Source: Candidatus Latescibacterota bacterium
GTDB taxonomy: Bacteria; Latescibacterota; CBDEFO01
Direction of reading: 5' to 3'
Length of the DNA stretch: 64,000 bases
Assembly (NCBI GenBank): GCA_965248755.1
Contig: OZ252149.1
Span: 3,488,001 to 3,552,000, forward strand
Shown: piece by piece, positions 1 through 64,000 of the stretch
Layout of the letters: each line of letters begins with the position of its first letter
Position numbering within the stretch: the stretch's first letter is position 1
Made by a program: the position numbers and the translations under genes
The notes under the pieces: generated by a model
What the model saw: the letters and a program-made list of their open reading frames with translations, nothing else
Told to the model about the DNA's origin: nothing
Databases searched by the model: none

Positions 1-454
1 GCTCCATCTGCAGAAGAAAGACAAAGTTGCGCACGATTCCATTTATCCTTTTTGACATCTTCTCGGACTTGTCGTGGGCTGTTACGGTGAAGACCCATCC
101 GTCTGCTCCCTCATCGGCACGGACAGTGATAATCTCCCCTGACTTGCGGTCTTCCAGCATCATCATCTCGCCTTCTGTCTGGACAGATGACTCTCTGTGT
201 CGGATGACCTGTGAAAAGATCATCTTTGCTGCCTTCTGGTGCCTGTGACCGCAGGAAAATGATATCTTATCGTTATCATCTCTTGACATGTCACCTGCTT
301 TGATCATTTCCTCTGTGATCTTTTGTATCCTTTCGGCCGATTCCTTTCTGTAGGTGTGTACGGTAAAGATGCTGTCTGGGCTTACGTAGAGGCTTATCGT
401 GGCGTTGCCGAACGTCTCGTCCTCTTTGGAATCTATGCGATCTCCTCTATCCAT
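1..454 (-). CDS. Hypothetical protein, runs off the left edge of the window
   Basis: ATG at 454 preceded by AGAAAGGA; open frame MDRGDRIDSKEDETFGNATISLYVSP... to position 1; not in the ORF track because it has no stop in the window. Confidence 0.65.
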   Translation of the reverse strand, partial: MDRGDRIDSKEDETFGNATISLYVSPDSIFTVHTYRKESAERIQKITEEMIKAGDMSRDDNDKISFSCGHRHQKAAKMIFSQVIRHRESSVQTEGEMMMLEDRKSGEIITVRADEGADGWVFTVTAHDKSEKMSKRINGIVRNFVFLLQME

Positions 455-514
455 GGATCTATCCTTTCTGAAACGTAAACAGCAATAGGTGAACGTGTTT
501 AGTCTACTGTCTGT

Positions 515-636
515 GAGATTGCTTTCGGATTTTGTCCCTCGCAGTAACTGAACAGAAGAGCATCAAATAGACTGTCATAGTGATCCCCGACCCCCAATAG
601 ATTCAATTGGGGGTCGGGGACAGCGAAGCAATCGTA
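515..636. repeat. REP-like GAGATTGC...CTCGCA / GTCAT...GCGAAGCAATC pair containing a nested CCCCGA palindrome
   Basis: gagattgctttcgg...cctcgcagtaac then gtcatagtga[TCCCCGACCCCCAAT-agattca-ATTGGGGGTCGGGGA]cagcgaagcaatc; the GCGAAGCAATC motif recurs at ~3630 and ~34363. Confidence 0.6.
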
Positions 637-689
637 ATGGAGGGGAGAGGTGCCCTGTCTGCATACTACTGTCTACTGTCACATTCTAC

Positions 690-2438
690 TTATCTTCCCA
701 TTGCGTATGCCATTTGATGGCGCGGCGACGCTGCTCCTGATATGACCCCGCTGTCGTTATCCAGCTTAACTGCCATCACGAGGCCGTTTTCCCAATGGTC
801 TGATACCTTCACAATATGCCCCATATCTGAAAGCGCGGAGCAGATATCCTCTCCTATCCGTCCCTCAACTGTCATGTGCCCCGGATGAGCATCGTGAGGA
901 TAGAAGGAGCTGGGGAAGTGATCGCTGTGAAAGTTAGGGGCGTCTATCGCCTCCTGAAGGTTCATACCGAAATCTACGAAATTGAGGAAAAACTGGAGTG
1001 TCCACTGATCCTGTTTATCCCCTCCCGGTGTTCCGAAGACCATGAAGGGTTTCTTGTCCTTTAAGACTAAAGATGGCGTCAGGGTAGTGCGCGGTCTTTT
1101 GCGCGGGACAAGCGCGTTGGCATGTTTTGAATCCAGATAGAACATCTGTGCTCTCGTTCCGAGGGGAAATCCTAAGCCCTGCACCACAGGCGACGAGGGT
1201 ATCCAGCCGCCGCTTGGAGTAGCGGCCATCATATTTCCCTCTTTGTCGATCACATCCAGATGCGTCGTATCGTTTATATGAACAGACGTGCTTAGATCGG
1301 ACTCAACGGAGGCAATCGGAACAGTCGGTGGAGCATCGCCAGGGCGAAGTTCGACGGAGGCCTTCCTGGGGTCGATTAAGTTTCTGCGTTCTTCAGCATA
1401 GTCTTTGGACAGGAGCATGTCCAGGGGCACAGATACGAAGTCCGGGTCGCCGTAGTATTTCTCCCTATCTGCAAAGGCGAGTTTGGAGGCTTCGATAACG
1501 GTGTGTATATGCTGGGGAGAGCTGTGTCCCGTATGCGCCAAGTCGTATCCTTCCAGAAGATTCAACTGCTGAAGGAAGACGGGCCCTTGACTCCATGTGT
1601 TGCACTTATAGACCTGATAGCCGCGGTAATTGGTGGAGACGGGTTCTTCGACCTTTGTGCGATAGCTGCAAAAGTCATCCATCGTCAAAAGACCTGTATG
1701 CGGTTCTCCGCTGACGTCTTTAACTGGGGTCTTACCTGAAAACTCCACTATTTTTTCGGCTATCTCTCCCTTATAGTAGAAATCTATAGCTTCCTGTATG
1801 GCCTTGGCGCGACCTGCAGCCGACGCTTTTGTCTCTGCATCCACCACCTTCTTGAACGTATTTGCCCAGTCGGTATTCTTGATCTTCTCGCCCACCTCAG
1901 GTATCCTTCCGTTTGGAAGATATATCTTTGCAGTTGTGGGCCATTCCTCGATGAACCTTGGCGCCATCCACTCCATTTCCTCCCTGAACTTGGGAAACAT
2001 GGTGAAGCCCTCCTGGCTCATCTCTATCGCCGGCTCCAGAACGTCTTTGAGCCTCATTGTCCCGAATCGCATCAAAGCTGTTGCCCACGACCCGAAGGCA
2101 GCGGGCACTGTGGCGGGCAAAAAACCGTCTGGGGGTATTATATCTATCTTGTTGGCCTTAAACCACTCTATGGTTGCGGATTTCGGGGCACATCCCTGTC
2201 CGTTGATAGCAAATGGTCTTCCTTCCGAAGCCGAATATAAAAGTATAGGGACCTCCCCGCCTATACCGTTTGATCTGGGTTCAACAACACTTTCGACAAA
2301 CCCTGCGGCCACTCCAGCGTCTATCGCGTTACCACCACTTTCTAATATCCTGAATCCCGCCGCGGCCGCCAGGTAGTGGCCGGCGGTTACCACCCCGTTT
2401 GTTCCCATGATTACCGGACGTGTAGTAAAAATTGCCAT
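690..2438 (-). CDS. ggt: Gamma-glutamyltransferase family (Ntn-hydrolase, YwrD/oxamate amidohydrolase-like), cytoplasmic
   Basis: GGNAIDA, KLAFADREKYYGDP, DTTH nucleophile, PRKRPRTTLTP and FGTPGGD motifs; no signal peptide. Confidence 0.92.
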   Translation of the reverse strand: MAIFTTRPVIMGTNGVVTAGHYLAAAAGFRILESGGNAIDAGVAAGFVESVVEPRSNGIGGEVPILLYSASEGRPFAINGQGCAPKSATIEWFKANKIDIIPPDGFLPATVPAAFGSWATALMRFGTMRLKDVLEPAIEMSQEGFTMFPKFREEMEWMAPRFIEEWPTTAKIYLPNGRIPEVGEKIKNTDWANTFKKVVDAETKASAAGRAKAIQEAIDFYYKGEIAEKIVEFSGKTPVKDVSGEPHTGLLTMDDFCSYRTKVEEPVSTNYRGYQVYKCNTWSQGPVFLQQLNLLEGYDLAHTGHSSPQHIHTVIEASKLAFADREKYYGDPDFVSVPLDMLLSKDYAEERRNLIDPRKASVELRPGDAPPTVPIASVESDLSTSVHINDTTHLDVIDKEGNMMAATPSGGWIPSSPVVQGLGFPLGTRAQMFYLDSKHANALVPRKRPRTTLTPSLVLKDKKPFMVFGTPGGDKQDQWTLQFFLNFVDFGMNLQEAIDAPNFHSDHFPSSFYPHDAHPGHMTVEGRIGEDICSALSDMGHIVKVSDHWENGLVMAVKLDNDSGVISGAASPRHQMAYAMGR

Positions 2439-2644
2439 AGTGTCCTCTCGATCGTAGGGTTATTCAGTTCTTATCAAACGTAATTGCCCAGATATCTCAG
2501 GTTGTCTTAACACGTCGCTTCGCTCCTAACTCGACAGCTACCTCCAAGAAAACTGAATATCCCTGCCGATACACCCCTTCGGAAATGCCCTATATTCCTT
2601 AATACGCCCTATCATTCCTGATGCCGGATTCTGCGTGATGTGTG

Positions 2645-3400
2645 CTACAGTGACGGCGACCAAGAAGGCTCAAAGTCAAACACCGGGCTGTTGGTGAGCC
2701 GTGTCTGGTTTGACCCATCGGCGTTCATCACATAGATTTCGTCGTTGCCATCGCGGGATGACGTAAAGGCGATCCTTGTTCCATCCGGCGACCAAGAAGG
2801 GAAAAAACCGTGATTCGCTGGGTTGTCAGTCAGCCTTATTGGGTTTGTGCCATCAGCGTTCATCACATAGATTTTCAAGTTGCCAACGTGTTCTGAAGCA
2901 AAGGCGATCTTTGTTCCGTCAGGCGACCAAATAGGAACCCAGTCATCCTCCGTGTTGTTGGTCAGATTGACAGGATTTGACCCGTCGGAGTTCATCACGT
3001 AGATCTCCCGCTTCCCATCGCGCGCTGACATAAAAATAATCTTCGACCCGTCGGGAGACCAAGAAGGCTTCCAGTCATCCGCCGGGTTGTTGGTCAGACG
3101 TGTCTGGTTGGAACCGTCAGCGTTCATAACATAGATTTCCAAGTTTCCATCGCGCTCTGACACAAAAGCGACTTTTGTCCCTGAGACACCGGGTTGCGTT
3201 GGGTCTGTGCCACTGTCCCCACCACAGCTTGAAATCAACAGGAGAAACGTGCAGCTCAACAGAGTCATAAAACGAAAGGTCAATCGTATTTTGATAGTGA
3301 TATCCCTCCCTTTTGATCCGGAGTTTCCGAAAACTGAATAGCCCCACCCGATCGCTCCCTTCCATTTTTTGACCCATTTTTTGACAATGTATGATAACAT
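2645..3400 (-). CDS. TolB-like PD40 beta-propeller lipoprotein (true start probably ~3268-3295)
   Basis: Four repeats of [22 protein letters not shown]....D..PSWSPDG; lipobox-like LLLISSC. Confidence 0.85.
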
Positions 3401-3547
3401 TCCGAACGTCCTAAGTCAAGATAAAAAAGAGTACAGGATACACATAAGAACCTTTCCCTTTGCGTTCCGCGTTATAATGTTGACAGGTGCGAATGGATCC
3501 GTTTCACGTATCCTCCGGGGGAACAACTCCTGACGGGTCGGGTTTGG

Positions 3548-3642
3548 CACCTCGCAATGGCCTTGTAGGTTTTTTGCCTCCGTTCATTGCGAGCCCCCGA
3601 TTGAATCTATCGGGAGAGCCCAGATCGCAGCGAAGCAATCTC
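3548..3642. repeat. REP-like doublet (CTCGCAATG...CATTGCGAG...GCGAAGCAATCTC) interrupted by a CCCCGA hairpin with a GAGCC duplication
   Basis: GAGCC(3591-95) cccgattgaatctatcggga GAGCC(3616-20). Confidence 0.6.
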
Positions 3643-3667
3643 GTATGTGGGGCTTTGGCTTTTCTGC

Positions 3668-3696
3668 TTGACAAATATGTGACTATATGTTATTTT
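3668..3696 (+). promoter_or_regulatory. Sigma70-type promoter for the epimerase/GT2 pair
   Basis: TTGACA-17 nt-TATTTT. Confidence 0.55.
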
Positions 3697-3786
3697 ACGA
3701 GTCGTCCTAATTCTGTGGATCTTTCGCCCATGCAACCGTTGCAATTTCTGTCTACAGTAAGAGGATAGAGAGGAATACCGAGCAGA

Positions 3787-4767
3787 ATGAAAATATTGGT
3801 AACTGGAGGAGCCGGATTTATCGGTTCGCACGTTGCGGACAGCTACATCGAAGCTGGGCATGAGGTGGTTGTAGTTGACGATCTTTCCACGGGAAAAAAG
3901 GAGAACCTCAACCCGAAAGTTAGATTCTACGACATAGATATTTCCGACGACAAATTAGGAGTAATTCTATCTGAGGAGAGGCCCGATTGCGTAAATCACC
4001 ACGCGGCTCGGGCGAGTGTCTCTGATTCTGTTAAAGATCCGATTTCAGATGCAAAGGTGAACATTATAGGCTTTATAAATCTCCTTGAAGCATCCGTACG
4101 AGCTGGAGTAAAGGAGATCATCTTCGCCTCTTCAGGAGGATGTGTCTACGGAGAGGCTGCTGAAATTCCTATAAAGGAGGACTCTCCGTTTTTAGCTCCT
4201 GCCTCTCCTTATGCGGCATCCAAGATAGCTGGAGAATTCTATCTTGGATACTATAACAAGCACTATGGACTCGGCTACACGATCTTAAGATACTCGAACG
4301 TCTACGGTCCGCGTCAGGACCCTTATGGAGAGGCCTCTGTGGTGGCTATCTTTTGTATGGCTATGACAAGCGGGGAATCGCCTGCCGTAAATGGGGCAAA
4401 ATACACAGGGGATGAGGGCTGTATAAGGGACTTTGTATATGTAAAGGATGTAGCCAAAGCCAATCTGCTGGTTCTGGGGAACGGCGGCAAAGGCGCATTT
4501 AATATAGGAATAGATAATGGGATAACCATACAGGATCTCTGGTTCAAGATAGCAGATATTACCGACTTTGAGGGCAAGATAAACTACGGTCCTCCAAGAC
4601 AGGGAGATCTTCTTAAGAATGTGGTTTCGTATAATAGGGCGAAGTCCCTTCTGGGCTGGCAACCTTCTGTGACCGTAGAGGAAGGCTTGAAGGAGACGGT
4701 GGAATATTTCAGATCACTCAAGGGTTCCTCTGGCTATGGGGATTCAAAGCTATCCTGTGTTGGATAA
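3787..4767 (+). CDS. NAD-dependent epimerase/dehydratase (UDP-glucose 4-epimerase-like, extended SDR)
   Basis: TGGAGFIG, SSGG, YAASK, RYSNVYGPRQ, RDFVYV. Confidence 0.92.
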   Translation: MKILVTGGAGFIGSHVADSYIEAGHEVVVVDDLSTGKKENLNPKVRFYDIDISDDKLGVILSEERPDCVNHHAARASVSDSVKDPISDAKVNIIGFINLLEASVRAGVKEIIFASSGGCVYGEAAEIPIKEDSPFLAPASPYAASKIAGEFYLGYYNKHYGLGYTILRYSNVYGPRQDPYGEASVVAIFCMAMTSGESPAVNGAKYTGDEGCIRDFVYVKDVAKANLLVLGNGGKGAFNIGIDNGITIQDLWFKIADITDFEGKINYGPPRQGDLLKNVVSYNRAKSLLGWQPSVTVEEGLKETVEYFRSLKGSSGYGDSKLSCVG

Positions 4768-4800
4768 CTCGACATCTCGGTTAAAATGTTTTAACTCCCC

Positions 4801-5547
4801 GTGAATAAGCAACTTGTGTTGGAGGATATTCATCTATCGGTAGTAGTCCCTGCCTTCAATGAGGAAAAGAGGATCGGTTCGACTCTACCTGCTATCTTTG
4901 AGTATCTGGACAAAACCGCTTACAGATATGAGTTGATCGTTGTCGATGACGGGAGCAAAGACAGGACTAAAGATGTAGTCCGGTCACTGATTGACGGGGT
5001 GGAAGGCGCCAGGCTCATAAGCTATTTTCCCAACAGGGGCAAAGGATATGCTGTCAGGTGCGGCATATTGGGATCAAAAGGCAAGAATATCCTCTTTACC
5101 GATGCAGATCTGTCTACTCCGATCCAAGAGGTGGAAAAGTTCTTCCCGCTTCTGGATAAAGGTTACGATATTGTCATAGCTTCAAAGCGCCTTGTCGACT
5201 CGAAGGTAGAGGTCTTCCAGCCCTTCTACAGGCGAGAATCCGCAAAGATCTTCAACTTTATCCGGTATGCGATCCTCGGGGTAGATTACGCAGATACTCA
5301 GTGTGGTTTCAAGCTCTTCAAGGGTCGAGTCGCAAGAGACCTGTTCGGACGCCTGACAATAGAGCGCTACATGTTCGATTCGGAGACGCTATATTTAGCT
5401 GAAAAACTCGGATACAGGGTAAAGGAGATGCCTGTGCGGTGGAGAGATGTCCCGGGGAGTACGCTTAACATAACTAGAGAGGGCACTCATATGCTCCGAG
5501 ACCTTGTGAGGATAAGGATAAATCACCGCAAGTTACAGCAGAACTGA
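4801..5547 (+). CDS. Glycosyltransferase family 2, dolichyl-phosphate beta-glucosyltransferase-like
   Basis: VVPAFNE, VDDGSKD, NRGKGYAV, FTDADL, DTQCGFK. Confidence 0.9.
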   Translation: MNKQLVLEDIHLSVVVPAFNEEKRIGSTLPAIFEYLDKTAYRYELIVVDDGSKDRTKDVVRSLIDGVEGARLISYFPNRGKGYAVRCGILGSKGKNILFTDADLSTPIQEVEKFFPLLDKGYDIVIASKRLVDSKVEVFQPFYRRESAKIFNFIRYAILGVDYADTQCGFKLFKGRVARDLFGRLTIERYMFDSETLYLAEKLGYRVKEMPVRWRDVPGSTLNITREGTHMLRDLVRIRINHRKLQQN

Positions 5548-6486
5548 AATTCCGCTACAAAAGAAGTCAGGAGAAGAATTTGGGTGATCATATTAACATT
5601 GGTCCGATAGGCTTGAAACATGGGGCGCCCAATTTAGGCAGGATAAAGACACGATCTGCATGGTAAGCCATGTATTCAAATACAAATCCGCTGTCGTTTT
5701 GGATTTCCAATAGGGACCCGAGGAGAAATCTCTTGCTTAAAAGTCTCCGTTCTCTTATATTTAGTTAAGAATATGTTTTTTGTTTAAGTAACATAAGCGA
5801 CAACTTTAATCATAGCGTCAAAGATCCGATATAATGTAGACAGGTTTGTTATCGTGTCTTTTGCTTAGAGCATGTGCGTCTTTTGAGAACAATTAGAGGA
5901 ATTCACCGGACCGAAAAGTCGAGATTACGGGTCATCATATCAATGTTGAGGAACTGGGGAGTACTTTCTTCCCAACACAGGATAAGACCCTTCAAGTAGG
6001 CTAATTGAAGTCTGTATAGGAATCGCCAGTCATTTGAGCGCCCGTAGGTTGCACAGATGACGCGGCAGGAAGGATATGTAGGAAACTCCTTGTCCCTTTT
6101 TCTTGCGTCCCTTTGTAGGTTCCCGGATATACAGAACATTCCGACTGAGGTACCCCGAAGTTTCGGGGAACCCCAAAGGCGGTGTGGGCACTTCGCGCGT
6201 CGGTGCCAACCTTTTTTCAGGGGGGCGCTAAGTGATAGCGGATTTGTCGACAGCCCACGGAGCGGCGCAGTGGGCGAAGAACTTTCGTAGGACAAAGGGT
6301 GTGAGATTGTCATTTACCCTCCTAATTTGAATCTCCCCTTTAAAGGCTCGATATCTTCCCGGTTTTCCTCTTTGCACAAGACAGCCCTTCGCAAAAGATA
6401 ATTGCTGCAGCTTATCAGATTATGAAATCGGTTTGTACATATGCCAGGACTTCAAAGGTGTATGGGAATAACCGCAAGGAGCTTAT

Positions 6487-6528
6487 CGATAAAGGGCTGT
6501 GTGACAGGCGCAGCCCTTTATCGTTTTT
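6487..6528 (+). terminator. Strong hairpin plus U-tract just upstream of the rng/rne start (terminator or attenuator)
   Basis: CGATAAAGGGCTG...CAGCCCTTTATCG 13-bp stem followed by TTTT. Confidence 0.6.
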
Positions 6529-6547
6529 ACTTTGGGAGAGATAAGAA

Positions 6548-8083
6548 TTGCGTACAGAGATGATTATCAACGTGGCTATTCACGAAACCAGAATAGCTAT
6601 TATAGAAGATGGGCGACTCGTTGAGATATTAGTGGAGCGCCCCGAAAATGAGAGGATGGTAGGAGACATTTACAAAGGCATAGTGAAAGCTGTCCTTCCT
6701 GGGATGCAAGCTTCCTTTGTAGATATAGGTACCGAGAAAAGCGCCTTCTTGCACGTTTCCGACGTAGCTGAGTCGTATGAAGAGTACGACTTCGACAACG
6801 GGGATAACAACAAAAAAGACGATTCTCGTTCAAAAAGACAGAAATTTGTTCCGATCCAAGAGATGCTCCAAACGGGTCAGGAGATTCTGGTCCAGATCAC
6901 CAAGGAACCTATAGGCACCAAAGGACCCAGGATAACATCTGAGATTTCCCTGCCGGGAAGGTTCACAGTCCTCGTCCCCGGGGGGGACCACATCGGCATA
7001 TCCCGAAAAATCGTCAACTGGAGCGAAAAGAGGAAGCTCAAAGAGATCATCGGGAGGCTCCAACCCGAAGGGTGCGGCTTAATTATAAGGACAGTCGGAA
7101 AGGGAAAGGGCGAAGGGGAGTTCAAATCAGATATAAGGACCCTCTTTAAGATCTGGACCAAAATCGAAAAGAGGGCACACAGGACAAAAGCCCCAGCCAT
7201 TATACACAAGGAAATGGGAATGACCTCCAGCATCATCAGGGATCTCTTCACAGATGATGTGGACCGTGTAGTAACCGACTCTAAGAGAGAATACAAACAG
7301 ATCTTATCCTACCTTAAGTCCGTTGCCCCGCATCTCAGGAGCAGAGTCGAACTTTACGCCGACAGAAAACCCATCTTCGACGCTTTCCAGATCGAGGATG
7401 AAATAGAAAAGGCCTCCAACCGCAAAGTCTGGCTCAAGGGCGGCGGTTTCATAGTGATAGACCACACAGAGGCCCTTGTAACTGTGGACGTAAACTCCGG
7501 AAGATATGTAGGCAGGACCAACCAGGTGGAGACCATCATGAAGACCAACCTGGAAGCTGCAATGGAGATAGCACGTCAACTTAGGCTAAGAGACATAGGA
7601 GGCATCATAGTTATAGACTTCATAGACGTGGCATCTTTCAAGGACCGGAAGAGAGTCCAGGATGAGATTAGTGCAGCCCTGAGAAAAGATCGCTCCAAGA
7701 CCGATGTATCGACTATGAGCGAGTTTGGGATCGTCCAGATGACCAGACAGCGAGTAAGACCCAGCCTCCTTCATACCTTCAGCGAGCCGTGTCCACTGTG
7801 TAACGGACTCGGGAGAGTCCAGGGCAGAGATACGACTGTTACAAAGATCGAAAGATGGCTTAAACGCTCAAGGGTAACTATGAAGGAGTGCAAACTACAG
7901 CTTAGAGTCCATCCAACCGTCGGAGAATACCTGACAGAAAACAAAAAGGGAAGATTGAAACTTTTGGAAAAAGTCGCAAAAGTGAGGTTAGAACTCCAAG
8001 AAGACCCTGAGCTTCCCATAGAAGAATATAGGGTCTTTTCCCTCAGACAAGGAAACGATATAACCCATGAATTCAAAGCATAA
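6548..8083 (+). CDS. rng: Rne/Rng family ribonuclease (RNase G-size, no long C-terminal scaffold)
   Basis: S1 domain GDIYKG...FVDIG, KEPIGTKGPR, DVNSG, LRDIGGIIVIDFID, CPLC Zn-link. Confidence 0.93.
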   Translation: MRTEMIINVAIHETRIAIIEDGRLVEILVERPENERMVGDIYKGIVKAVLPGMQASFVDIGTEKSAFLHVSDVAESYEEYDFDNGDNNKKDDSRSKRQKFVPIQEMLQTGQEILVQITKEPIGTKGPRITSEISLPGRFTVLVPGGDHIGISRKIVNWSEKRKLKEIIGRLQPEGCGLIIRTVGKGKGEGEFKSDIRTLFKIWTKIEKRAHRTKAPAIIHKEMGMTSSIIRDLFTDDVDRVVTDSKREYKQILSYLKSVAPHLRSRVELYADRKPIFDAFQIEDEIEKASNRKVWLKGGGFIVIDHTEALVTVDVNSGRYVGRTNQVETIMKTNLEAAMEIARQLRLRDIGGIIVIDFIDVASFKDRKRVQDEISAALRKDRSKTDVSTMSEFGIVQMTRQRVRPSLLHTFSEPCPLCNGLGRVQGRDTTVTKIERWLKRSRVTMKECKLQLRVHPTVGEYLTENKKGRLKLLEKVAKVRLELQEDPELPIEEYRVFSLRQGNDITHEFKA

Positions 8084-8109
8084 AGCTGCTCGTAGAGCAT
8101 CGAAATGCC

Positions 8110-8138
8110 TTGACAGAGCCAGTATAATTGCGTATCTT
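8110..8138 (+). promoter_or_regulatory. Sigma70-type promoter of rplU-rpmA-mdh
   Basis: TTGACA-17 nt-TATCTT. Confidence 0.6.
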
Positions 8139-8191
8139 TTTAATACCATAGGGTTCTTGTTATATAACGATTAAAGGCTGGAGGCTAATGT

Positions 8192-8548
8192 ATGTATGCA
8201 GTTGTGGAGGTAGCGGGAAATCAGATCAAAGTAGAAAAGGGAGAAAAGTTCAAAACCCCCAAGCTTGGAATCGATGAGGGAGAATCCTTCGAGATAAAGG
8301 ATGTTCTTCTTTTATGTACTGACGATGAAGTTAAAATTGGAGAACCCCTCCTGGATGGGGTTAAGGTCAAAGCTACCGTCCTTGCCCACGCTAAAGCCGA
8401 CAAAATAATCGTCTTCAAGATGAAAAGAAGAAAAGGCTACAGGAGAAAAAACGGACACAGACAGGAATTCACAGAGATCGTAATTGATGACATTGAATTA
8501 GCAGACAGCAAGCAGACAAAGGCAAAGGCTGAGCCGCAAGTGACTTAG
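8192..8548 (+). CDS. rplU: 50S ribosomal protein L21
   Basis: MYAVVE.AG.Q.KV, FKMKRRKGYRRKNGHRQ. Confidence 0.97.
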   Translation: MYAVVEVAGNQIKVEKGEKFKTPKLGIDEGESFEIKDVLLLCTDDEVKIGEPLLDGVKVKATVLAHAKADKIIVFKMKRRKGYRRKNGHRQEFTEIVIDDIELADSKQTKAKAEPQVT

Positions 8549-8590
8549 CCTCGGCCTTGGCCTGTCTACTTGTTTAGGAGGATAGACTAA

Positions 8591-8842
8591 ATGGCTCATA
8601 AGAAGGGCGTAGGAAGTTCCAAAAATGGCAGGGACAGCAAAGGTCAAAGATTAGGGGTCAAGAGATATGACGGACAGACTGTTACGTCCGGAACTATCCT
8701 GGTAAGACAGAAGGGGACCAAGTGCCATCCCGGAAATAACGTAGGCCTGGGTAGAGACTACACACTCTTTGCCTTGATAGATGGGAAGGTTAGCTACGAG
8801 CGAATGGGAAAAAGCAAGAAGAAAGTAAGCGTTTACGCTTGA
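8591..8842 (+). CDS. rpmA: 50S ribosomal protein L27
   Basis: [22 protein letters not shown]. Confidence 0.98.
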
Positions 8843-8861
8843 AGACCGGGAGGAATCTACA

Positions 8862-9785
8862 GTGAAGATCAGTGTTATAGGCGCAGGACAGGTGGGTGCC
8901 TCTACAGCCCAGTGGATAGCCCAAAAAGAGCTTTCAGATGAAGTGATCCTGTTCGACGTGATCGAAGGTATGCCGATAGGAAAGGCATTGGACCTGGCTC
9001 AGTCATCCCCTGTCGAGGGATTCGATGTAAAGATAGTCGGCACGAACAGTTACGACGATATCAAAGGGTCGGACATGGTTGTAATCACGGCCGGCTTACC
9101 GAGAAAACCCGGCATGAGCAGAGATGACCTTCTGACTATGAACGCGGATATTGTTGAGTCGGTGAGCCAGGAAATAGCCAAGAACGCTCCCGATTCTATA
9201 GTTATCGTGGTGAGCAATCCCCTGGACGTGATGACTTATGTTGCCCTCAAAGTCACAGGATTCGAGCCGAGAAAGGTTATGGGACAGTCGGGCATTCTGG
9301 ACACTGCGCGCTTTAGTTTGTTTATAGCCGAAGAGTTGGACGTCTCTGTGAAGGATGTGACCGCCTGTGTGTTGGGGGGGCACGGAGATTCTATGGTTCC
9401 TCTGCCGAGGTACTCAACTGTCGCAGGAATACCCCTCCCCGAGTTGATGTCTCAACCTACGATAGACAGGCTGGTCCAGAGGACGAGAGATGGCGGTGCC
9501 GAGATAGTAAACTATCTCAAGACAGGAAGCGCATACTACGCCCCGTCTTCGGCCATAGTTCAGATGGTCGAATCTATTGTAAAGAATAAGAAGCGCATAT
9601 TGCCCTGCGCCGCCTGGCTGACGGGAGAATATGGACTGAATGATGTCTATGTAGGCGTTCCTGTGAAGTTGGACAAAAATGGCGTCGAAGAGATTATTGA
9701 AATTGAGCTGACTCAAGAGGAGAAGGAAGCGCTCCACAAGTCGGCTGAAGCAGTGAAGACTAACATGGACAAGCTGGACTTATAA
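8862..9785 (+). CDS. mdh: Malate dehydrogenase (LDH-like)
   Basis: [43 protein letters not shown]. Confidence 0.96.
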
Positions 9786-9843
9786 GTAAGTAGACAGTAG
9801 TAGGGCAGGAGCAGGGATGCCCTGTTTGCTGTCTAGCTGTTTG

Positions 9844-9882
9844 AGTGCCTCACATTGTGCTGGACTATGTGAGGCACTTTTT
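9844..9882 (+). terminator. Rho-independent terminator after mdh
   Basis: AGTGCCTCACAT...ATGTGAGGCACT stem followed by TTTT. Confidence 0.75.
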
Positions 9883-9952
9883 GTCTTTTGAAATTGATTC
9901 CAGAGTCGGCGACCCGCACGGAGTCAGCGCCTGATTTGAAAGGAGGAGGGAT

Positions 9953-10300
9953 ATGTACAGGGGAGGGGAAGGAATGTGGTCGTGGATACTTCATCGCATA
10001 TCGGGGCTTGGGATTCTACTCTTTCTGCTGATCCATATTTGAGATACGATGCCAATAGCATGGGGGCCTGAGGTCTACAACAGGTTCGTTGCCCTTTATA
10101 CGAAGCCGGTGTTCCGTGTGGGCGAAGTTTTGCTTGCGGGAGCCGTGCTCTACCATGCCTTAAACGGCACCCACATTATAATCATAGACTTCTGGACAGA
10201 ATCTACCAAGTTTCAAAGACAGATGTTCTACGCGGTTGCAGGGATCTTTGTCATCATCTTTGTTCCTGCGGCTATCGTTATGCTTATGCCGATCCTGTAA
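9953..10300 (+). pseudogene. sdhC: Succinate dehydrogenase cytochrome b556 subunit with an in-frame TGA at 10040-10042
   Basis: Strong RBS; MYRGGEGMWSWILHRISGLGILLFLLIHI*DT...YHALNGTHIIIIDFW. Confidence 0.85.
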
Positions 10301-10318
10301 GATAAGGAGACGTCCGAG

Positions 10319-10659
10319 ATGAACGCTGTCGGGCTTTCAATACCGAGGCCGACGGGTGGATTTGAACTCTACACGTGGTTTTTTATGAGAGTTTCGGGAG
10401 TTCTACTCTTATTCTTGGCACTTTGATATTTAGCCGTAATGCACATTATCCATAACGTGGACGAGATCAATTACGATTTCGTGGCGGGTCGCTACACTCA
10501 AGACCTCTTCTGCACGGGTTGAACGGCTTGAGAACAGTGATTGACGATTATGTCCATGCGAAAGGCTGGAGAGTCTTAACGCTGACTCTTATCTACACTC
10601 TGGGTTTTATATTCCTGGTTATCGGTTCTTTAGTGATCGTCACTTTTCAACCAGTTTAA
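10319..10659 (+). pseudogene. sdhD: Succinate dehydrogenase membrane anchor with an in-frame TGA (10424-10426) and an internal deletion/frameshift near 10500
   Basis: FELYTWFFMRVSGVLLLFLAL*YL.VMH..INYDFVAGRY, then in a new frame LLHGLNGLRTVIDDYVH. Confidence 0.85.
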
Positions 10660-10677
10660 GAAACAAAGGAGAACAAA

Positions 10678-11103
10678 ATGGACGAAGAGCGCAGCAGATC
10701 CGATAATAGCCTTGCCACACTGCTTTTGCGGCTTGCTCTTGGGGTCGTGTTCTTCTTCTTCGGTATAGGCAAATTCCCCGACTACAGCGGATACGCAGAG
10801 GGAATGCTCAAAAATTTCAGCCAGACGTGGCTTCCTTCTGTTCTGCTCTATCCCTTTGTCTATGCGCTTCCCTTCGTAGAGGCAATAGGCGGCGCGCTGC
10901 TCATAATCGGCTTATTTACCCGCAAGGCCCTCGTTGTAATAGGAGTTCTGAGCGTACTACTTGTGTTCGGAATGGTCGTTCAGGGAGATTCTTCGGTTGT
11001 CGCCCGCAATGCCATATATGTCCTGATAACGGCCTTTGCGCTTGTGACTTCTAAAGATGATCGGTATTCTGTAGATGCTCTGCGGTCTAAGGGAGAGAAA
11101 TAG
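10678..11103 (+). CDS. DoxX family membrane protein
   Basis: LLRLALG.FF.FG..K; E..GG.LLIIGLFTR; YSVD; four hydrophobic segments. Confidence 0.88.
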   Translation: MDEERSRSDNSLATLLLRLALGVVFFFFGIGKFPDYSGYAEGMLKNFSQTWLPSVLLYPFVYALPFVEAIGGALLIIGLFTRKALVVIGVLSVLLVFGMVVQGDSSVVARNAIYVLITAFALVTSKDDRYSVDALRSKGEK

Positions 11104-11220
11104 TAGGAAGGCGACTCTTGCCGGCGTTGATCAGGATTCAGATGCTTCAGCGGTACGAGATAAGCCAGTGAGCGTAACATAGGTTATACATCGTTACTAC
11201 CTGCAACAGCATTCTTTGTC

Positions 11221-11709
11221 TTATTCCTCACAGATGTACGCAAGGACTTCGACAGCCTGTTCGAGGGTTTCAACGACTGCATGGGCGCGACCGTCCACTT
11301 CTTTCAGGGAGTGTCGGAAGCCGGGGCCGTGAACTACAATAACGGGCTTGCCGTGGCGGGCGGCTTCTGCTATATCGCTGGCGGTATTCCACTGACGCAA
11401 GCCTTTCTGCTCTTCGTCAAAGAAGGCGATCAGGACGTCGCATTTGGAGATCCAGATACCGGTGCGCAGATCGTTGATCCTCCCACCGAGGTCGTCCTGG
11501 ACCCTGGAAAAGAAATCGGAGGATCCGACATTGTCCTGGGTAATATCCTGGGTTTCCACACCTATGGCGTCGCTTCGGCCATGGTCCTCACAGGGGCCTT
11601 TGAATATGACCGGAAGGTTGCGCTCCTCGCACATTTGTCGTACACGCTCGCGCCAGCCGCCGTGGATGTGGCCAGCCAGGTAGATGAGCAGGGAATCAGA
11701 ACGAGCCAT
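11221..11709 (-). CDS. YtoQ family protein (nucleoside 2-deoxyribosyltransferase-like)
   Basis: IYLAGHIH..WR, H.RSDAIG, QWNTA.D, H.LKEVD. Confidence 0.8.
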   Translation of the reverse strand: MARSDSLLIYLAGHIHGGWRERVRQMCEERNLPVIFKGPCEDHGRSDAIGVETQDITQDNVGSSDFFSRVQDDLGGRINDLRTGIWISKCDVLIAFFDEEQKGLRQWNTASDIAEAARHGKPVIVVHGPGFRHSLKEVDGRAHAVVETLEQAVEVLAYICEE

Positions 11710-11791
11710 TTTTCATTCCTTTCTGAGTATAAGAATAGACAGCTTTTTTCACACGCTTCTTATTTGTAGTTCCTATAACTGCCTGCTTTAG

Positions 11792-11936
11792 CTACACGGA
11801 ATCTGGCCGTCCAGACTGCGCCGAGCGATAGGCAGCATCCAGAACCTCCGATTGTTCTCGTACCGACCTCGCCGGGCCCCCATTAGGTGTCATCCACGCC
11901 CAGGATTAGATCCACGAAGTTATTGGGCGGCCTCCT
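11792..11936 (-). pseudogene. Degenerate copy of the 3' end of the Gfo/Idh/MocA gene (shard A)
   Basis: PPNNFVDLILGVD...GEVG...EVLDAAYRSAQSG matches the C-terminus of 14276..15325. Confidence 0.8.
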
Positions 11937-12563
11937 TCAACTCAGATCGTACCTTCCCGTTGCCAGGAGGTATCCCAGCCAGGCGATCCCTAAGGTGTAC
12001 ACCAACGACACGAAGACACTAAGGTGCTGAATCACAGCAGGGAGCAACGGCCAAACCCCAACCAGCAAGGAACCCGCGACTACAAGGCAAACAGGCATTG
12101 CCGGGAACGTGTGAGCCTTTAGAAGAGCCAGTCCGAAGACGGCGTAGCCCACAGCGAAGAGAATCGGGCCTAAATAGAACACCATTCTCACAACCGGATC
12201 CGCTGGATCCGAGCCTGGGTTGAAGCCATACTCAGAAATGAACTCCGGGTGCTGCGCTATGACGAGCGGATAGATGAATCCTGACCAGTACAATTTGCCG
12301 AGGTAGAGGACTAGGCTTACACAGGCGACAAGGAAACCCCCGAAGCCAAAGGCACCCACGTTCTTGGCAGTTGCGCTGTACAGCCCAACCAGGCCCAGGA
12401 AGTTCATAAGGAAGCCAAGGACGATCAGGATGTGGCCAAAGAGCCACATGACGTGATTCGATCCAGATGAGTCATGCGGGTGGACCGAGAACCCAATCGT
12501 GACGAGGATCCCACTACCGGTCAGGGCTACGCCGGCTAGTTTGATTAGTCTCTCTGTCGTCAT
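11937..12563 (-). CDS. Multi-pass membrane protein, integron-cassette-like
   Basis: About 6 hydrophobic segments; begins GTTAGCC-N-GGAGG-ATG directly after an attC site; its own downstream attC is missing. Confidence 0.75.
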   Translation of the reverse strand: MTTERLIKLAGVALTGSGILVTIGFSVHPHDSSGSNHVMWLFGHILIVLGFLMNFLGLVGLYSATAKNVGAFGFGGFLVACVSLVLYLGKLYWSGFIYPLVIAQHPEFISEYGFNPGSDPADPVVRMVFYLGPILFAVGYAVFGLALLKAHTFPAMPVCLVVAGSLLVGVWPLLPAVIQHLSVFVSLVYTLGIAWLGYLLATGRYDLS

Positions 12564-12582
12564 CCGCGCCTCCAGCAAGTCC

Positions 12583-12653
12583 GGCTAACGTATGGATCAC
12601 CTGCTTTGCGAAGCCGCAGGCGAAGCAACGTCAGGTGCAGCCAGTTGTTCGGT
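12583..12653 (-). mobile_element. Integron attC site (71 bp)
   Basis: Minus strand ACCGAAC aactggctgCACCTGacgTTGCTTCGcctgcggctTCGCAAagCAGGTGatccatac GTTAGCC: R''/L''/L'/R' palindrome. Confidence 0.8.
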
Positions 12654-12847
12654 GACGGAATCGGGTCCTGCAGCGCCAAGCATAGGCAGCATCCAGAACC
12701 TCGATCGCTCACATGCCGACCTCTCCGGGCACCCAGAAAGTGTTGTCCACCCCTAAGATGAGATCCACAAAATTGTTGGGCGGACTGTCGCAACTGTAGT
12801 CCCCGGTTGCCGGGTCCAATTCCATCAGAAAGTCATCGCCGTCGAAC
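12654..12847 (-). pseudogene. Second degenerate copy of the 3' end of the Gfo/Idh/MocA gene (shard B), lying between two attC sites
   Basis: FDGDDFLMELDPATGDYSCDSPPNNFVDLILG...GEVGM*AIEVLDAAY aligns with 14276-14477. Confidence 0.85.
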
Positions 12848-12912
12848 GGCGAAGCTTAGCGGTGACGACTCAGCGCAGCGAATGAATCGTCCGCTACAGA
12901 GACTTGTTCGCC
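12841..12912 (-). mobile_element. Integron attC site (72 bp)
   Basis: Minus strand GGCGAAC aagtctctgTAGCGGacgattca...tgagtcgtcaCCGCTAagcttcgcc GTTCGAC; starts 8 nt after the stop codon; R'' is the exact complement of GTTCGCC at 14074-14080. Confidence 0.85.
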
Positions 12913-12919
12913 GCTTCTT

Positions 12920-14058
12920 CTATATCTTTACAAGGTACTTGGTTATGTAATCCCGTGGCAGCTGATTTTCTTTAGCGCCCTCCTCAACAATCCTGACGTA
13001 GTCTGGATTGGGAGGGTCAGTCGTGAAAGATTTGGAGATAAAGGTCTTTGCTATGATCGGGACCTCACCTGTCTCCGTCCACACTTCGATCACATTGTAA
13101 TACTTTTCATATACGTCACGTAGACGCGCGAAGTCGTAACAATCGATCTCATAGCAGACGCCCCAGGTACCTTCACGATCTGAGCATACAATGTTTGCCT
13201 TTGATGTACCGTCCTTTGACTTCTTATTGTAGCGAAAAGTGTAGCCGTGGAGCCATGCCTTGATCTTTTTGTGTACATACTGAACGCGACAGCGAAACTG
13301 TTTTGTTTTCAGATTACTGCCATACGCGAAATAGAAGCAGCGCTCGACTTGTGCAATGTCATCCATTTTTCGAATGAAATGCTCTTGCAGCGGTTTGCTG
13401 CGAAGTAAGTCCTCGCGATAGGCGCCGATGCAATCGAGGAGAGCCTTCTGAAAAGCATCCCGGTATATCACAAGACCATTTCCATTCCGGTCCATCACAC
13501 AAGTCGGGTCGCTTTCCTTTGCGGCCCTCACCTTTGATCCGTATTTCGTCGAGGCCTCGTGGAGGAGCCCGCTGCGGATATGATGGTAAAACCTTTTGGC
13601 ATCTCCCCGATCAAAAACCCCCGCGAAGGGAGCGCGCTTGGTTAGGAAAGACACGAACAAGCCGGCGCTTGATGTATACTCGTTAGGCTGCGTGTGACGT
13701 GCTAATTGTTCTGGCGTGATCATCAGTTTATTGGCAATTTCCTTCCGGTCAGCCTCGTCGAGGGGTAGACGGTAGACCTTCCCTTGATAAAGGGCTTCAA
13801 GGAACTCCAACAGCACACATTGGAGGGCAGAGGCGGAGTGCCCCTCACCGAGCCTTTTATTGATCGCGAGAATAGACTGGATTGGATTCAGGAAGCGGGT
13901 GTCATCCTTAGCCGGAAGAAATCGTAAGCTTCCTCCCATTTATTTATGTTCTTCGGGTCATCGATTAACGAAGCGCGAAGCGCTAGCCAATGATCAACGG
14001 TCTTATAACCCGCTATCCGCGTGTCAGTCGGAATTGATGATGGGTGAGACTGGGCCAT
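12920..14058 (-). pseudogene. Integron cassette gene: unknown N-terminal domain fused to a gamma-glutamylcyclotransferase (AIG2-like) domain; one-base frameshift near 13904
   Basis: GTTCGCC-AAAGGAAAGAG-ATG at 14058 reads MAQSHP...KWEEAYDFFRLR, then DTRFLNPIQ in the track frame; C-terminal YFAYGSNL...P.PDY motif. Confidence 0.75.
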
Positions 14059-14275
14059 CTCTTTCCTTTATGTGGCGAACTAGGGCTTATACAGTTTTCT
14101 ATGCTAAGCACCTATATACAGCTATTTGAGCTATATAAGACCCCAGTGAAATATTAAGAATAAACCTGTAATATTAAAAATATCATTCTGTTAAGTCACA
14201 ATTATCAGCGGTATTTCTACTCATAATTCACACACAATGCCTTTCTCTCTGAAGTTCTCATGAATATCAGCTATA

Positions 14276-15325
14276 CTACACTACCTCCGTCTTTCCTGAC
14301 TTCGCCGATCTGTAGGCAGCGTCCAGAACCTCGATCGCTCTCATACCGACCTCGCCGGGCGCCCAGCAGGAGTCATCATTTCCCAAGATAAGATCCACAA
14401 AATTGTTGGGCGGACCTTCGCAACTGTAGACTCCGGCGGCCGGGTCCAGTTCCATCAGAAAGTCATCTCCGTCGAACCTCTGAACATCCATCCGGGCGCG
14501 ATCCATGTCCACCATAAGCATCCCCTCTGTCCCATAGACGCGCACATCCACCTGGAATCTTGCCTGATCCGGAACAAAGGCCGTTCCGAAGATCGTGCCG
14601 ATAGCTCCGCCTTCGAACTCCGCGCTTATGGCAATATTGATCTCCACCTCTGCGCCGGGGCTGGTGGTCCGGGCATAGACGTTGCTCGGCTTCAGGTCAG
14701 TCAGAAGGAAAAGCATCCCGAGGGCGTGCGTCAGATTCGCCAGGCCGTAGCCTCCGCCTGCCACCTTTGGATCTGCCCATGTCTCCTTATCGGGTCTGAA
14801 GAACATCTCACCGTGGATGAACTCCTGGCCGCGAAGGAGACTAACGATAGGCGATGACTGCTGGCAATGGATCGCCTCGATCTTGCCGACCACTCCGGCG
14901 TCCATCCGCCGCTTGGCCTCCTGGATATAGGGTTTATAGTGCCAGCCGTGCGGGATCATAAGGGTCAGGTTCTTTTCCTTAGCCGTTGCTACAAGATCAC
15001 GAGCGTGATCGGCATTTGTAGTTAGAGGTTTTTCGCACATCACGTGACAGCCGGCCTCGAGCGCCGCCGTGGCATGCTCATAGTGCATGGTATGCGGCGA
15101 AGCGACTACGACGCCGTCCAGTTCGTTATCCGATAATAGCTTCTGATAGTCCTCAGTTATGTATTCGAACCCGAACGTATCCTGAAGTCGCTTCAATTCT
15201 GACATGCCGATCCGGCAGACCGCTGCGAGCTCCACATCGTCCCGCTTTTTTAAGACAGGAATGTGGTTAGAACTTGCCCACCATCCCGCGCCGATTACGC
15301 CGATTCGCACCTTGCCATTCTTCAT
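14276..15325 (-). CDS. Gfo/Idh/MocA family oxidoreductase
   Basis: IGVIGAG, VVVASPH..H, HVMCEKP, GGG.....TH, AAYRSA. Confidence 0.93.
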   Translation of the reverse strand: MKNGKVRIGVIGAGWWASSNHIPVLKKRDDVELAAVCRIGMSELKRLQDTFGFEYITEDYQKLLSDNELDGVVVASPHTMHYEHATAALEAGCHVMCEKPLTTNADHARDLVATAKEKNLTLMIPHGWHYKPYIQEAKRRMDAGVVGKIEAIHCQQSSPIVSLLRGQEFIHGEMFFRPDKETWADPKVAGGGYGLANLTHALGMLFLLTDLKPSNVYARTTSPGAEVEINIAISAEFEGGAIGTIFGTAFVPDQARFQVDVRVYGTEGMLMVDMDRARMDVQRFDGDDFLMELDPAAGVYSCEGPPNNFVDLILGNDDSCWAPGEVGMRAIEVLDAAYRSAKSGKTEVV

Positions 15326-15430
15326 CTTAAGCCTCCATCTTAACGCAGTAGACGATAGATTCCGCAGGCGCGTACAGGGGCGCGCTACGCTTGGTGAATC
15401 CCTGCCCTGACGTGTATATTCATCTCTCCA

Positions 15431-16786
15431 TCAGTCTTCAGGAGGCGGTGTACGACCTCCGCTAAACATAGTGGGCTTTTGGGTTCCTGTCGGCCAGTAG
15501 CCGTCGGGGTCCTCGTCCCACAGATTTCCACACACCCTGGAGATAACGCGCCATTCCGCAGCGCCCATGTCGACCGTCGAGTGGTGCACGAAACGCTTCA
15601 GCCCCGCCCGCTGGCAGGCCTGTAGAATACGGTAAAGGTCTGTCGCCGGCATCTGGTCGCCGGCGTGAGAAGCACGTCCGGTGTCCACCCAGCAGATAAC
15701 TTTATCGTCATCTCCAACAGCCTCCAACGCCCGCTTCGTTTCGCTGTAGACGGTTTCTGTGAAGAATTCCTCTGGAAATCCTACCTCGTCCATATCCGTC
15801 AGCGAGCCTATGCCCGGAAGTTCGATACCAAGCAAGGCCTTCACCACCGTAAAGCAGTCCTCTTCTGTCAGTGTAGAATTCCATTTGGCGAGCCTCTTCA
15901 CCCAGCGCGAGATTGTCCCGTACATCCCGTCGAAGCCCCGGTGCCAGAAATAGTGCTTCGGGAAGATATAGTCCAGGATAGGCCCCAGACGCTGATAGTT
16001 CTGTCCGGTGAGCGAAGAGAAGGCGGCTGAGCGTGGGATGCCGCCGATTTCGACCTTCCTGTCCAGTTTGTCAAACTCGGCGCGGACGGCAGCCATGGAC
16101 GCTATGGTCTTCTCCTCTCGTGCGCGCAGCCAGTAGAGGACGTCTTCGTTGATGTCGAACAGGGTGAGCGCGGACAGCATACCTCCCGGAGCGTGATAGC
16201 GTACGAGGTCCGGCGTCAGATTGTGAAAGCGCTTCCGCAGATGCGCTATACCGCGCTCCATACGGACGGTATCCAGGCCCATCTGTTCGAAGATCTCCTG
16301 TTCGTGCTCGCGTATCTCGAACACCTGGCCGCCGTGATGAAAGGCCAGCTCGTAATGGTTTTCTCCCGGACCGTCTATGATCTTGCCGTGCACCTGCGGA
16401 TAGGCCTTGACCAGGTCCAGCGCCGAGGCAGCGCCGCTGATGGCGCCAAAGGGATCCTGTTCCACAGGAAGACTGCTCCCCTGCGGCAGGGAGCCGCCAA
16501 AGACCATAATGTGCCAGCCGCGAGCGGCGGCATCGTCCAGCATCGCATGAAAACGTCGTTCCTTTTCCGGATCTGTCGGGGCCTCCGGCGGCGGGGGAAC
16601 GCCGAACGATTCATAGATGGCCGGATCGGCGCGGTACGTCGGAATTTGTGTACCGTCGTCCTGTTGGAAAAACATGCGCCCAATGATAATGCCCCTCATG
16701 CCCCCGTCGTGCCATGCATCGAAAGTGCGCTTATAATCGTCCAGCCAGTGTTCAAACGGGTTGTCTACGGATTTCCATACTTTCAT
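15431..16786 (-). CDS. Hypothetical protein (possible TIM-barrel hydrolase), copy 1 of a near-identical pair
   Basis: 451-aa open frame with GAAAGGA RBS; near-identical to 17578..18933; no motif recognised with certainty. Confidence 0.7.
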   Translation of the reverse strand: MKVWKSVDNPFEHWLDDYKRTFDAWHDGGMRGIIIGRMFFQQDDGTQIPTYRADPAIYESFGVPPPPEAPTDPEKERRFHAMLDDAAARGWHIMVFGGSLPQGSSLPVEQDPFGAISGAASALDLVKAYPQVHGKIIDGPGENHYELAFHHGGQVFEIREHEQEIFEQMGLDTVRMERGIAHLRKRFHNLTPDLVRYHAPGGMLSALTLFDINEDVLYWLRAREEKTIASMAAVRAEFDKLDRKVEIGGIPRSAAFSSLTGQNYQRLGPILDYIFPKHYFWHRGFDGMYGTISRWVKRLAKWNSTLTEEDCFTVVKALLGIELPGIGSLTDMDEVGFPEEFFTETVYSETKRALEAVGDDDKVICWVDTGRASHAGDQMPATDLYRILQACQRAGLKRFVHHSTVDMGAAEWRVISRVCGNLWDEDPDGYWPTGTQKPTMFSGGRTPPPED

Positions 16787-16809
16787 ATGGCGGTCCTTTC
16801 TCAAATGTC

Positions 16810-17449
16810 AATTTGCCTCTGCTCGAAGCGGTGGAATTCGGGAACGGCCCCCACTCTACATCCATGCCGATCCTGCGCGAATTGTAGCCGAAACGCTCGT
16901 CGTCCGGAGCGGGCTGCTGCCAGACGCGATCGTTCCGCCAGATTTCAGCCTCTTTGTGCTCCCCGTCCGCACTGAACTCGAAGTAATCGTCTTCACCGCC
17001 GGCGTCCAGGAAGAAACCGAAGTTGGTACCGTAATTGCTTGCCGGAGTGTACTCGATCCCGAAGGAGGGTAGCACCTCCGGTACATGGTTGATCTACGAG
17101 GACGAGGCCTGGCCCCCGGTTTGGTTAACGATGAAATCACATCGTAGATCGTCGGGTGGCTGCCAATGGCCCTGAAATAGGGGTGGTGATGGTACATGTT
17201 CGACATTAGTCGAACACGATCGCGTCGCGGTAGTTCCGTGCGGTCTTTCATCTCCGGTTCCCAAAACGTATAGAAGTAATCGGGTAGCCAACCTTCGTAC
17301 GCCGTTACTGGTTTGAGTTCACCGTCGAGCAGACGATCAATCATCCGATCAAGTTCGAGCAGATCGCTTCCCGAGATCAGCCGCCGAATAATCAGATAAC
17401 CTTGGCGTTCGAACTGTTTTCGCTGTTGTGAATCGATTGCCATCTGCAA
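16810..17449 (-). pseudogene. Chimeric remnant: N-terminal part of a PhyH-family dioxygenase (17449-~17125) joined to a C-terminal fragment of another gene
   Basis: QFERQGYLIIRRL...HP.I.DVISSL is typical of a PhyH N-terminus but the HxD motif is absent; downstream frame reads NFGFFLDAGGEDDY. Confidence 0.6.
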
Positions 17450-17577
17450 GCTTTCTCTGTCAGTTTGCCATCAGGATAGAGTGACACGCTAAAGGATGAA
17501 GCAGCTCGTTATCAGCAGGATATTATGGGGCGGTACCCGCCTTACTCCATTCGGCGACGTGTATATTCATCTCTCCA

Positions 17578-18933
17578 TCAGTCTTCAGGAGGTGGTGTGA
17601 GACCTCCGCTAAACATAGTGGGCTTTTGGGTGCCTGTCGGCCAGTAGCCGTCGGGGTCCTCGTCCCACAGATTTCCACACACCCTGGAGATAACGCGCCA
17701 TTCCGCAGCGCCCATGTTGACCGAGGAGTGGTGCATGAAACGCTTCAGCCCCGCCCGCTGGCAGGCCTGTAGAATACGGTAAAGGTCTGTCGGCGGCATC
17801 TGGTCGCCGGCGTGAGAAGCGCGTCCGGTGTCCACCCAGCAGATAACTTTATCGTCATCTCCAACAGCCTCCAGCGCCCGCTTCGTTTCGCTGTAGACGG
17901 TTTCTGTGAAGAATTCCTCTGGAAATCCTACCTCGTCCATATCCGTCAGCGAGCCTATGCCCGGAAGTTCGATACCAAGCAAGGCCTTCACCACCGTAAA
18001 GCAGTCCTCTTCTGTCAGTGTAGAATTCCATTTGGCGAGCCTCTTCACCCAGCGCGAGATTGTCCCGTACATCCCGTCGAAGCCCCGGTGCCAGAAATAG
18101 TGCTTCGGGAAGATATAGTCCAGGATAGGCCCCAGACGCTGATAGTTCTGTCCGGTGAGCGAAGAGAAGGCGGCTGAGCGTGGGATGCCGCCGATTTCGA
18201 CCTTCCTGTCCAGTTTGTCAAACTCGGCGCGGACGGCAGCCATGGACGCTATGGTCTTCTCCTCTCGTGCGCGCAGCCAGTAGAGGACGTCTTCGTTGAT
18301 GTCGAACAGGGTGAGCGCGGACAGCATACCTCCCGGAGCGTGATAGCGTACGAGGTCCGGCGTCAGATTGTGAAAGCGTTTCCGCAGATGCGCTATACCG
18401 CGCTCCATACGGACGGTATCCAGTCCCATCTGTTCGAACATCGCCTGTTCGTGTTCGCGTATCTCGAACACCTGGCCGCCGTGATGAAAGGCCAACTCGT
18501 AATGGTTTTCTCCCGGACCGTCTATGATCTTGCCGTGCACCTGCGGATAGGCCTTGACCAGGTCCAGGGCCGAGGCAGCGCCGCTGATGGCGCCAAAGGG
18601 ATCCCGTTCCACAGGAAGCCTACCTTCCTGCGGCAGGGAGCCGCCAAAGACCATAATGTGCCAGCCGCGAGCGGCGGCATCGTCCAGCATCGCATGAAAA
18701 CGTCGTTCCTTTTCCGGATCTGTCGGGGCCTCCGGAGGCGGGGGAACGCCGAACGATTTATAGATGGCCGGATCGGCGCGGTACATGGGAATGTGTGTAC
18801 CGTCGTCCTGTTGAAAAAACATACGGCCAATGACAATGCCCCTCATGCCCCCATCGTGCCAGGCATCGAAAGTGCGTTCATAATCGTCCAGCCATTGTTC
18901 AAGGGGGTTGTGAACGAATGTCCATACTTTCAT
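17578..18933 (-). CDS. Hypothetical protein, copy 2 of the pair
   Basis: Paralog of 15431..16786. Confidence 0.7.
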   Translation of the reverse strand: MKVWTFVHNPLEQWLDDYERTFDAWHDGGMRGIVIGRMFFQQDDGTHIPMYRADPAIYKSFGVPPPPEAPTDPEKERRFHAMLDDAAARGWHIMVFGGSLPQEGRLPVERDPFGAISGAASALDLVKAYPQVHGKIIDGPGENHYELAFHHGGQVFEIREHEQAMFEQMGLDTVRMERGIAHLRKRFHNLTPDLVRYHAPGGMLSALTLFDINEDVLYWLRAREEKTIASMAAVRAEFDKLDRKVEIGGIPRSAAFSSLTGQNYQRLGPILDYIFPKHYFWHRGFDGMYGTISRWVKRLAKWNSTLTEEDCFTVVKALLGIELPGIGSLTDMDEVGFPEEFFTETVYSETKRALEAVGDDDKVICWVDTGRASHAGDQMPPTDLYRILQACQRAGLKRFMHHSSVNMGAAEWRVISRVCGNLWDEDPDGYWPTGTQKPTMFSGGLTPPPED

Positions 18934-19038
18934 ACGGCACTCCTTTCTCAAATGTTAAGAGTGAAAGAGCGGGGGAGGGGAGATTACCCGGCTCCACCGT
19001 CTAAGCGAAACCGCCTCCGCCGGCATCCTGCTGCCCGC

Positions 19039-20574
19039 TCAGCGCGTCGGCGACGTCAATTCATACAGGTGCGGTTCGTAAGCGGTGAAGGTGTCGCGAA
19101 AGATATTTTTTTCCAGTTCGATCTGTCTGTTTTCGAAAGGGAGACTTACGCGCCGGTATGTGGACGCCGTCTTGAGAATAGAAATGGAAGCAGCGACAGA
19201 TTCAGGCGCAGTGTTAACGGCCAGCAGATACGACTTCCCGTCGTACTGGCGTACGCAATATTCAATTTCCGGGCGATCTATCCCCACCTCGAGTGGATCC
19301 GATTCCTGGGGCCGTGTAAGAATGGCAAATAGCGGCTCGATCTCGCGCGACAAGCCGGGAAATACCGACCAGAGCCGTGTGTGTTCCGGGCCGATTCCGC
19401 CATGGCCCATGTGAAAGATCAGGCCAGTGGCGCCGGCCATCAGAGCCAGGTAGGAGGCGCATCGAATCTCTTCGGCAGTCCTGTCGTCCGGACTTGGGAT
19501 AGAAGCGCCGATCCATAGAATAAGGGGCTTTCCGGGGCCGAGCTGTGACCTGATCTCTTTGAGGTCTTCGACAAGCCGCAGTATGAGCTGTGGGGCATAC
19601 GAACTCGGGCAGGCAATCTCAATGATGTCGGCTGAGTCTCGATACGGAGCATAAGGCGGCCCCTCGATCTGCAGAACGGTCAGATGCCTGGAATCCATGC
19701 CCTTGACAAGGCGGTTCAGCCTGCGCCATACGTCTGCATTGTTCAGTGGAATTCTGCCTTCCTCTCGATACAGGGGGTAGTTGCCTTCGTACTGGAGGAA
19801 CCAGTAGATGAACGTATCGTCGTCCTTCATCGCCTCAATGATGGGACGCACCGTCCGCGGCCAATCGTCTTCCTGAGGAACCAGGAATCGTGATTCTCCT
19901 TCTTCGTTGACCAGTCTTGAAATAACAGCGCTTGGTCTTTGCAGCGGGTTGGCTACGCACGAATCGGTGCGGTAAGCCATATTGAAACAATCCCGGGCAA
20001 AAGCAGGCGCCTCCCCGCCCGTGCTGGCGAAAAACAGGCAAAGTGGTGCGCCGTTGACAAGGATAATCCCGTCTGATCGAAGTTCGAGCTCCTCAATGCG
20101 CGGCGGTCTCTGTGCAGGCTCGATGGACTTTCTGATCAGGACGCGATGCATCGAGGCCAGTGTCCGTCCGTCTCTGTCCACCAGATGCGCGCTGACGACG
20201 TGTCGCCCAAGTTTCCAGCCGGTCATATCTACAGAGACGGAGTATCGAAGCTGATCTTCAACAAGTGGAATCGGTTCGGACGCCTCCGCCCGGCCGTCTA
20301 TCTCAAGTCTGAACGAAGCACCTTCGGAGGTCTCTGTCGTCAGAACGATCTGAGCCCGTTCCACATCGGGGGTGTAGTAGTACCTGGCCAATATCATTTC
20401 CATAAGAGCCGTAACCTCAAGTCGCATCGCAACTGTACGTAATTGTGGACTCGGTTGTCGTGACCACCAGAAAGCTTTAGAGAACGTTGGGGGAAGTCCC
20501 AGTTGCCCGGAGGGATTTCCTGTCACTGTTCCACAGTACGGCCAGGAACGACAGAATGGCTTGCCTTTCTTCAC
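19039..20574 (-). CDS. Glycoside-hydrolase-like hypothetical protein, probably 5'-truncated
   Basis: Long frame; IILVNGAP, EEIRCASYLALMAGATGLIF, YLLAVN, DTFTAYEPHLY; no convincing RBS, and the 5' end abuts repeat debris. Confidence 0.55.
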   Translation of the reverse strand: MKKGKPFCRSWPYCGTVTGNPSGQLGLPPTFSKAFWWSRQPSPQLRTVAMRLEVTALMEMILARYYYTPDVERAQIVLTTETSEGASFRLEIDGRAEASEPIPLVEDQLRYSVSVDMTGWKLGRHVVSAHLVDRDGRTLASMHRVLIRKSIEPAQRPPRIEELELRSDGIILVNGAPLCLFFASTGGEAPAFARDCFNMAYRTDSCVANPLQRPSAVISRLVNEEGESRFLVPQEDDWPRTVRPIIEAMKDDDTFIYWFLQYEGNYPLYREEGRIPLNNADVWRRLNRLVKGMDSRHLTVLQIEGPPYAPYRDSADIIEIACPSSYAPQLILRLVEDLKEIRSQLGPGKPLILWIGASIPSPDDRTAEEIRCASYLALMAGATGLIFHMGHGGIGPEHTRLWSVFPGLSREIEPLFAILTRPQESDPLEVGIDRPEIEYCVRQYDGKSYLLAVNTAPESVAASISILKTASTYRRVSLPFENRQIELEKNIFRDTFTAYEPHLYELTSPTR

Positions 20575-20654
20575 GTGGACCAGGCTGCGTCCTGACGACT
20601 AGCCGATCGCCGGTCGGGCGCGAGCTCCACATCGTCCCGCTTTTTTAAGACAGG

Positions 20655-20735
20655 GAGGCAGACCCGCGGGTCTGCATAGAACGATACGGTGGTCTAAAAC
20701 AACGCAGGGGCGAGGTTGTCTCGCCCCAGGGGTTG
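20655..20735. repeat. GTAG-type REP-like hairpins
   Basis: GCAGACC cgc GGTCTGC and GGGGCGAG gttgt CTCGCCCC; a similar GTAGGGGCAG...CTGCCCC lies at 26345-26370. Confidence 0.5.
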
Positions 20736-21024
20736 GGTTACCCAGTCCTACATTTGTCACAGGAAGATACAAAACTTCCGTGAGGATGTCAATCACAATT
20801 TTGTTGCCTGCTCTCAGTTGGGGAGCTTGGGGAGCTTATACTATAAACTTTTCATTTTTCATTTCATTTTCAATTTCCAAAAGTTCTATGCAAAACCTCA
20901 CGTAGCCCCCTTTTAATCACCAGCATAGCCTCCGAGCATGCGTGATTGTACTGTTTAAGTGTGTCTAAGCAGTGCATGTTAATGTACCGAGCATCCGACA
21001 AAGGGATTGACAAAAGTTGTTGGG

Positions 21025-21660
21025 CTATAACCATTGAGGAAGATTGACATTACCTCCCATTGTGCCATTGGCTGTACCGACGATTAAGAAATCTTTCTTG
21101 ATACTACCTTCTTCCAAAAAATTAACCTGTAGTTTTGCTTCAATGTACTGCAAACACCCATCATGAATTCTCTTTATTACCGTCTCAACTGGTAGAGGAC
21201 ATTCTTGGCCTTTCTCCAGTTTTAAGCCAAAGTGGTCCAACATTTTTTTCTTGAGTTCTTCTTCATAATAAAAATCGTGTGGATGTTCGAATCTATTCCT
21301 AAGACTGAAGCAAAGTCCAACCATCTTACTGCCCTGAATACCTGCCTGAATATCTGGAACTACATCCCCATAACCTTCACATATTTTGTAATCCTTCATC
21401 AAAGAGCATAAGCCTCTGATGAAGTCCTTGTTGAGAGAGTGACTTTTGTCGTTATGATCTTCTATATCTTTCGAAGTTAAAGCCTTTTCAAATTTTCTTA
21501 TTGGAGAAACCCCTTCTGTCTGATATCTTTCTGGTGCAATGAAGCTAATGCTGCCAATGTGTTTGTGAGACAGAGCGCTGTAGGGTCCCTTTAGCCGCCT
21601 GAACTTTTCACAATGAAACCTAAACCATTCCAGCATTTCCGTGTAGATATTTTCGTTCAT
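21025..21660 (-). CDS. AT-rich hypothetical protein
   Basis: AAGGAGAG RBS before ATG 21660; visibly lower GC than nrdJ. Confidence 0.6.
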   Translation of the reverse strand: MNENIYTEMLEWFRFHCEKFRRLKGPYSALSHKHIGSISFIAPERYQTEGVSPIRKFEKALTSKDIEDHNDKSHSLNKDFIRGLCSLMKDYKICEGYGDVVPDIQAGIQGSKMVGLCFSLRNRFEHPHDFYYEEELKKKMLDHFGLKLEKGQECPLPVETVIKRIHDGCLQYIEAKLQVNFLEEGSIKKDFLIVGTANGTMGGNVNLPQWL

Positions 21661-21838
21661 TGCTCTCCTTTTGCAATAAGCTGTACCGTTTTTATGTGAT
21701 ACGCCGGTAATGTCCCCTTTTCTGGGGTTGGATTTTGTTGTCCTTATGAAAGGGGTCAATACCAATAATGAAGATATAACCTAGTTCGACCAGTTTGGAA
21801 CATACATTTTTTGCCACGACCGCCTCTCTACTTGCCTC

Positions 21839-24562
21839 TTACGAACACCCGCTTGTGGCCCCGCAGTTGTGGCACTTGTAGCACGATCCGTTCCGGACCA
21901 TTATGGCTCCGCACTCGTGGCATGCAGGGGCATCGGCCTGAGTCAGGAATACCTCCTTTTCCCGCATCTCCACCTCTTTCATCGTCATCCCGTTCTCTTT
22001 GTGTAAGAGGTCGGATTCTGTATTATTCCCGTTGTCGCCCGGATTCTGATCTTCTTCAGGCAGAAACTTTTTCCCCAGCCACCTGAAGATATAATCTATA
22101 ACGGACTTGGCCATCGGGATGTCGGGATTGTTTGTGAAGCCCGCAGGCTCAAAGCGCATATGGCTGAATTTGTCCACCAACGTCGGCAGGGGCACCCCAT
22201 ACTGCAGCGCTATCGAGATCGCCGTTGCAAAGGAGTCCATAAGTCCTGATACTACGGAACCCTCCTTCGACATCACCAGGAATATCTCCCCCGGAGATCC
22301 GTCCTCGTACATCCCTACAGTGATATATCCTTCCTGTCCTGCTACACTGAACTTGTGCGTGATCGCCTGACGCTCGTCGCGGAGTCTCCTTCTGACAGGT
22401 CTGTACTCGATCTTTACGTTCTCCTGTTCTTCCTCCTTCTTTTCCTCTTTCTTATCGTCAGCGTCCAGACCCGTGTTTAAGGGCTGGCTCTTTTTGGAGC
22501 CGTCCCTGTATATCGCAATCGCTTTTAAGCCAAACTTCCACGCCTCGATGTAGGTCTCCATAATCTCGTCTGCGGTTGCCTCCTGGGGCATGTTCACGGT
22601 CTTGGAGATCGCTCCCGACAGGAACGGCTGTACAGCTCCCATCATCTTGAGGTGTCCCATGTAGTGGATGGACCTTTCGCCTTTTTGAGGACGGAAGGCG
22701 CAGTCGAACACGGGGAGATGTTCGTCCTTTAGCCCCGGCGCGCCCTCTATGGTGTCGCTTCGATCTATATAGTCCACAATAGATCTAACTTCAGTCTCAT
22801 CGTACCCCAGGTTCTTCAAAGCCTCAGGAACGGTGTTATTCACGATCTTTAAGAATCCGCCTCCGACGAGCTTTTTGTATTTGACTAACGCTATATCAGG
22901 CTCAACACCTGTCGTGTCGCAGTCCATCATAAATCCTATCGTCCCCGTAGGGGCCAGCACCGTCGCCTGAGCGTTCCTGATGCCCAACTTCTCGCCAAAG
23001 TCGTACGCCTCGTTCCACGTTTCTTTAGCTGTGTCCCAGAGCTTTTTGGAGAGGAGCTCTCTGTCTATGTTATCCACGTGATCGCCGTGCATCTTCATCA
23101 CAGCCAGCATCTGTTTCTTGTTTTTTGCAAACTCCTCAAATGGACCTATCCTGCCTGCTATAATAGCCGACTGCCTGTAAGCCCTCCCCGTCATCACAGC
23201 AGTGATAGCCCCTGCGTATGCTCTGCCTTCTTCGCTGTCGTAGGGCATACCCTTTGCCATCAAGAGTGCGCCTAAGTTCGCATAGCCCAAGCCAAGGGGC
23301 CTGAACTTGTGACTGTTTTCTTCTATCGCCTCGGTCGGATAGCTGGCGTTAGAGACGATTATCTCCTGGGCCGTTATCATAATATCCACAGCGTGGCAGA
23401 ACGACTCTATATCGAACTCCCCGTCTGAGTCCCTGAATTTCATGAGGTTTAGAGAGGAGAGGTTGCAGGCTGTGTCATCTAAAAAGACGAATTCCGAACA
23501 GGGGTTAGAGGCGTTGATTCTGGCTGATTCTTTGCACGTGTTCCATCTGTTGGTAGTCGTATCGAACTGGAGACCCGGGTCTCCGCAGACGTGCGCGCTC
23601 TCGCAGATCATTTTCATTAAATCACGAGCCCTGTAAGTGTCCATCACCTCTAAGGTGGTCACAACCCTGGTCTGCCACTCTTTGTCGTCCAGAACAGCGT
23701 TCATAAAGGCATCTGTGACTCTGACGCTGTTGTTGGAGTTCTGGAAGAATATCGAGCCGTAGGCCTCGCCGTTGAACGAGCCGTCGTATCCGGCGTCTAT
23801 TAAAGCCCACGCCTTCTTTTCCTCGTTCACCTTGCAGTTTATGTACTCCACGATGTCGGGGTGATCTATGTTCAGGATCACCATCTTGGCGGCTCTCCTT
23901 GTCTTGCCTCCTGAGCGTATGACTCCCGCAAAGGCGTCGTACCCCTTCATAAACGACACAGGACCGGACGCAATGCCGCCTGAGGAGAGATTCTCTTTGG
24001 AACTTCTAATTGGCGAAAGGTTCGTCCCCGTGCCGCTGCCCCACTTGAAGAGCATACCCTCAATCTTGGCAAGCCCTAAGATAGACTCCATAGTGTCCGA
24101 GACGGAATTGATAAAGCACGCCGAGGCCTGAGGCTTGGACTCAATCCCGATGTTGAACCACACCGGGCTGTTGAAAGATACCATCTGATTGGCTAAAAGG
24201 TGGGTCAATTCGTCGTAGAACGACTCGCCGTCCTCCTCAGATGCAAAATAGCCGTCCTTTATCCCCCAGTCCGCGATGGTCCTTGAGACCCGGTTTATCA
24301 GTTGCTTTACGCTCCTTTCTCTGTCTGGAGAGTCCATTTTCCCGTTGAAATACTTGGAGGTAACCACGTTCAAAGCAAGCTGAGACCAGGACTTTGGGAC
24401 CTCGACCTCCTTCTGCTCGAATATGACCTCACCCTTTTCGTTAGTAATCGAAGCGTCCCTCTCCTCCCACTCTATCGCATCGAAGGGATGTACTCCCACG
24501 GTTGTGTACATCCTGTCTATCTTCAAACCTTTGACTTTTACATCCTTATCGGTTGCCGGCAT
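21839..24562 (-). CDS. nrdJ: Class II (adenosylcobalamin-dependent) ribonucleotide reductase with C-terminal TSCPD and Zn-ribbon domains
   Basis: FNSPVWFN, SACFI, RRAAKM, SNPCSE, APTGTI, GAISKTVN, YRDG, terminal CHECG...CYKCHNCG. Confidence 0.96.
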   Translation of the reverse strand: MPATDKDVKVKGLKIDRMYTTVGVHPFDAIEWEERDASITNEKGEVIFEQKEVEVPKSWSQLALNVVTSKYFNGKMDSPDRERSVKQLINRVSRTIADWGIKDGYFASEEDGESFYDELTHLLANQMVSFNSPVWFNIGIESKPQASACFINSVSDTMESILGLAKIEGMLFKWGSGTGTNLSPIRSSKENLSSGGIASGPVSFMKGYDAFAGVIRSGGKTRRAAKMVILNIDHPDIVEYINCKVNEEKKAWALIDAGYDGSFNGEAYGSIFFQNSNNSVRVTDAFMNAVLDDKEWQTRVVTTLEVMDTYRARDLMKMICESAHVCGDPGLQFDTTTNRWNTCKESARINASNPCSEFVFLDDTACNLSSLNLMKFRDSDGEFDIESFCHAVDIMITAQEIIVSNASYPTEAIEENSHKFRPLGLGYANLGALLMAKGMPYDSEEGRAYAGAITAVMTGRAYRQSAIIAGRIGPFEEFAKNKKQMLAVMKMHGDHVDNIDRELLSKKLWDTAKETWNEAYDFGEKLGIRNAQATVLAPTGTIGFMMDCDTTGVEPDIALVKYKKLVGGGFLKIVNNTVPEALKNLGYDETEVRSIVDYIDRSDTIEGAPGLKDEHLPVFDCAFRPQKGERSIHYMGHLKMMGAVQPFLSGAISKTVNMPQEATADEIMETYIEAWKFGLKAIAIYRDGSKKSQPLNTGLDADDKKEEKKEEEQENVKIEYRPVRRRLRDERQAITHKFSVAGQEGYITVGMYEDGSPGEIFLVMSKEGSVVSGLMDSFATAISIALQYGVPLPTLVDKFSHMRFEPAGFTNNPDIPMAKSVIDYIFRWLGKKFLPEEDQNPGDNGNNTESDLLHKENGMTMKEVEMREKEVFLTQADAPACHECGAIMVRNGSCYKCHNCGATSGCS

Positions 24563-24586
24563 CTTGGACTCTCCCCTTTATGTGTT

Positions 24587-25108
24587 CTACTTATCCTGTT
24601 TTCTATTCATCCCAGCTATCTTTTTCAGAAGTTCGTTCTCAGACTGTGTCTTATCTTCCTTATATTCGCTGTCTATAATACCCAGCACCGGGTTCTCAGA
24701 CTGTGTCTTATCTTCCTTTATTATGCTGTCTATAATACCCAGCACCGGGTTCTCAGACTGTGTCTTATCTTCCTTTATTATGCTGTCTATAATACCCAGC
24801 ACCGGGTTCTCAGACTGTGTCTTATCTTCCTTTATTATGCTGTCTATAATACCCAACACCGGGTTCTCAGACTGTGTCTTATCTTCCTTTATTATGCTGT
24901 CTATAATACCCAGCACCGGGTTCTCAGACTGTGTCTTATCTTCCTTTATTATGCTGTCTATAATACCCAGCACCGGGTTCTCAGACTGTGTCTTATCTTC
25001 CTTTGTTATGCTGTCTATAATACCCAGCACCGGGTTCTCAGACTGTGTCTTATCTTCCTTTATTGTGTTGCCTAGCTCTCTCAAAAGTTCGCTTACAGAT
25101 TTATTCAC
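24587..25108 (-). CDS. Tandem-repeat protein (7.5 x KEDKTQSENPVLGIIDSII)
   Basis: GGAGG RBS plus GTG; same strand as nrdJ and ends 25 bp before it. Confidence 0.6.
   Translation of the reverse strand: MNKSVSELLRELGNTIKEDKTQSENPVLGIIDSITKEDKTQSENPVLGIIDSIIKEDKTQSENPVLGIIDSIIKEDKTQSENPVLGIIDSIIKEDKTQSENPVLGIIDSIIKEDKTQSENPVLGIIDSIIKEDKTQSENPVLGIIDSEYKEDKTQSENELLKKIAGMNRKQDK
24634..25064. repeat. 57-bp tandem repeat (VNTR), ~7.5 copies, no spacers
   Basis: Unit gttctcagactgtgtcttatcttcctttattatgctgtctataatacccagcaccgg with few substitutions. Confidence 0.97.
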
Positions 25109-25132
25109 TCTGTTAATACCTCCTTAATATAA

Positions 25133-25206
25133 TCAACCTAACTCTTACTTTCTTTACTCCGGCTCCGTATATAGAACTGATCCTCTATTTCTCCCATCTT
25201 TCTCAG
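25133..25206. repeat. Duplicate of the nrdR 3' end (25683-25756)
   Basis: 74 bp, 5 mismatches by eye, offset 550; the two copies flank the VOC gene. Confidence 0.9.
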
Positions 25207-25223
25207 ATCTGCTTTAATAACCA

Positions 25224-25607
25224 CTACCCTTTTTCGTGGTGAAAGAGCTGCAGATTGACGCCGTCAAAGCCGTCGAAGAACGCAAGGGTCATCCCCTCAA
25301 TGGGTTCGAAGGGTTCCTTTATAACCGAAATGCCCTTTCCTCTGAACTCTTCAGTCGTAGCTTCAACATCATCAACCTGAAAAGAAAGGTGATGTACTCC
25401 TGGGCGGTCCAATCCCTCGACTCCCTCAAATGCAGCGGCGGATATGAGTTCCAACTTAACATCGCCTGCATCCAGAAAGAGCACTTCTCCCTTCTCTCCC
25501 AGATCCATCCGTTCGGTCACCTTGAATCCAAGCTTATTGACGTAGAGATCTTTTGACTTTTTCATATCACTCACCAGCAGAGCTATTTTCCAGATCTTGA
25601 CTGCCAT
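25224..25607 (-). CDS. VOC (glyoxalase/methylmalonyl-CoA epimerase-like) family protein
   Basis: IALLVSD....LY...LGF, KLELI, GVHHLSFQVDD, AFFDG.DG. Confidence 0.88.
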   Translation of the reverse strand: MAVKIWKIALLVSDMKKSKDLYVNKLGFKVTERMDLGEKGEVLFLDAGDVKLELISAAAFEGVEGLDRPGVHHLSFQVDDVEATTEEFRGKGISVIKEPFEPIEGMTLAFFDGFDGVNLQLFHHEKG

Positions 25608-25687
25608 TTCGTTTCACCTCTGTTTGTGGAGTTATTGCATATGCGTAGCTGGTGCTTCAAGCCACATATGTACAAGATATATTCAAC

Positions 25688-26185
25688 CTAACTCTTACGC
25701 TCTTTACTCTGGCTCCATATATAGAACTGATCCTCTACTTCTCCCATCTTTCTCAGTTCGGCCAAGAACTCTCCCTTATCCTTGAAATCCCTGTAGACGG
25801 AGGCGAAGCGCACGTAGGCAACCTCATCTATATCCTTCAATTTGGATATAACCAGCTCACCGATCACTTTGGTGCTCACTTCCCTTTCGCCCAGAGCTCT
25901 GATCTCAAGCTCTACTGCATCTACAAGATCCTCTATCTGAGTTATGGATATAGACCTTTTCGTGCAGGCGATCCTTATCCCATTAAATACCTTATCACGG
26001 ATGAAAGGCTCTCTCCTACCGTCAGACTTTATCACATCTGTCTTGTAAAGCTCCACGTACTCATATGTCGTGAACCTCCGCCCGCACGATAGACACTCCC
26101 TCCTCCTCCTGATCGCGTTTTCTTCCTTGTTCGATCTTGAATCTACTACTTTATCCTCCACAGACTCACAATAGGGACATTTCAT
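25688..26185 (-). CDS. nrdR: Transcriptional repressor NrdR
   Basis: MKCPYC...VVDSR...IRRRRECLSCGRRFTTYE, ATP-cone, VAYVRFASVYR. Confidence 0.97.
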   Translation of the reverse strand: MKCPYCESVEDKVVDSRSNKEENAIRRRRECLSCGRRFTTYEYVELYKTDVIKSDGRREPFIRDKVFNGIRIACTKRSISITQIEDLVDAVELEIRALGEREVSTKVIGELVISKLKDIDEVAYVRFASVYRDFKDKGEFLAELRKMGEVEDQFYIWSQSKERKS

Positions 26186-26223
26186 CTCTTTTCCTTATTC
26201 AGTCCCCGATATAAGCAATCGGG

Positions 26224-26270
26224 GATCAATATGTAGTGCGGTTGATAATATACAATACTATATATTGTAT
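26224..26270. promoter_or_regulatory. Tandem NrdR boxes
   Basis: gatCAATATGTAGtgc (26224-39) and ataCTATATATTGtat (26255-70) match acaCwAtATaTwGtgt, 31 bp apart. Confidence 0.85.
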
Positions 26271-26275
26271 GTCAA
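26247..26275 (-). promoter_or_regulatory. Sigma70 promoter of the nrdR-nrdJ operon, overlapped by an NrdR box
   Basis: TTGACA-17 nt-TATATT on the minus strand. Confidence 0.8.
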
Positions 26276-26464
26276 GCCCTTATTTTAAGAAAAATGTAAA
26301 TTTTGTTCTTGGATTATAGCAGAAGAGGAGAAAGGTCATATCAGGTAGGGGCAGACCCGTGGGGCTGCCCCAGTCAGCAGTCCTCGATCCCCGATAGGCT
26401 CGATCTCTACTTGCAGGATGCAAAGAGGTAGGATATTAGTAATGGATGCAAGATGTGGTAGGCC

Positions 26465-28108
26465 TTAATCCTCGTACTTTGAAAACACTGGATCCTCTTT
26501 TGTGATTACTTCAAGGAGCGCGGGCCGTCCGGATTCTGTCGCCTTTTTGGCCCGATGGATCGCCGGGATGATGTCGTCCGGCTGTTCCACCCTCTCGCTG
26601 TAGCCTCCCAGTCCTTCGACGACTTTGGTGTAATTTCCGGATAGGAACTTGGTGCCGTAGCGTTCGGTCGCATTCGGGAGATATGTTTCGTATCCACCCA
26701 TCGCAGAGTTGTTCACGATAATCGTCAAAATCGGGATCTTCTCTCTCACAGCAGTCTCAAAGTCCATCCCCGCCATTCCGAAGGCGGCGTCGCCCATAAA
26801 GTTTACCACCATCTTATCCGGCGCTGCCAACTTTGCCCCCATTGCAAGGCCGAGGCCGTAGCCCAGCTGAGTCGATTTTCCCCAGCCGAGATAGCCCCTG
26901 GGTGCGATCGCCTCGAAGAACGGGGCCATCTGGTCTCTTGGATTGCCGGAGTCGTGCGTCACAATCGTGTTTTTTCGGTCTATGGTATGCATCAAATCCC
27001 AGATCACGCGATAGGGGTTGATGGGGACTTCGGATGATGTCAGCCTCGGCATCCACTCCTCAAGCCATTCGTCCTTGATGGCTTTTATTTCCTGAACCAC
27101 AGCGCCGTTCCCCCCTTTGCCTCGCTCCCCTGCCTGATTCTTGACCTCAGCTATCAGTTGCCCTAAAACAAGCTTCGCGTCGCCTACCACGGCGTGGTCT
27201 ATCGGATAGTCTTTGTTGATGTCCAGTTCGTTTATGGTCACCTGGACCATTACCTTGCCAGGGGGGATAGGTGCAGTCAGCGGCGCCTTTGAGAAGCTGC
27301 AACCGATCCCAAACACTAAATCAGCTTTTTGCAGAAAATGAGCGGCAGGCTTAGTTCTGGTATTCGCTACCATCCCGGAGGACAGGGGATGATTCTCGGG
27401 AAATGCGCTCTTCCCGGCCAGCGTTGTCATCACAGGGGCGCCGACCAGTTCTGCAAACCGAATTAGTTCATCGCACGCCTCTGCCCAGAGGACGCCCTGT
27501 CCGACGTGGAGGACGGGATTCTTTGTAGAGAGCAGTGCTCTGACCGCTTCCTTCACATCTTCCGGATCCGCTAGTGTCTTTGCTCTCCTGACTGGGCTAT
27601 AGTCAAGCTCGGAGTTGTCGAATTCCTCATCCATCACGTCTATTGGGATCTCCAACACAACCGGACCGGGCTTTCCGTTCCTGAGCAGGGTGAAAGCCCG
27701 TCTCAAAAGCTCCGGGACGCGATCTGCATAGTTAATCTGCGCCGTCCACTTTGTGATCCCTGCATAGCTTTGCACCCCATCGAAGTGGGGATGCACGCCC
27801 AACCTGTGTCGCGCGAATTGGCCCGGAAGCATCAGGATCGGTATGGAGTCTGAGAAGGCCTGCGCCACGCCCGCAAAGGCGTTTTCAGCGCCGGGTCCGT
27901 GTTGCACTGCGCATACGCCTGTGCGTCTGCCGTTCAAAACCCGCGTATATCCGTCCGCCATGTTCACAAGCGTACGTTCGGTCCTGGTCATTATGGGCCT
28001 GATCCCCACGCAAGCTGCGGCATCTATGAGGTGGTTATGCGGAAAGCAGAACATAAACTCTGTGCCCTCCTGCTTCAAGATATTTACAACGGCGGCTTTG
28101 CCTTTCAT
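26465..28108 (-). CDS. Thiamine pyrophosphate-requiring enzyme (acetolactate synthase large subunit-like)
   Basis: RTER..VNMADGY, GPGAEN, PGPVVLEIP.D, GDAAFGM...NN. Confidence 0.9.
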   Translation of the reverse strand: MKGKAAVVNILKQEGTEFMFCFPHNHLIDAAACVGIRPIMTRTERTLVNMADGYTRVLNGRRTGVCAVQHGPGAENAFAGVAQAFSDSIPILMLPGQFARHRLGVHPHFDGVQSYAGITKWTAQINYADRVPELLRRAFTLLRNGKPGPVVLEIPIDVMDEEFDNSELDYSPVRRAKTLADPEDVKEAVRALLSTKNPVLHVGQGVLWAEACDELIRFAELVGAPVMTTLAGKSAFPENHPLSSGMVANTRTKPAAHFLQKADLVFGIGCSFSKAPLTAPIPPGKVMVQVTINELDINKDYPIDHAVVGDAKLVLGQLIAEVKNQAGERGKGGNGAVVQEIKAIKDEWLEEWMPRLTSSEVPINPYRVIWDLMHTIDRKNTIVTHDSGNPRDQMAPFFEAIAPRGYLGWGKSTQLGYGLGLAMGAKLAAPDKMVVNFMGDAAFGMAGMDFETAVREKIPILTIIVNNSAMGGYETYLPNATERYGTKFLSGNYTKVVEGLGGYSERVEQPDDIIPAIHRAKKATESGRPALLEVITKEDPVFSKYED

Positions 28109-28274
28109 AATGTTCCTTTCTTTTTTTGATCGGTTAATCTTTTCCACAAGAAGTTCTACTGCTCTCTACTTGACGCCCACAAGTTCTGCTGCACCTGTTC
28201 CGAACGCTGTCGCTTTGCAATATCATTGCGTTCCTTCTTCATCCGTTCCAAACGCCAGTGGGTGTCCGAATAGA

Positions 28275-29141
28275 TCAGGCGTCGTGGGGACGAGCCATTT
28301 GAGTCATAGCTGCGAAGGTCTCTTTGCTTGACCTTTGGGCATCCAACAGGTCGTTGTCGGAAACGGTCAGATAATTGCTGACCTCCCTCTGGCCCCGAAT
28401 ATACGGTTCGGCGTACGCAGCATGACCCCACCAGCCGGCATACCCCGCGAAACTCTCGATTCTCTTGCGGGCCAACTCTGGGGTGTGACCCTGGGTCTCA
28501 TAATGAGCCTCTGCCTTTATGCGATTAGCCACTTGATCTGAGATGTCTACGATCAGGTCGATCTCGTTGTGCCCAAATTCAACACCAATGTAGTAAATCT
28601 GAGCCACCCGATGCGGCTCCTTTTTGCGTTGCGGATCCGGTTGGGAGACGGCTTGCATTGTCTGATGGACGATCTGGCCAGCCGCGGCGTGGTCGTTATT
28701 CCAGAGACTTATGTGGCCCCGTTCGGGAGGATTATAAGGTGCATGGGTGATCACAATATGGGGCCGAATGTCGTAAAAGATATCGGCCAGCCAGCGATAC
28801 AGTTCCTTCGTGGCGTCAATGGGATGATCGGCAAAGGGCAATATGCGCACGTCGGTGATGCCGAACACGCCGCATACCTCGGTCATCTCCTTCTGTTTGG
28901 CTTCAGCCTGCTCTGCGCGGGTCCTCAGCAGGATCTCCTGTCGTCGTTCGCCGGGCGGCTTGCGAAGCTCGTCAGCCAGTTCTTCATCGTGGGTGGTGAC
29001 GCCGTCGGTCAGGGAGACAGCAGTTAGGGTATCGCCCCGCTCAATGTGATGAGCAGAGGTCCCAAGTGTGTAGGTAATATCATGTGGATGCGCGACAACA
29101 GAGAGCAATCGCAGCTTGTCGGGTACGCTCGGTGGACTCAT
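28275..29141 (-). CDS. PIG-L/LmbE family deacetylase
   Basis: VVAHPHD, LTDG, RPHIVITH, NDH, HYETQ, YAEPY. Confidence 0.85.
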   Translation of the reverse strand: MSPPSVPDKLRLLSVVAHPHDITYTLGTSAHHIERGDTLTAVSLTDGVTTHDEELADELRKPPGERRQEILLRTRAEQAEAKQKEMTEVCGVFGITDVRILPFADHPIDATKELYRWLADIFYDIRPHIVITHAPYNPPERGHISLWNNDHAAAGQIVHQTMQAVSQPDPQRKKEPHRVAQIYYIGVEFGHNEIDLIVDISDQVANRIKAEAHYETQGHTPELARKRIESFAGYAGWWGHAAYAEPYIRGQREVSNYLTVSDNDLLDAQRSSKETFAAMTQMARPHDA

Positions 29142-29169
29142 TTGATTGTTCTCCTTGTGAAAAGAAATC

Positions 29170-29953
29170 TCAACTGCGGACCATATCCATGAACTCAAAC
29201 GCCGCCTTACGGATGATATCCAGCTCGCTCGGCAGAAAGAAGATCTGGGCTCCGCGTGCGCGCCCGCGCACGTAAGGAAGCGCGGTCCGACGCACTGCCT
29301 GCCACCGCGATCCCACGCGACATGGCTATCTTGGACACGTTGTCGACCGCAGCCGCTATCTCGGGGTGATCGAGCTGCCCCGGGACACCCCAGTCTACCG
29401 TCAGATCCACCGCACCAAATACAATCCCGTCAACCCATCCTGTGGACATCGTGGCTTCAGCGTTCTGGATGCCCTTTGCAGACTCAATCTTTAATATGAT
29501 CATTGTCGCGTCGTTTGCCTGCTCGCAATATCGGGCCACGTCAGGGATCCGAAAGTCGCTGTTTGGTCCGAAGGAAACCGCTCTCTCGCCCACGGGGGGA
29601 TACTTCATCCAGCCGGCAAGCTGCTCGACCTGCTCGGGAGTCTCGGCGTGAGGCAGCATGATGGCCAGAGCCCCAGCGTCCAGAATTCGGGAGATGAAGT
29701 ACCTCTCGTTCGTCGGCGCGCTTACCATCACGGCGAGCCCATTGTCGTTGGCTGTCACGATAAAATCGGTGAGCGTCTTCTCATTGTGCAGTTCGTGCTC
29801 TGCTTCCACAGCTATCATGTGGAAGCCAGCGTGGGCCGATATTTTTGCCACAACCGGCCGGGTCAGCTCCCAGACCTGAAACACAAATACAGGTTTGTCT
29901 TCCTTCAGTTGCTGCTTTGCTGTGTTGGTAATATATGCCTCGTCTGAGGGCAT
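29170..29953 (-). CDS. HpcH/HpaI aldolase family protein, apparent frameshift near 29275
   Basis: VEAEH, RILDAGA..IMLPH, KYPP.GER, KIES..G, FGAVDL; the natural-looking C-terminus RGAQIFFLPSELDII...VRS* is in another frame. Confidence 0.82.
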
Positions 29954-30049
29954 TTTCGGAGTCTCCTGTTCAGTTAAGCCAGTGGTTTTGATGGATGTTA
30001 TTAGCAGAGGGAAAGGTTTATGTGAACTTTCTCAGAGTTTGAACGAGCA

Positions 30050-30215
30050 ATTGGTAGCAAGAGCGTTCAGTTATCTGACATCTGCTGAGTTTGAAGCTGC
30101 ATATGAAAGAACTCATTAAGGCTCGATCCCCGATTGAACCCACAATTGAATCTATTGGGGGTCGGGGATCGAGCCTGGTGAAATAGCCTGAAAATGTGTC
30201 TAATTTTGGATTGCA
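30050..30215 (+). mobile_element. IS3-family right-end remnant interrupted by a nested CCCCGA palindrome
   Basis: SYLTSAEFEAAY* resembles the IS3 transposase C-terminal GY.TP.EFE motif; ends TGTCTAATTTTGGATTGCA. Confidence 0.45.
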
Positions 30216-30606
30216 ATAAATGGATGTTGCGATTCTCGTGTATGTGACTCAGAAAATATATAGTGTATTTCTTTCTAAGTCAACGAAAAAGGAATGGAAT
30301 CGTCTCAGACAGATCCTCTAAACTCGCGACACTTAAAAGTACTACCTTCATCGCACCGTATGTTATTCGATCGCCCAACTAATGAAGGGGCGTAAAGGGA
30401 TAACCGCACTAGACTAAGCTGTACCAAGGCGGATTGTTCGATGACGGGGAAATTGTTCTTGACTTTCTGGGGCTGCATCCATACAATTATGGGGAAACTG
30501 GGGGCTGCAGTTCGGAACCGGGGCTCTTAGATGGCATACCGCTCCCTTTGACAGAGCGGCAAGATCTACAATCAATAATGGGACCTACGAACAGGCTGAG
30601 GAAATT

Positions 30607-30957
30607 GTGCAAATAACCCGTCTCTATACCGGTCAAGATGAACATTCGCATTTTGAAGATATCGAAATCTCTCTGGAAGATGCTGGACAGATCGGTAAGC
30701 TGTCGAAACGCTATCCGGCAACAGGAGTTATCTTCCGTGAAAATGACGCAGACTACGACTACGACTGGCACAACGCGCCCCAAAGACAGTATATCATTAT
30801 GTTGGATGGCGAAGTTGAGATAGAGGTCGGCGACGGTACCAAACGCCGCTTCCGAGGCGGAGATACCCTGCTGGCTGAAGACACGACCGGATACGGACAC
30901 AGATCGCGTATTGTAAACAATCAACCCCGTAGGTCGATCTTTGTGACACTGGAGTGA
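30607..30957 (+). CDS. Cupin-domain protein
   Basis: WHNAPQRQYII.LDG.VEIEV.DG..RRF..GD.LL.EDTTG.GH. Confidence 0.88.
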   Translation: MQITRLYTGQDEHSHFEDIEISLEDAGQIGKLSKRYPATGVIFRENDADYDYDWHNAPQRQYIIMLDGEVEIEVGDGTKRRFRGGDTLLAEDTTGYGHRSRIVNNQPRRSIFVTLE

Positions 30958-31359
30958 TAAGAACCAAGCATGGAACAAGAGGTAGTCGTATGGCTACGGG
31001 GGGTGATGGGATTCACTATGTTCGGGCACTTGCAGGTGATTTGCGGGAAAATGTCGTTTTCTATGAGGAGGGTTGCGATTGGTAAAGAAGACCGTCAACT
31101 TCGACGATCCCTACACCTAACATCTCTGCTGCGGCAACGATTGGTGGGACCGGGCACCATCATTACGTTCTTTCCCTGTAGATCTCAAGGGCGGCGGGTG
31201 CATCGTGGAAGGGTACAGCTTACGGGGACCGCCTTTTCCATGCCTGAAAGCGCGATGGGGTTTGGACAAAAGGATTAAGAGAGCACCACATCCAGGTTAA
31301 GGGACCATTTACCCATTTCGTCGAAAGAATCGTTGTGTTCCATTATCCCACAATTCCTA

Positions 31360-31388
31360 TTGACATGCAACAGTTCTCGTTGTATCTT
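31360..31388 (+). promoter_or_regulatory. Sigma70-type promoter
   Basis: TTGACA-17 nt-TATCTT. Confidence 0.6.
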
Positions 31389-31527
31389 TACTGTCGAATA
31401 TTCAGCTTGAAACTTTTTTGCACTAAAGCAAGTCATAAGCATAAAGCTACCCTTAGCCTGCGGTTGAGGAAGCGATACAGATGTAGCTGGGTTTTAGGTT
31501 TGATCAACTAAGAAAAGGAGGTAGGCG

Positions 31528-34254
31528 ATGAGAGATCTTAGAACTATACGTTGTGCTTGCGAAGCGGTTCTTATGATGAGTTTGGTACTTTTGCTATTTC
31601 CTTTTCGTGTTTGGGGTCAGCAGGGATATTCCATCGTGGGCGGCAACAAGGTCGTCATAGATTTGAAAGAGCAATGGTCTGCCTGGAAGTTCGCTGCAAA
31701 GACGATCCAGGTCACCGATGAGGGGGTAAGACCTGGGTTCATGCGCAAGAGCACAGAAATAGAGATAGATGGCCAGATGGTGAGGGTTCCCGGCATAGAC
31801 GCTGTCGCAAATGCATCTGAGTTTGAAGAAGTTGACTTCAAATTGGAATTGGACGCAGGTTCTAACCTATCAATAGTCTCTGACCTTATGGATACTAACA
31901 TGACCACCTACTGGGAGCCCGACATGGATGCACCTATAGAGGACTGGTGGGTGGTCATAGATCTGGGGCGGCTTATATCTGTCACCAAGATCGTTCTCAG
32001 GTTCGTAGGGGAGGATCTTGGTGATCCATTTTTGCAGTTTAAGGTCCAAACGTCTCAGGGGGAGGAGCAGGCTCTTGATCGTACGAAGCGTAAATGGAGA
32101 AAGATCTTCAGTACGGATGGGCCTAACCTGGATGAGAGGGTCTTTGAGGTGGATATGACTCTTCTGACGCCCGCTGATTATCCAGATATACTCGGGGATT
32201 TCACGGGTGATGTTATCAGATATGTGAGCGTGCAAATAACAGATAGCAGATACGGTAAGGGGCGTCGGGTCAACGAATCTCGATATGAGAGTCTGGAGCC
32301 TGACGAACGTGGAGATATAGAGTACTTCAGACGAGAGTCAACAGGCAGGTTGAGATTGGTGGAAGGCTTACAGTATTGGGAGGCTATAGAGGATGAGAGC
32401 AAACGAGGGCCTGTAGTCCACTACCGTCGGGAGTTTCCGAGGTTGGCGAGGGTGGAGGTGTGGTCAATTGGCGACAACATCGGTTTGGGCATATTAAAAC
32501 GCGGCGGCACTTTAGAGAGCACTGAAGTCCCAAATGAAAAGCACTTATTTGATGGTAAGATCAAACCGGAGTTCAACACGAAGGGTTATACTGCAGACTC
32601 GCCGGAAGGTGAGCAAATTCAGCGCGAGGTACTTGTAGAACTTGGAGGCACCTTCTTTTTAGATAACATTCGGATGATTACGGATTTAGGTGGGAGAGGG
32701 CGCGGTCAGGGCACGCTTAAAGAAGGTTACGCAATGAGGCTGTCGGACGGTTCCAGGACTCCTGACGGGAGCTTAGCCTGGAAGCTTGTGGCGGAGGCGA
32801 TTGCCAGCGTACCAGAGGAGTTTGGTCAAACAAAATATCACGACCACAAATTCGAGGCTTTCAAAGCTAAATTCTTCTCCCTTATCTGGGATGTGGAGGT
32901 AGGGGGAGGACGTGCCGGAATAAAGGAGATTCAATTATTCGGAGAGGGCTATTTGCCGGAGGCCCAGATCGTATCTATCTTTGAAGGGAGATCCCCCTTC
33001 ATTGAGCTGCCGGGGGTAAAGAATCTGACGTCGTTAGAGTGGGATGCAGATACGCCGGAAGGCACAGATGTTATCATCCAGACAAAGACTGGTGATACGG
33101 TCAAGAAGGTAATACACTACTACACGAAGACAGGCAAAGAATTGTTCCCGGAGGACGAGGAAAAAGCAAAAGTAAAATATGAGGCGTGCTGCCTTAAAGG
33201 GTTTTTTAAGGGGAGTACAAAGGAGGTGACACTCGCAGGAAGTGATTGGAGCGGCTGGAGTGAGCCCTATGTGCGTTCGGGGGACAGGTTCAGATCTCCC
33301 AGTCCCAGAAAATACGTTATGATACAAGCTAGCTTTCTGACGGACGATCCTTTTCGATTTGCTACTTTGCATTCAGTGAGGCTTAATTTCTTGAAAGGCG
33401 ACCCTGTTGCCACATCTGTGATTGGAGAGGTAACACCTTCCCGTCTGGATTCGATAGGCATTAAGCAGGAACTGTCTTTTTTCATTCGTCCAACCTTTGA
33501 TAATAGTAGCAAAGGGTTGAATGAGATCCTTATCGAGGCGCCTTCTGGAGTCAGGATGAACTTTAAGCAGATCAATAAGTGGGAGGATCGAAGCATTGAA
33601 GACATGAGGAAGATAGATGGCCATCTGAGGGAACCTGATGAAATTTATACAGAAGAAAGCGAAGGTTTTGAGGTTTTATCCAGACCTGAGTCCGATTCAC
33701 TGTGGGTTCGGCTGCCGGGTCGTATAAAGCCGACTACGGGTAATGTTCTATTGGAGGTCAAGTTTGAAGCGCAGTTATTTGGATTTAGCACATTTTTCAA
33801 TGGTTTCATAGGCAATTCTTTCGTAGACGACTCTTGGCAGAGGACGGACGATGGTGATGCAAATGGTGTTACAGACAGCGAAAAGACAGTAGTATTAGCC
33901 CTTGAGGGGAATAAGATATTAGGTGATATTGAGGTAGCTCCTGAGATAATTACACCCAATGGAGATGGGATCAACGACAAGACGTCAATAAGCTTTTCGC
34001 TGTTGCGTGTGGCGTTATCAACTCCTGTCCAGGTACAGATATACGATCTTAGCGGGAATATTGTTGTTGAGTTGATGAATGATTCTCTTTCTGTGGGGGC
34101 ATATAAAGAAGACGATGCAGTGATCTGGGATGGCACCGATAGTTCAGGAGGGTTAGTCACTCCTGGTATATATGTTATAAGGATTAATGTTGATACCGAT
34201 TCAGATTCTGCTGAAGATACTTCAGTCAGCCGGTTAGTGCAGGTTGCATATTAA
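31528..34254 (+). CDS. Large secreted protein with discoidin-like regions and a C-terminal FlgD-Ig (TPNGDG) domain
   Basis: Signal peptide; D...TTYW...VVIDLG; ITPNGDGIND, IYDLSG, WDGTD..G..V.PGIY. Confidence 0.85.
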   Translation: MRDLRTIRCACEAVLMMSLVLLLFPFRVWGQQGYSIVGGNKVVIDLKEQWSAWKFAAKTIQVTDEGVRPGFMRKSTEIEIDGQMVRVPGIDAVANASEFEEVDFKLELDAGSNLSIVSDLMDTNMTTYWEPDMDAPIEDWWVVIDLGRLISVTKIVLRFVGEDLGDPFLQFKVQTSQGEEQALDRTKRKWRKIFSTDGPNLDERVFEVDMTLLTPADYPDILGDFTGDVIRYVSVQITDSRYGKGRRVNESRYESLEPDERGDIEYFRRESTGRLRLVEGLQYWEAIEDESKRGPVVHYRREFPRLARVEVWSIGDNIGLGILKRGGTLESTEVPNEKHLFDGKIKPEFNTKGYTADSPEGEQIQREVLVELGGTFFLDNIRMITDLGGRGRGQGTLKEGYAMRLSDGSRTPDGSLAWKLVAEAIASVPEEFGQTKYHDHKFEAFKAKFFSLIWDVEVGGGRAGIKEIQLFGEGYLPEAQIVSIFEGRSPFIELPGVKNLTSLEWDADTPEGTDVIIQTKTGDTVKKVIHYYTKTGKELFPEDEEKAKVKYEACCLKGFFKGSTKEVTLAGSDWSGWSEPYVRSGDRFRSPSPRKYVMIQASFLTDDPFRFATLHSVRLNFLKGDPVATSVIGEVTPSRLDSIGIKQELSFFIRPTFDNSSKGLNEILIEAPSGVRMNFKQINKWEDRSIEDMRKIDGHLREPDEIYTEESEGFEVLSRPESDSLWVRLPGRIKPTTGNVLLEVKFEAQLFGFSTFFNGFIGNSFVDDSWQRTDDGDANGVTDSEKTVVLALEGNKILGDIEVAPEIITPNGDGINDKTSISFSLLRVALSTPVQVQIYDLSGNIVVELMNDSLSVGAYKEDDAVIWDGTDSSGGLVTPGIYVIRINVDTDSDSAEDTSVSRLVQVAY

Positions 34255-34483
34255 GGAAGTAGCCCCCGATAGATTCATTCGCGGGGTGGGCACCTCGTGC
34301 ACTGCTGCCACGCCTTTTTGATGGGGGACGAAGTGCCAGCAAACCGCGAAGCGGCGAAGTGGGCGAAGCAATCTGACTTAGGTTGCCTCTCCCTGTGTGT
34401 TGGCTACTATTTAGGATCCCTATAAACTTGTGCCTACTGTTTTGACGCGATACTTGGCTTTTACCTGAAGGGAGGGAACCCTG

Positions 34484-36691
34484 ATGTCAAACTCCTTTAA
34501 TCACGGGCAGTCAGACCGTTTAATCTCCAATGGGGTGATAAAAATGTCTTGGTGTGCAAGAATGGGTAGTATTTTATGTAAGCTGGCAGGGTTGATTCTG
34601 CTTGCTTTGATGGTCACCGCCATCTTTTTAGATGACGCCACCTGTGCGACTATCTACAGGATCGGAAAGCCCTTTTCGGATGCAGAAAGAACCAGTCTCG
34701 AGGGGATAGGGATTGAGGTCCAGCAGTTCAGCTGGGAAGTTTATGAGTCGGTGAAGAACCTGGATGCGGACTCTCTGAAGGCGGCACATGGCGGTTCAAT
34801 TGAACCCAAGTTTATCAGGGAGGGTGAGAGCATAGCCACAACGGCTCTGGACAGAGGAGGATGGATAGCCGAAGGTACCCAATCCGATGAGAGGCTAAGC
34901 TTCAAAGAGGGATATGAAATCGAAGGCAACGTTGCGAATAACATGATAGATGGGGATCCGACCACGGCTTTTGTGTGGCCTAGGCCGGCGCCCCCGGGTT
35001 GGAAAAGAGACGGCGCAAGATGTCATCATGCGCCTCACCGGATAGTTATTAACTTAGGCGGACAATTTGTCGTCGACAAAGTAAGATTCTACCCTCGTGA
35101 AGGAATATCCCCTGATGGTGAGGAATATAAGACTCGCTTCATAGAGGACTACCAATTGGGTACCAGTCAAGGCCGCAGGCCGCAGGATTTCTTCGAGACC
35201 TACTTGTGTCGAGGATCAGCTTTCATCCCGAGCTTCCGACAGTTTGGCAAGTACACTCACCCACCCGATCCTGACCAAACTGGAAATCCATCTGCCGTCA
35301 GGGAAGGCCATGAGGATGTTGAAAATATATTTACTGAAGTTATAATACCGCTTGATACTCCGGAGAAAATCTCTTATGTCGCGTTGTTGATCTGGCTCCC
35401 AATTGTGAAGACGATAGAGATCGCCGAGTTTGAGGTCTTTGGCCCGGAGAGCTTTATAGAAGAAGCCGCTTATATAGCTGACGTAATTGAGTTGGACGAC
35501 ATCGCCAGTTTCGGCGAGCTCACCTGGTCAGGGAGTCGTGATCCCAGGGCGGAGGCCAATATCCGAACCAGGAGCGGGACAGATCCTCAGCCGATTGTTT
35601 ACTGGATACTCAAAGGTCAGCTGCGAACGCAGGTAGTTTTGCCTTCGACCAATGAGGAAGGAGAAGAGCTCAGCTTAGAGGAGTACAGAAGTGCTTTCTA
35701 CAAACTCCCGGAAAATGTTTGGGCTGACTCGACTTACGATACGGAAAACTGGAGCTTCTGGTCTGCTCCTTACAAGTTTGAAAGTCCGGGAGCACCTATC
35801 GTCTCTCCTGGTCCCCGCAAATTCCTTCAGATCGGCGTGGATTTTGCCTCCGAAGTTAACGATGGCAGCCGGATCGAGTATTTACAGTTTAAGGCCTCTG
35901 TGCCTCCTGCGGCTCGAGAGATAGTAGGTGAGATCTTCCCTACAGAAGTCGAGATAGGGAAGGTAACACACAAGTTCAGCTATTTTGTCAAGGCAACGAT
36001 GACAGCTGTGGATAAAGGATTCGACACCTTGGAGATCACCACACCTTATGGGGTTAGTTCGGTCGATTCGCTAAGTGTAGATGGAATCAATCAGGACGGT
36101 TTCACCTGGGTGAAAAAGGCCGACGATTCTGGCTTTGAGGTCACATTACCCAGGAAGTTGGATACAGGAGACAGCGGAGTCATAGTTGAAGTGGTCTTCC
36201 AAGCTCCTGTTTTGAGGGAGCGCGGGACCTTTTTTGACGGCAGTGTGTTCGACAGCGCACAGCCTCACGAAGTTCATCAGAGGATCAAGCCTGGCAACGT
36301 TGCAGATGAGATCGAAAGCGATGTCCTTACGGTGATAACGTCTTTGGCCGAATCGATATTGTCCTCACCAGAGGTCTCTCCAAATCCCTTTACACCCAAT
36401 GGCGACGGTGTCAATGATGTACTGAACCTATCTTATACCATTTTGAGGCTGACGGCCCCTGTTCCTGTCTCAATCGATATATACGATCTTTCCGGTGCCT
36501 TCATAAAGAAAGTCTACTCTGGAAACGACAAAGTAGGGGTGTATTCAAAGGAGAATTCCAAGTCCCGGATTTGGGATGGAACAGACAGTGAGGATAATCT
36601 TGTTCCACCGGGGATATATGTCTATCGCATATCGGTAGAGGCTCAGGAAGAGGAGGAGACTAAGACCGGGACTGTATCTGTTGTCTATTAG
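34484..36691 (+). CDS. Second secreted FlgD-Ig (TPNGDG) domain protein (start probably 34544-34562)
   Basis: Signal peptide; MIDGDPTT, INLGG, WSFWSAPY...SPGPRKF, FTPNGDGVND, WDGTD...VPPGIY. Confidence 0.85.
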   Translation: MSNSFNHGQSDRLISNGVIKMSWCARMGSILCKLAGLILLALMVTAIFLDDATCATIYRIGKPFSDAERTSLEGIGIEVQQFSWEVYESVKNLDADSLKAAHGGSIEPKFIREGESIATTALDRGGWIAEGTQSDERLSFKEGYEIEGNVANNMIDGDPTTAFVWPRPAPPGWKRDGARCHHAPHRIVINLGGQFVVDKVRFYPREGISPDGEEYKTRFIEDYQLGTSQGRRPQDFFETYLCRGSAFIPSFRQFGKYTHPPDPDQTGNPSAVREGHEDVENIFTEVIIPLDTPEKISYVALLIWLPIVKTIEIAEFEVFGPESFIEEAAYIADVIELDDIASFGELTWSGSRDPRAEANIRTRSGTDPQPIVYWILKGQLRTQVVLPSTNEEGEELSLEEYRSAFYKLPENVWADSTYDTENWSFWSAPYKFESPGAPIVSPGPRKFLQIGVDFASEVNDGSRIEYLQFKASVPPAAREIVGEIFPTEVEIGKVTHKFSYFVKATMTAVDKGFDTLEITTPYGVSSVDSLSVDGINQDGFTWVKKADDSGFEVTLPRKLDTGDSGVIVEVVFQAPVLRERGTFFDGSVFDSAQPHEVHQRIKPGNVADEIESDVLTVITSLAESILSSPEVSPNPFTPNGDGVNDVLNLSYTILRLTAPVPVSIDIYDLSGAFIKKVYSGNDKVGVYSKENSKSRIWDGTDSEDNLVPPGIYVYRISVEAQEEEETKTGTVSVVY

Positions 36692-37394
36692 TTAGATTAT
36701 TACCGAAATCAAGTGAAAGTTCCACCTTCGAAGTGATCAGAAATTCAGTTATTCGGAAGAGCAACGACATTAGCTTGCTCCCCTCTTTTGTTCCTCACCT
36801 CTTGGCACAAACAACTGGAAGTCCCAACCCTGGCGCTGTACCTGTGCTAAATTCGCTACGCTTCGCAGGCAGGTGAGCTTAGTTGTTATGTGCCTCACTA
36901 CCGATAATGCCCCGTAATGTAGTCCCACTATTAGTGAACCCTCTACATTTTCAAGCCAATGATAATGTAAGCATCCAAGTATCATGTCAAAACAGTCTGG
37001 AGAGGAATCCAGAAGATTCAAGGACACATGCTGAGATTCATGAATGTACTGCATATCCTTGCAATGTGACAGGGACACATGCACTATAAAATTAGCAATG
37101 AAGAAGCAGTTTGATTCAAAGTGAAAAAGCAAGGTGTAAGCTGGAATGTGCCCAGATTTCGAAAAGATCAAGAAATAGAGAATTTCGAGAAACTCGTTCT
37201 GACCTGAAGGAGAAAATGTGCTGAAATCATTACCAGTTGTTTTTCGGTGTTGGTAGCACAAGCTGCCAAATTTTAATTATTGCTGTTTGTAAAAAGAAAC
37301 TGGAACCCTTGGATTGTGTCACAGGGAGAAATTCACACTGTTTCTGGCATCCCTCGTCAACGAATGAAAATGCAATGAATCCCCGGAGGACACG

Positions 37395-38312
37395 ATGGCA
37401 ATGCGTTATCCACAGGCTATTCTGGTAAGCTGCGAAATTCCCTGGAACGAAAGGGAGGAGCTGCTGGAAGAGATCTTCCGCCAGGAAGTGAGGGCCACGC
37501 TGGCACGGGGTTTCAACCATCTGTACATCTTTGGCACGGCCGGCGAAGGCTACGCTATCACCCTGACTCAGTTCCAGCAGATCGTAAGTATATTTCGCGA
37601 AGAGACGGACAGAGAGGGCGTCTTTCCCATGGTCGGGGTGATCGGCATGTCCACTGTGCAGGTGGTGGAGCGCGTTGGCTTCGCCTACGCTCAGGGCTTC
37701 CGCACCTTTCAGATCGCTCTGCCTCCCTGGGGTGAACTCGACGACGAGGAGTGCCTGGTCTATTTTCAGGACATATGTGGTGCCTTCCCTGATGCCCGTT
37801 TCATCCACTACAATTTGCCGCGAGCCCGGCGCCTGCTTCTGGGGACGGACTACCGGCGTCTGGCAGACGCCGTGCCTAACCTGGCCGGCACCAAGAACTG
37901 CCGTTCGGACATCGGCGACATCGCCGGTATAGCTACCCAGGCGCCGGAACTGCAGCACTTTTATGGGGAAGTAGGCTTTCCCATTGGCTGTCTCTACGGA
38001 GAGTGCTCCCTGCTCAGTTCGTACGGCGCTCTATTCCCTGCCAAGACCAACGAGTTCTTCCAGTACGGCGTGAACAAACAGTGGGAGAGGTTGTTTCCCC
38101 TGATGGCCGAGTACATACAGGTGATGCTGGCATTCGACGAACCGACTCGGGGGCGTGAGGCCATCGATGGGGCATACGACAAGATGGTCGTGCGCGGCAG
38201 TGGCATCGACATGCCGCTGCGCCTGCTCTCCCCGTACCAGTGCTTTGATAAGGAGGTATACGAGGCCGTTATCCAGAGTGTGAAAGAACGCTTTCCAGGC
38301 TGGCTACGGTAG
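37395..38312 (+). CDS. Dihydrodipicolinate synthase / N-acetylneuraminate lyase family aldolase
   Basis: FGTAGEG, HYNLP, PNLAGTK (Schiff-base Lys). Confidence 0.85.
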   Translation: MAMRYPQAILVSCEIPWNEREELLEEIFRQEVRATLARGFNHLYIFGTAGEGYAITLTQFQQIVSIFREETDREGVFPMVGVIGMSTVQVVERVGFAYAQGFRTFQIALPPWGELDDEECLVYFQDICGAFPDARFIHYNLPRARRLLLGTDYRRLADAVPNLAGTKNCRSDIGDIAGIATQAPELQHFYGEVGFPIGCLYGECSLLSSYGALFPAKTNEFFQYGVNKQWERLFPLMAEYIQVMLAFDEPTRGREAIDGAYDKMVVRGSGIDMPLRLLSPYQCFDKEVYEAVIQSVKERFPGWLR

Positions 38313-38619
38313 CTGCTTACGGCTATCCTGAATAAGAGGGTCTGGAGTGTTAATGTGAGCTGAACGGCTAGTGACAGGCGACCTCCTGATGCTCTACACA
38401 ACTTTACTGACGATCATCACTTGTGGCCACTGTAAACTTATTCGCACCTCAAGTAGCTTCTGGTAGTCAGCTCTTGTAAAGCCCTCTCACATGAAGGATT
38501 AATTATTGCGGTAGCTGATAATGAAATCGTCGGTTTCGCCCATGTCACTGTCTTGTGAGGTTTGGCCTGAGCAATCGCAGACCAACATGAGGAGACACAA
38601 CTCGATGTCGAGAGCATCT

Positions 38620-39070
38620 TCACCGGTCGTCCAATTCGACCACTTTTATTAGGTACGAGGAGATCGATAGCTTTGTGTGTGGCCTGGCGGAGGCGTACCC
38701 CACCCTGTGCCGACTGGGGTCGATCGGCAGGTTCCTGGAGCGCAGGGAGATCCACCTGCTGACCCTGACCGACTTCAGAACAGCCAGCGATGAGGAGCGT
38801 CCCCATATGTGATACACGGTGGTAGCCACTCACAAGAGCCTGCCCTCTGCCCACGCGCCGCTCTACACGGCAGAGAGGCTCCTGGACGACCACGATCGTG
38901 ACGGATTGCTCACCCGGGATGTCTTCTTAATCGTCCCGCGGCTATGTTCCCACGGCTTCCAGTTCTATGTGGTAACCTCGGCCCACAGGCGCCAGCAGGA
39001 CGGACTTTGCCGACCGCGAGGTAAATACGATTTACCCTGAGGACATGGACAGCGACGGATTGATCCTGAG
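38620..39070 (+). pseudogene. M14 metallocarboxypeptidase N-terminal fragment, frameshifted
   Basis: RYEEI...LAEAYPTLCRLGSIGR..RREIHLLTLTD / YVIHGG.HSQEP / VFLIVPRL / NTIYPEDMDSDGLI spread over different frames. Confidence 0.65.
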
Positions 39071-39074
39071 CATC

Positions 39075-39617
39075 CCGCAGAGACTTGGCAAGGCGTGATG
39101 GCATTGCTTTTACGGCAATACTGCCGCCAAATATCTGTGGACCCGGAAAAGTTCCTCTGGAAGGCCGAGGAGGACGCGATATCGCTGTGCACAGAGCATA
39201 TATGCGAGGAGAGCCGGTTTATCTGGCGGAAGGGTGTTATCTTGATCGGACCATGCGATGCTTCTGACGTAGCTCAGGGCTTTTACCTTGTTGTTTGTAA
39301 CCCAGATGCATCAGCGGACGAGATTTTTAATGTGGGGTCGGCCGATGCGCTGACGGCAAAAAGATTTGCTGACGGCAAAAAGATTTATTGAGATCTACGG
39401 CGAAATCTACCAGACAAGTATCCCGATTGAATCGGTGACATAGGAGGAGTTCCTGACGCAGAACCTACCGGGTGCAGGAGCCAATTATCGTTATCGGGAG
39501 GACATGGCACCTGATGTGTCAAAGATTCGAGCGAAATTAGGATACGAGCCTGAATATAGTCCTGAAATCTCGATGGAACGCGCGGCCTTGTGGATGCGCA
39601 GAGAGATGCAACTCTAA
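39075..39617 (+). pseudogene. NAD-dependent epimerase/dehydratase C-terminal fragment, frameshifted
   Basis: TAILPPNICGPG, DASDVAQGF, EIFNVGS, LGYEPEYS. Confidence 0.65.
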
Positions 39618-39708
39618 CTCCAACGGATGGGGATGCTTCGGCTGTCCGATAAGAGTATAGAGGCAAAACGCTGGCCGAAGTATCCGCATATTGAGCGAGG
39701 GTGAAAAG

Positions 39709-40884
39709 ATGAAGGCGCAGAGAATCAACGAGTTGCGCAAACATTATCAGAACTGCCTGCTTAATGACGTCATTCCATTCTGGCTGAGGCATTCGCTAGA
39801 CCGTGAAGAAGGTGGTTACCTAAACTGCCTGGACCGCGATGGCTCAGTTTTCAACACGGACAAAGCGATGTGGCTTCAGTGCAGGGCCATATGGCTCTTT
39901 TCTAAGCTGTACAATACGCTTGAGCCGCGCGATACGTGGCTTGACGCTGCCAAGTGCGGGTTTGATTTCGTTGCCAAATACGGTTTTGACACCGATGGCC
40001 GCATGTTCTTTACCGTTACCCGCGACGGTCGGCCGCTCCGCAAGCGCCGCTATCTTTTTACCGAAACCTTCGGCGTAATCGCCTGTGCCGAATACGCGAA
40101 GGCGACCGGTGACAAGAGTGCACTTCAGCGCGCCAAGGACCTCTATGGACTGATCACCGATCTCTATCGAACCCCCGGCGCTCTTCCTCCAAAAATCTTG
40201 CCCCAAACCCGTGTGACGAAGTCGCAAGCCATGCCGATGATTCTGTTAGCCACAACTCAGGAACTCAGGCAGGTGGACTCCGATCCGTTGTACACCGAAG
40301 TCATTGACGATTCTCTTGGCCAGATTTTGAACCATTTTTTGAAACCCGATGAGCGTGCTCTCTTTGAAACGGTGGGTCCAAATGGCGAGCGACTCGATTC
40401 AAGCGAAGGACGCTGCCTCAACCCAGGCCATGCCATAGAGACGGCATGGTTTATTATGCACGAAGCTCGGCACCGCAACGATTTGAGTCTCATCCGCAGT
40501 GCGTTAGATATACTGGATTGGTCCTTAGAATGGGGCTGGGACAAGAAATACGGGGGCATTCTATATTTTGTTGATGTGGAGGGCAAGCCGCCGGAGCAGC
40601 TTGAGTGGGACATGAAGCTCTGGTGGCCGCATACCGAGGCGCTCTATGCCCTGCTGTTGGCTCACCACCTGACGGGTGAGGCGAAGTATGATGACTGGTA
40701 CGAGAAGGTACACGAATGGACCTTTGGCCATTTTCCCGATCCGGAGTATGGGGAGTGGTTTGGATACTTACATCGGGACGGCTCGTTATCGCTCTCTCTC
40801 AAAGGCTCAATGTGGAAAGGAGCCTTTCATCTGCCGCGAGCCCTATTACAGTGTTTTACGCTTCTGGAAGAGATGGCCAGCTAA
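39709..40884 (+). CDS. N-acylglucosamine 2-epimerase (AGE family)
   Basis: IPFW..HS.D.E.GGY..CLDRDG, NPGHAIE, KLWWPHTEA, WFGYL, KGAFHLPR. Confidence 0.92.
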   Translation: MKAQRINELRKHYQNCLLNDVIPFWLRHSLDREEGGYLNCLDRDGSVFNTDKAMWLQCRAIWLFSKLYNTLEPRDTWLDAAKCGFDFVAKYGFDTDGRMFFTVTRDGRPLRKRRYLFTETFGVIACAEYAKATGDKSALQRAKDLYGLITDLYRTPGALPPKILPQTRVTKSQAMPMILLATTQELRQVDSDPLYTEVIDDSLGQILNHFLKPDERALFETVGPNGERLDSSEGRCLNPGHAIETAWFIMHEARHRNDLSLIRSALDILDWSLEWGWDKKYGGILYFVDVEGKPPEQLEWDMKLWWPHTEALYALLLAHHLTGEAKYDDWYEKVHEWTFGHFPDPEYGEWFGYLHRDGSLSLSLKGSMWKGAFHLPRALLQCFTLLEEMAS

Positions 40885-41218
40885 GGCTAAGTGAGTAGAC
40901 AGAATGTTGGGCCGAACCCGCCTGGCAGTAGAGGGGCAGAAGTGGCAACAAGACAAGAAGTCGCTTCCCGTCCAGTAGACAGGGGCGCCTTCTCCCGTCA
41001 CTTGAGTTTGCTGCCGAGTCTTCATCCATACCGATTACAGAAGGAACAAATAGACAGTAGACAGGGCACGTCACCCCGCTGGGTGCTGTTTGCTATTTTG
41101 GATCTCAATATCCTTACCCCGATTATTGCGACCCGTTACTTGATCGGAGGAACTAACGGCTGCTTCGGCCCATGTGAGCTTTGGGACTTCCTGATAACTG
41201 ATTTCTTACAGAGATATC

Positions 41219-42241
41219 TTGATGTCTAGCTATCCTTCTTATAAAGTAGCCGCAGCCCATGTGGCGCCAGTCTTTCTTGATCTGAAAGGCACGGTTGACA
41301 AAACGTGTTCCTTGATCAAAGAAGCCGCTCAGCAAGGTGCCGAGCTGATTGTCTTTCCCGAGGCATATCTTCCCGCCTTTCCGGTGTGGTGTGCGCTGCG
41401 ATCGCCGATATATAATCACGACTTGTTCCGTTGGTTGGCCGCAAACACTATCAGGATTCCCGGGCCGGAGCTGGCAGAAATTTCCAACACAGCCCGCGAG
41501 TGCGGTGTGTTCGTTTCCTTAGGATTTAACGAGGGCAACAGCATCAGCGTTGGATGTATCTGGAATGCCAACGTGTTGATCGGAGACGACGGCCATGTCC
41601 TCTGCCATCACCGCAAGATCGTACCGACCTTCTACGAAAAACTCATATGGGCACCGGGCGATGGCGGCGGTTTGCAAGTGGTCGAAACGCGCCTCGGCAG
41701 ATTGGGTATGCTGATCTGTGGCGAAAACACAAATCCCCTCGCCCGTTACACGCTTCTGGCTCAAGGTGAGCAATTGCATCTGTCAACCTACCCACCGGTA
41801 TGGCCCACCCACGATCCATCAACAGGCGGAAACTACGATTTCAAGCAGGCCATACAACTTCGCGCGGCAGCCCATTCATTTGAGGGGAAGGTGTTCAATG
41901 TTGTTGCTGCCGGCTATTTGGATAAGACCGGACAGGAGGAACTCATGGCGCTGGACCCGAATGCTGGACGCATACTCCATGAAAGCCCGCGAGGTATCTC
42001 GGTGGTAATGGGTCCTGATGGCCTTCCCATTAGCGATATAATGCAAGACACAGAAGGCATTCTTTACGCAGATATAGACCTGTCCGACTGTGTTGAGCCA
42101 AAGCAGTTCCACGATGTGGTCGGCGGCTACAATCGATTCGACATTTTCAAATTGACGGTGGATCGCTCGGCCCGCCGACCGATATCATTTGAGACGAAGA
42201 ACTTCAATGATGATCAACCGCCTGCGGCTGATCCCCAATAG
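41219..42241 (+). CDS. Nitrilase (carbon-nitrogen hydrolase)
   Basis: Catalytic triad contexts VFPE, HRKIVPT, LICGEN. Confidence 0.92.
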   Translation: MMSSYPSYKVAAAHVAPVFLDLKGTVDKTCSLIKEAAQQGAELIVFPEAYLPAFPVWCALRSPIYNHDLFRWLAANTIRIPGPELAEISNTARECGVFVSLGFNEGNSISVGCIWNANVLIGDDGHVLCHHRKIVPTFYEKLIWAPGDGGGLQVVETRLGRLGMLICGENTNPLARYTLLAQGEQLHLSTYPPVWPTHDPSTGGNYDFKQAIQLRAAAHSFEGKVFNVVAAGYLDKTGQEELMALDPNAGRILHESPRGISVVMGPDGLPISDIMQDTEGILYADIDLSDCVEPKQFHDVVGGYNRFDIFKLTVDRSARRPISFETKNFNDDQPPAADPQ

Positions 42242-42457
42242 ATGCACTTGGGGACTGGAAAGGGACGACACTCGTAATAGATATCTAAGAGCCATCCACT
42301 TCTATTTAGTCAAAGCGGGTGGGGAAGACTTATAGTGACGAACAAGAGAGCAGCAAAAACGAAAGGGGCAAATGGGAGTTTCCGTGACCTCTTGTTCTTT
42401 ATGGCACACCCAAAATTCACTGCAGCGGGGTAGATAAGCCAACAGACGGAGGGGCCT

Positions 42458-42994
42458 ATGCTTACTGAAAACCAGCTTGTTCAGTTTGAGGTCTTCGGCT
42501 TTGTCGTTCTGCGCGGGGTCCTTACCTGTGACGAGCTCAGGATCATAGATTCCGAGTTCGATATCGGCCTCGTCAGGGCCATAGAGGCTATGGACCGGCA
42601 CGGCATTCCCAAGCAGCTCAACTGGTCGAACCTGGGTCTAGATACGCCGTTCCTGGCCTCGCTACTGGAGGATCCCCGGTTCCTGGAGGCCACCGAGCAG
42701 CTCTACGGACAGGACGTGGTCGGCTATTACGCCAACTCCAACTCCTTCGACAGTGACCGTACCGAGTGGCATCCCGATACCTTCAACCTCGTCAGGCGCG
42801 GCGTGAAGTTCGCCTTCTACCTACAGCCGCTGGACGAGAAGACGGGCGCGCTACGTACGGCTGAGCGCGAACAAACCCCTGAGATGGAAACACCTCAGCC
42901 TCTGGGGGGTGCAGTTCTGGGGACAGACGATCGAGGACAAATAGCCAAGGTGGGCAGGTCGCGCACGCTGTTTTTGAGAACAATGATCCTGTAA
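42458..42994 (+). pseudogene. 3'-truncated duplicate of the PhyH dioxygenase at 45828
   Basis: Similarity to 45600-46222 (offset 3370) ends at GALR (~42852); the distal His is lost. Confidence 0.8.
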
Positions 42995-43031
42995 TTGTCG
43001 ATGAAGAAACGTTAGCCCAGGAGAAATCAAA

Positions 43032-44132
43032 ATGCCTACAAGCTCTAGCGAGGAGAAGACCCGACACCTGGAAGTGCCCGAGTACACGGCCACCGGGGGA
43101 AGCGGCAAGTACACCGGTTTTAACTCGGTGAATCTTCAGGAGATCTACTTCGTCCAAAAGCAAGCGGCGGTCCGGTCGCAAATAAGCCCCCGTGGCGGGC
43201 ACAAGCCCTGCATGGCCCGCCTTCCCAGCGGTGACCTGCTGGCCACGCAGATTTTCAATGGCAGCATAGCCCTGTGCCGATCTAAGGATGATGGTTTCAG
43301 CTGGGGGCCGCCTCGTGAGGTGGTGGTGCCGGGAGGGAGGAGGCTTTCTGGGAGAGCTCCAATGTTTGCAGCGCTGGCGGATGGGACCTTGCTCCTGGGG
43401 AGCGGGACGATCTACCGCTCTACCGATGAGGGGCAAACCTGGCAGCAGTGTCAGGTCAACGGGTCCGTTACGGTGGCAGGCAAGACCTACAACATTGGCT
43501 GGGGTGAGAGCGACGGACCTCACCAGCTCTCGGACGGCACGGTCATCTGCAGTGGCTTAATCTCGCTGGCCCCGGGCAAATCGAAAGCGTATCTGCTTCG
43601 CTCGAAAGACGGGGGCCAGACCTGGGGTGACGCCTCCTACATCGCCGACGCCAGTGAGGTCAACATTGCCGTGCTGCCTGGCGACAAACTCTTTGCCTGC
43701 CTGAGGGTCGCAACTGCCGGGGCGGGAGAAGGCGGGGCTATCGTGGAAGTGACCAAGTCCAGCGATGACGGGCGCAGCTGGAGCCGGCCGCGCCGGATCG
43801 GCCTGGGCAAGGCCCAGATCCCTGGCTTCCCGCTATATCTCAAAGACGGCAGGCTCCTAATAATCTATGGCAATCGGCAGTTTCCTTTCGGGGCCCAGGC
43901 TATTGCCAGTCGAGATGGCGGCAAGACGTGGGATACCAAACATCCGATTATCCTGACCTGGTTCAGCTGGGACGATTATTGTGGCCATCCGCGAAGCCTG
44001 GTTCTTCCGGACGGTAGTATCATTACCGGCTACTACGCCAGAGTATTCAAGGAGAATCAAAGCCCCGACTCCGACATTGCAGGGCACTGTTTGCGTTGGC
44101 AGGTTCCTGACGATTGGCCACCGCTTCGGTAA
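43032..44132 (+). CDS. BNR/Asp-box beta-propeller (sialidase-family) protein
   Basis: Asp boxes SKDDGFSW, STDEGQTW, SKDGGQTW, SSDDGRSW, SRDGGKTW. Confidence 0.85.
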   Translation: MPTSSSEEKTRHLEVPEYTATGGSGKYTGFNSVNLQEIYFVQKQAAVRSQISPRGGHKPCMARLPSGDLLATQIFNGSIALCRSKDDGFSWGPPREVVVPGGRRLSGRAPMFAALADGTLLLGSGTIYRSTDEGQTWQQCQVNGSVTVAGKTYNIGWGESDGPHQLSDGTVICSGLISLAPGKSKAYLLRSKDGGQTWGDASYIADASEVNIAVLPGDKLFACLRVATAGAGEGGAIVEVTKSSDDGRSWSRPRRIGLGKAQIPGFPLYLKDGRLLIIYGNRQFPFGAQAIASRDGGKTWDTKHPIILTWFSWDDYCGHPRSLVLPDGSIITGYYARVFKENQSPDSDIAGHCLRWQVPDDWPPLR

Positions 44133-44271
44133 GGAACTCTCTCAACGGATAAAGAGACCTGGCTGGGACACCCACTTTCATAGATGGGAAATGTAGGACA
44201 AGAATTATAGTTAAAGAGGTCAAGAGCACAATGTCCAGAAGACTATTTTCAGACGACAAATTAGAGCATAT

Positions 44272-44452
44272 CATACCGCTTCCCTTGACAAGGTGACAGA
44301 TATTCTGCAAATTGGGGTTTGAGCCTTGTCCCCGAGTGATGCTATCGGGGAAAGGAGGTTAAGATGTCAAGCCCCGAGGTGGAAGATGGTAAGCGCTGGA
44401 CGGTGACTGATAAGGCAGATGTTGTGCTGACTCTTTTGGAAGGAGCGGGTTA
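44272..44452 (+). mobile_element. Left-end remnant of the same IS3-family element as at 63685
   Basis: CATACCGCT.CCCTTGACA...GGGGTTTGAG and MSSPEVEDGKRWT align with 63687-63835; carries a 27-bp insert. Confidence 0.85.
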
Positions 44453-44638
44453 AGACGAAAGCAAGTGATAATTCAAGAGGAAATTGCTATTTCGATTGAA
44501 AAAAGTAGTTGTTGAAAAATGTAAGAGTGGTTATACTCATTCACAAGCAAGATTGTATCGAAATATAATCCCTCATGAACGTGATATAGGGAAGGTGGGT
44601 TGCTTATTGCCCAAGGAGTTACATTAAAGGACACATAA

Positions 44639-45580
44639 TTGTCAGAGTCAGAACCCCACTCACAAATAGGAGAGACCGAATCCAAAGTCAAGACCGAAGC
44701 AATGCCGGTTGAAGGAGTGGATTTTAAGTCCGGGGCTGCGCTCATACTTCTAGCTCTGTTGTTGGGAGGGCACCCTGTGGCTATGAAATTCGGACTTAAG
44801 GGAACTCCCCCAATCGGCATGGGGGCAATAAGATTTGCCGGAGGAGCGATTTCCATAGCCTTGTGGGGCGCATTTACTGGTGAGCCCCTGAAGATGAAAA
44901 GGAACGAGGTCAGACCGATTCTATGGATAACTCTGCTCTTTACAGCTCATATCGTGACTCTAAATTGGGGAACCCACCTGACGACCGCAGCCCATTCGAC
45001 GGTCTTGATAAATACACAAACCTTCTTCGTATCTATCTTAGCCCACTTCCTGATTGCGGGAGATAGATTAAACGCAAAAAAACTCATCGGGATCGTCCTG
45101 TCCTTCTGCGGCGTGGCTTCCATCTTCAGGGGAAGCCTGGAACTGGGAGGGTCGAGAAACCTCTTAGGCGATTCCCTTGTTCTCGCAAGCGGGTTCCTTG
45201 TAGCGTGCAGGGTTGTGTTCGGCAAGAGGATAATGCAGTATGTGCATCTCTACAGGTTCCTGGCGTGGCAGATGATATTCGGCCTTATCGCCTTATCTCT
45301 TCTCAGCCTCTACACGGAGGGAATCGAAGGCTACAATTTTACTTCCACCGTTGTCCTTTCGCACTTGTACCAGGGCGTCATCGTAGCCGGGTTCTGCTTT
45401 GTGCTGTGGCACACTCTCTTGAAGCGCAAGAGTCCGAGCAAGATAGTAGTCTTCTTCTGTCTAACTCCCATATTTGGAGTGATCTTTAGCGCCCATTTTC
45501 TGTCAGAGAAGATAACGTGGGACCTTGCGGCTGGAGCGCTCTTAGTTGCGGCGGGAATGTACGTTGTGAACAAATCATAA
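44639..45580 (+). CDS. DMT/EamA family transporter
   Basis: About 10 TM segments in two EamA repeats (AIRF, LAHFLIAGDRL, FLSEKI). Confidence 0.9.
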   Translation: MSESEPHSQIGETESKVKTEAMPVEGVDFKSGAALILLALLLGGHPVAMKFGLKGTPPIGMGAIRFAGGAISIALWGAFTGEPLKMKRNEVRPILWITLLFTAHIVTLNWGTHLTTAAHSTVLINTQTFFVSILAHFLIAGDRLNAKKLIGIVLSFCGVASIFRGSLELGGSRNLLGDSLVLASGFLVACRVVFGKRIMQYVHLYRFLAWQMIFGLIALSLLSLYTEGIEGYNFTSTVVLSHLYQGVIVAGFCFVLWHTLLKRKSPSKIVVFFCLTPIFGVIFSAHFLSEKITWDLAAGALLVAAGMYVVNKS

Positions 45581-45827
45581 GGGCAGCAGACAGGCCCCCG
45601 ATCGCCAATAGATTTACCTGGGGACTGGATAGGGACGACACTCGTAATAGAGATCTAAAAGCCATCCACTTCTATTCAGTCAAAGCGGGTGGGCAAGACT
45701 TATAGTGACGAACAAGAGAGCAGCAAAAACGAAAGGGGCAAATGGGAGTTTCCGTGACCTCTTGTTCTTTATGGCACACCGAACATTCAGTCCAGCGGGG
45801 TAGATAATCCAACAGACGGAGGAGTCA

Positions 45828-46643
45828 ATGCTTACGGAAAATCAGCTTGTTCAGTTTGAGGTCTTCGGCTTTGTCGTTCTGCGCGGGGTCCTTACCTATG
45901 CCGACCTCAGGATCATAGAATCCGAGTTCGATATCGGCCTCGTCAGGGCCAGAGAGGCCATGGGCCGGCACGGTATCCGCAAGCAGCTCAACTGGTCGAA
46001 CCTGGGTCCAGATACGCCGTTCCTGGCCTCTCTACAGGAGGATCCCCGGTTCCTGGAGGCCACCGAGCAGTTCTACGGACCGGACGTGGTCGGCTATTAC
46101 GCCAACTCCAACTCCTTCGACAGTGACCGTACGGAGTGGCATCCCGATACCTTCAACCTCGTCCAGCGTGGCGTGAAGTTCGCCTTCTACCTACAGCCGC
46201 TAGACGAGAAGACAGGCGCGCTCCGGTTCATACCCGGCTCTCACAAAGATTCCCTCCACTCAGACATCAAGAAGGTCACCCTGAAAGAGTCCAATGAGGG
46301 GGTCATCGAGGGGGGTGGCGTTGAGGTCGACGCGATGCCTGCGTACGTTGCGAGGTCGCAGCCTGGAGACGTGGTCGCCTTCGACAACCGGATCTGGCAC
46401 GCCAGCTGGGGAGGCGGCAGCGACCGGAAGATGTGCAGCCTCGGTTATTTTGCCGCTCCGGCAACGCCAGAAGAAGAGGAGTCGATGCAGGAGATGGTCG
46501 AGCAAGAGGCCCGCCTGGTCGAGGTGTTTCCGCTGCTCAAGCCCCACCGCGACTGGATTTCCAACCCCGACCGCAGCCCGGGTCGCCAGCGCTGGATAGA
46601 CAGCCTCAGGCATTGGGGCTTCGTCGGTTCCATCGGAGGCTGA
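45828..46643 (+). CDS. Phytanoyl-CoA dioxygenase (PhyH) family Fe/2OG oxygenase
   Basis: FEVFGFVVLRG, WHPD, GALRFIPGSH, PGDVVAFD.RIWHA. Confidence 0.88.
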   Translation: MLTENQLVQFEVFGFVVLRGVLTYADLRIIESEFDIGLVRAREAMGRHGIRKQLNWSNLGPDTPFLASLQEDPRFLEATEQFYGPDVVGYYANSNSFDSDRTEWHPDTFNLVQRGVKFAFYLQPLDEKTGALRFIPGSHKDSLHSDIKKVTLKESNEGVIEGGGVEVDAMPAYVARSQPGDVVAFDNRIWHASWGGGSDRKMCSLGYFAAPATPEEEESMQEMVEQEARLVEVFPLLKPHRDWISNPDRSPGRQRWIDSLRHWGFVGSIGG

Positions 46644-46867
46644 CAGCCTACGGTGATGACAATAGCAGCCCGGCGCTCATACCAACGTCATTGTCGGGCG
46701 AGGCTGGCGACGCGACGCTCTCAATGTAATTCAACGCCAGTTAGGATACACCACCGCGCCAGGGCTGCGGGGCTACGCCATGATTGAGAGACGTGCTGTT
46801 GTGTAGCGATGATCGGCAGTTTTTGAACCGACATCAGATGTGATCCATTCTCGAGGAAAGTCATCGG

Positions 46868-47989
46868 ATGAGATGTGGCCGAATAGCGTTGATGATTCTA
46901 GCTGGGATCGTGCTTCAGGGCGCGCACTCCGTGGCGCGAGCCGAAGAACCGATTCAGCCGGTGTTTGAGCAGTACATGGAAGAACTCGAGGTATGGAACA
47001 GCCAGTGGGACTTTCATCGCAGTGCCAAAGGCGAATTGGTCTTGATCGGCTCCTGCTGTCCCGAGAACGGCGCGATCGCCAGCAACGACGAGGGGAGAAC
47101 CTGGCACGATTGGCCGGATATCCGCACGTGGCCGCAGGGCGGCATTGAAGCCATTTCCCGACGCGGTACGGAACTGTTCATTCAGGGCGGCGACACGCGC
47201 ATCTGGCGCTCACAGGACGAAGGCAAGACGTGGTCCGGTGGGCAACGCCTACTGATGTGGCCCAAACATCTTCAACTCGAAAACGGCAAAAAGTTGCTAT
47301 GGACGCCGACCGGTGATAGGATTCTGTTGACCAAAGAGAACCGGCTGCTGGTCAGTGTTGATTTCCTGATGGGGGGTGAAGGGCCGGGACCGGACCTTGT
47401 CGGGGCGCTTGTCAGCCAAGACAGCGGACAGACGTGGCGGTTATATGAGTTGTTTGGCCCGCCGCCGGGTTATCGTGATCGGCCGGAAGGTTTTGGTGAG
47501 CCGAAGCTAGTGGAGCTGGCCGACGGCCGTATCTGGATGGTCTTTCGCACCTGCCTTGGCCATCTGTGGCAGGCGTTTTCCGAGGATGGCGGACGAACGT
47601 GGGGTAAGCCGTCTTCGACCGGCCTGGTCTCACCGCTGGCGCCGCTTAATGCGCAGCGTGTGCCCGACAGCGACGCGGTCGTGGTCGTGTGGAGTCACTC
47701 CAAACCAACCAACTCGACGGTCTGGCGTTCCGAGCATAACTACTGGTTCCCGCGCGCCCCGATGGTCTTTGCCGTCAGCCACGACCACTGCAAAACGTGG
47801 AGCCGACCGGTCATCGTTACTGAGAACGAAGGCTTTATGCGGAACATTTACTTTTCCGACAAAGAAATGTTCATCAACTACGAGGAAGGCACCGGTGCAG
47901 AACACTGGGTGGAAGGATTCCACTACCGCCCGAAGCTTGTGATTTACGACCTGAAGGATGTATTGGCGCTGCAGCCGCAAGAAAAATAA
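46868..47989 (+). CDS. Secreted BNR/Asp-box sialidase-family protein
   Basis: Signal peptide (ARA); five S.D.G.TW-type boxes; EP.LVELADGRI. Confidence 0.85.
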   Translation: MRCGRIALMILAGIVLQGAHSVARAEEPIQPVFEQYMEELEVWNSQWDFHRSAKGELVLIGSCCPENGAIASNDEGRTWHDWPDIRTWPQGGIEAISRRGTELFIQGGDTRIWRSQDEGKTWSGGQRLLMWPKHLQLENGKKLLWTPTGDRILLTKENRLLVSVDFLMGGEGPGPDLVGALVSQDSGQTWRLYELFGPPPGYRDRPEGFGEPKLVELADGRIWMVFRTCLGHLWQAFSEDGGRTWGKPSSTGLVSPLAPLNAQRVPDSDAVVVVWSHSKPTNSTVWRSEHNYWFPRAPMVFAVSHDHCKTWSRPVIVTENEGFMRNIYFSDKEMFINYEEGTGAEHWVEGFHYRPKLVIYDLKDVLALQPQEK

Positions 47990-48119
47990 TAGTGGTAGGT
48001 TCGACGAATCAACCGACCCACCCATCTTCAAACTAACGGCGTAACAGTTCTGGATGGGCTGCGGTACTGTGTCAGGGCGCGGTACGTCGGCCCACCGTAA
48101 AGGAAAAAAGGATACCCAT

Positions 48120-50480
48120 ATGTACAAAGGCGATTCGATCGGCAGAGCCTTCCTACTCGGCACCGCTATGTGTCTCTTGGTCTTGGGTTGCACCTCCACG
48201 TATCGTCACATCAAAGTCGGCCAGCAGTATGATATGGACTACAGACGCGGCCCCTACCTCGCAATGGGGACTCCCCATTCGATGGTGATCGTTTGGCGCA
48301 CGGGCCGCCCGATTCGTCCCCGAGTGGTACTGATCACCGAATCACCAGACCAACTCGACCAGCCGTTCGGTCCCATAGACGTCCACACAAAGAGAACCAG
48401 GGGGAGAGACGGCGGCAAGGGCGCCCTCCACAGCGCACCGCCGGATGCGGTCCAGTACGAGGCTTATGTCACAGGTCTCCAGCCGGCCACGAAGTACTAC
48501 TACGCCGTCTATGACGGTTCCTACCGCCTGGCTGGTGGTGATGAAACCCATCATTTCGTCACCAGTCCACCCGTGGGCAGCAGATCCCCCTTCCGATTCT
48601 GGGTCTTGGGCGATTCCGGTACCGGCGACCAGAATCAGGCCGATGTCTATGACGCCATGCGCCGGCACACGGCGACGCAGCAGCGTCCTTTGGACCTGTT
48701 CATCCATGTCGGTGACATGGCCTACAGCAGCGGAAAGGACAAAGAGTTTCAGCACCGGTTCTTCGAGCCCTACGGCCAGACGCTGCGCCATCTGGTCTGC
48801 TGGCCCGCAATGGGAAATCACGAAGGTGGCAACTCTGACGGAAGAACCGGCGTCGGCCCGTATTACGACGCGTACGTGTTGCCTACCCGTGGGGAGGCGG
48901 GGGGAGCGGCGTCGGGAACGGAAGCGTACTATGCCTTTGACTACGGCAACGTGCATTTCATCTGCCTCAATTCTCACGACCTGGACCGCCGTCCCACCGG
49001 CGCCATGGCGAGATGGCTCAAGGCCGATCTGGAGCAGACGAATAGCGACTGGATTCTGGCCTTCTGGCACCACCCCCCCTATTCCAAGGGCACGCACGAC
49101 AGCGACACGGAAGGTCAGCTCATCGAGATGCGCGAGCACATCATGCCTATCCTCGAATCGGGTGGTGTGGATGTCGTCTTTACAGGTCACTCGCACACCT
49201 ACGAACGCTCGATGCTGATGGACGGCGCTTACGGCACGCCGACGGTGGCGGAGGGTTTCATCCTGGACGACGGAGACGGTGATCCGGCGGGAGACGGCGC
49301 CTATCGCAAGAGCAGCGGCCTCAACCCGCACGAAGGCACTATCCAGGTCGTGGCCGGCACAGGCGGCGCCGGGGTTGGTCGAGGCGGCACGATGCCCGTA
49401 ATGAAGCAAGTCCTCATCGAGCACGGGTCGGTCATCGTGGATGTTGAGGGAGATATGGTGACGGCCATCATGCTCAATGCCGACGGCAGACAGCGTGATC
49501 TATTCCGTATCGTCAAGCGCGGCACGGTCAAGCCCGTCCGCCTGGCAGAGCCGCGGCAGTTGCCGCCTTTCGTACAATTCCATCCTGTCAATGCCGTTGC
49601 GACGATGAAGGAGTTGCCTAAACCCGGCGCCACTGTGTCTGTCGAAGTTCTGATCCCGAGTCTGCCGGAGGCTCTGTCGGCCACAATCAAGTGGAACACT
49701 GCGCAGACGGCATGGCGAATGGAACCGGCATCGGCCGATCTGCAAATTAGTGCCGGCGAGCCAACCCTCCAACGCTTTGAGGCCATGTGCGACGAACAGC
49801 TCTTTCCGCCGCCCGGTGCGACGATCACTTACCACACGACGCAGTCCGGCGACGTTCGCGGCCGGGTGCGATTCGAGATTCCGCCGTACAAGCGCGCCGT
49901 CATCACACAGATGGCGGCACCTCCGAAGATAGACGGCACCATCAGCGCCGAGGAACGGGCTTTGGTGTCCCGGCAATCCGGTATGATCCAGATCAACGGC
50001 TCCGGACCGGCCAGGTTTCCCACAGAGTTCTTCCTGGGCCTGCACGAAAATCACCTGTATCTTGCGGTCATCAATCACGAGCCGCGTGTGGACCGGTTGA
50101 AGATCGTGGAGAGGCCGTTCGACGGGGAGGTCTGGGAGGATGACTGCGTCGAGGTGTTCATCAGCCTCCCGGACAGCGCGGACTATTTCCAGTTCATCGT
50201 GAATGCCGCCGGACAACGTTATGACGGCAGACAGAAAGACTCTGCGTGGAACGGTCGATGGCGCGCCGCGACGGCGCGCGGCTCGGACCGATGGATGGTG
50301 GAGATGCTCATCTCACTGGACATGCTGGGCCGGCGGCTGAGCTCCGGCGACCCCATACGCTTCAATCTGTCACGAAACAACGTAGTTCAGGGCGAATACA
50401 GCCAATGGTCCCATACGAACCGCCAATCAAACCACGCGCCGCAGTTTTTCGGCACCGCCATTGTCGCAGACCAACGATGA
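48120..50480 (+). CDS. Purple acid phosphatase-like metallophosphoesterase with N-terminal FN3-like and C-terminal CBM9-like domains; lipoprotein
   Basis: VLGC lipobox; GDSG, GDMAY, GNHE, HHPPY, GHSH; PKIDG...DCVEVF...W.VEM.I. Confidence 0.88.
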   Translation: MYKGDSIGRAFLLGTAMCLLVLGCTSTYRHIKVGQQYDMDYRRGPYLAMGTPHSMVIVWRTGRPIRPRVVLITESPDQLDQPFGPIDVHTKRTRGRDGGKGALHSAPPDAVQYEAYVTGLQPATKYYYAVYDGSYRLAGGDETHHFVTSPPVGSRSPFRFWVLGDSGTGDQNQADVYDAMRRHTATQQRPLDLFIHVGDMAYSSGKDKEFQHRFFEPYGQTLRHLVCWPAMGNHEGGNSDGRTGVGPYYDAYVLPTRGEAGGAASGTEAYYAFDYGNVHFICLNSHDLDRRPTGAMARWLKADLEQTNSDWILAFWHHPPYSKGTHDSDTEGQLIEMREHIMPILESGGVDVVFTGHSHTYERSMLMDGAYGTPTVAEGFILDDGDGDPAGDGAYRKSSGLNPHEGTIQVVAGTGGAGVGRGGTMPVMKQVLIEHGSVIVDVEGDMVTAIMLNADGRQRDLFRIVKRGTVKPVRLAEPRQLPPFVQFHPVNAVATMKELPKPGATVSVEVLIPSLPEALSATIKWNTAQTAWRMEPASADLQISAGEPTLQRFEAMCDEQLFPPPGATITYHTTQSGDVRGRVRFEIPPYKRAVITQMAAPPKIDGTISAEERALVSRQSGMIQINGSGPARFPTEFFLGLHENHLYLAVINHEPRVDRLKIVERPFDGEVWEDDCVEVFISLPDSADYFQFIVNAAGQRYDGRQKDSAWNGRWRAATARGSDRWMVEMLISLDMLGRRLSSGDPIRFNLSRNNVVQGEYSQWSHTNRQSNHAPQFFGTAIVADQR

Positions 50481-51343
50481 TCGGGGTCGTTGCTTTTGTC
50501 GCGGTCTTGGTCGGGGCCTTCTTGGAAGCCACCATTGCGGCAGCGCACGAGGGTCCGATACACGTGGTCGAGGCACTGTCGCACCGGATGCGTATTCAGG
50601 GCGAATCGGTGTCCCTGCTTTTACGGCGTTCCGCCGAATATCGTATTCTGGGCAAGTCCAACGAGGCGATCAAGGATTTGCTCCGCGTAGTCCGGATGGA
50701 CCCGTCGCACATCGGAGCGAAAGTTGAGCTCAGCAGGATATATCTTGCCCGCCGTGACCCCGACCGAGCACTGATGTGGATCGGGCGCGCCATCGCTACA
50801 GAGAGACCGCAGGCACATCTTTTCGCGGTCCGAGGCGATGTGCATGCCGCCCAAGAGGAATTCCTCGCGGCCCTAAAGGACTACGACCGGGCGATCCAAA
50901 GTGGAGCTGCCGACGTCGAGTGGTACCTGAAACGAAGCTCCGTGCACGAGCGGATCGGTCTCACCGACGAGCGTATTCAGGGACTTGAGGAAGGTTTTCG
51001 GCGGACGTTCAGCGTCGTGATTGAAGGGGAATGGACCGACGCTCTGATCGAGGGAGGGCAGCCCCAGCTCGCGTTGACGAAGATCGAGCCCCTGCTCGAA
51101 CGCTCGCGCCTGAAAAGCTCCTGGATGATCCGGCGCGCCCGCGCCAGATTGGCTCTCGGCCTGTTTCGGCAGGCGGAAGCAGACCTGGAGCGGGCAATCG
51201 AAGAGATACATGAACGGCTGCACCCCACGCGTTCCGCCCCTGATCTCGTGTCTGACCTCGCCCTGGCGCGTCGCCTGTTCGGCTTCGCCCGCAACCGATG
51301 TCGAATCCCGAGTGCCGGATGCCAGATGCCTATCGCATACTGA
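50477..51343 (+). CDS. Exported tetratricopeptide-repeat protein, translationally coupled to the phosphatase
   Basis: ATGA overlap at 50477-50480; signal peptide ending AAA-HEG; TPR-like helices. Confidence 0.8.
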   Translation: MIGVVAFVAVLVGAFLEATIAAAHEGPIHVVEALSHRMRIQGESVSLLLRRSAEYRILGKSNEAIKDLLRVVRMDPSHIGAKVELSRIYLARRDPDRALMWIGRAIATERPQAHLFAVRGDVHAAQEEFLAALKDYDRAIQSGAADVEWYLKRSSVHERIGLTDERIQGLEEGFRRTFSVVIEGEWTDALIEGGQPQLALTKIEPLLERSRLKSSWMIRRARARLALGLFRQAEADLERAIEEIHERLHPTRSAPDLVSDLALARRLFGFARNRCRIPSAGCQMPIAY

Positions 51344-51565
51344 CTCTTTGATGCGGTTCTGCGCTTTACGAGGGCTTATTGGCATATACCGGGAGCCGCT
51401 TGATGCCCGAGCGCGAGGACTCGGAGGTCTGGGGAGTTGGCCCGGAAGACGGATTCTTCGTCCCGATGTCAATTGATTAGATTCGCAAGATCTACAAGAT
51501 CAGCGTCCAGAATACGCTCCTGCGGAATAATTCCTATCAGCGGTTTACCCAACAAGGAGGCCAAA

Positions 51566-52492
51566 ATGATGAACGAGCTCGAGGAGTGGGGTATGGTGTC
51601 CGATCGCCGACGTTTCCTGAAGGTTTCTGTTGCGTCCCTTATCGGGGCTGGGCTGAGTAGGTCTGAGGGCGCATCGGCGCAGGAAGCGCCGGAGGACGTA
51701 GCCCCGGCTGTTGAGCCCTTCAGCTTCTGCGCGCTTGCAGATCCGCACTGTGTCGATCCGGCTACGGGTAGATACAGGGAGGGGATAGAGAGGTTAGGGA
51801 ACGGCGTGGAGAAATTCTTCAGGTGCGACCGGGAAATGGCGAAATTGGAGGGGATAGACAGGCCTGACTTCATGCTCGTCGCCGGTGATATCCATCTGTG
51901 GGCGCTCCGAGACCGTCTGGATGAGGTGGAGATTCCGATGCACGTGATCGCTGGAAACCACGAGTCCGGCTGCGAGAAGAAGGAGATACGCGACCTCTTC
52001 CCCGGCGACTTCAAGAAGGATGGCAGGGAATCTGACTACTACTCCTTCGTACACAAGGGAGTGCGGTTCATCGGCGTCTGTGATGCCGGCGGGGGCGGGG
52101 ACCACGTCGGCCATCTGTGCGCGGAGGACTTCGGGCCCCGGGGGCAGTGCGAATGGCTGGAAGGAGAGTTGGGCCAGAAGGAGCGGGAAAAGATCATCTT
52201 CGCTCACATCCCTCCACATCCAGAAGGACTGGACGTCAACATGTACATGTCACGCAACGATTCGCGGTACTTCAACCAACTCATTCAGAAAACGCAGCCG
52301 ACCGCCATGTTCTTTGGGCACCATCACAGGGCCACAGACGAACACAAGATCGGCCGAACGCGGAGCTTTATAATGCGATCGTCCTGCTGGAATGCCGCCC
52401 GGGCTACCATCGGCTTCATGCACGTGAGCGTGACGCCGACGGGCATCGTCACCCGGGAGATCGACACAGGAGTGTATGAACCCCAACGTTGA
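51566..52492 (+). CDS. Tat-exported metallophosphoesterase, copy 1
   Basis: DRRRFLK signal; ADPH, AGD, GNHE, AHIP, GHHH. Confidence 0.88.
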   Translation: MMNELEEWGMVSDRRRFLKVSVASLIGAGLSRSEGASAQEAPEDVAPAVEPFSFCALADPHCVDPATGRYREGIERLGNGVEKFFRCDREMAKLEGIDRPDFMLVAGDIHLWALRDRLDEVEIPMHVIAGNHESGCEKKEIRDLFPGDFKKDGRESDYYSFVHKGVRFIGVCDAGGGGDHVGHLCAEDFGPRGQCEWLEGELGQKEREKIIFAHIPPHPEGLDVNMYMSRNDSRYFNQLIQKTQPTAMFFGHHHRATDEHKIGRTRSFIMRSSCWNAARATIGFMHVSVTPTGIVTREIDTGVYEPQR

Positions 52493-52695
52493 AAAAAGCT
52501 AATCAATCTCTACCTGCGCGTTAAGAGCCGCCATGTGCCGCGGTAGAAATGACATCACATATTTGCTCGCGCTGGCTATTAGAGTGAGCTTGCCTTGAGG
52601 TCGCGTCGGGTGTCTTGACGAATAGTTTCGGATGTGATCAAAGCGGTTATGGCGGAATGATTCCTATCAGCGGCTCACCTAACGAGGAGGCCAAA

Positions 52696-53622
52696 ATGAT
52701 GAACGAGCTCGAAGAGTGGGGCATGATGTCCGATCGCCGACGTTTCCTGAAGGTTTCTGTTGCGTCCCTTATCGGGGCTGGGCTGAGGAGGGCTGAGGGT
52801 GCATCGGCGACGGAAGCGCCGGAGGACGTAGCTCCGGCTGTTGAGCCCTTCAGCTTCTGCGTGCTTGCAGATCCGCACTGTGTCGATCCGGCTACGGGTA
52901 GATACAGAGAAGGGATAGAGAGGTTAGGGGACGGCGTTGAGAAATTCCTCAGGTGCGACCGGGAGATGGCAAAATTGGAGGGGTTAGACAGGCCTGACTT
53001 CATGCTCCTCGCCGGTGATATCCATCTGTGGGCGCTCCGAGACCGTCTGGATGAGGTGGAGATTCCGATGCACGTGATCGCCGGAAACCACGAGGACCGC
53101 TGCATGAAGAAGGAGATGCGCGAACTCTTCCCCGGCGACTTCAAGAAGGATGGCAAGGAATCCGACTACTACTCCTTCGTACACAAGGGAGTGCGGTTCA
53201 TCGGTGTCTGTGATGCCGGTGGGGGCGGAGACCACGTCGGCCACCTGTGCTCGGAGGACTTCGGGCCCCGGGGGCAGTGCGAATGGCTGGAAGGAGAGTT
53301 GGGCCAGAAGGAGCGGGAAAAGATCATCTTCGCTCACATCCCTCCACATCCAGAAGGACTGGACGTCAACATGTACATGTCGCGCAACGATTCGCGGTAC
53401 TTCAACCCACTCATTCAGAAAACGCAGCCGACCGCCATGTTCTTTGGGCACCATCACAGGGCCACGGACGAACGCAAGATCGGCCGAACGCGAAGCTTTA
53501 TACTGCGATCATCCTGTTGGAATGACGCCCGGGCTGCCATCGGCTTCATGCACGTGAGCGTGACGCGGACGGGCATCGTCACCCGGGAGATAGACACAGG
53601 AGTGTATGAACCCCAACGTTGA
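52696..53622 (+). CDS. Tat-exported metallophosphoesterase, copy 2
   Basis: Close paralog of copy 1 with the same motifs. Confidence 0.88.
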   Translation: MMNELEEWGMMSDRRRFLKVSVASLIGAGLRRAEGASATEAPEDVAPAVEPFSFCVLADPHCVDPATGRYREGIERLGDGVEKFLRCDREMAKLEGLDRPDFMLLAGDIHLWALRDRLDEVEIPMHVIAGNHEDRCMKKEMRELFPGDFKKDGKESDYYSFVHKGVRFIGVCDAGGGGDHVGHLCSEDFGPRGQCEWLEGELGQKEREKIIFAHIPPHPEGLDVNMYMSRNDSRYFNPLIQKTQPTAMFFGHHHRATDERKIGRTRSFILRSSCWNDARAAIGFMHVSVTRTGIVTREIDTGVYEPQR

Positions 53623-54444
53623 CCCCCGATTAAATCGGGGGTTGAAAAAGGCTAATTACTAGCTACCTGCGCGTTAAGAGCCGCCATGTACCGCGGTAGA
53701 AATGGCATCACATATTTGCTCGCACTGGCTATTAGAGTGCGCAAACCTTGAGGTCGCGTCGGATGCCTTGACGAATAGTTTCGGATGTGACGGAAGCGGT
53801 TATGCTCGCCTCCGTCCCTTGGGTACGGACGTGCACCTTCCCACGGACGGACACAGGCTGGCTGTCAAAATCGCGCGGGTGGCAGCAGTTAGCGAAAACC
53901 TGACGATCCACTGCACAATTTCATTGACATCCACAATCTTATTTTGTATCTTCCCTCCTAATTGGGGTGTACCGTACGCAGCTCTCCAATCCAGTAGAGC
54001 CTCCGTAGAAATATTTAGCAAGAGAATAGCGTAGCGGTGTGGTGGCATTGACAGAAGTTGTCACAATTAGATCGTATGTCTGTCAGTTGGTACGCATTTA
54101 GCAAAATCCACGTTAGGCAAGCTGCTCCAGTGAGAGGATAAGCATATAACAGAGAATTCTTGTTACTGCAATTGTTTCTACTTTCATTATCCTATCACTC
54201 GGTTCCAGCTACGCTCAAGGACGATCCGCTGGGCTAAATGTTGGTATTTCATTGCGTTGACGTATTGCTCATAATTAAGTTTACTTAAACGAAAGTGAAC
54301 TGATTAGGATTAGTTTTTCCAGATGCTCCAGAAATTGTATGGAGTATCTCTGGCAAGGAAACTTTTGTTGAAATTGTCCTTTTGCTTAGAATGTCACCTT
54401 TAACCACCGCGCAAAGAGAAAACCATCGAAAGGAGAAAACAAAG

Positions 54445-55632
54445 ATGAATGACTCACCACAGCAGCCCTTTCAGGACTTTATTGCCATTCGAAACCCGCG
54501 CCAGCTAAAAGTGGCAGAGATACCAGCGGAACGGGTTCCGATAGGCCAAAAGCTTGAATACAAGCCCAACATCGCACACCTGGGTGGAGATGAGTTGCTG
54601 CTATTGTGCTACCTGAACGATGTGGCAGCGGGGTTACCCACCTACCTGTATCGTTCGCACGACGGCGGGCGGACCTGGGAAGGAGGGCGCGACGAGACCA
54701 GTCTGCCGGACGGTGGCGAGCCGTATTTGTCGCAAATGCGAGACGGCACGTTGTTGGTAACGGGAGGCCCCTGGGGGTACCGCTCGGAGGACGATGGATT
54801 CACCTGGTCCGAATACCAGTTGCCTCCGGAATTTGCCACCAGGGTCAGGGGGAACAACTCGAGAAATATACTGGAGTTGGAGGACGGTTCGTTACTGCAG
54901 ATTGTCGATATACCTGAAGACGATCCCCCTCTTCGCCATTCTCAATACGGGAATGGATACGTCGCCCGGAGTTACGATGGGGGTCGGACGTGGCCGGACT
55001 GCTACACGATGGAAGTAGAAGGGGTGGCGGAAGGCTATCCCCGGTCCATCTTTGGGGAGGTAGTGCTCTGGCAGGCGCGTTCCGGTAAAATTTACGGCAT
55101 AGCCAGGCTTGATCATAAGTTCTATCCCCTTCCCGGGCGGGTGTTCACCCCCCAGGAGCTCGAAAACGTGGCCGTAACCTTGCGGCACTACGGGCAGCCC
55201 CCGGTGCAGGATCTTGCCGATACCGACTTTGACCAGTTCGGCCGAATGAAAGCCTGGGTTTCTACCGACGAAGGCCACACGTGGCAGTCCGGTGCGGACC
55301 TGGGTGACCACGGCCAGATGTTTCATTCCATTCTGCGGTTGAGAGATGGACGGCTGCTGTTTACTTATACTCAGCGCTCGATCGATCCTCCGCTCGGCGT
55401 GCGTGCGGTACTCGGCCGTGAAACCGAAGACGGCTTTGAATTCGATTTCGAGCACGACGTTTTCATGATTGACACCAGAACACCCATCGGCCGCTGCTCG
55501 GGAGGAGGTTTCGGCAACACCGTCGAGCTGGATGACGGGACTCTCGTAACCAGCTATTCCTACTGGCGGCCTGACAAAGGAGAATCGGGAAAACTCTTCA
55601 ATTGTGAAGTGGTTCGCTGGCGTTTGCCGTAA
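54445..55632 (+). CDS. BNR/Asp-box sialidase-family protein, copy 1
   Basis: SHDGGRTW, SEDDGFTW, SYDGGRTW, STDEGHTW; no signal peptide. Confidence 0.85.
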   Translation: MNDSPQQPFQDFIAIRNPRQLKVAEIPAERVPIGQKLEYKPNIAHLGGDELLLLCYLNDVAAGLPTYLYRSHDGGRTWEGGRDETSLPDGGEPYLSQMRDGTLLVTGGPWGYRSEDDGFTWSEYQLPPEFATRVRGNNSRNILELEDGSLLQIVDIPEDDPPLRHSQYGNGYVARSYDGGRTWPDCYTMEVEGVAEGYPRSIFGEVVLWQARSGKIYGIARLDHKFYPLPGRVFTPQELENVAVTLRHYGQPPVQDLADTDFDQFGRMKAWVSTDEGHTWQSGADLGDHGQMFHSILRLRDGRLLFTYTQRSIDPPLGVRAVLGRETEDGFEFDFEHDVFMIDTRTPIGRCSGGGFGNTVELDDGTLVTSYSYWRPDKGESGKLFNCEVVRWRLP

Positions 55633-55807
55633 GAGGAAGCCGGGATAGTGCCAACATCTGATTCTACTGACAGGGTTATATCCAGCCATGACCTGTGGGG
55701 ATATGCGTTGCCTGAGCGTGGTTACGCCGGAGCGTCCACGATCCTCTTGGAGAGGTTGAGAGCAAAATTAGGGCGATATAACCTACCATCGAAAGGAGAA
55801 AACAGAG

Positions 55808-57031
55808 ATGAATGACTCACCACAGCAGCCCTTTCAGGACTTTATTGCCATTCGAAACCCGCGGCAACTAACGGCAGCAAAGCTGCAAGCCGAACGGGTT
55901 CCGCTGGGCCAAAAGCTTGAATACAAGCCCAACATCGCATACCTGGGTGGAAATGAGTTGCTGCTATTGTGCTACCTGTGCGATACACGGATACCCATCT
56001 ACCTGTATCGTTCGCACGACGGCGGTCGGACCTGGGAGGGAGGGCGTAACACTGCCGGCCTGCCGGACGGCGAAGAGCCCTATTTGTCTCAAATGCGAGA
56101 CGGCACGCTGTTGCTAACGGGAGGAGCGTGGGGGTACCGTTCGGAGGACGATGGATACACCTGGTCCGAATACCATCTGCCTCCGGAATTTGCCACCAGG
56201 GTAAGGGGGAACAAGTCGCGTAGGGTCAGAGGGAACAACTGTTCGCGAAATATACTGCAGTTGGAAGACGGTTCGTTGCTGCAGATCGTGGATATACCCA
56301 AAGACCAGAATCCTCCTCTCCATCCTCAATACGGGGACGAATACGTCGCCCGCAACTACGATGGGGGTCGGACGTGGCCGGACTGCCACAGGATACACGT
56401 AGAAGGGGTACCGGAAGGCTATCCCTATTCCATCTTTTCGGAGGTAGTGCTCTGGCAGGCGCGTTCCGGAAAAATATACGGGATAGCCAGGATTGAGCAC
56501 AAATTGTTCCCGCTTCCCGGGCGGGTGTTCACCCCCCAGGAGCTCGGAAACGTGGCCATAACCCTGCTGCACTACGGCCAGCCCCCGGTGCAGGATCTTG
56601 CCGATACCGACTTTGACCAGTTCGGTCGAATGAAAGCTTGGACTTCCACCGACGAAGGCCACACGTGGCAGCCCGGTGAGGACCTGGGCGACCACGGCCA
56701 GATGTTTCATTCCATTCTGCGGTTGAGGGATGGGCGGCTGCTGTTTACTTATACTCAGCGCTCAATCGATCCTCCTCTCGGAGTGCGTGCGGTACTCGGC
56801 CGTGAAACCGAAGACGGCTTTGAATTTGATTTCGAGCACGACATCTTCATGATTGAGACCAGAACTCCCATCGGCCGCTGCTCGGGCGGAGGTTTCGGCA
56901 ACACCGTCGAGCTGGACGACGGGACTCTTGTGACCAGCTATTCCTATTGGCGACCTGACGCCTGGCCACCGGACCCGCCGCATCCGGACAAACTCTTCAA
57001 TTGTGAAGTGGTTCGCTGGCGTTTGCCGTAA
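55808..57031 (+). CDS. BNR/Asp-box sialidase-family protein, copy 2
   Basis: Paralog of copy 1 with loop indels. Confidence 0.85.
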   Translation: MNDSPQQPFQDFIAIRNPRQLTAAKLQAERVPLGQKLEYKPNIAYLGGNELLLLCYLCDTRIPIYLYRSHDGGRTWEGGRNTAGLPDGEEPYLSQMRDGTLLLTGGAWGYRSEDDGYTWSEYHLPPEFATRVRGNKSRRVRGNNCSRNILQLEDGSLLQIVDIPKDQNPPLHPQYGDEYVARNYDGGRTWPDCHRIHVEGVPEGYPYSIFSEVVLWQARSGKIYGIARIEHKLFPLPGRVFTPQELGNVAITLLHYGQPPVQDLADTDFDQFGRMKAWTSTDEGHTWQPGEDLGDHGQMFHSILRLRDGRLLFTYTQRSIDPPLGVRAVLGRETEDGFEFDFEHDIFMIETRTPIGRCSGGGFGNTVELDDGTLVTSYSYWRPDAWPPDPPHPDKLFNCEVVRWRLP

Positions 57032-57297
57032 GAGTAGGCCGGGATGCTGCGCAATACCCGATTCTGTTGGTGGAGGCATTTACCGCCATGACCTGTGGGG
57101 ATCATGCGCTGCTTGAGGGCGGTTATGTCAGAGCATCCGCAGTCCTCTTGTAGAGGCTGAGCGCAAGATTAGGGCGATAACCCTACCATGTAATACGAGG
57201 CAGCGTGACCTGCTGAGCCAGCCAGGCGAAGCGGGGCATGTTCTATTTCTTGGTCAGTAACAAGACGAATTGGGAACGGCATACAAGGAGTAGCAAA

Positions 57298-57660
57298 ATG
57301 AAAAAAACCACGTTCATGAGAAAAAGAGAGGACATGCTCCAGACAATGGCGTCTGAAAGCCACGGCGGCAAGGGGGTTCTGGACTGGACAAAGGTCATCG
57401 CCAGCGATGAGACAAAAGATAAACACCTGAAGTGTTTTTTCGACCTTGTCCTGCCGCCGGATGTTTCGATCGGTATCCACAAGCACGAAAACGATGAGGA
57501 GTACTATTATGTAATTTCAGGAAGGGGAATTATGACGCTGGATGAGGAAAGAGTTGAGGTCGGACCGGGTGATATAACCGCCGTTTTTCCAGGAGGAACA
57601 CACGGACTGAAAAACAATTCAGAGACAGACCTGCGCGTCCTTGTGATCAGTGTCTGCTGA
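57298..57660 (+). CDS. Cupin-domain protein
   Basis: SIGIHKH..DEEYYYVISG.G...GPGD....PGGTHGLKN. Confidence 0.88.
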   Translation: MKKTTFMRKREDMLQTMASESHGGKGVLDWTKVIASDETKDKHLKCFFDLVLPPDVSIGIHKHENDEEYYYVISGRGIMTLDEERVEVGPGDITAVFPGGTHGLKNNSETDLRVLVISVC

Positions 57661-57706
57661 AGGAGAAAAAGACGACGAGCAAGCCGAACAGGCAGAGAGT
57701 AAACGT

Positions 57707-58681
57707 ATGACTCATCAGGCGATTGTAGTTACCGCTACGGAAAAAGCTGAACTGCTCACCGTGGATGGTCCGGCTGTGCTTGGACCGAAGGAAGTCCGAG
57801 GGAAGACTCTTTATACTCTCGTCAGCCCCGGGACCGAACTGGCCCATCATTATCTGGGCCTGGGTGGTAAGGATTACCCGTTATATCCCGGATATTCGGC
57901 CATGTTCGAAGTCGAGGAAACCGGACAGGAAGTAGAGAACGTGAAGAAGGGAGATCATCTTTTCTGCATGGGCCTTCATCAGAGTTTTCAACAGATGGAT
58001 GCCGCCTGGACCGTGCCCCTGCCTGTGGGGCTGGAACCGGAAAAAGCACTCATCGCCCGCCTGATGACCGTGACAATGACCACGCTGATTACTACGGCGG
58101 CCCGGCCAGGAGACCGGGTGATGATTACGGGCGCCGGGTCTGTGGGATACCTTGCAGCGCAGGTGTTCAAGCTTTCCGGCTACGAAGTCCATGTTGTCGA
58201 ACCCAACAGTGCACGGCGCAAAAACGCTGCCGCATCCGGCGTTGCGGCGGTTTATCCCGAAGTTCCATGTAACGACGAGTCGATCGTCGGGACAATTTCC
58301 CTGGTTATGGAATGCTCAGGGCATGAACAGGCTGTTGTAGATGCCTGCCGGATTGTGCGAAAGTTAGGAGAAGTCGTGCTTGTCGGGGTTCCGTGGACCC
58401 GCCATACGGATCTATATGTCCAGGAGCTGCTTCGGTTGATATTCCACAGGTATGTTATTTTGCGCAGTGGTTGGGAGTGGGAACTGCCAGGACATGCCAC
58501 GGATTTCCGACCGCACAGCATCTTTGCGAACTACCGCACCGCGCTGAAATGGCTGAAGGATGACAGAATAAAGGTTCATGGTTTAACATCGTTGGCAAAA
58601 CCCTGCGAGGCCCAATTGGTATACCAGAATCTGCTGCATAGAAGAGATGATAGTTTATTCAACATTTTTGATTGGACTTGA
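57707..58681 (+). CDS. MDR (zinc-binding alcohol dehydrogenase-like) oxidoreductase
   Basis: VSPGTE, PGYS, GAGSVG, ECSG. Confidence 0.85.
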   Translation: MTHQAIVVTATEKAELLTVDGPAVLGPKEVRGKTLYTLVSPGTELAHHYLGLGGKDYPLYPGYSAMFEVEETGQEVENVKKGDHLFCMGLHQSFQQMDAAWTVPLPVGLEPEKALIARLMTVTMTTLITTAARPGDRVMITGAGSVGYLAAQVFKLSGYEVHVVEPNSARRKNAAASGVAAVYPEVPCNDESIVGTISLVMECSGHEQAVVDACRIVRKLGEVVLVGVPWTRHTDLYVQELLRLIFHRYVILRSGWEWELPGHATDFRPHSIFANYRTALKWLKDDRIKVHGLTSLAKPCEAQLVYQNLLHRRDDSLFNIFDWT

Positions 58682-58771
58682 GAGGAGTTTCTTTACCAGC
58701 TGGTCTGGCCGCTGAGCGCAGCAGATCAAGATGCCAGGGAAGCTGCCCCGCTGACAATCGGTTCTCCGGTA

Positions 58772-59740
58772 TTGGGATACAGACTCGATTCACTGGCAAT
58801 GGGATTGGTCGCGTGTGAACTGGCCAGGGGAGATGGTTCAGTTTGTACTTTCTATATCGTCCACTCGGGGTTGGCCATGGGATCTATTGGGTTACTAGGT
58901 TCTGAGGAACAGCGTGAGCGCTGGCTACCCAAAATGGCGCTATTAGAAAAAATCGGTGCGTTCGGACTCACCGAGCCTGAGCGTGGCTCCGACGCTTCTC
59001 ATGTGCTAACCTCCGCTCGCCGTGAGGGAAAGAACTATATCCTGAATGGGGCCAAGTCCTGGATTGGCAATGCTTCTATTGCTGACTTGATTATCATCTG
59101 GGCCAGGGATCAGGAAGGCGGGTTCGGCGGTTTTGTCCTTGAGAATCCTCGTGAAGTTGACGGGGTAAAGATCGAGGATATTACCGGAAAGATCACCATG
59201 CGTGCGGTTCCCACTTCCCACATCACACTTGAAAACGTCCGGATTCCCGAGGCCAATCGGTTGGCAGGGAGCCACTCCTTTCGCGACACAGCCAGGGTGC
59301 TCACTTACAATCGCTATGCGGTTGTCTGGGAAGCCCTTGGGTTAGCCGCAGCCGCTTTTGAACGGGCGTTAAAGTATACCAAAGAACGAGAGCAGTTCGG
59401 ACGACCACTTGCCGGCTTCCAATTAATCCAGGAGAAGCTGGTAGAAATGGCCGCTGAACTAACTCAGATGCAATTACTGTGTTTTCAACTTGCACGGCTT
59501 ATGGCAACCGATCAGATGAGCGAGGGCATGGTGTCTCTGGCTAAGTACAACAATGCCCGAAAAGCTCGCCACATTGTTGGGCTGGCTCGGGAAGCCATGG
59601 GAGCAAGCGGCGTGCTGCTCGAAAATCACGTTGCTCGTTTCTTTACCGATGCCGAGGCTATTTACACCTGCGAAGGCACCAATGAGATTAACCTGCTTAT
59701 TGCTGGCCGCGAAATTACAGGCATAAATGCAATCGTCTGA
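58772..59740 (+). pseudogene. Acyl-CoA dehydrogenase (glutaryl-CoA dehydrogenase-like), lacking its N-terminal region
   Basis: [35 protein letters not shown]; only 322 aa, no RBS, starts mid-domain. Confidence 0.8.
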
Positions 59741-59868
59741 TCAGGCAAGTTATTATCGGTTAATACCCCCACGTTCTACATGGGGGTTCTTTACTTAGGT
59801 AAGGACATTTCAGGAGAGGGGAACTGCCGCATTTGCTAACTAGCAAGTAATAGGGTTTCATGGCATCC

Positions 59869-59895
59869 CTGGATTCCCGTTTCCACGGGAATGAC
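59869..59895. repeat. dRS3-like palindrome ATTCCC-N8-GGGAAT
   Basis: ctggATTCCCgtttccacGGGAATgac. Confidence 0.65.
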
Positions 59896-60049
59896 ATTAA
59901 TTCATGAAATTGTTGCGCTTCCTGAAATTGAGGGGACTTCTTTCTCATCTCCTCAAACATCTCCAGGTTTTCCACATCTTCTATCCGCTCTAACATCTCT
60001 CTGTGCTCACGTATATGACACTTAAAATATGACAGCCCCCTGCCTGGGG

Positions 60050-60430
60050 ACCGGTGTTATAAGCTGACCGCAGGCGGCGGAGATATCTCTGAGCCGATCT
60101 ATGCCGGGCACAAATCCTGCCGTGGAGACGGTTATCTTGCGAGCGCCGATCCCGAGTCCCATCTCCAGACCCATGAGCCTTATGGCCCTGACCACGTTTT
60201 TGTAGTTCAGGAGCGGCTCTCCCATACCCATCATCACCACGTTGGTGATGCCGTCGTCTATCTGCTTATGATGTCTCCTGACGGATATGAGCTGATCTAT
60301 AATCTCTGCGGCAGAGAGGTTCCGTATCAGCCCCATCCTTGCGGTCGAACAGAAGGTGCATCCCAGAGCACACCCGACCTGAGAGGATACGCAGACCGTC
60401 CTGCGTTTCCCTTCGACGTCCTCAAGTGCA
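60050..60430 (-). pseudogene. rlmN: Internal fragment of the dual-specificity RNA methyltransferase RlmN
   Basis: [46 protein letters not shown]; both ends missing. Confidence 0.85.
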
Positions 60431-60523
60431 TATCGAAGGACTTTCACGTTAGGATGGTCTAGACCGAGGACCTTCTTACTGATTGTCAGTGCCCGCTTGA
60501 AGAGAGGCTGGATCTCACACCCC

Positions 60524-61083
60524 TTACCTCCCAGCAGTCCCTCTGGGCACGTTGAGGTCTAGACCAAGCTGTTTTGCCACCAAAAGTTGCATGGCCGAAT
60601 TGAAATTTAGAGTGGATTGATCGGTGCCACTAGCACCGCCAGAACCACCCATAACCAGCTGCGGAACCTGACGTTTTGCATAAGCATCAGCCCAAAACTT
60701 CATCACCTTTTCGTAAGTCTCAAGCTTTATCTTTAAGGAGCCGTCTGCCTTCATTATCAGCCTTTTGCGTTCGGCTTCGCCCTGGCCCAGCAGGATTTCG
60801 CGCTGCTTTTGGAGTTCTGCGGCCTGCCGCTGCAGCTTGGCTACCTCAAGCTCCTGTTGGGCTCGCAATTCGGCGACCTCTTTTTCCTGCAGGGCTTCAA
60901 CCACAGCACGAATCTTCTCCTCCTCCTTTTCGTACTGGGCTTTAATGACATTGGCTTTACCTACGGCCTCTTTAGTCAGCTTTTCCTGCTCGGCCTGCTG
61001 CGCTTTGGCCCGAGCAGTAGCCACCGCCATTAATGCTTCCTGTTGAGCAGAAATCTGAGCTGAGACCTTTTTCTCGTACTTAT
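60524..61083 (-). pseudogene. C-terminal fragment of an SPFH/band-7-like coiled-coil protein cut by IS1380
   Basis: Ala/Glu/Lys coiled coil, GQGEAERKRL.MKADG; the frame begins exactly at the IS end. Confidence 0.65.
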
Positions 61084-62709
61084 CCGACATTCCCCATATC
61101 ACATTCATGAGGGATTATATTTCGATACATTCTTGTTTCTGAATTAATATTACCACTTTTACATTTTTCAACAAGTACTTTTTTCAATTAAAATAGTATT
61201 TTCCTCTGAATTATCACTTTCTTTGTGTTTAAATCCTCCAATTAGAGACACCTCTCCATCGACTCACAAAAAAATGTGGCAGTTTAAACAGAATAACATC
61301 GCAATCGTTCAATCCGGGATAATATTTCGGCAAATAACCTCTTGTCTATCCCAACCTCAGCCATTTGAAACGTAATATATCCGCTGTGTCTGACAATCTT
61401 CGCTCCGATTTTGATAAATTTCACGAGGAGGCTGCGTAGTGACCAGTGTTTGATTTTCTTCGGAAGAACAAAACGTCGCAGGAAGTTGCCCAAGTTGTAA
61501 GCCAGAACAAACAGCCAGAGCCTCACCTGATTGGAGACGAAACGCTTGCATGAGAGTCGGGTCCAGTTCAGAGCATACTTGCCCTCCTTAATCCACTGCT
61601 CAGCTCTGCCACGGCCATTGTAGAAGTGTACCACGCCTTCTGGCTTGGCGCTCATGTTGGTCACGATAAATCCCACTCTTGGGAATAACTCCCCTTGGTG
61701 CCATTCAACCTTGGCGACCACTCGCCTCGATTGATCCCAACTGGCCGCTTTATATTGAAATTCATATAACGATACAATCGGTTTCCTCGGCGGTCGTCCA
61801 ACTGGCCGAGTCAGCAGGTATCGTATCTTTTCATAGAGTATCTCATTTGCGGGAAGCCGAATGGCATACAAATAGCCGTTTCCCTCCAGATAATCATAAA
61901 TCTCAGGCTTTGCGAATGCAGCATCGCCTCGAAAGTATTTCCTATTCTTCTTGCTCTCGTATCTCTTGACGATCGGTTCCAGAACTTCCTTCCAACGATC
62001 AGCACTGTGAACATTACCAGAGCGAAGTAGGACTCCTTCACAATCCCCGAACTGATTGAAGCAGAACACTGGATGAAAACAGGTACATCCGAAATGACCG
62101 TTGTAAGCTGATCCTTCCTGCTGGCCATGTACCGGACTCTCCGAACTGTCCATGTCCAGAATGATTCGTTGATGCTGTGTTTTACTCATCGCTTTTTGAA
62201 CCCACTTGCCATTGATATCTGACAAGTTTCTGAGATTGTCATGCTGAGTCAGTATATCAGTTTCAAAACGTCCTATCGTGTTGGAGCTGGCAGCTTGCCT
62301 GCCTTTGTCCTTCTTTCCGGTAATCGCTCGCATGACGGGATCAACGGATAATCGCTCGGCGTCATTTACATCTTCATATCCTGCAAGACGGCTGTATATC
62401 GATTGACGCAGGAGAGTAGATATATCATGTTGGATATTACGGCCTGTGCGTTTATCGGTAAAAACCGCTGATACCGAATCAAATAATCCCAGTGCGTAAT
62501 CAAGGTCACGATACGCAAGAAGTCCACCGTTTGATGTCACCTTTGCACCATGAAATTCAAGCTTTATTCCTCCATCAAAACCTACTTTGATTCTTTCACC
62601 CTCTGGATGATCAATATTTATCCGCCATTTATGAGTCTTATTTATTGTAATATAACATGTTCTGGCGACTTTGACAACCATTTTTCGGGTCTAATATGGC
62701 GAATGGGGG
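61084..62709 (-). mobile_element. IS1380-family insertion sequence
   Basis: Terminal IRs CCGACATTCCCCATAT (61084-99) and the reverse complement CCCCCATTCGCCATAT (62694-709), 13/16 identical; no target duplication. Confidence 0.85.
61284..62681 (-). CDS. IS1380-family DDE transposase (start uncertain)
   Basis: TSNGGLLAYR, AGYEDVND, LDMDSS, RGDAAF, YNGRGRAEQWIKEGK, LAYNL. Confidence 0.93.
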   Translation of the reverse strand: MVVKVARTCYITINKTHKWRINIDHPEGERIKVGFDGGIKLEFHGAKVTSNGGLLAYRDLDYALGLFDSVSAVFTDKRTGRNIQHDISTLLRQSIYSRLAGYEDVNDAERLSVDPVMRAITGKKDKGRQAASSNTIGRFETDILTQHDNLRNLSDINGKWVQKAMSKTQHQRIILDMDSSESPVHGQQEGSAYNGHFGCTCFHPVFCFNQFGDCEGVLLRSGNVHSADRWKEVLEPIVKRYESKKNRKYFRGDAAFAKPEIYDYLEGNGYLYAIRLPANEILYEKIRYLLTRPVGRPPRKPIVSLYEFQYKAASWDQSRRVVAKVEWHQGELFPRVGFIVTNMSAKPEGVVHFYNGRGRAEQWIKEGKYALNWTRLSCKRFVSNQVRLWLFVLAYNLGNFLRRFVLPKKIKHWSLRSLLVKFIKIGAKIVRHSGYITFQMAEVGIDKRLFAEILSRIERLRCYSV

Positions 62710-63144
62710 TACAGATCGATTCGTAAGGAGAATGGCTATCCTGCGGTGCAGACGGACGTCCAGGGACAGTTCCGGTTCGAGTCCGTCAAGCTTGGTGAAT
62801 ATGTCGTGACGGTTGAAGGCGACGGTTACGCCCCAGAGCATCAACATATCAAGTTGGGACCGGAAGCCAAAGCACAGGAGTTCCGCTTGAAGGCAGGTGG
62901 AAAGGTTTCTAACCGGGTTGTGGATAACACAGGTCAGCCGGTTGCTGGCGCATGTGTAGTGCTCAACAGGTGGCACGTCCATACCGACTCCGCTGGTTTC
63001 TTCCACTGGTCGGTGGAAGCCCCGCTGCCAGAGCAGGTGGAGATCAGGGTTGACAAGCGCTACAGCGGCCAATACAAGATACTCGAAGCAACGGTGCCGT
63101 TCTCACAACTGAAGCGCCAGCCAATCATTCTGCGGCCCAGGTAG
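62710..63144 (+). pseudogene. Carboxypeptidase-regulatory-like (Cna-B type) domain fragment, 5'-truncated by the IS
   Basis: TDVQGQFRF..V..GEY.VTV...GYAP; RVVD.TGQPVAGA.V. Confidence 0.65.
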
Positions 63145-63354
63145 GGTCAAAGTATTCGGTAGATACGCAAATGGCTTGCATGTTTGAAGTTGCGACGTAG
63201 CGAAAGGGGTAGGGCTGAAAGTGTAGGGGACGGTCCCCGTTTAGTGTTCATATCAGATTCAGATGGAGAGCATGACCGAGCTGTCGCTAATTATTTCACT
63301 GATAATGTACAGCTCGTTTTCAACGATGGAGATGGAAGATTTGATTACGGGGGT

Positions 63355-63430
63355 TTAACGGGGGTTCAGGGAGAGGCGGCGAAGCGTCTGGACTATCATC
63401 TATTTGACGGGTATGGGAAAATTACAGTAG
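63355..63430 (+). pseudogene. Possible C-terminal remnant of a tyrosine integrase next to the tRNA 3' end
   Basis: GVQGEAAKRLD..LF resembles the helix after the catalytic Tyr; followed by the hairpin CAAGG.G.TACGAC...GTCGTA.C.CCTTG. Confidence 0.35.
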
Positions 63431-63480
63431 AAAAAATGCAAGGAGCTACGACCGAAGTCGTCGTAACCCCTTGTTGTTTA

Positions 63481-63556
63481 TGGTACGCCCACAGGGACTC
63501 GAACCCCGAACCTACTGATTAAGAGTCAGTTGCTCTACCAGTTGAGCTATGGGCGC
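63481..63556 (-). tRNA. tRNA-Lys (anticodon CTT) with encoded CCA
   Basis: GCGCCCATAGCTCAACTGGTAGAGCAACTGACT-CTT-AATCAGTAGGTTCGGGGTTCGAGTCCCTGTGGGCGTACCA. Confidence 0.97.
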
Positions 63557-63684
63557 ATCTGTTCTGACCAGAAAATATAGTCAAACTGTATTCAACAGTC
63601 AAGGAGAAAATTCAGGTCAGCATCTGTGCTTTAGGGACTTGGATAGATAGACTGGAGAGTTTTGTTCCGTTTCGCATCTGCATC

Positions 63685-64000
63685 TGCATACCGCTCCCCT
63701 TGACAGAGCGACAAATATTTCGCAAATTGGGGTTTGAGAAGGGAGGTCAAGGTGTCGAGCCCCGAAGTGAAAGATGGTAAGCGCTGGACGGCGACCCGTA
63801 AGGGAGAGATTGTGTTGGCTCTTTTGAGAGGAGCAGATCTATCTGAGGTGTGTCGTAAGAATGGAATTAGCCAGTCGCAGGCGTATGCTTGGCGTGATAG
63901 TTTCTTAGAAGGGGGCCAGGAGAGTCTGAAGTCTCGGCGTGGTCGCAAGGATCCGAAGGAGCGAGAGGTTAGCCGGTTGGAGCGCAAGGTAGGGCAGTTG
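63685..64000 (+). mobile_element. IS3-family element left end with OrfA (GTG 63752), runs off the window
   Basis: TG start; MSSPEVKDGKRWTATRKGEIVLALLRG..LSEVCRKNGISQSQAYAWRDSFLEGG HTH, then the leucine zipper EVSRLERKVGQL. Confidence 0.85.

Follow-up and report, generated by a model that had tools for sequence, protein, structure and literature searches.

Host-gene tails interleaved with integron cassettes at a reused G/TT site: probable debris of attC × attG recombination in an uncultured genus

A fragment of a chromosomal oxidoreductase gene, here called shard B, lies between two integron attC sites downstream of the gene whose 3′ end it duplicates. It probably is tail debris from attC × attG recombination in this neighbouring gene, later trimmed by a deletion against the second attC site (attC2). 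The unit made of shard B and attC2 has no likely function and is considered a non-coding remnant in one uncultured genus. The window is the whole 64-kb stretch of DNA that was analysed. The genome containing it is designated G000, and G001 is a sister species of the same genus. The features of the locus, all read on the minus strand, are:

14276..15325, minus strand: intact Gfo/Idh/MocA oxidoreductase gene (349 aa), the target gene
14468..14477, minus strand: candidate attG site in the oxidoreductase gene (G at 14477, TT at 14476-14475, CGGA at +6 to +9)
14078..14207, minus strand: attI-like platform repeat of 130 bp, putative attI (crossover G at 14080)
12847..14079, minus strand: cassette 1, with a gamma-glutamylcyclotransferase-like gene (ATG at 14058, stop at 12920), frameshifted near 13900
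12841..12912, minus strand: attC1 (R″ GGCGAAC, R′ GTTCGAC, G at 12847); its bottom strand is the plus strand
12654..12846, minus strand: shard B, a decayed duplicate of the oxidoreductase 3′ end (nt 850 up to the base before the stop codon)
12583..12653, minus strand: attC2 (R″ ACCGAAC, R′ GTTAGCC, G at 12589)
11937..12588, minus strand: cassette with a membrane protein gene (11937-12563, 208 aa, full-length), its own attC gone
11792..11930, minus strand: shard A, a second decayed copy of the oxidoreductase 3′ end, with the first ~60 nt missing, ending at the stop codon
11221..11791, minus strand: intergenic region and intact ytoQ-like gene (ytoQ at 11221-11709)

Shard B and its attC sites

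The initial annotation had described a piece of the neighbouring gene packaged like an integron cassette, and its coordinates and letters were correct. Shard B starts at the G/TT of attC1 and spans 193 bp (12846-12654); counting the crossover G at 12847, it is 194 bp long. Its other end adjoins the edge of the attC2 R″ box (12654/12653). As had been claimed, the GTTCGAC at 14471-14477 corresponds to Arg-Phe-Asp codons of the intact oxidoreductase (gene nt 849). Over 165 nt, shard B and the intact gene have 85% identity, with 7, 4 and 14 differences at codon positions 1, 2 and 3, respectively. Its final 20 nt match the G001 tail at 14 of 20 positions and reach the base before the stop codon. 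An internal TGA and a 1-nt deletion are present, and the shard is a 3′ fragment, not one whole gene. Integron cassettes usually carry one whole promoterless gene; ORF-less ones exist, so this trait is not strictly defining. Like a cassette, the unit begins at the TT following the G/TT crossover of an att site and ends in a complete attC with R″, L″, L′ and R′ boxes and extra-helical bases.

Misassembly at the joins of shard B is unlikely, since a 2205-nt contig spanning 11901-14105 with zero differences was found in two of the four public runs examined (X1 and X2, which represent one sample, possibly the source of the window). The frameshift of cassette 1 near 13900 is likewise present in the X1 and X2 contigs. 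A paralogous copy of the oxidoreductase gene had been put forward as the target of cassette integration. This was rejected: shard B duplicates the neighbouring gene's own tail, and the next full-length homologue in G000 is only 33% identical at the protein level.

attC sites were searched with a home-made covariance model, which is not that of IntegronFinder. It was trained on 12 other sites of G000 and G001, leaving out attC1, attC2 and the attC preceding shard 3 of G001, and its covariation was above that of all 500 shuffles. The two attC sites proposed initially were recovered as exactly the two matches in the window, at 12841-12912 (36.1 bits) and 12583-12653 (33.6 bits). The folding of the bottom strands, proposed as a second check, gave a weak signal in plain folding (z of -2.1 for attC1 and -0.6 to -0.9 for attC2). 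In the genome-wide search, 150 of 819 and 150 of 868 candidates were scored, attC1 was missed and seven weaker matches were left out. Of the attC matches examined, the other 27 of 28 were not seen to open onto the 3′ end of an adjacent host gene (blastn against G000 only). Half-deleted attC sites are common in the arrays studied here.

The oxidoreductase protein is 95% identical to its G001 orthologue. The last 11 codons of the gene and ~70 bp behind them (window 14200-14310, minus strand) differ from every other copy and had no match in G000 or in the fetched loci. Upstream of it, at 15409-18951, two near-identical 457-aa genes at a spacing of 2147 bp were found, in G001 too, without a Pfam match. 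The start of cassette 1 matches the attC1 R″ box at 7 of 7 positions, and its protein (12920-14058, minus strand) belongs to the gamma-glutamylcyclotransferase family, with a long N-terminal part lacking an assignment. The 208-aa membrane protein has 65 homologues, mostly of about 208 aa, and the covariance model matched no terminal attC in its cassette (11937..12588). No cassette was found to which attC2 natively belongs, and a weak match in G156 was put down to chance. A sigma-70 promoter scan at the locus returned 0 promoters.

The attG site, the platform and the sister genome

The initial annotation had suggested a secondary integrase site at the upstream join of shard B. The sequence supports this reading, through the motif of the site and the reuse of the same base in G001. 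In the available text of a preprint by Loot et al. (bioRxiv 10.1101/2022.09.11.507474), hot-spot attG sites are defined by an experimentally validated motif, GWT at -1 to +2 and CRGM at +6 to +9. The oxidoreductase G/TT fits this motif, with CGGA in G000 and CGGC in G001 and in shard B. The motif is found at 1.8% of the GWT sites of G000 and at 4 of the 43 sense-strand GWT sites of the oxidoreductase gene. As far as the available texts go, attC × attG insertion at hot spots was obtained experimentally at rates near those of attI, excision at nearby genomic sites was also obtained, and attC recombination on incoming single-stranded DNA was described (PMC12614218).

In G001, three tail copies stand behind the intact oxidoreductase orthologue. 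Shards 1 and 3 both open at the same G/TT: the attC in front of shard 1 is reduced to its two R boxes, and the one in front of shard 3 is complete and different (25.5 bits). Shard 2, like shard A, lacks its beginning. After the intact gene, and again after shard 2, come a ytoQ stub, the 3′ end of intI and a complete or partial attI. Parts of the intergenic/ytoQ region follow every tail copy of G001, and in both genomes an intact ytoQ without a platform comes after the last tail. The repeat unit of the genus consists of the tail from G/TT, the intergenic region, the ytoQ start, an intI remnant, attI, cassettes and attC. The G001 joins are spanned by contigs of runs X5 and X6, which come from two studies. 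G000 and G001 have different cassettes ahead of the tail, and the attG site is occupied in G001, the only congener examined. The first cassette of G001 (L029:6530-9044) carries a type II methyltransferase and a downstream gene and is frameshifted, with other indel states in runs X6 and X8. A DegT-family aminotransferase gene forms a regular cassette of G001 (L029:14899-16234, R″ match of 6/7). An extra copy of the last ~60 nt of the tail, the intergenic region and the ytoQ start was seen 1.2 Mb away, at G000:C1:2298582-2298827, where no att site was noticed.

The 130-bp repeat had 13 matches in G000, 11 of them with the whole right end, and 17 in G001. Three features led to its interpretation as attI: the G/TT at its end, the varied cassettes that come after it and, in several copies elsewhere, a co-oriented 3′ (C-terminal) remnant of intI ahead of it. 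By this anatomy, the repeat takes the place of attI in a complete integron, between intI, here as 3′ remnants, and the cassettes. The search for intI recommended initially yielded no intact integrase in G000 or G001 (genomes above the cut-off: 0 of 1 and 0 of 2); the intact IntI of G041 is part of another platform. Tail duplication beside attI was seen for one of the 13 attI matches in G000 and in one of the six G001 regions tested (the pattern used in this test missed 3 of 9 regions), and it is not supported as a general mode of attI spread. One attI present only in G001 lies in an island remnant (G001:C6:425340-428498) that ends in the attI copy, and G000 has an empty site near 3053970. Elsewhere in G000 (G000:C1:3679334), an attI platform is fused to the proS stop codon via a short match to the intI stop region.

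Two other origins of the joins were considered. A conventional island integrase or an IS element could have made the duplications, with the attC contact arising by chance, or the arrangement could be an assembly artefact. Other attI copies do lie on island remnants and IS copies are abundant; against this, three joins place an attC or its remnant exactly at G/TT, and contigs from three studies bridge them. Such an origin is barely credible and is already largely refuted. Alternatively, an empty platform would have entered by attI × attG recombination and received its cassettes later at attI, which would give the same attC/tail joins with any cassette. In the part of the published assay available, recombination of attI1 with the genome occurred at background level only (10^-6), and this route is extremely unlikely.

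The downstream join and the shard B unit

Shard 1, the G001 counterpart of shard B, does not end at the stop codon but extends across the intergenic region and 35 nt into ytoQ. There it joins attC2 at the L″ box, with 13 of 14 nt matching and a CTGGC microhomology. A 623-bp insertion precedes the right half of attC2 in G001, a layout also found in run X5. Compared with shard B, G001 has about 120 additional host bases at the corresponding position, and attC2 is joined elsewhere. Since each genome keeps something that the other lacks, the simplest reading of these sequences is a longer ancestor that would have undergone separate deletions in G000 and G001. A deletion at the second junction was what the initial annotation had named as speaking against its proposal. 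The G001 sequence points to such a deletion, with a force weakened by the mosaic nature of the copies. The intergenic part of shard 1 is closest to that of shard 2 (94%) and the copies are mosaic, so the extension of shard 1 may be a later conversion. An integrase cut at the R″-like GTCTAAC near the host stop codon was also considered and rejected, as it does not reproduce the observed join.

The join of shard B with attC2 coincides with both the R″ edge and the stop-codon position. This exactness would suit de novo creation of a cassette, in which an unspecified process put attC2 at the stop codon of the gene, and the possible conversion of the G001 extension would suit it as well. On the other side, what was captured is a mid-gene fragment, shard 3 has the upstream join with no attC following, G001 retains host DNA across the join, and half-deleted attC sites are frequent here. 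No second copy of the shard B and attC2 unit was found in G000, in 168 genomes of the phylum, in plasmids or in viral contigs. Creation in this way is very unlikely.

The complementarity between GTTCG and CGAAC noted initially is real; it extends over only 5 of 7 positions, versus 7 of 7 in most clear cassettes here. AAC/GTT is the invariant part of attC R boxes. The pairing adds two bases past it, as is the case in 2 of 27 other model matches and in 3 of 19 first-cassette starts. Over 19 attI rows processed automatically, the match between R″ and cassette start was 7/7 in eight, 6/7 in two, 5/7 in two and at most 4/7 in five (probably wrong boxes), and in two rows no boxes were found. A 7/7 match was thus obtained for 8 of 17 automatically paired cassettes, to which cassette 1 is added. 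R″ boxes with CGAAC make up three of five at the locus versus 2 of 25 model matches elsewhere (Fisher p about 0.02, by hand).

The attC of a circle made of shard B and attC2 is predicted to fold in a recombinogenic form with a p of about 0.96, versus 0.45 in the array, and the trimmed unit is predicted by this folding to be excisable. The proposal of chromosomal DNA becoming a cassette thus stood as regards the cassette-like ends and the predicted circle; it did not stand as regards G001, which keeps host DNA and joins attC2 elsewhere. No joint of an excised circle was found in the contigs of the public runs examined (contigs only). The unit is regarded as frozen because no intact intI remains.

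A composite cassette was weighed on the same data. Here, an excision circle produced by attC2 × attG recombination (tail, flank and attC2) would have been inserted at attI and then trimmed, and shard B would be a true, if accidental, cassette. The pairing of the attC2 R″ box with GTTCG, the predicted folding of the circle, the different cassettes before the tail in G000 and G001 and the excess of CGAAC boxes at the locus are consistent with it, and excision at nearby genomic sites is known experimentally from the available part of the literature. The last tail, with an intact ytoQ and the native flank after it, cannot be explained by this route, and entry at attG is needed anyway. Moreover, of the three CGAAC boxes, two are located upstream of tails, a position that fits displacement by attC × attG recombination equally well, and the R″/start match is only 5/7. 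On balance, a composite cassette is unlikely.

Allele history and known systems

A 1-nt deletion and seven substitutions are common to shards B and 1 and absent from both intact alleles. Six of these seven are synonymous (p 0.0009 versus neutral decay; p 0.009 versus the 35% expected for duplication in place). Changes specific to the line of shard B and shard 1 are four synonymous and one non-synonymous (p 0.01, or 0.03 with the deletion; polarised by eye and small in number). Since the shared substitutions are mostly synonymous, the alignments favour a tail that was once part of a working allele. This bias speaks for an incoming allele having displaced a working tail rather than for duplication in place. 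The intact genes have no identity break at G/TT (nt 849); a break is found near nt 936. Patches of 10-18% divergence stand out in the region, where the background is about 2-4%. Shard B and shard 1 are 88.5% identical, which makes them more divergent than the third positions of three of the four neighbouring genes (2.6-5.6%; ytoQ 18%), and the tail copies are mosaic.

Duplication in place would require no incoming DNA: attC × attG recombination between sister chromosomes would have made the tandem copies, and the allele differences would have come later by recombination. It would give the same joins as displacement, it is in line with the patches of 10-18% divergence, which indicate frequent allele exchange, and it explains why tails lie beside this gene only. 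However, the last unit should then carry a platform and has none, and the four to one ratio of synonymous to non-synonymous changes also argues against it. Duplication in place is quite improbable.

Displacement by incoming DNA, the explanation preferred here, would proceed as follows. DNA from a relative carrying the unit would enter at attG, either as a circle cut by attC × attG recombination or as a linear piece joined on its left by homologous recombination. The incoming tail allele would restore the gene and the resident tail would be pushed downstream, behind attC. Three such rounds would give three stacked tails. Traffic between attI and attC would swap the first cassette in each lineage, and recombination between tails together with short deletions would remove most of the middle units. 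In G000, the result would be a gene-less, cassette-shaped unit of host DNA. Counted against this explanation are the lack of an intact integrase, the absence of a circle joint from the contigs, the lack of an identity break at G/TT, the mosaic copies and the exact join of shard B with attC2. The capture of host DNA by attC × attG recombination is the core common to displacement, the composite cassette and duplication in place.

The locus resembles the attG cassette insertions of the preprint cited above, as far as its available text shows, in the joining of an attC at G/TT to chromosomal coding sequence and in the GWT and CRGM motif. The excision at nearby genomic sites reported there would also pick up host DNA. 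In that text, single cassettes disrupt their target in E. coli and V. cholerae assays. At this locus the target gene is unbroken and its 3′ end has been copied, attI moves along with the unit, and one site has served repeatedly in nature. Gene-restoring prophages and islands carry a duplicate of the displaced part of their target; the intragenic sites listed in the available portion of PMC12540744 include those of e14 and phage 21 at icd. Like these elements, the locus has an intact target, displaced 3′ ends downstream that start at the crossover, and several units stacked at one site. Unlike them, it has no dedicated island integrase or ends, its far join is an attC and only C-terminal remnants of IntI are present. 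It was not classed as a gene-restoring island, because it has no island integrase.

Delta-attI cassettes, in the accessible part of PMC12901181, are similar in being non-canonical units in arrays, with several attI copies per genome. There, a cassette gene ends in a piece of attI, whereas here host coding DNA ends in a whole attC. As in a CALIN or decayed chromosomal integron, as defined in the available text of bioRxiv 10.1101/2022.09.11.507474, attC sites are clustered without an intact intI; unlike in a CALIN, an attI is still present and the cassettes are interspersed with tails of a host gene. No description of gene-restoring, repeated use of attG was found in the literature searched, whose coverage excluded most subscription journals, and the available texts of PMC12614218 and 10.1101/2025.06.18.660453 do not describe the arrangement.

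The locus looks like a natural hot spot that was reused at one base, leaving the target gene whole and pulling host DNA into the array. It offers a concrete site and a concrete 264-bp unit for testing. It also calls for caution, as host DNA bounded by G/TT and attC may be debris and not a newborn cassette. The origin of cassettes is still termed a knowledge gap in the accessible part of PMC12901181. Judging from the predicted excisability of the unit, host DNA could be turned into cassettes by capture and subsequent deletion. More tentatively, integron platforms might behave as self-stacking, gene-restoring islands, with attC as the donor, attG as the target and host DNA captured and trimmed to attC-bounded units; this broader reading is doubtful. 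If it is true, capture at attG followed by trimming would be a natural route to new cassettes from chromosomal DNA without the building of a new attC, and whole genes such as ytoQ would have been part of the captured unit.

The stack of tails is locus-specific and was seen in this genus only (G000 and G001). Nine loci of distant oxidoreductase orthologues (42-62% identity) carry no tail duplicates, and the attG site is absent in the four distant orthologues inspected. The attC model had no match in 14 loci of distant relatives, and linkage of the Gfo gene with ytoQ was not found in eight other ytoQ loci. The same attI-like repeat is present in six of 13 genomes of another family (G041, G043, G044, G031, G011 and G039), preceded, where checked, only by intI 3′ remnants. 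An AT-rich element of 100-135 bp starting GTTCGGCAA, possibly an ORF-less cassette, follows attC sites in several arrays (G000:C1:20217, 24091, 3677064 and 3677707) and also occurs in arrays of G001.
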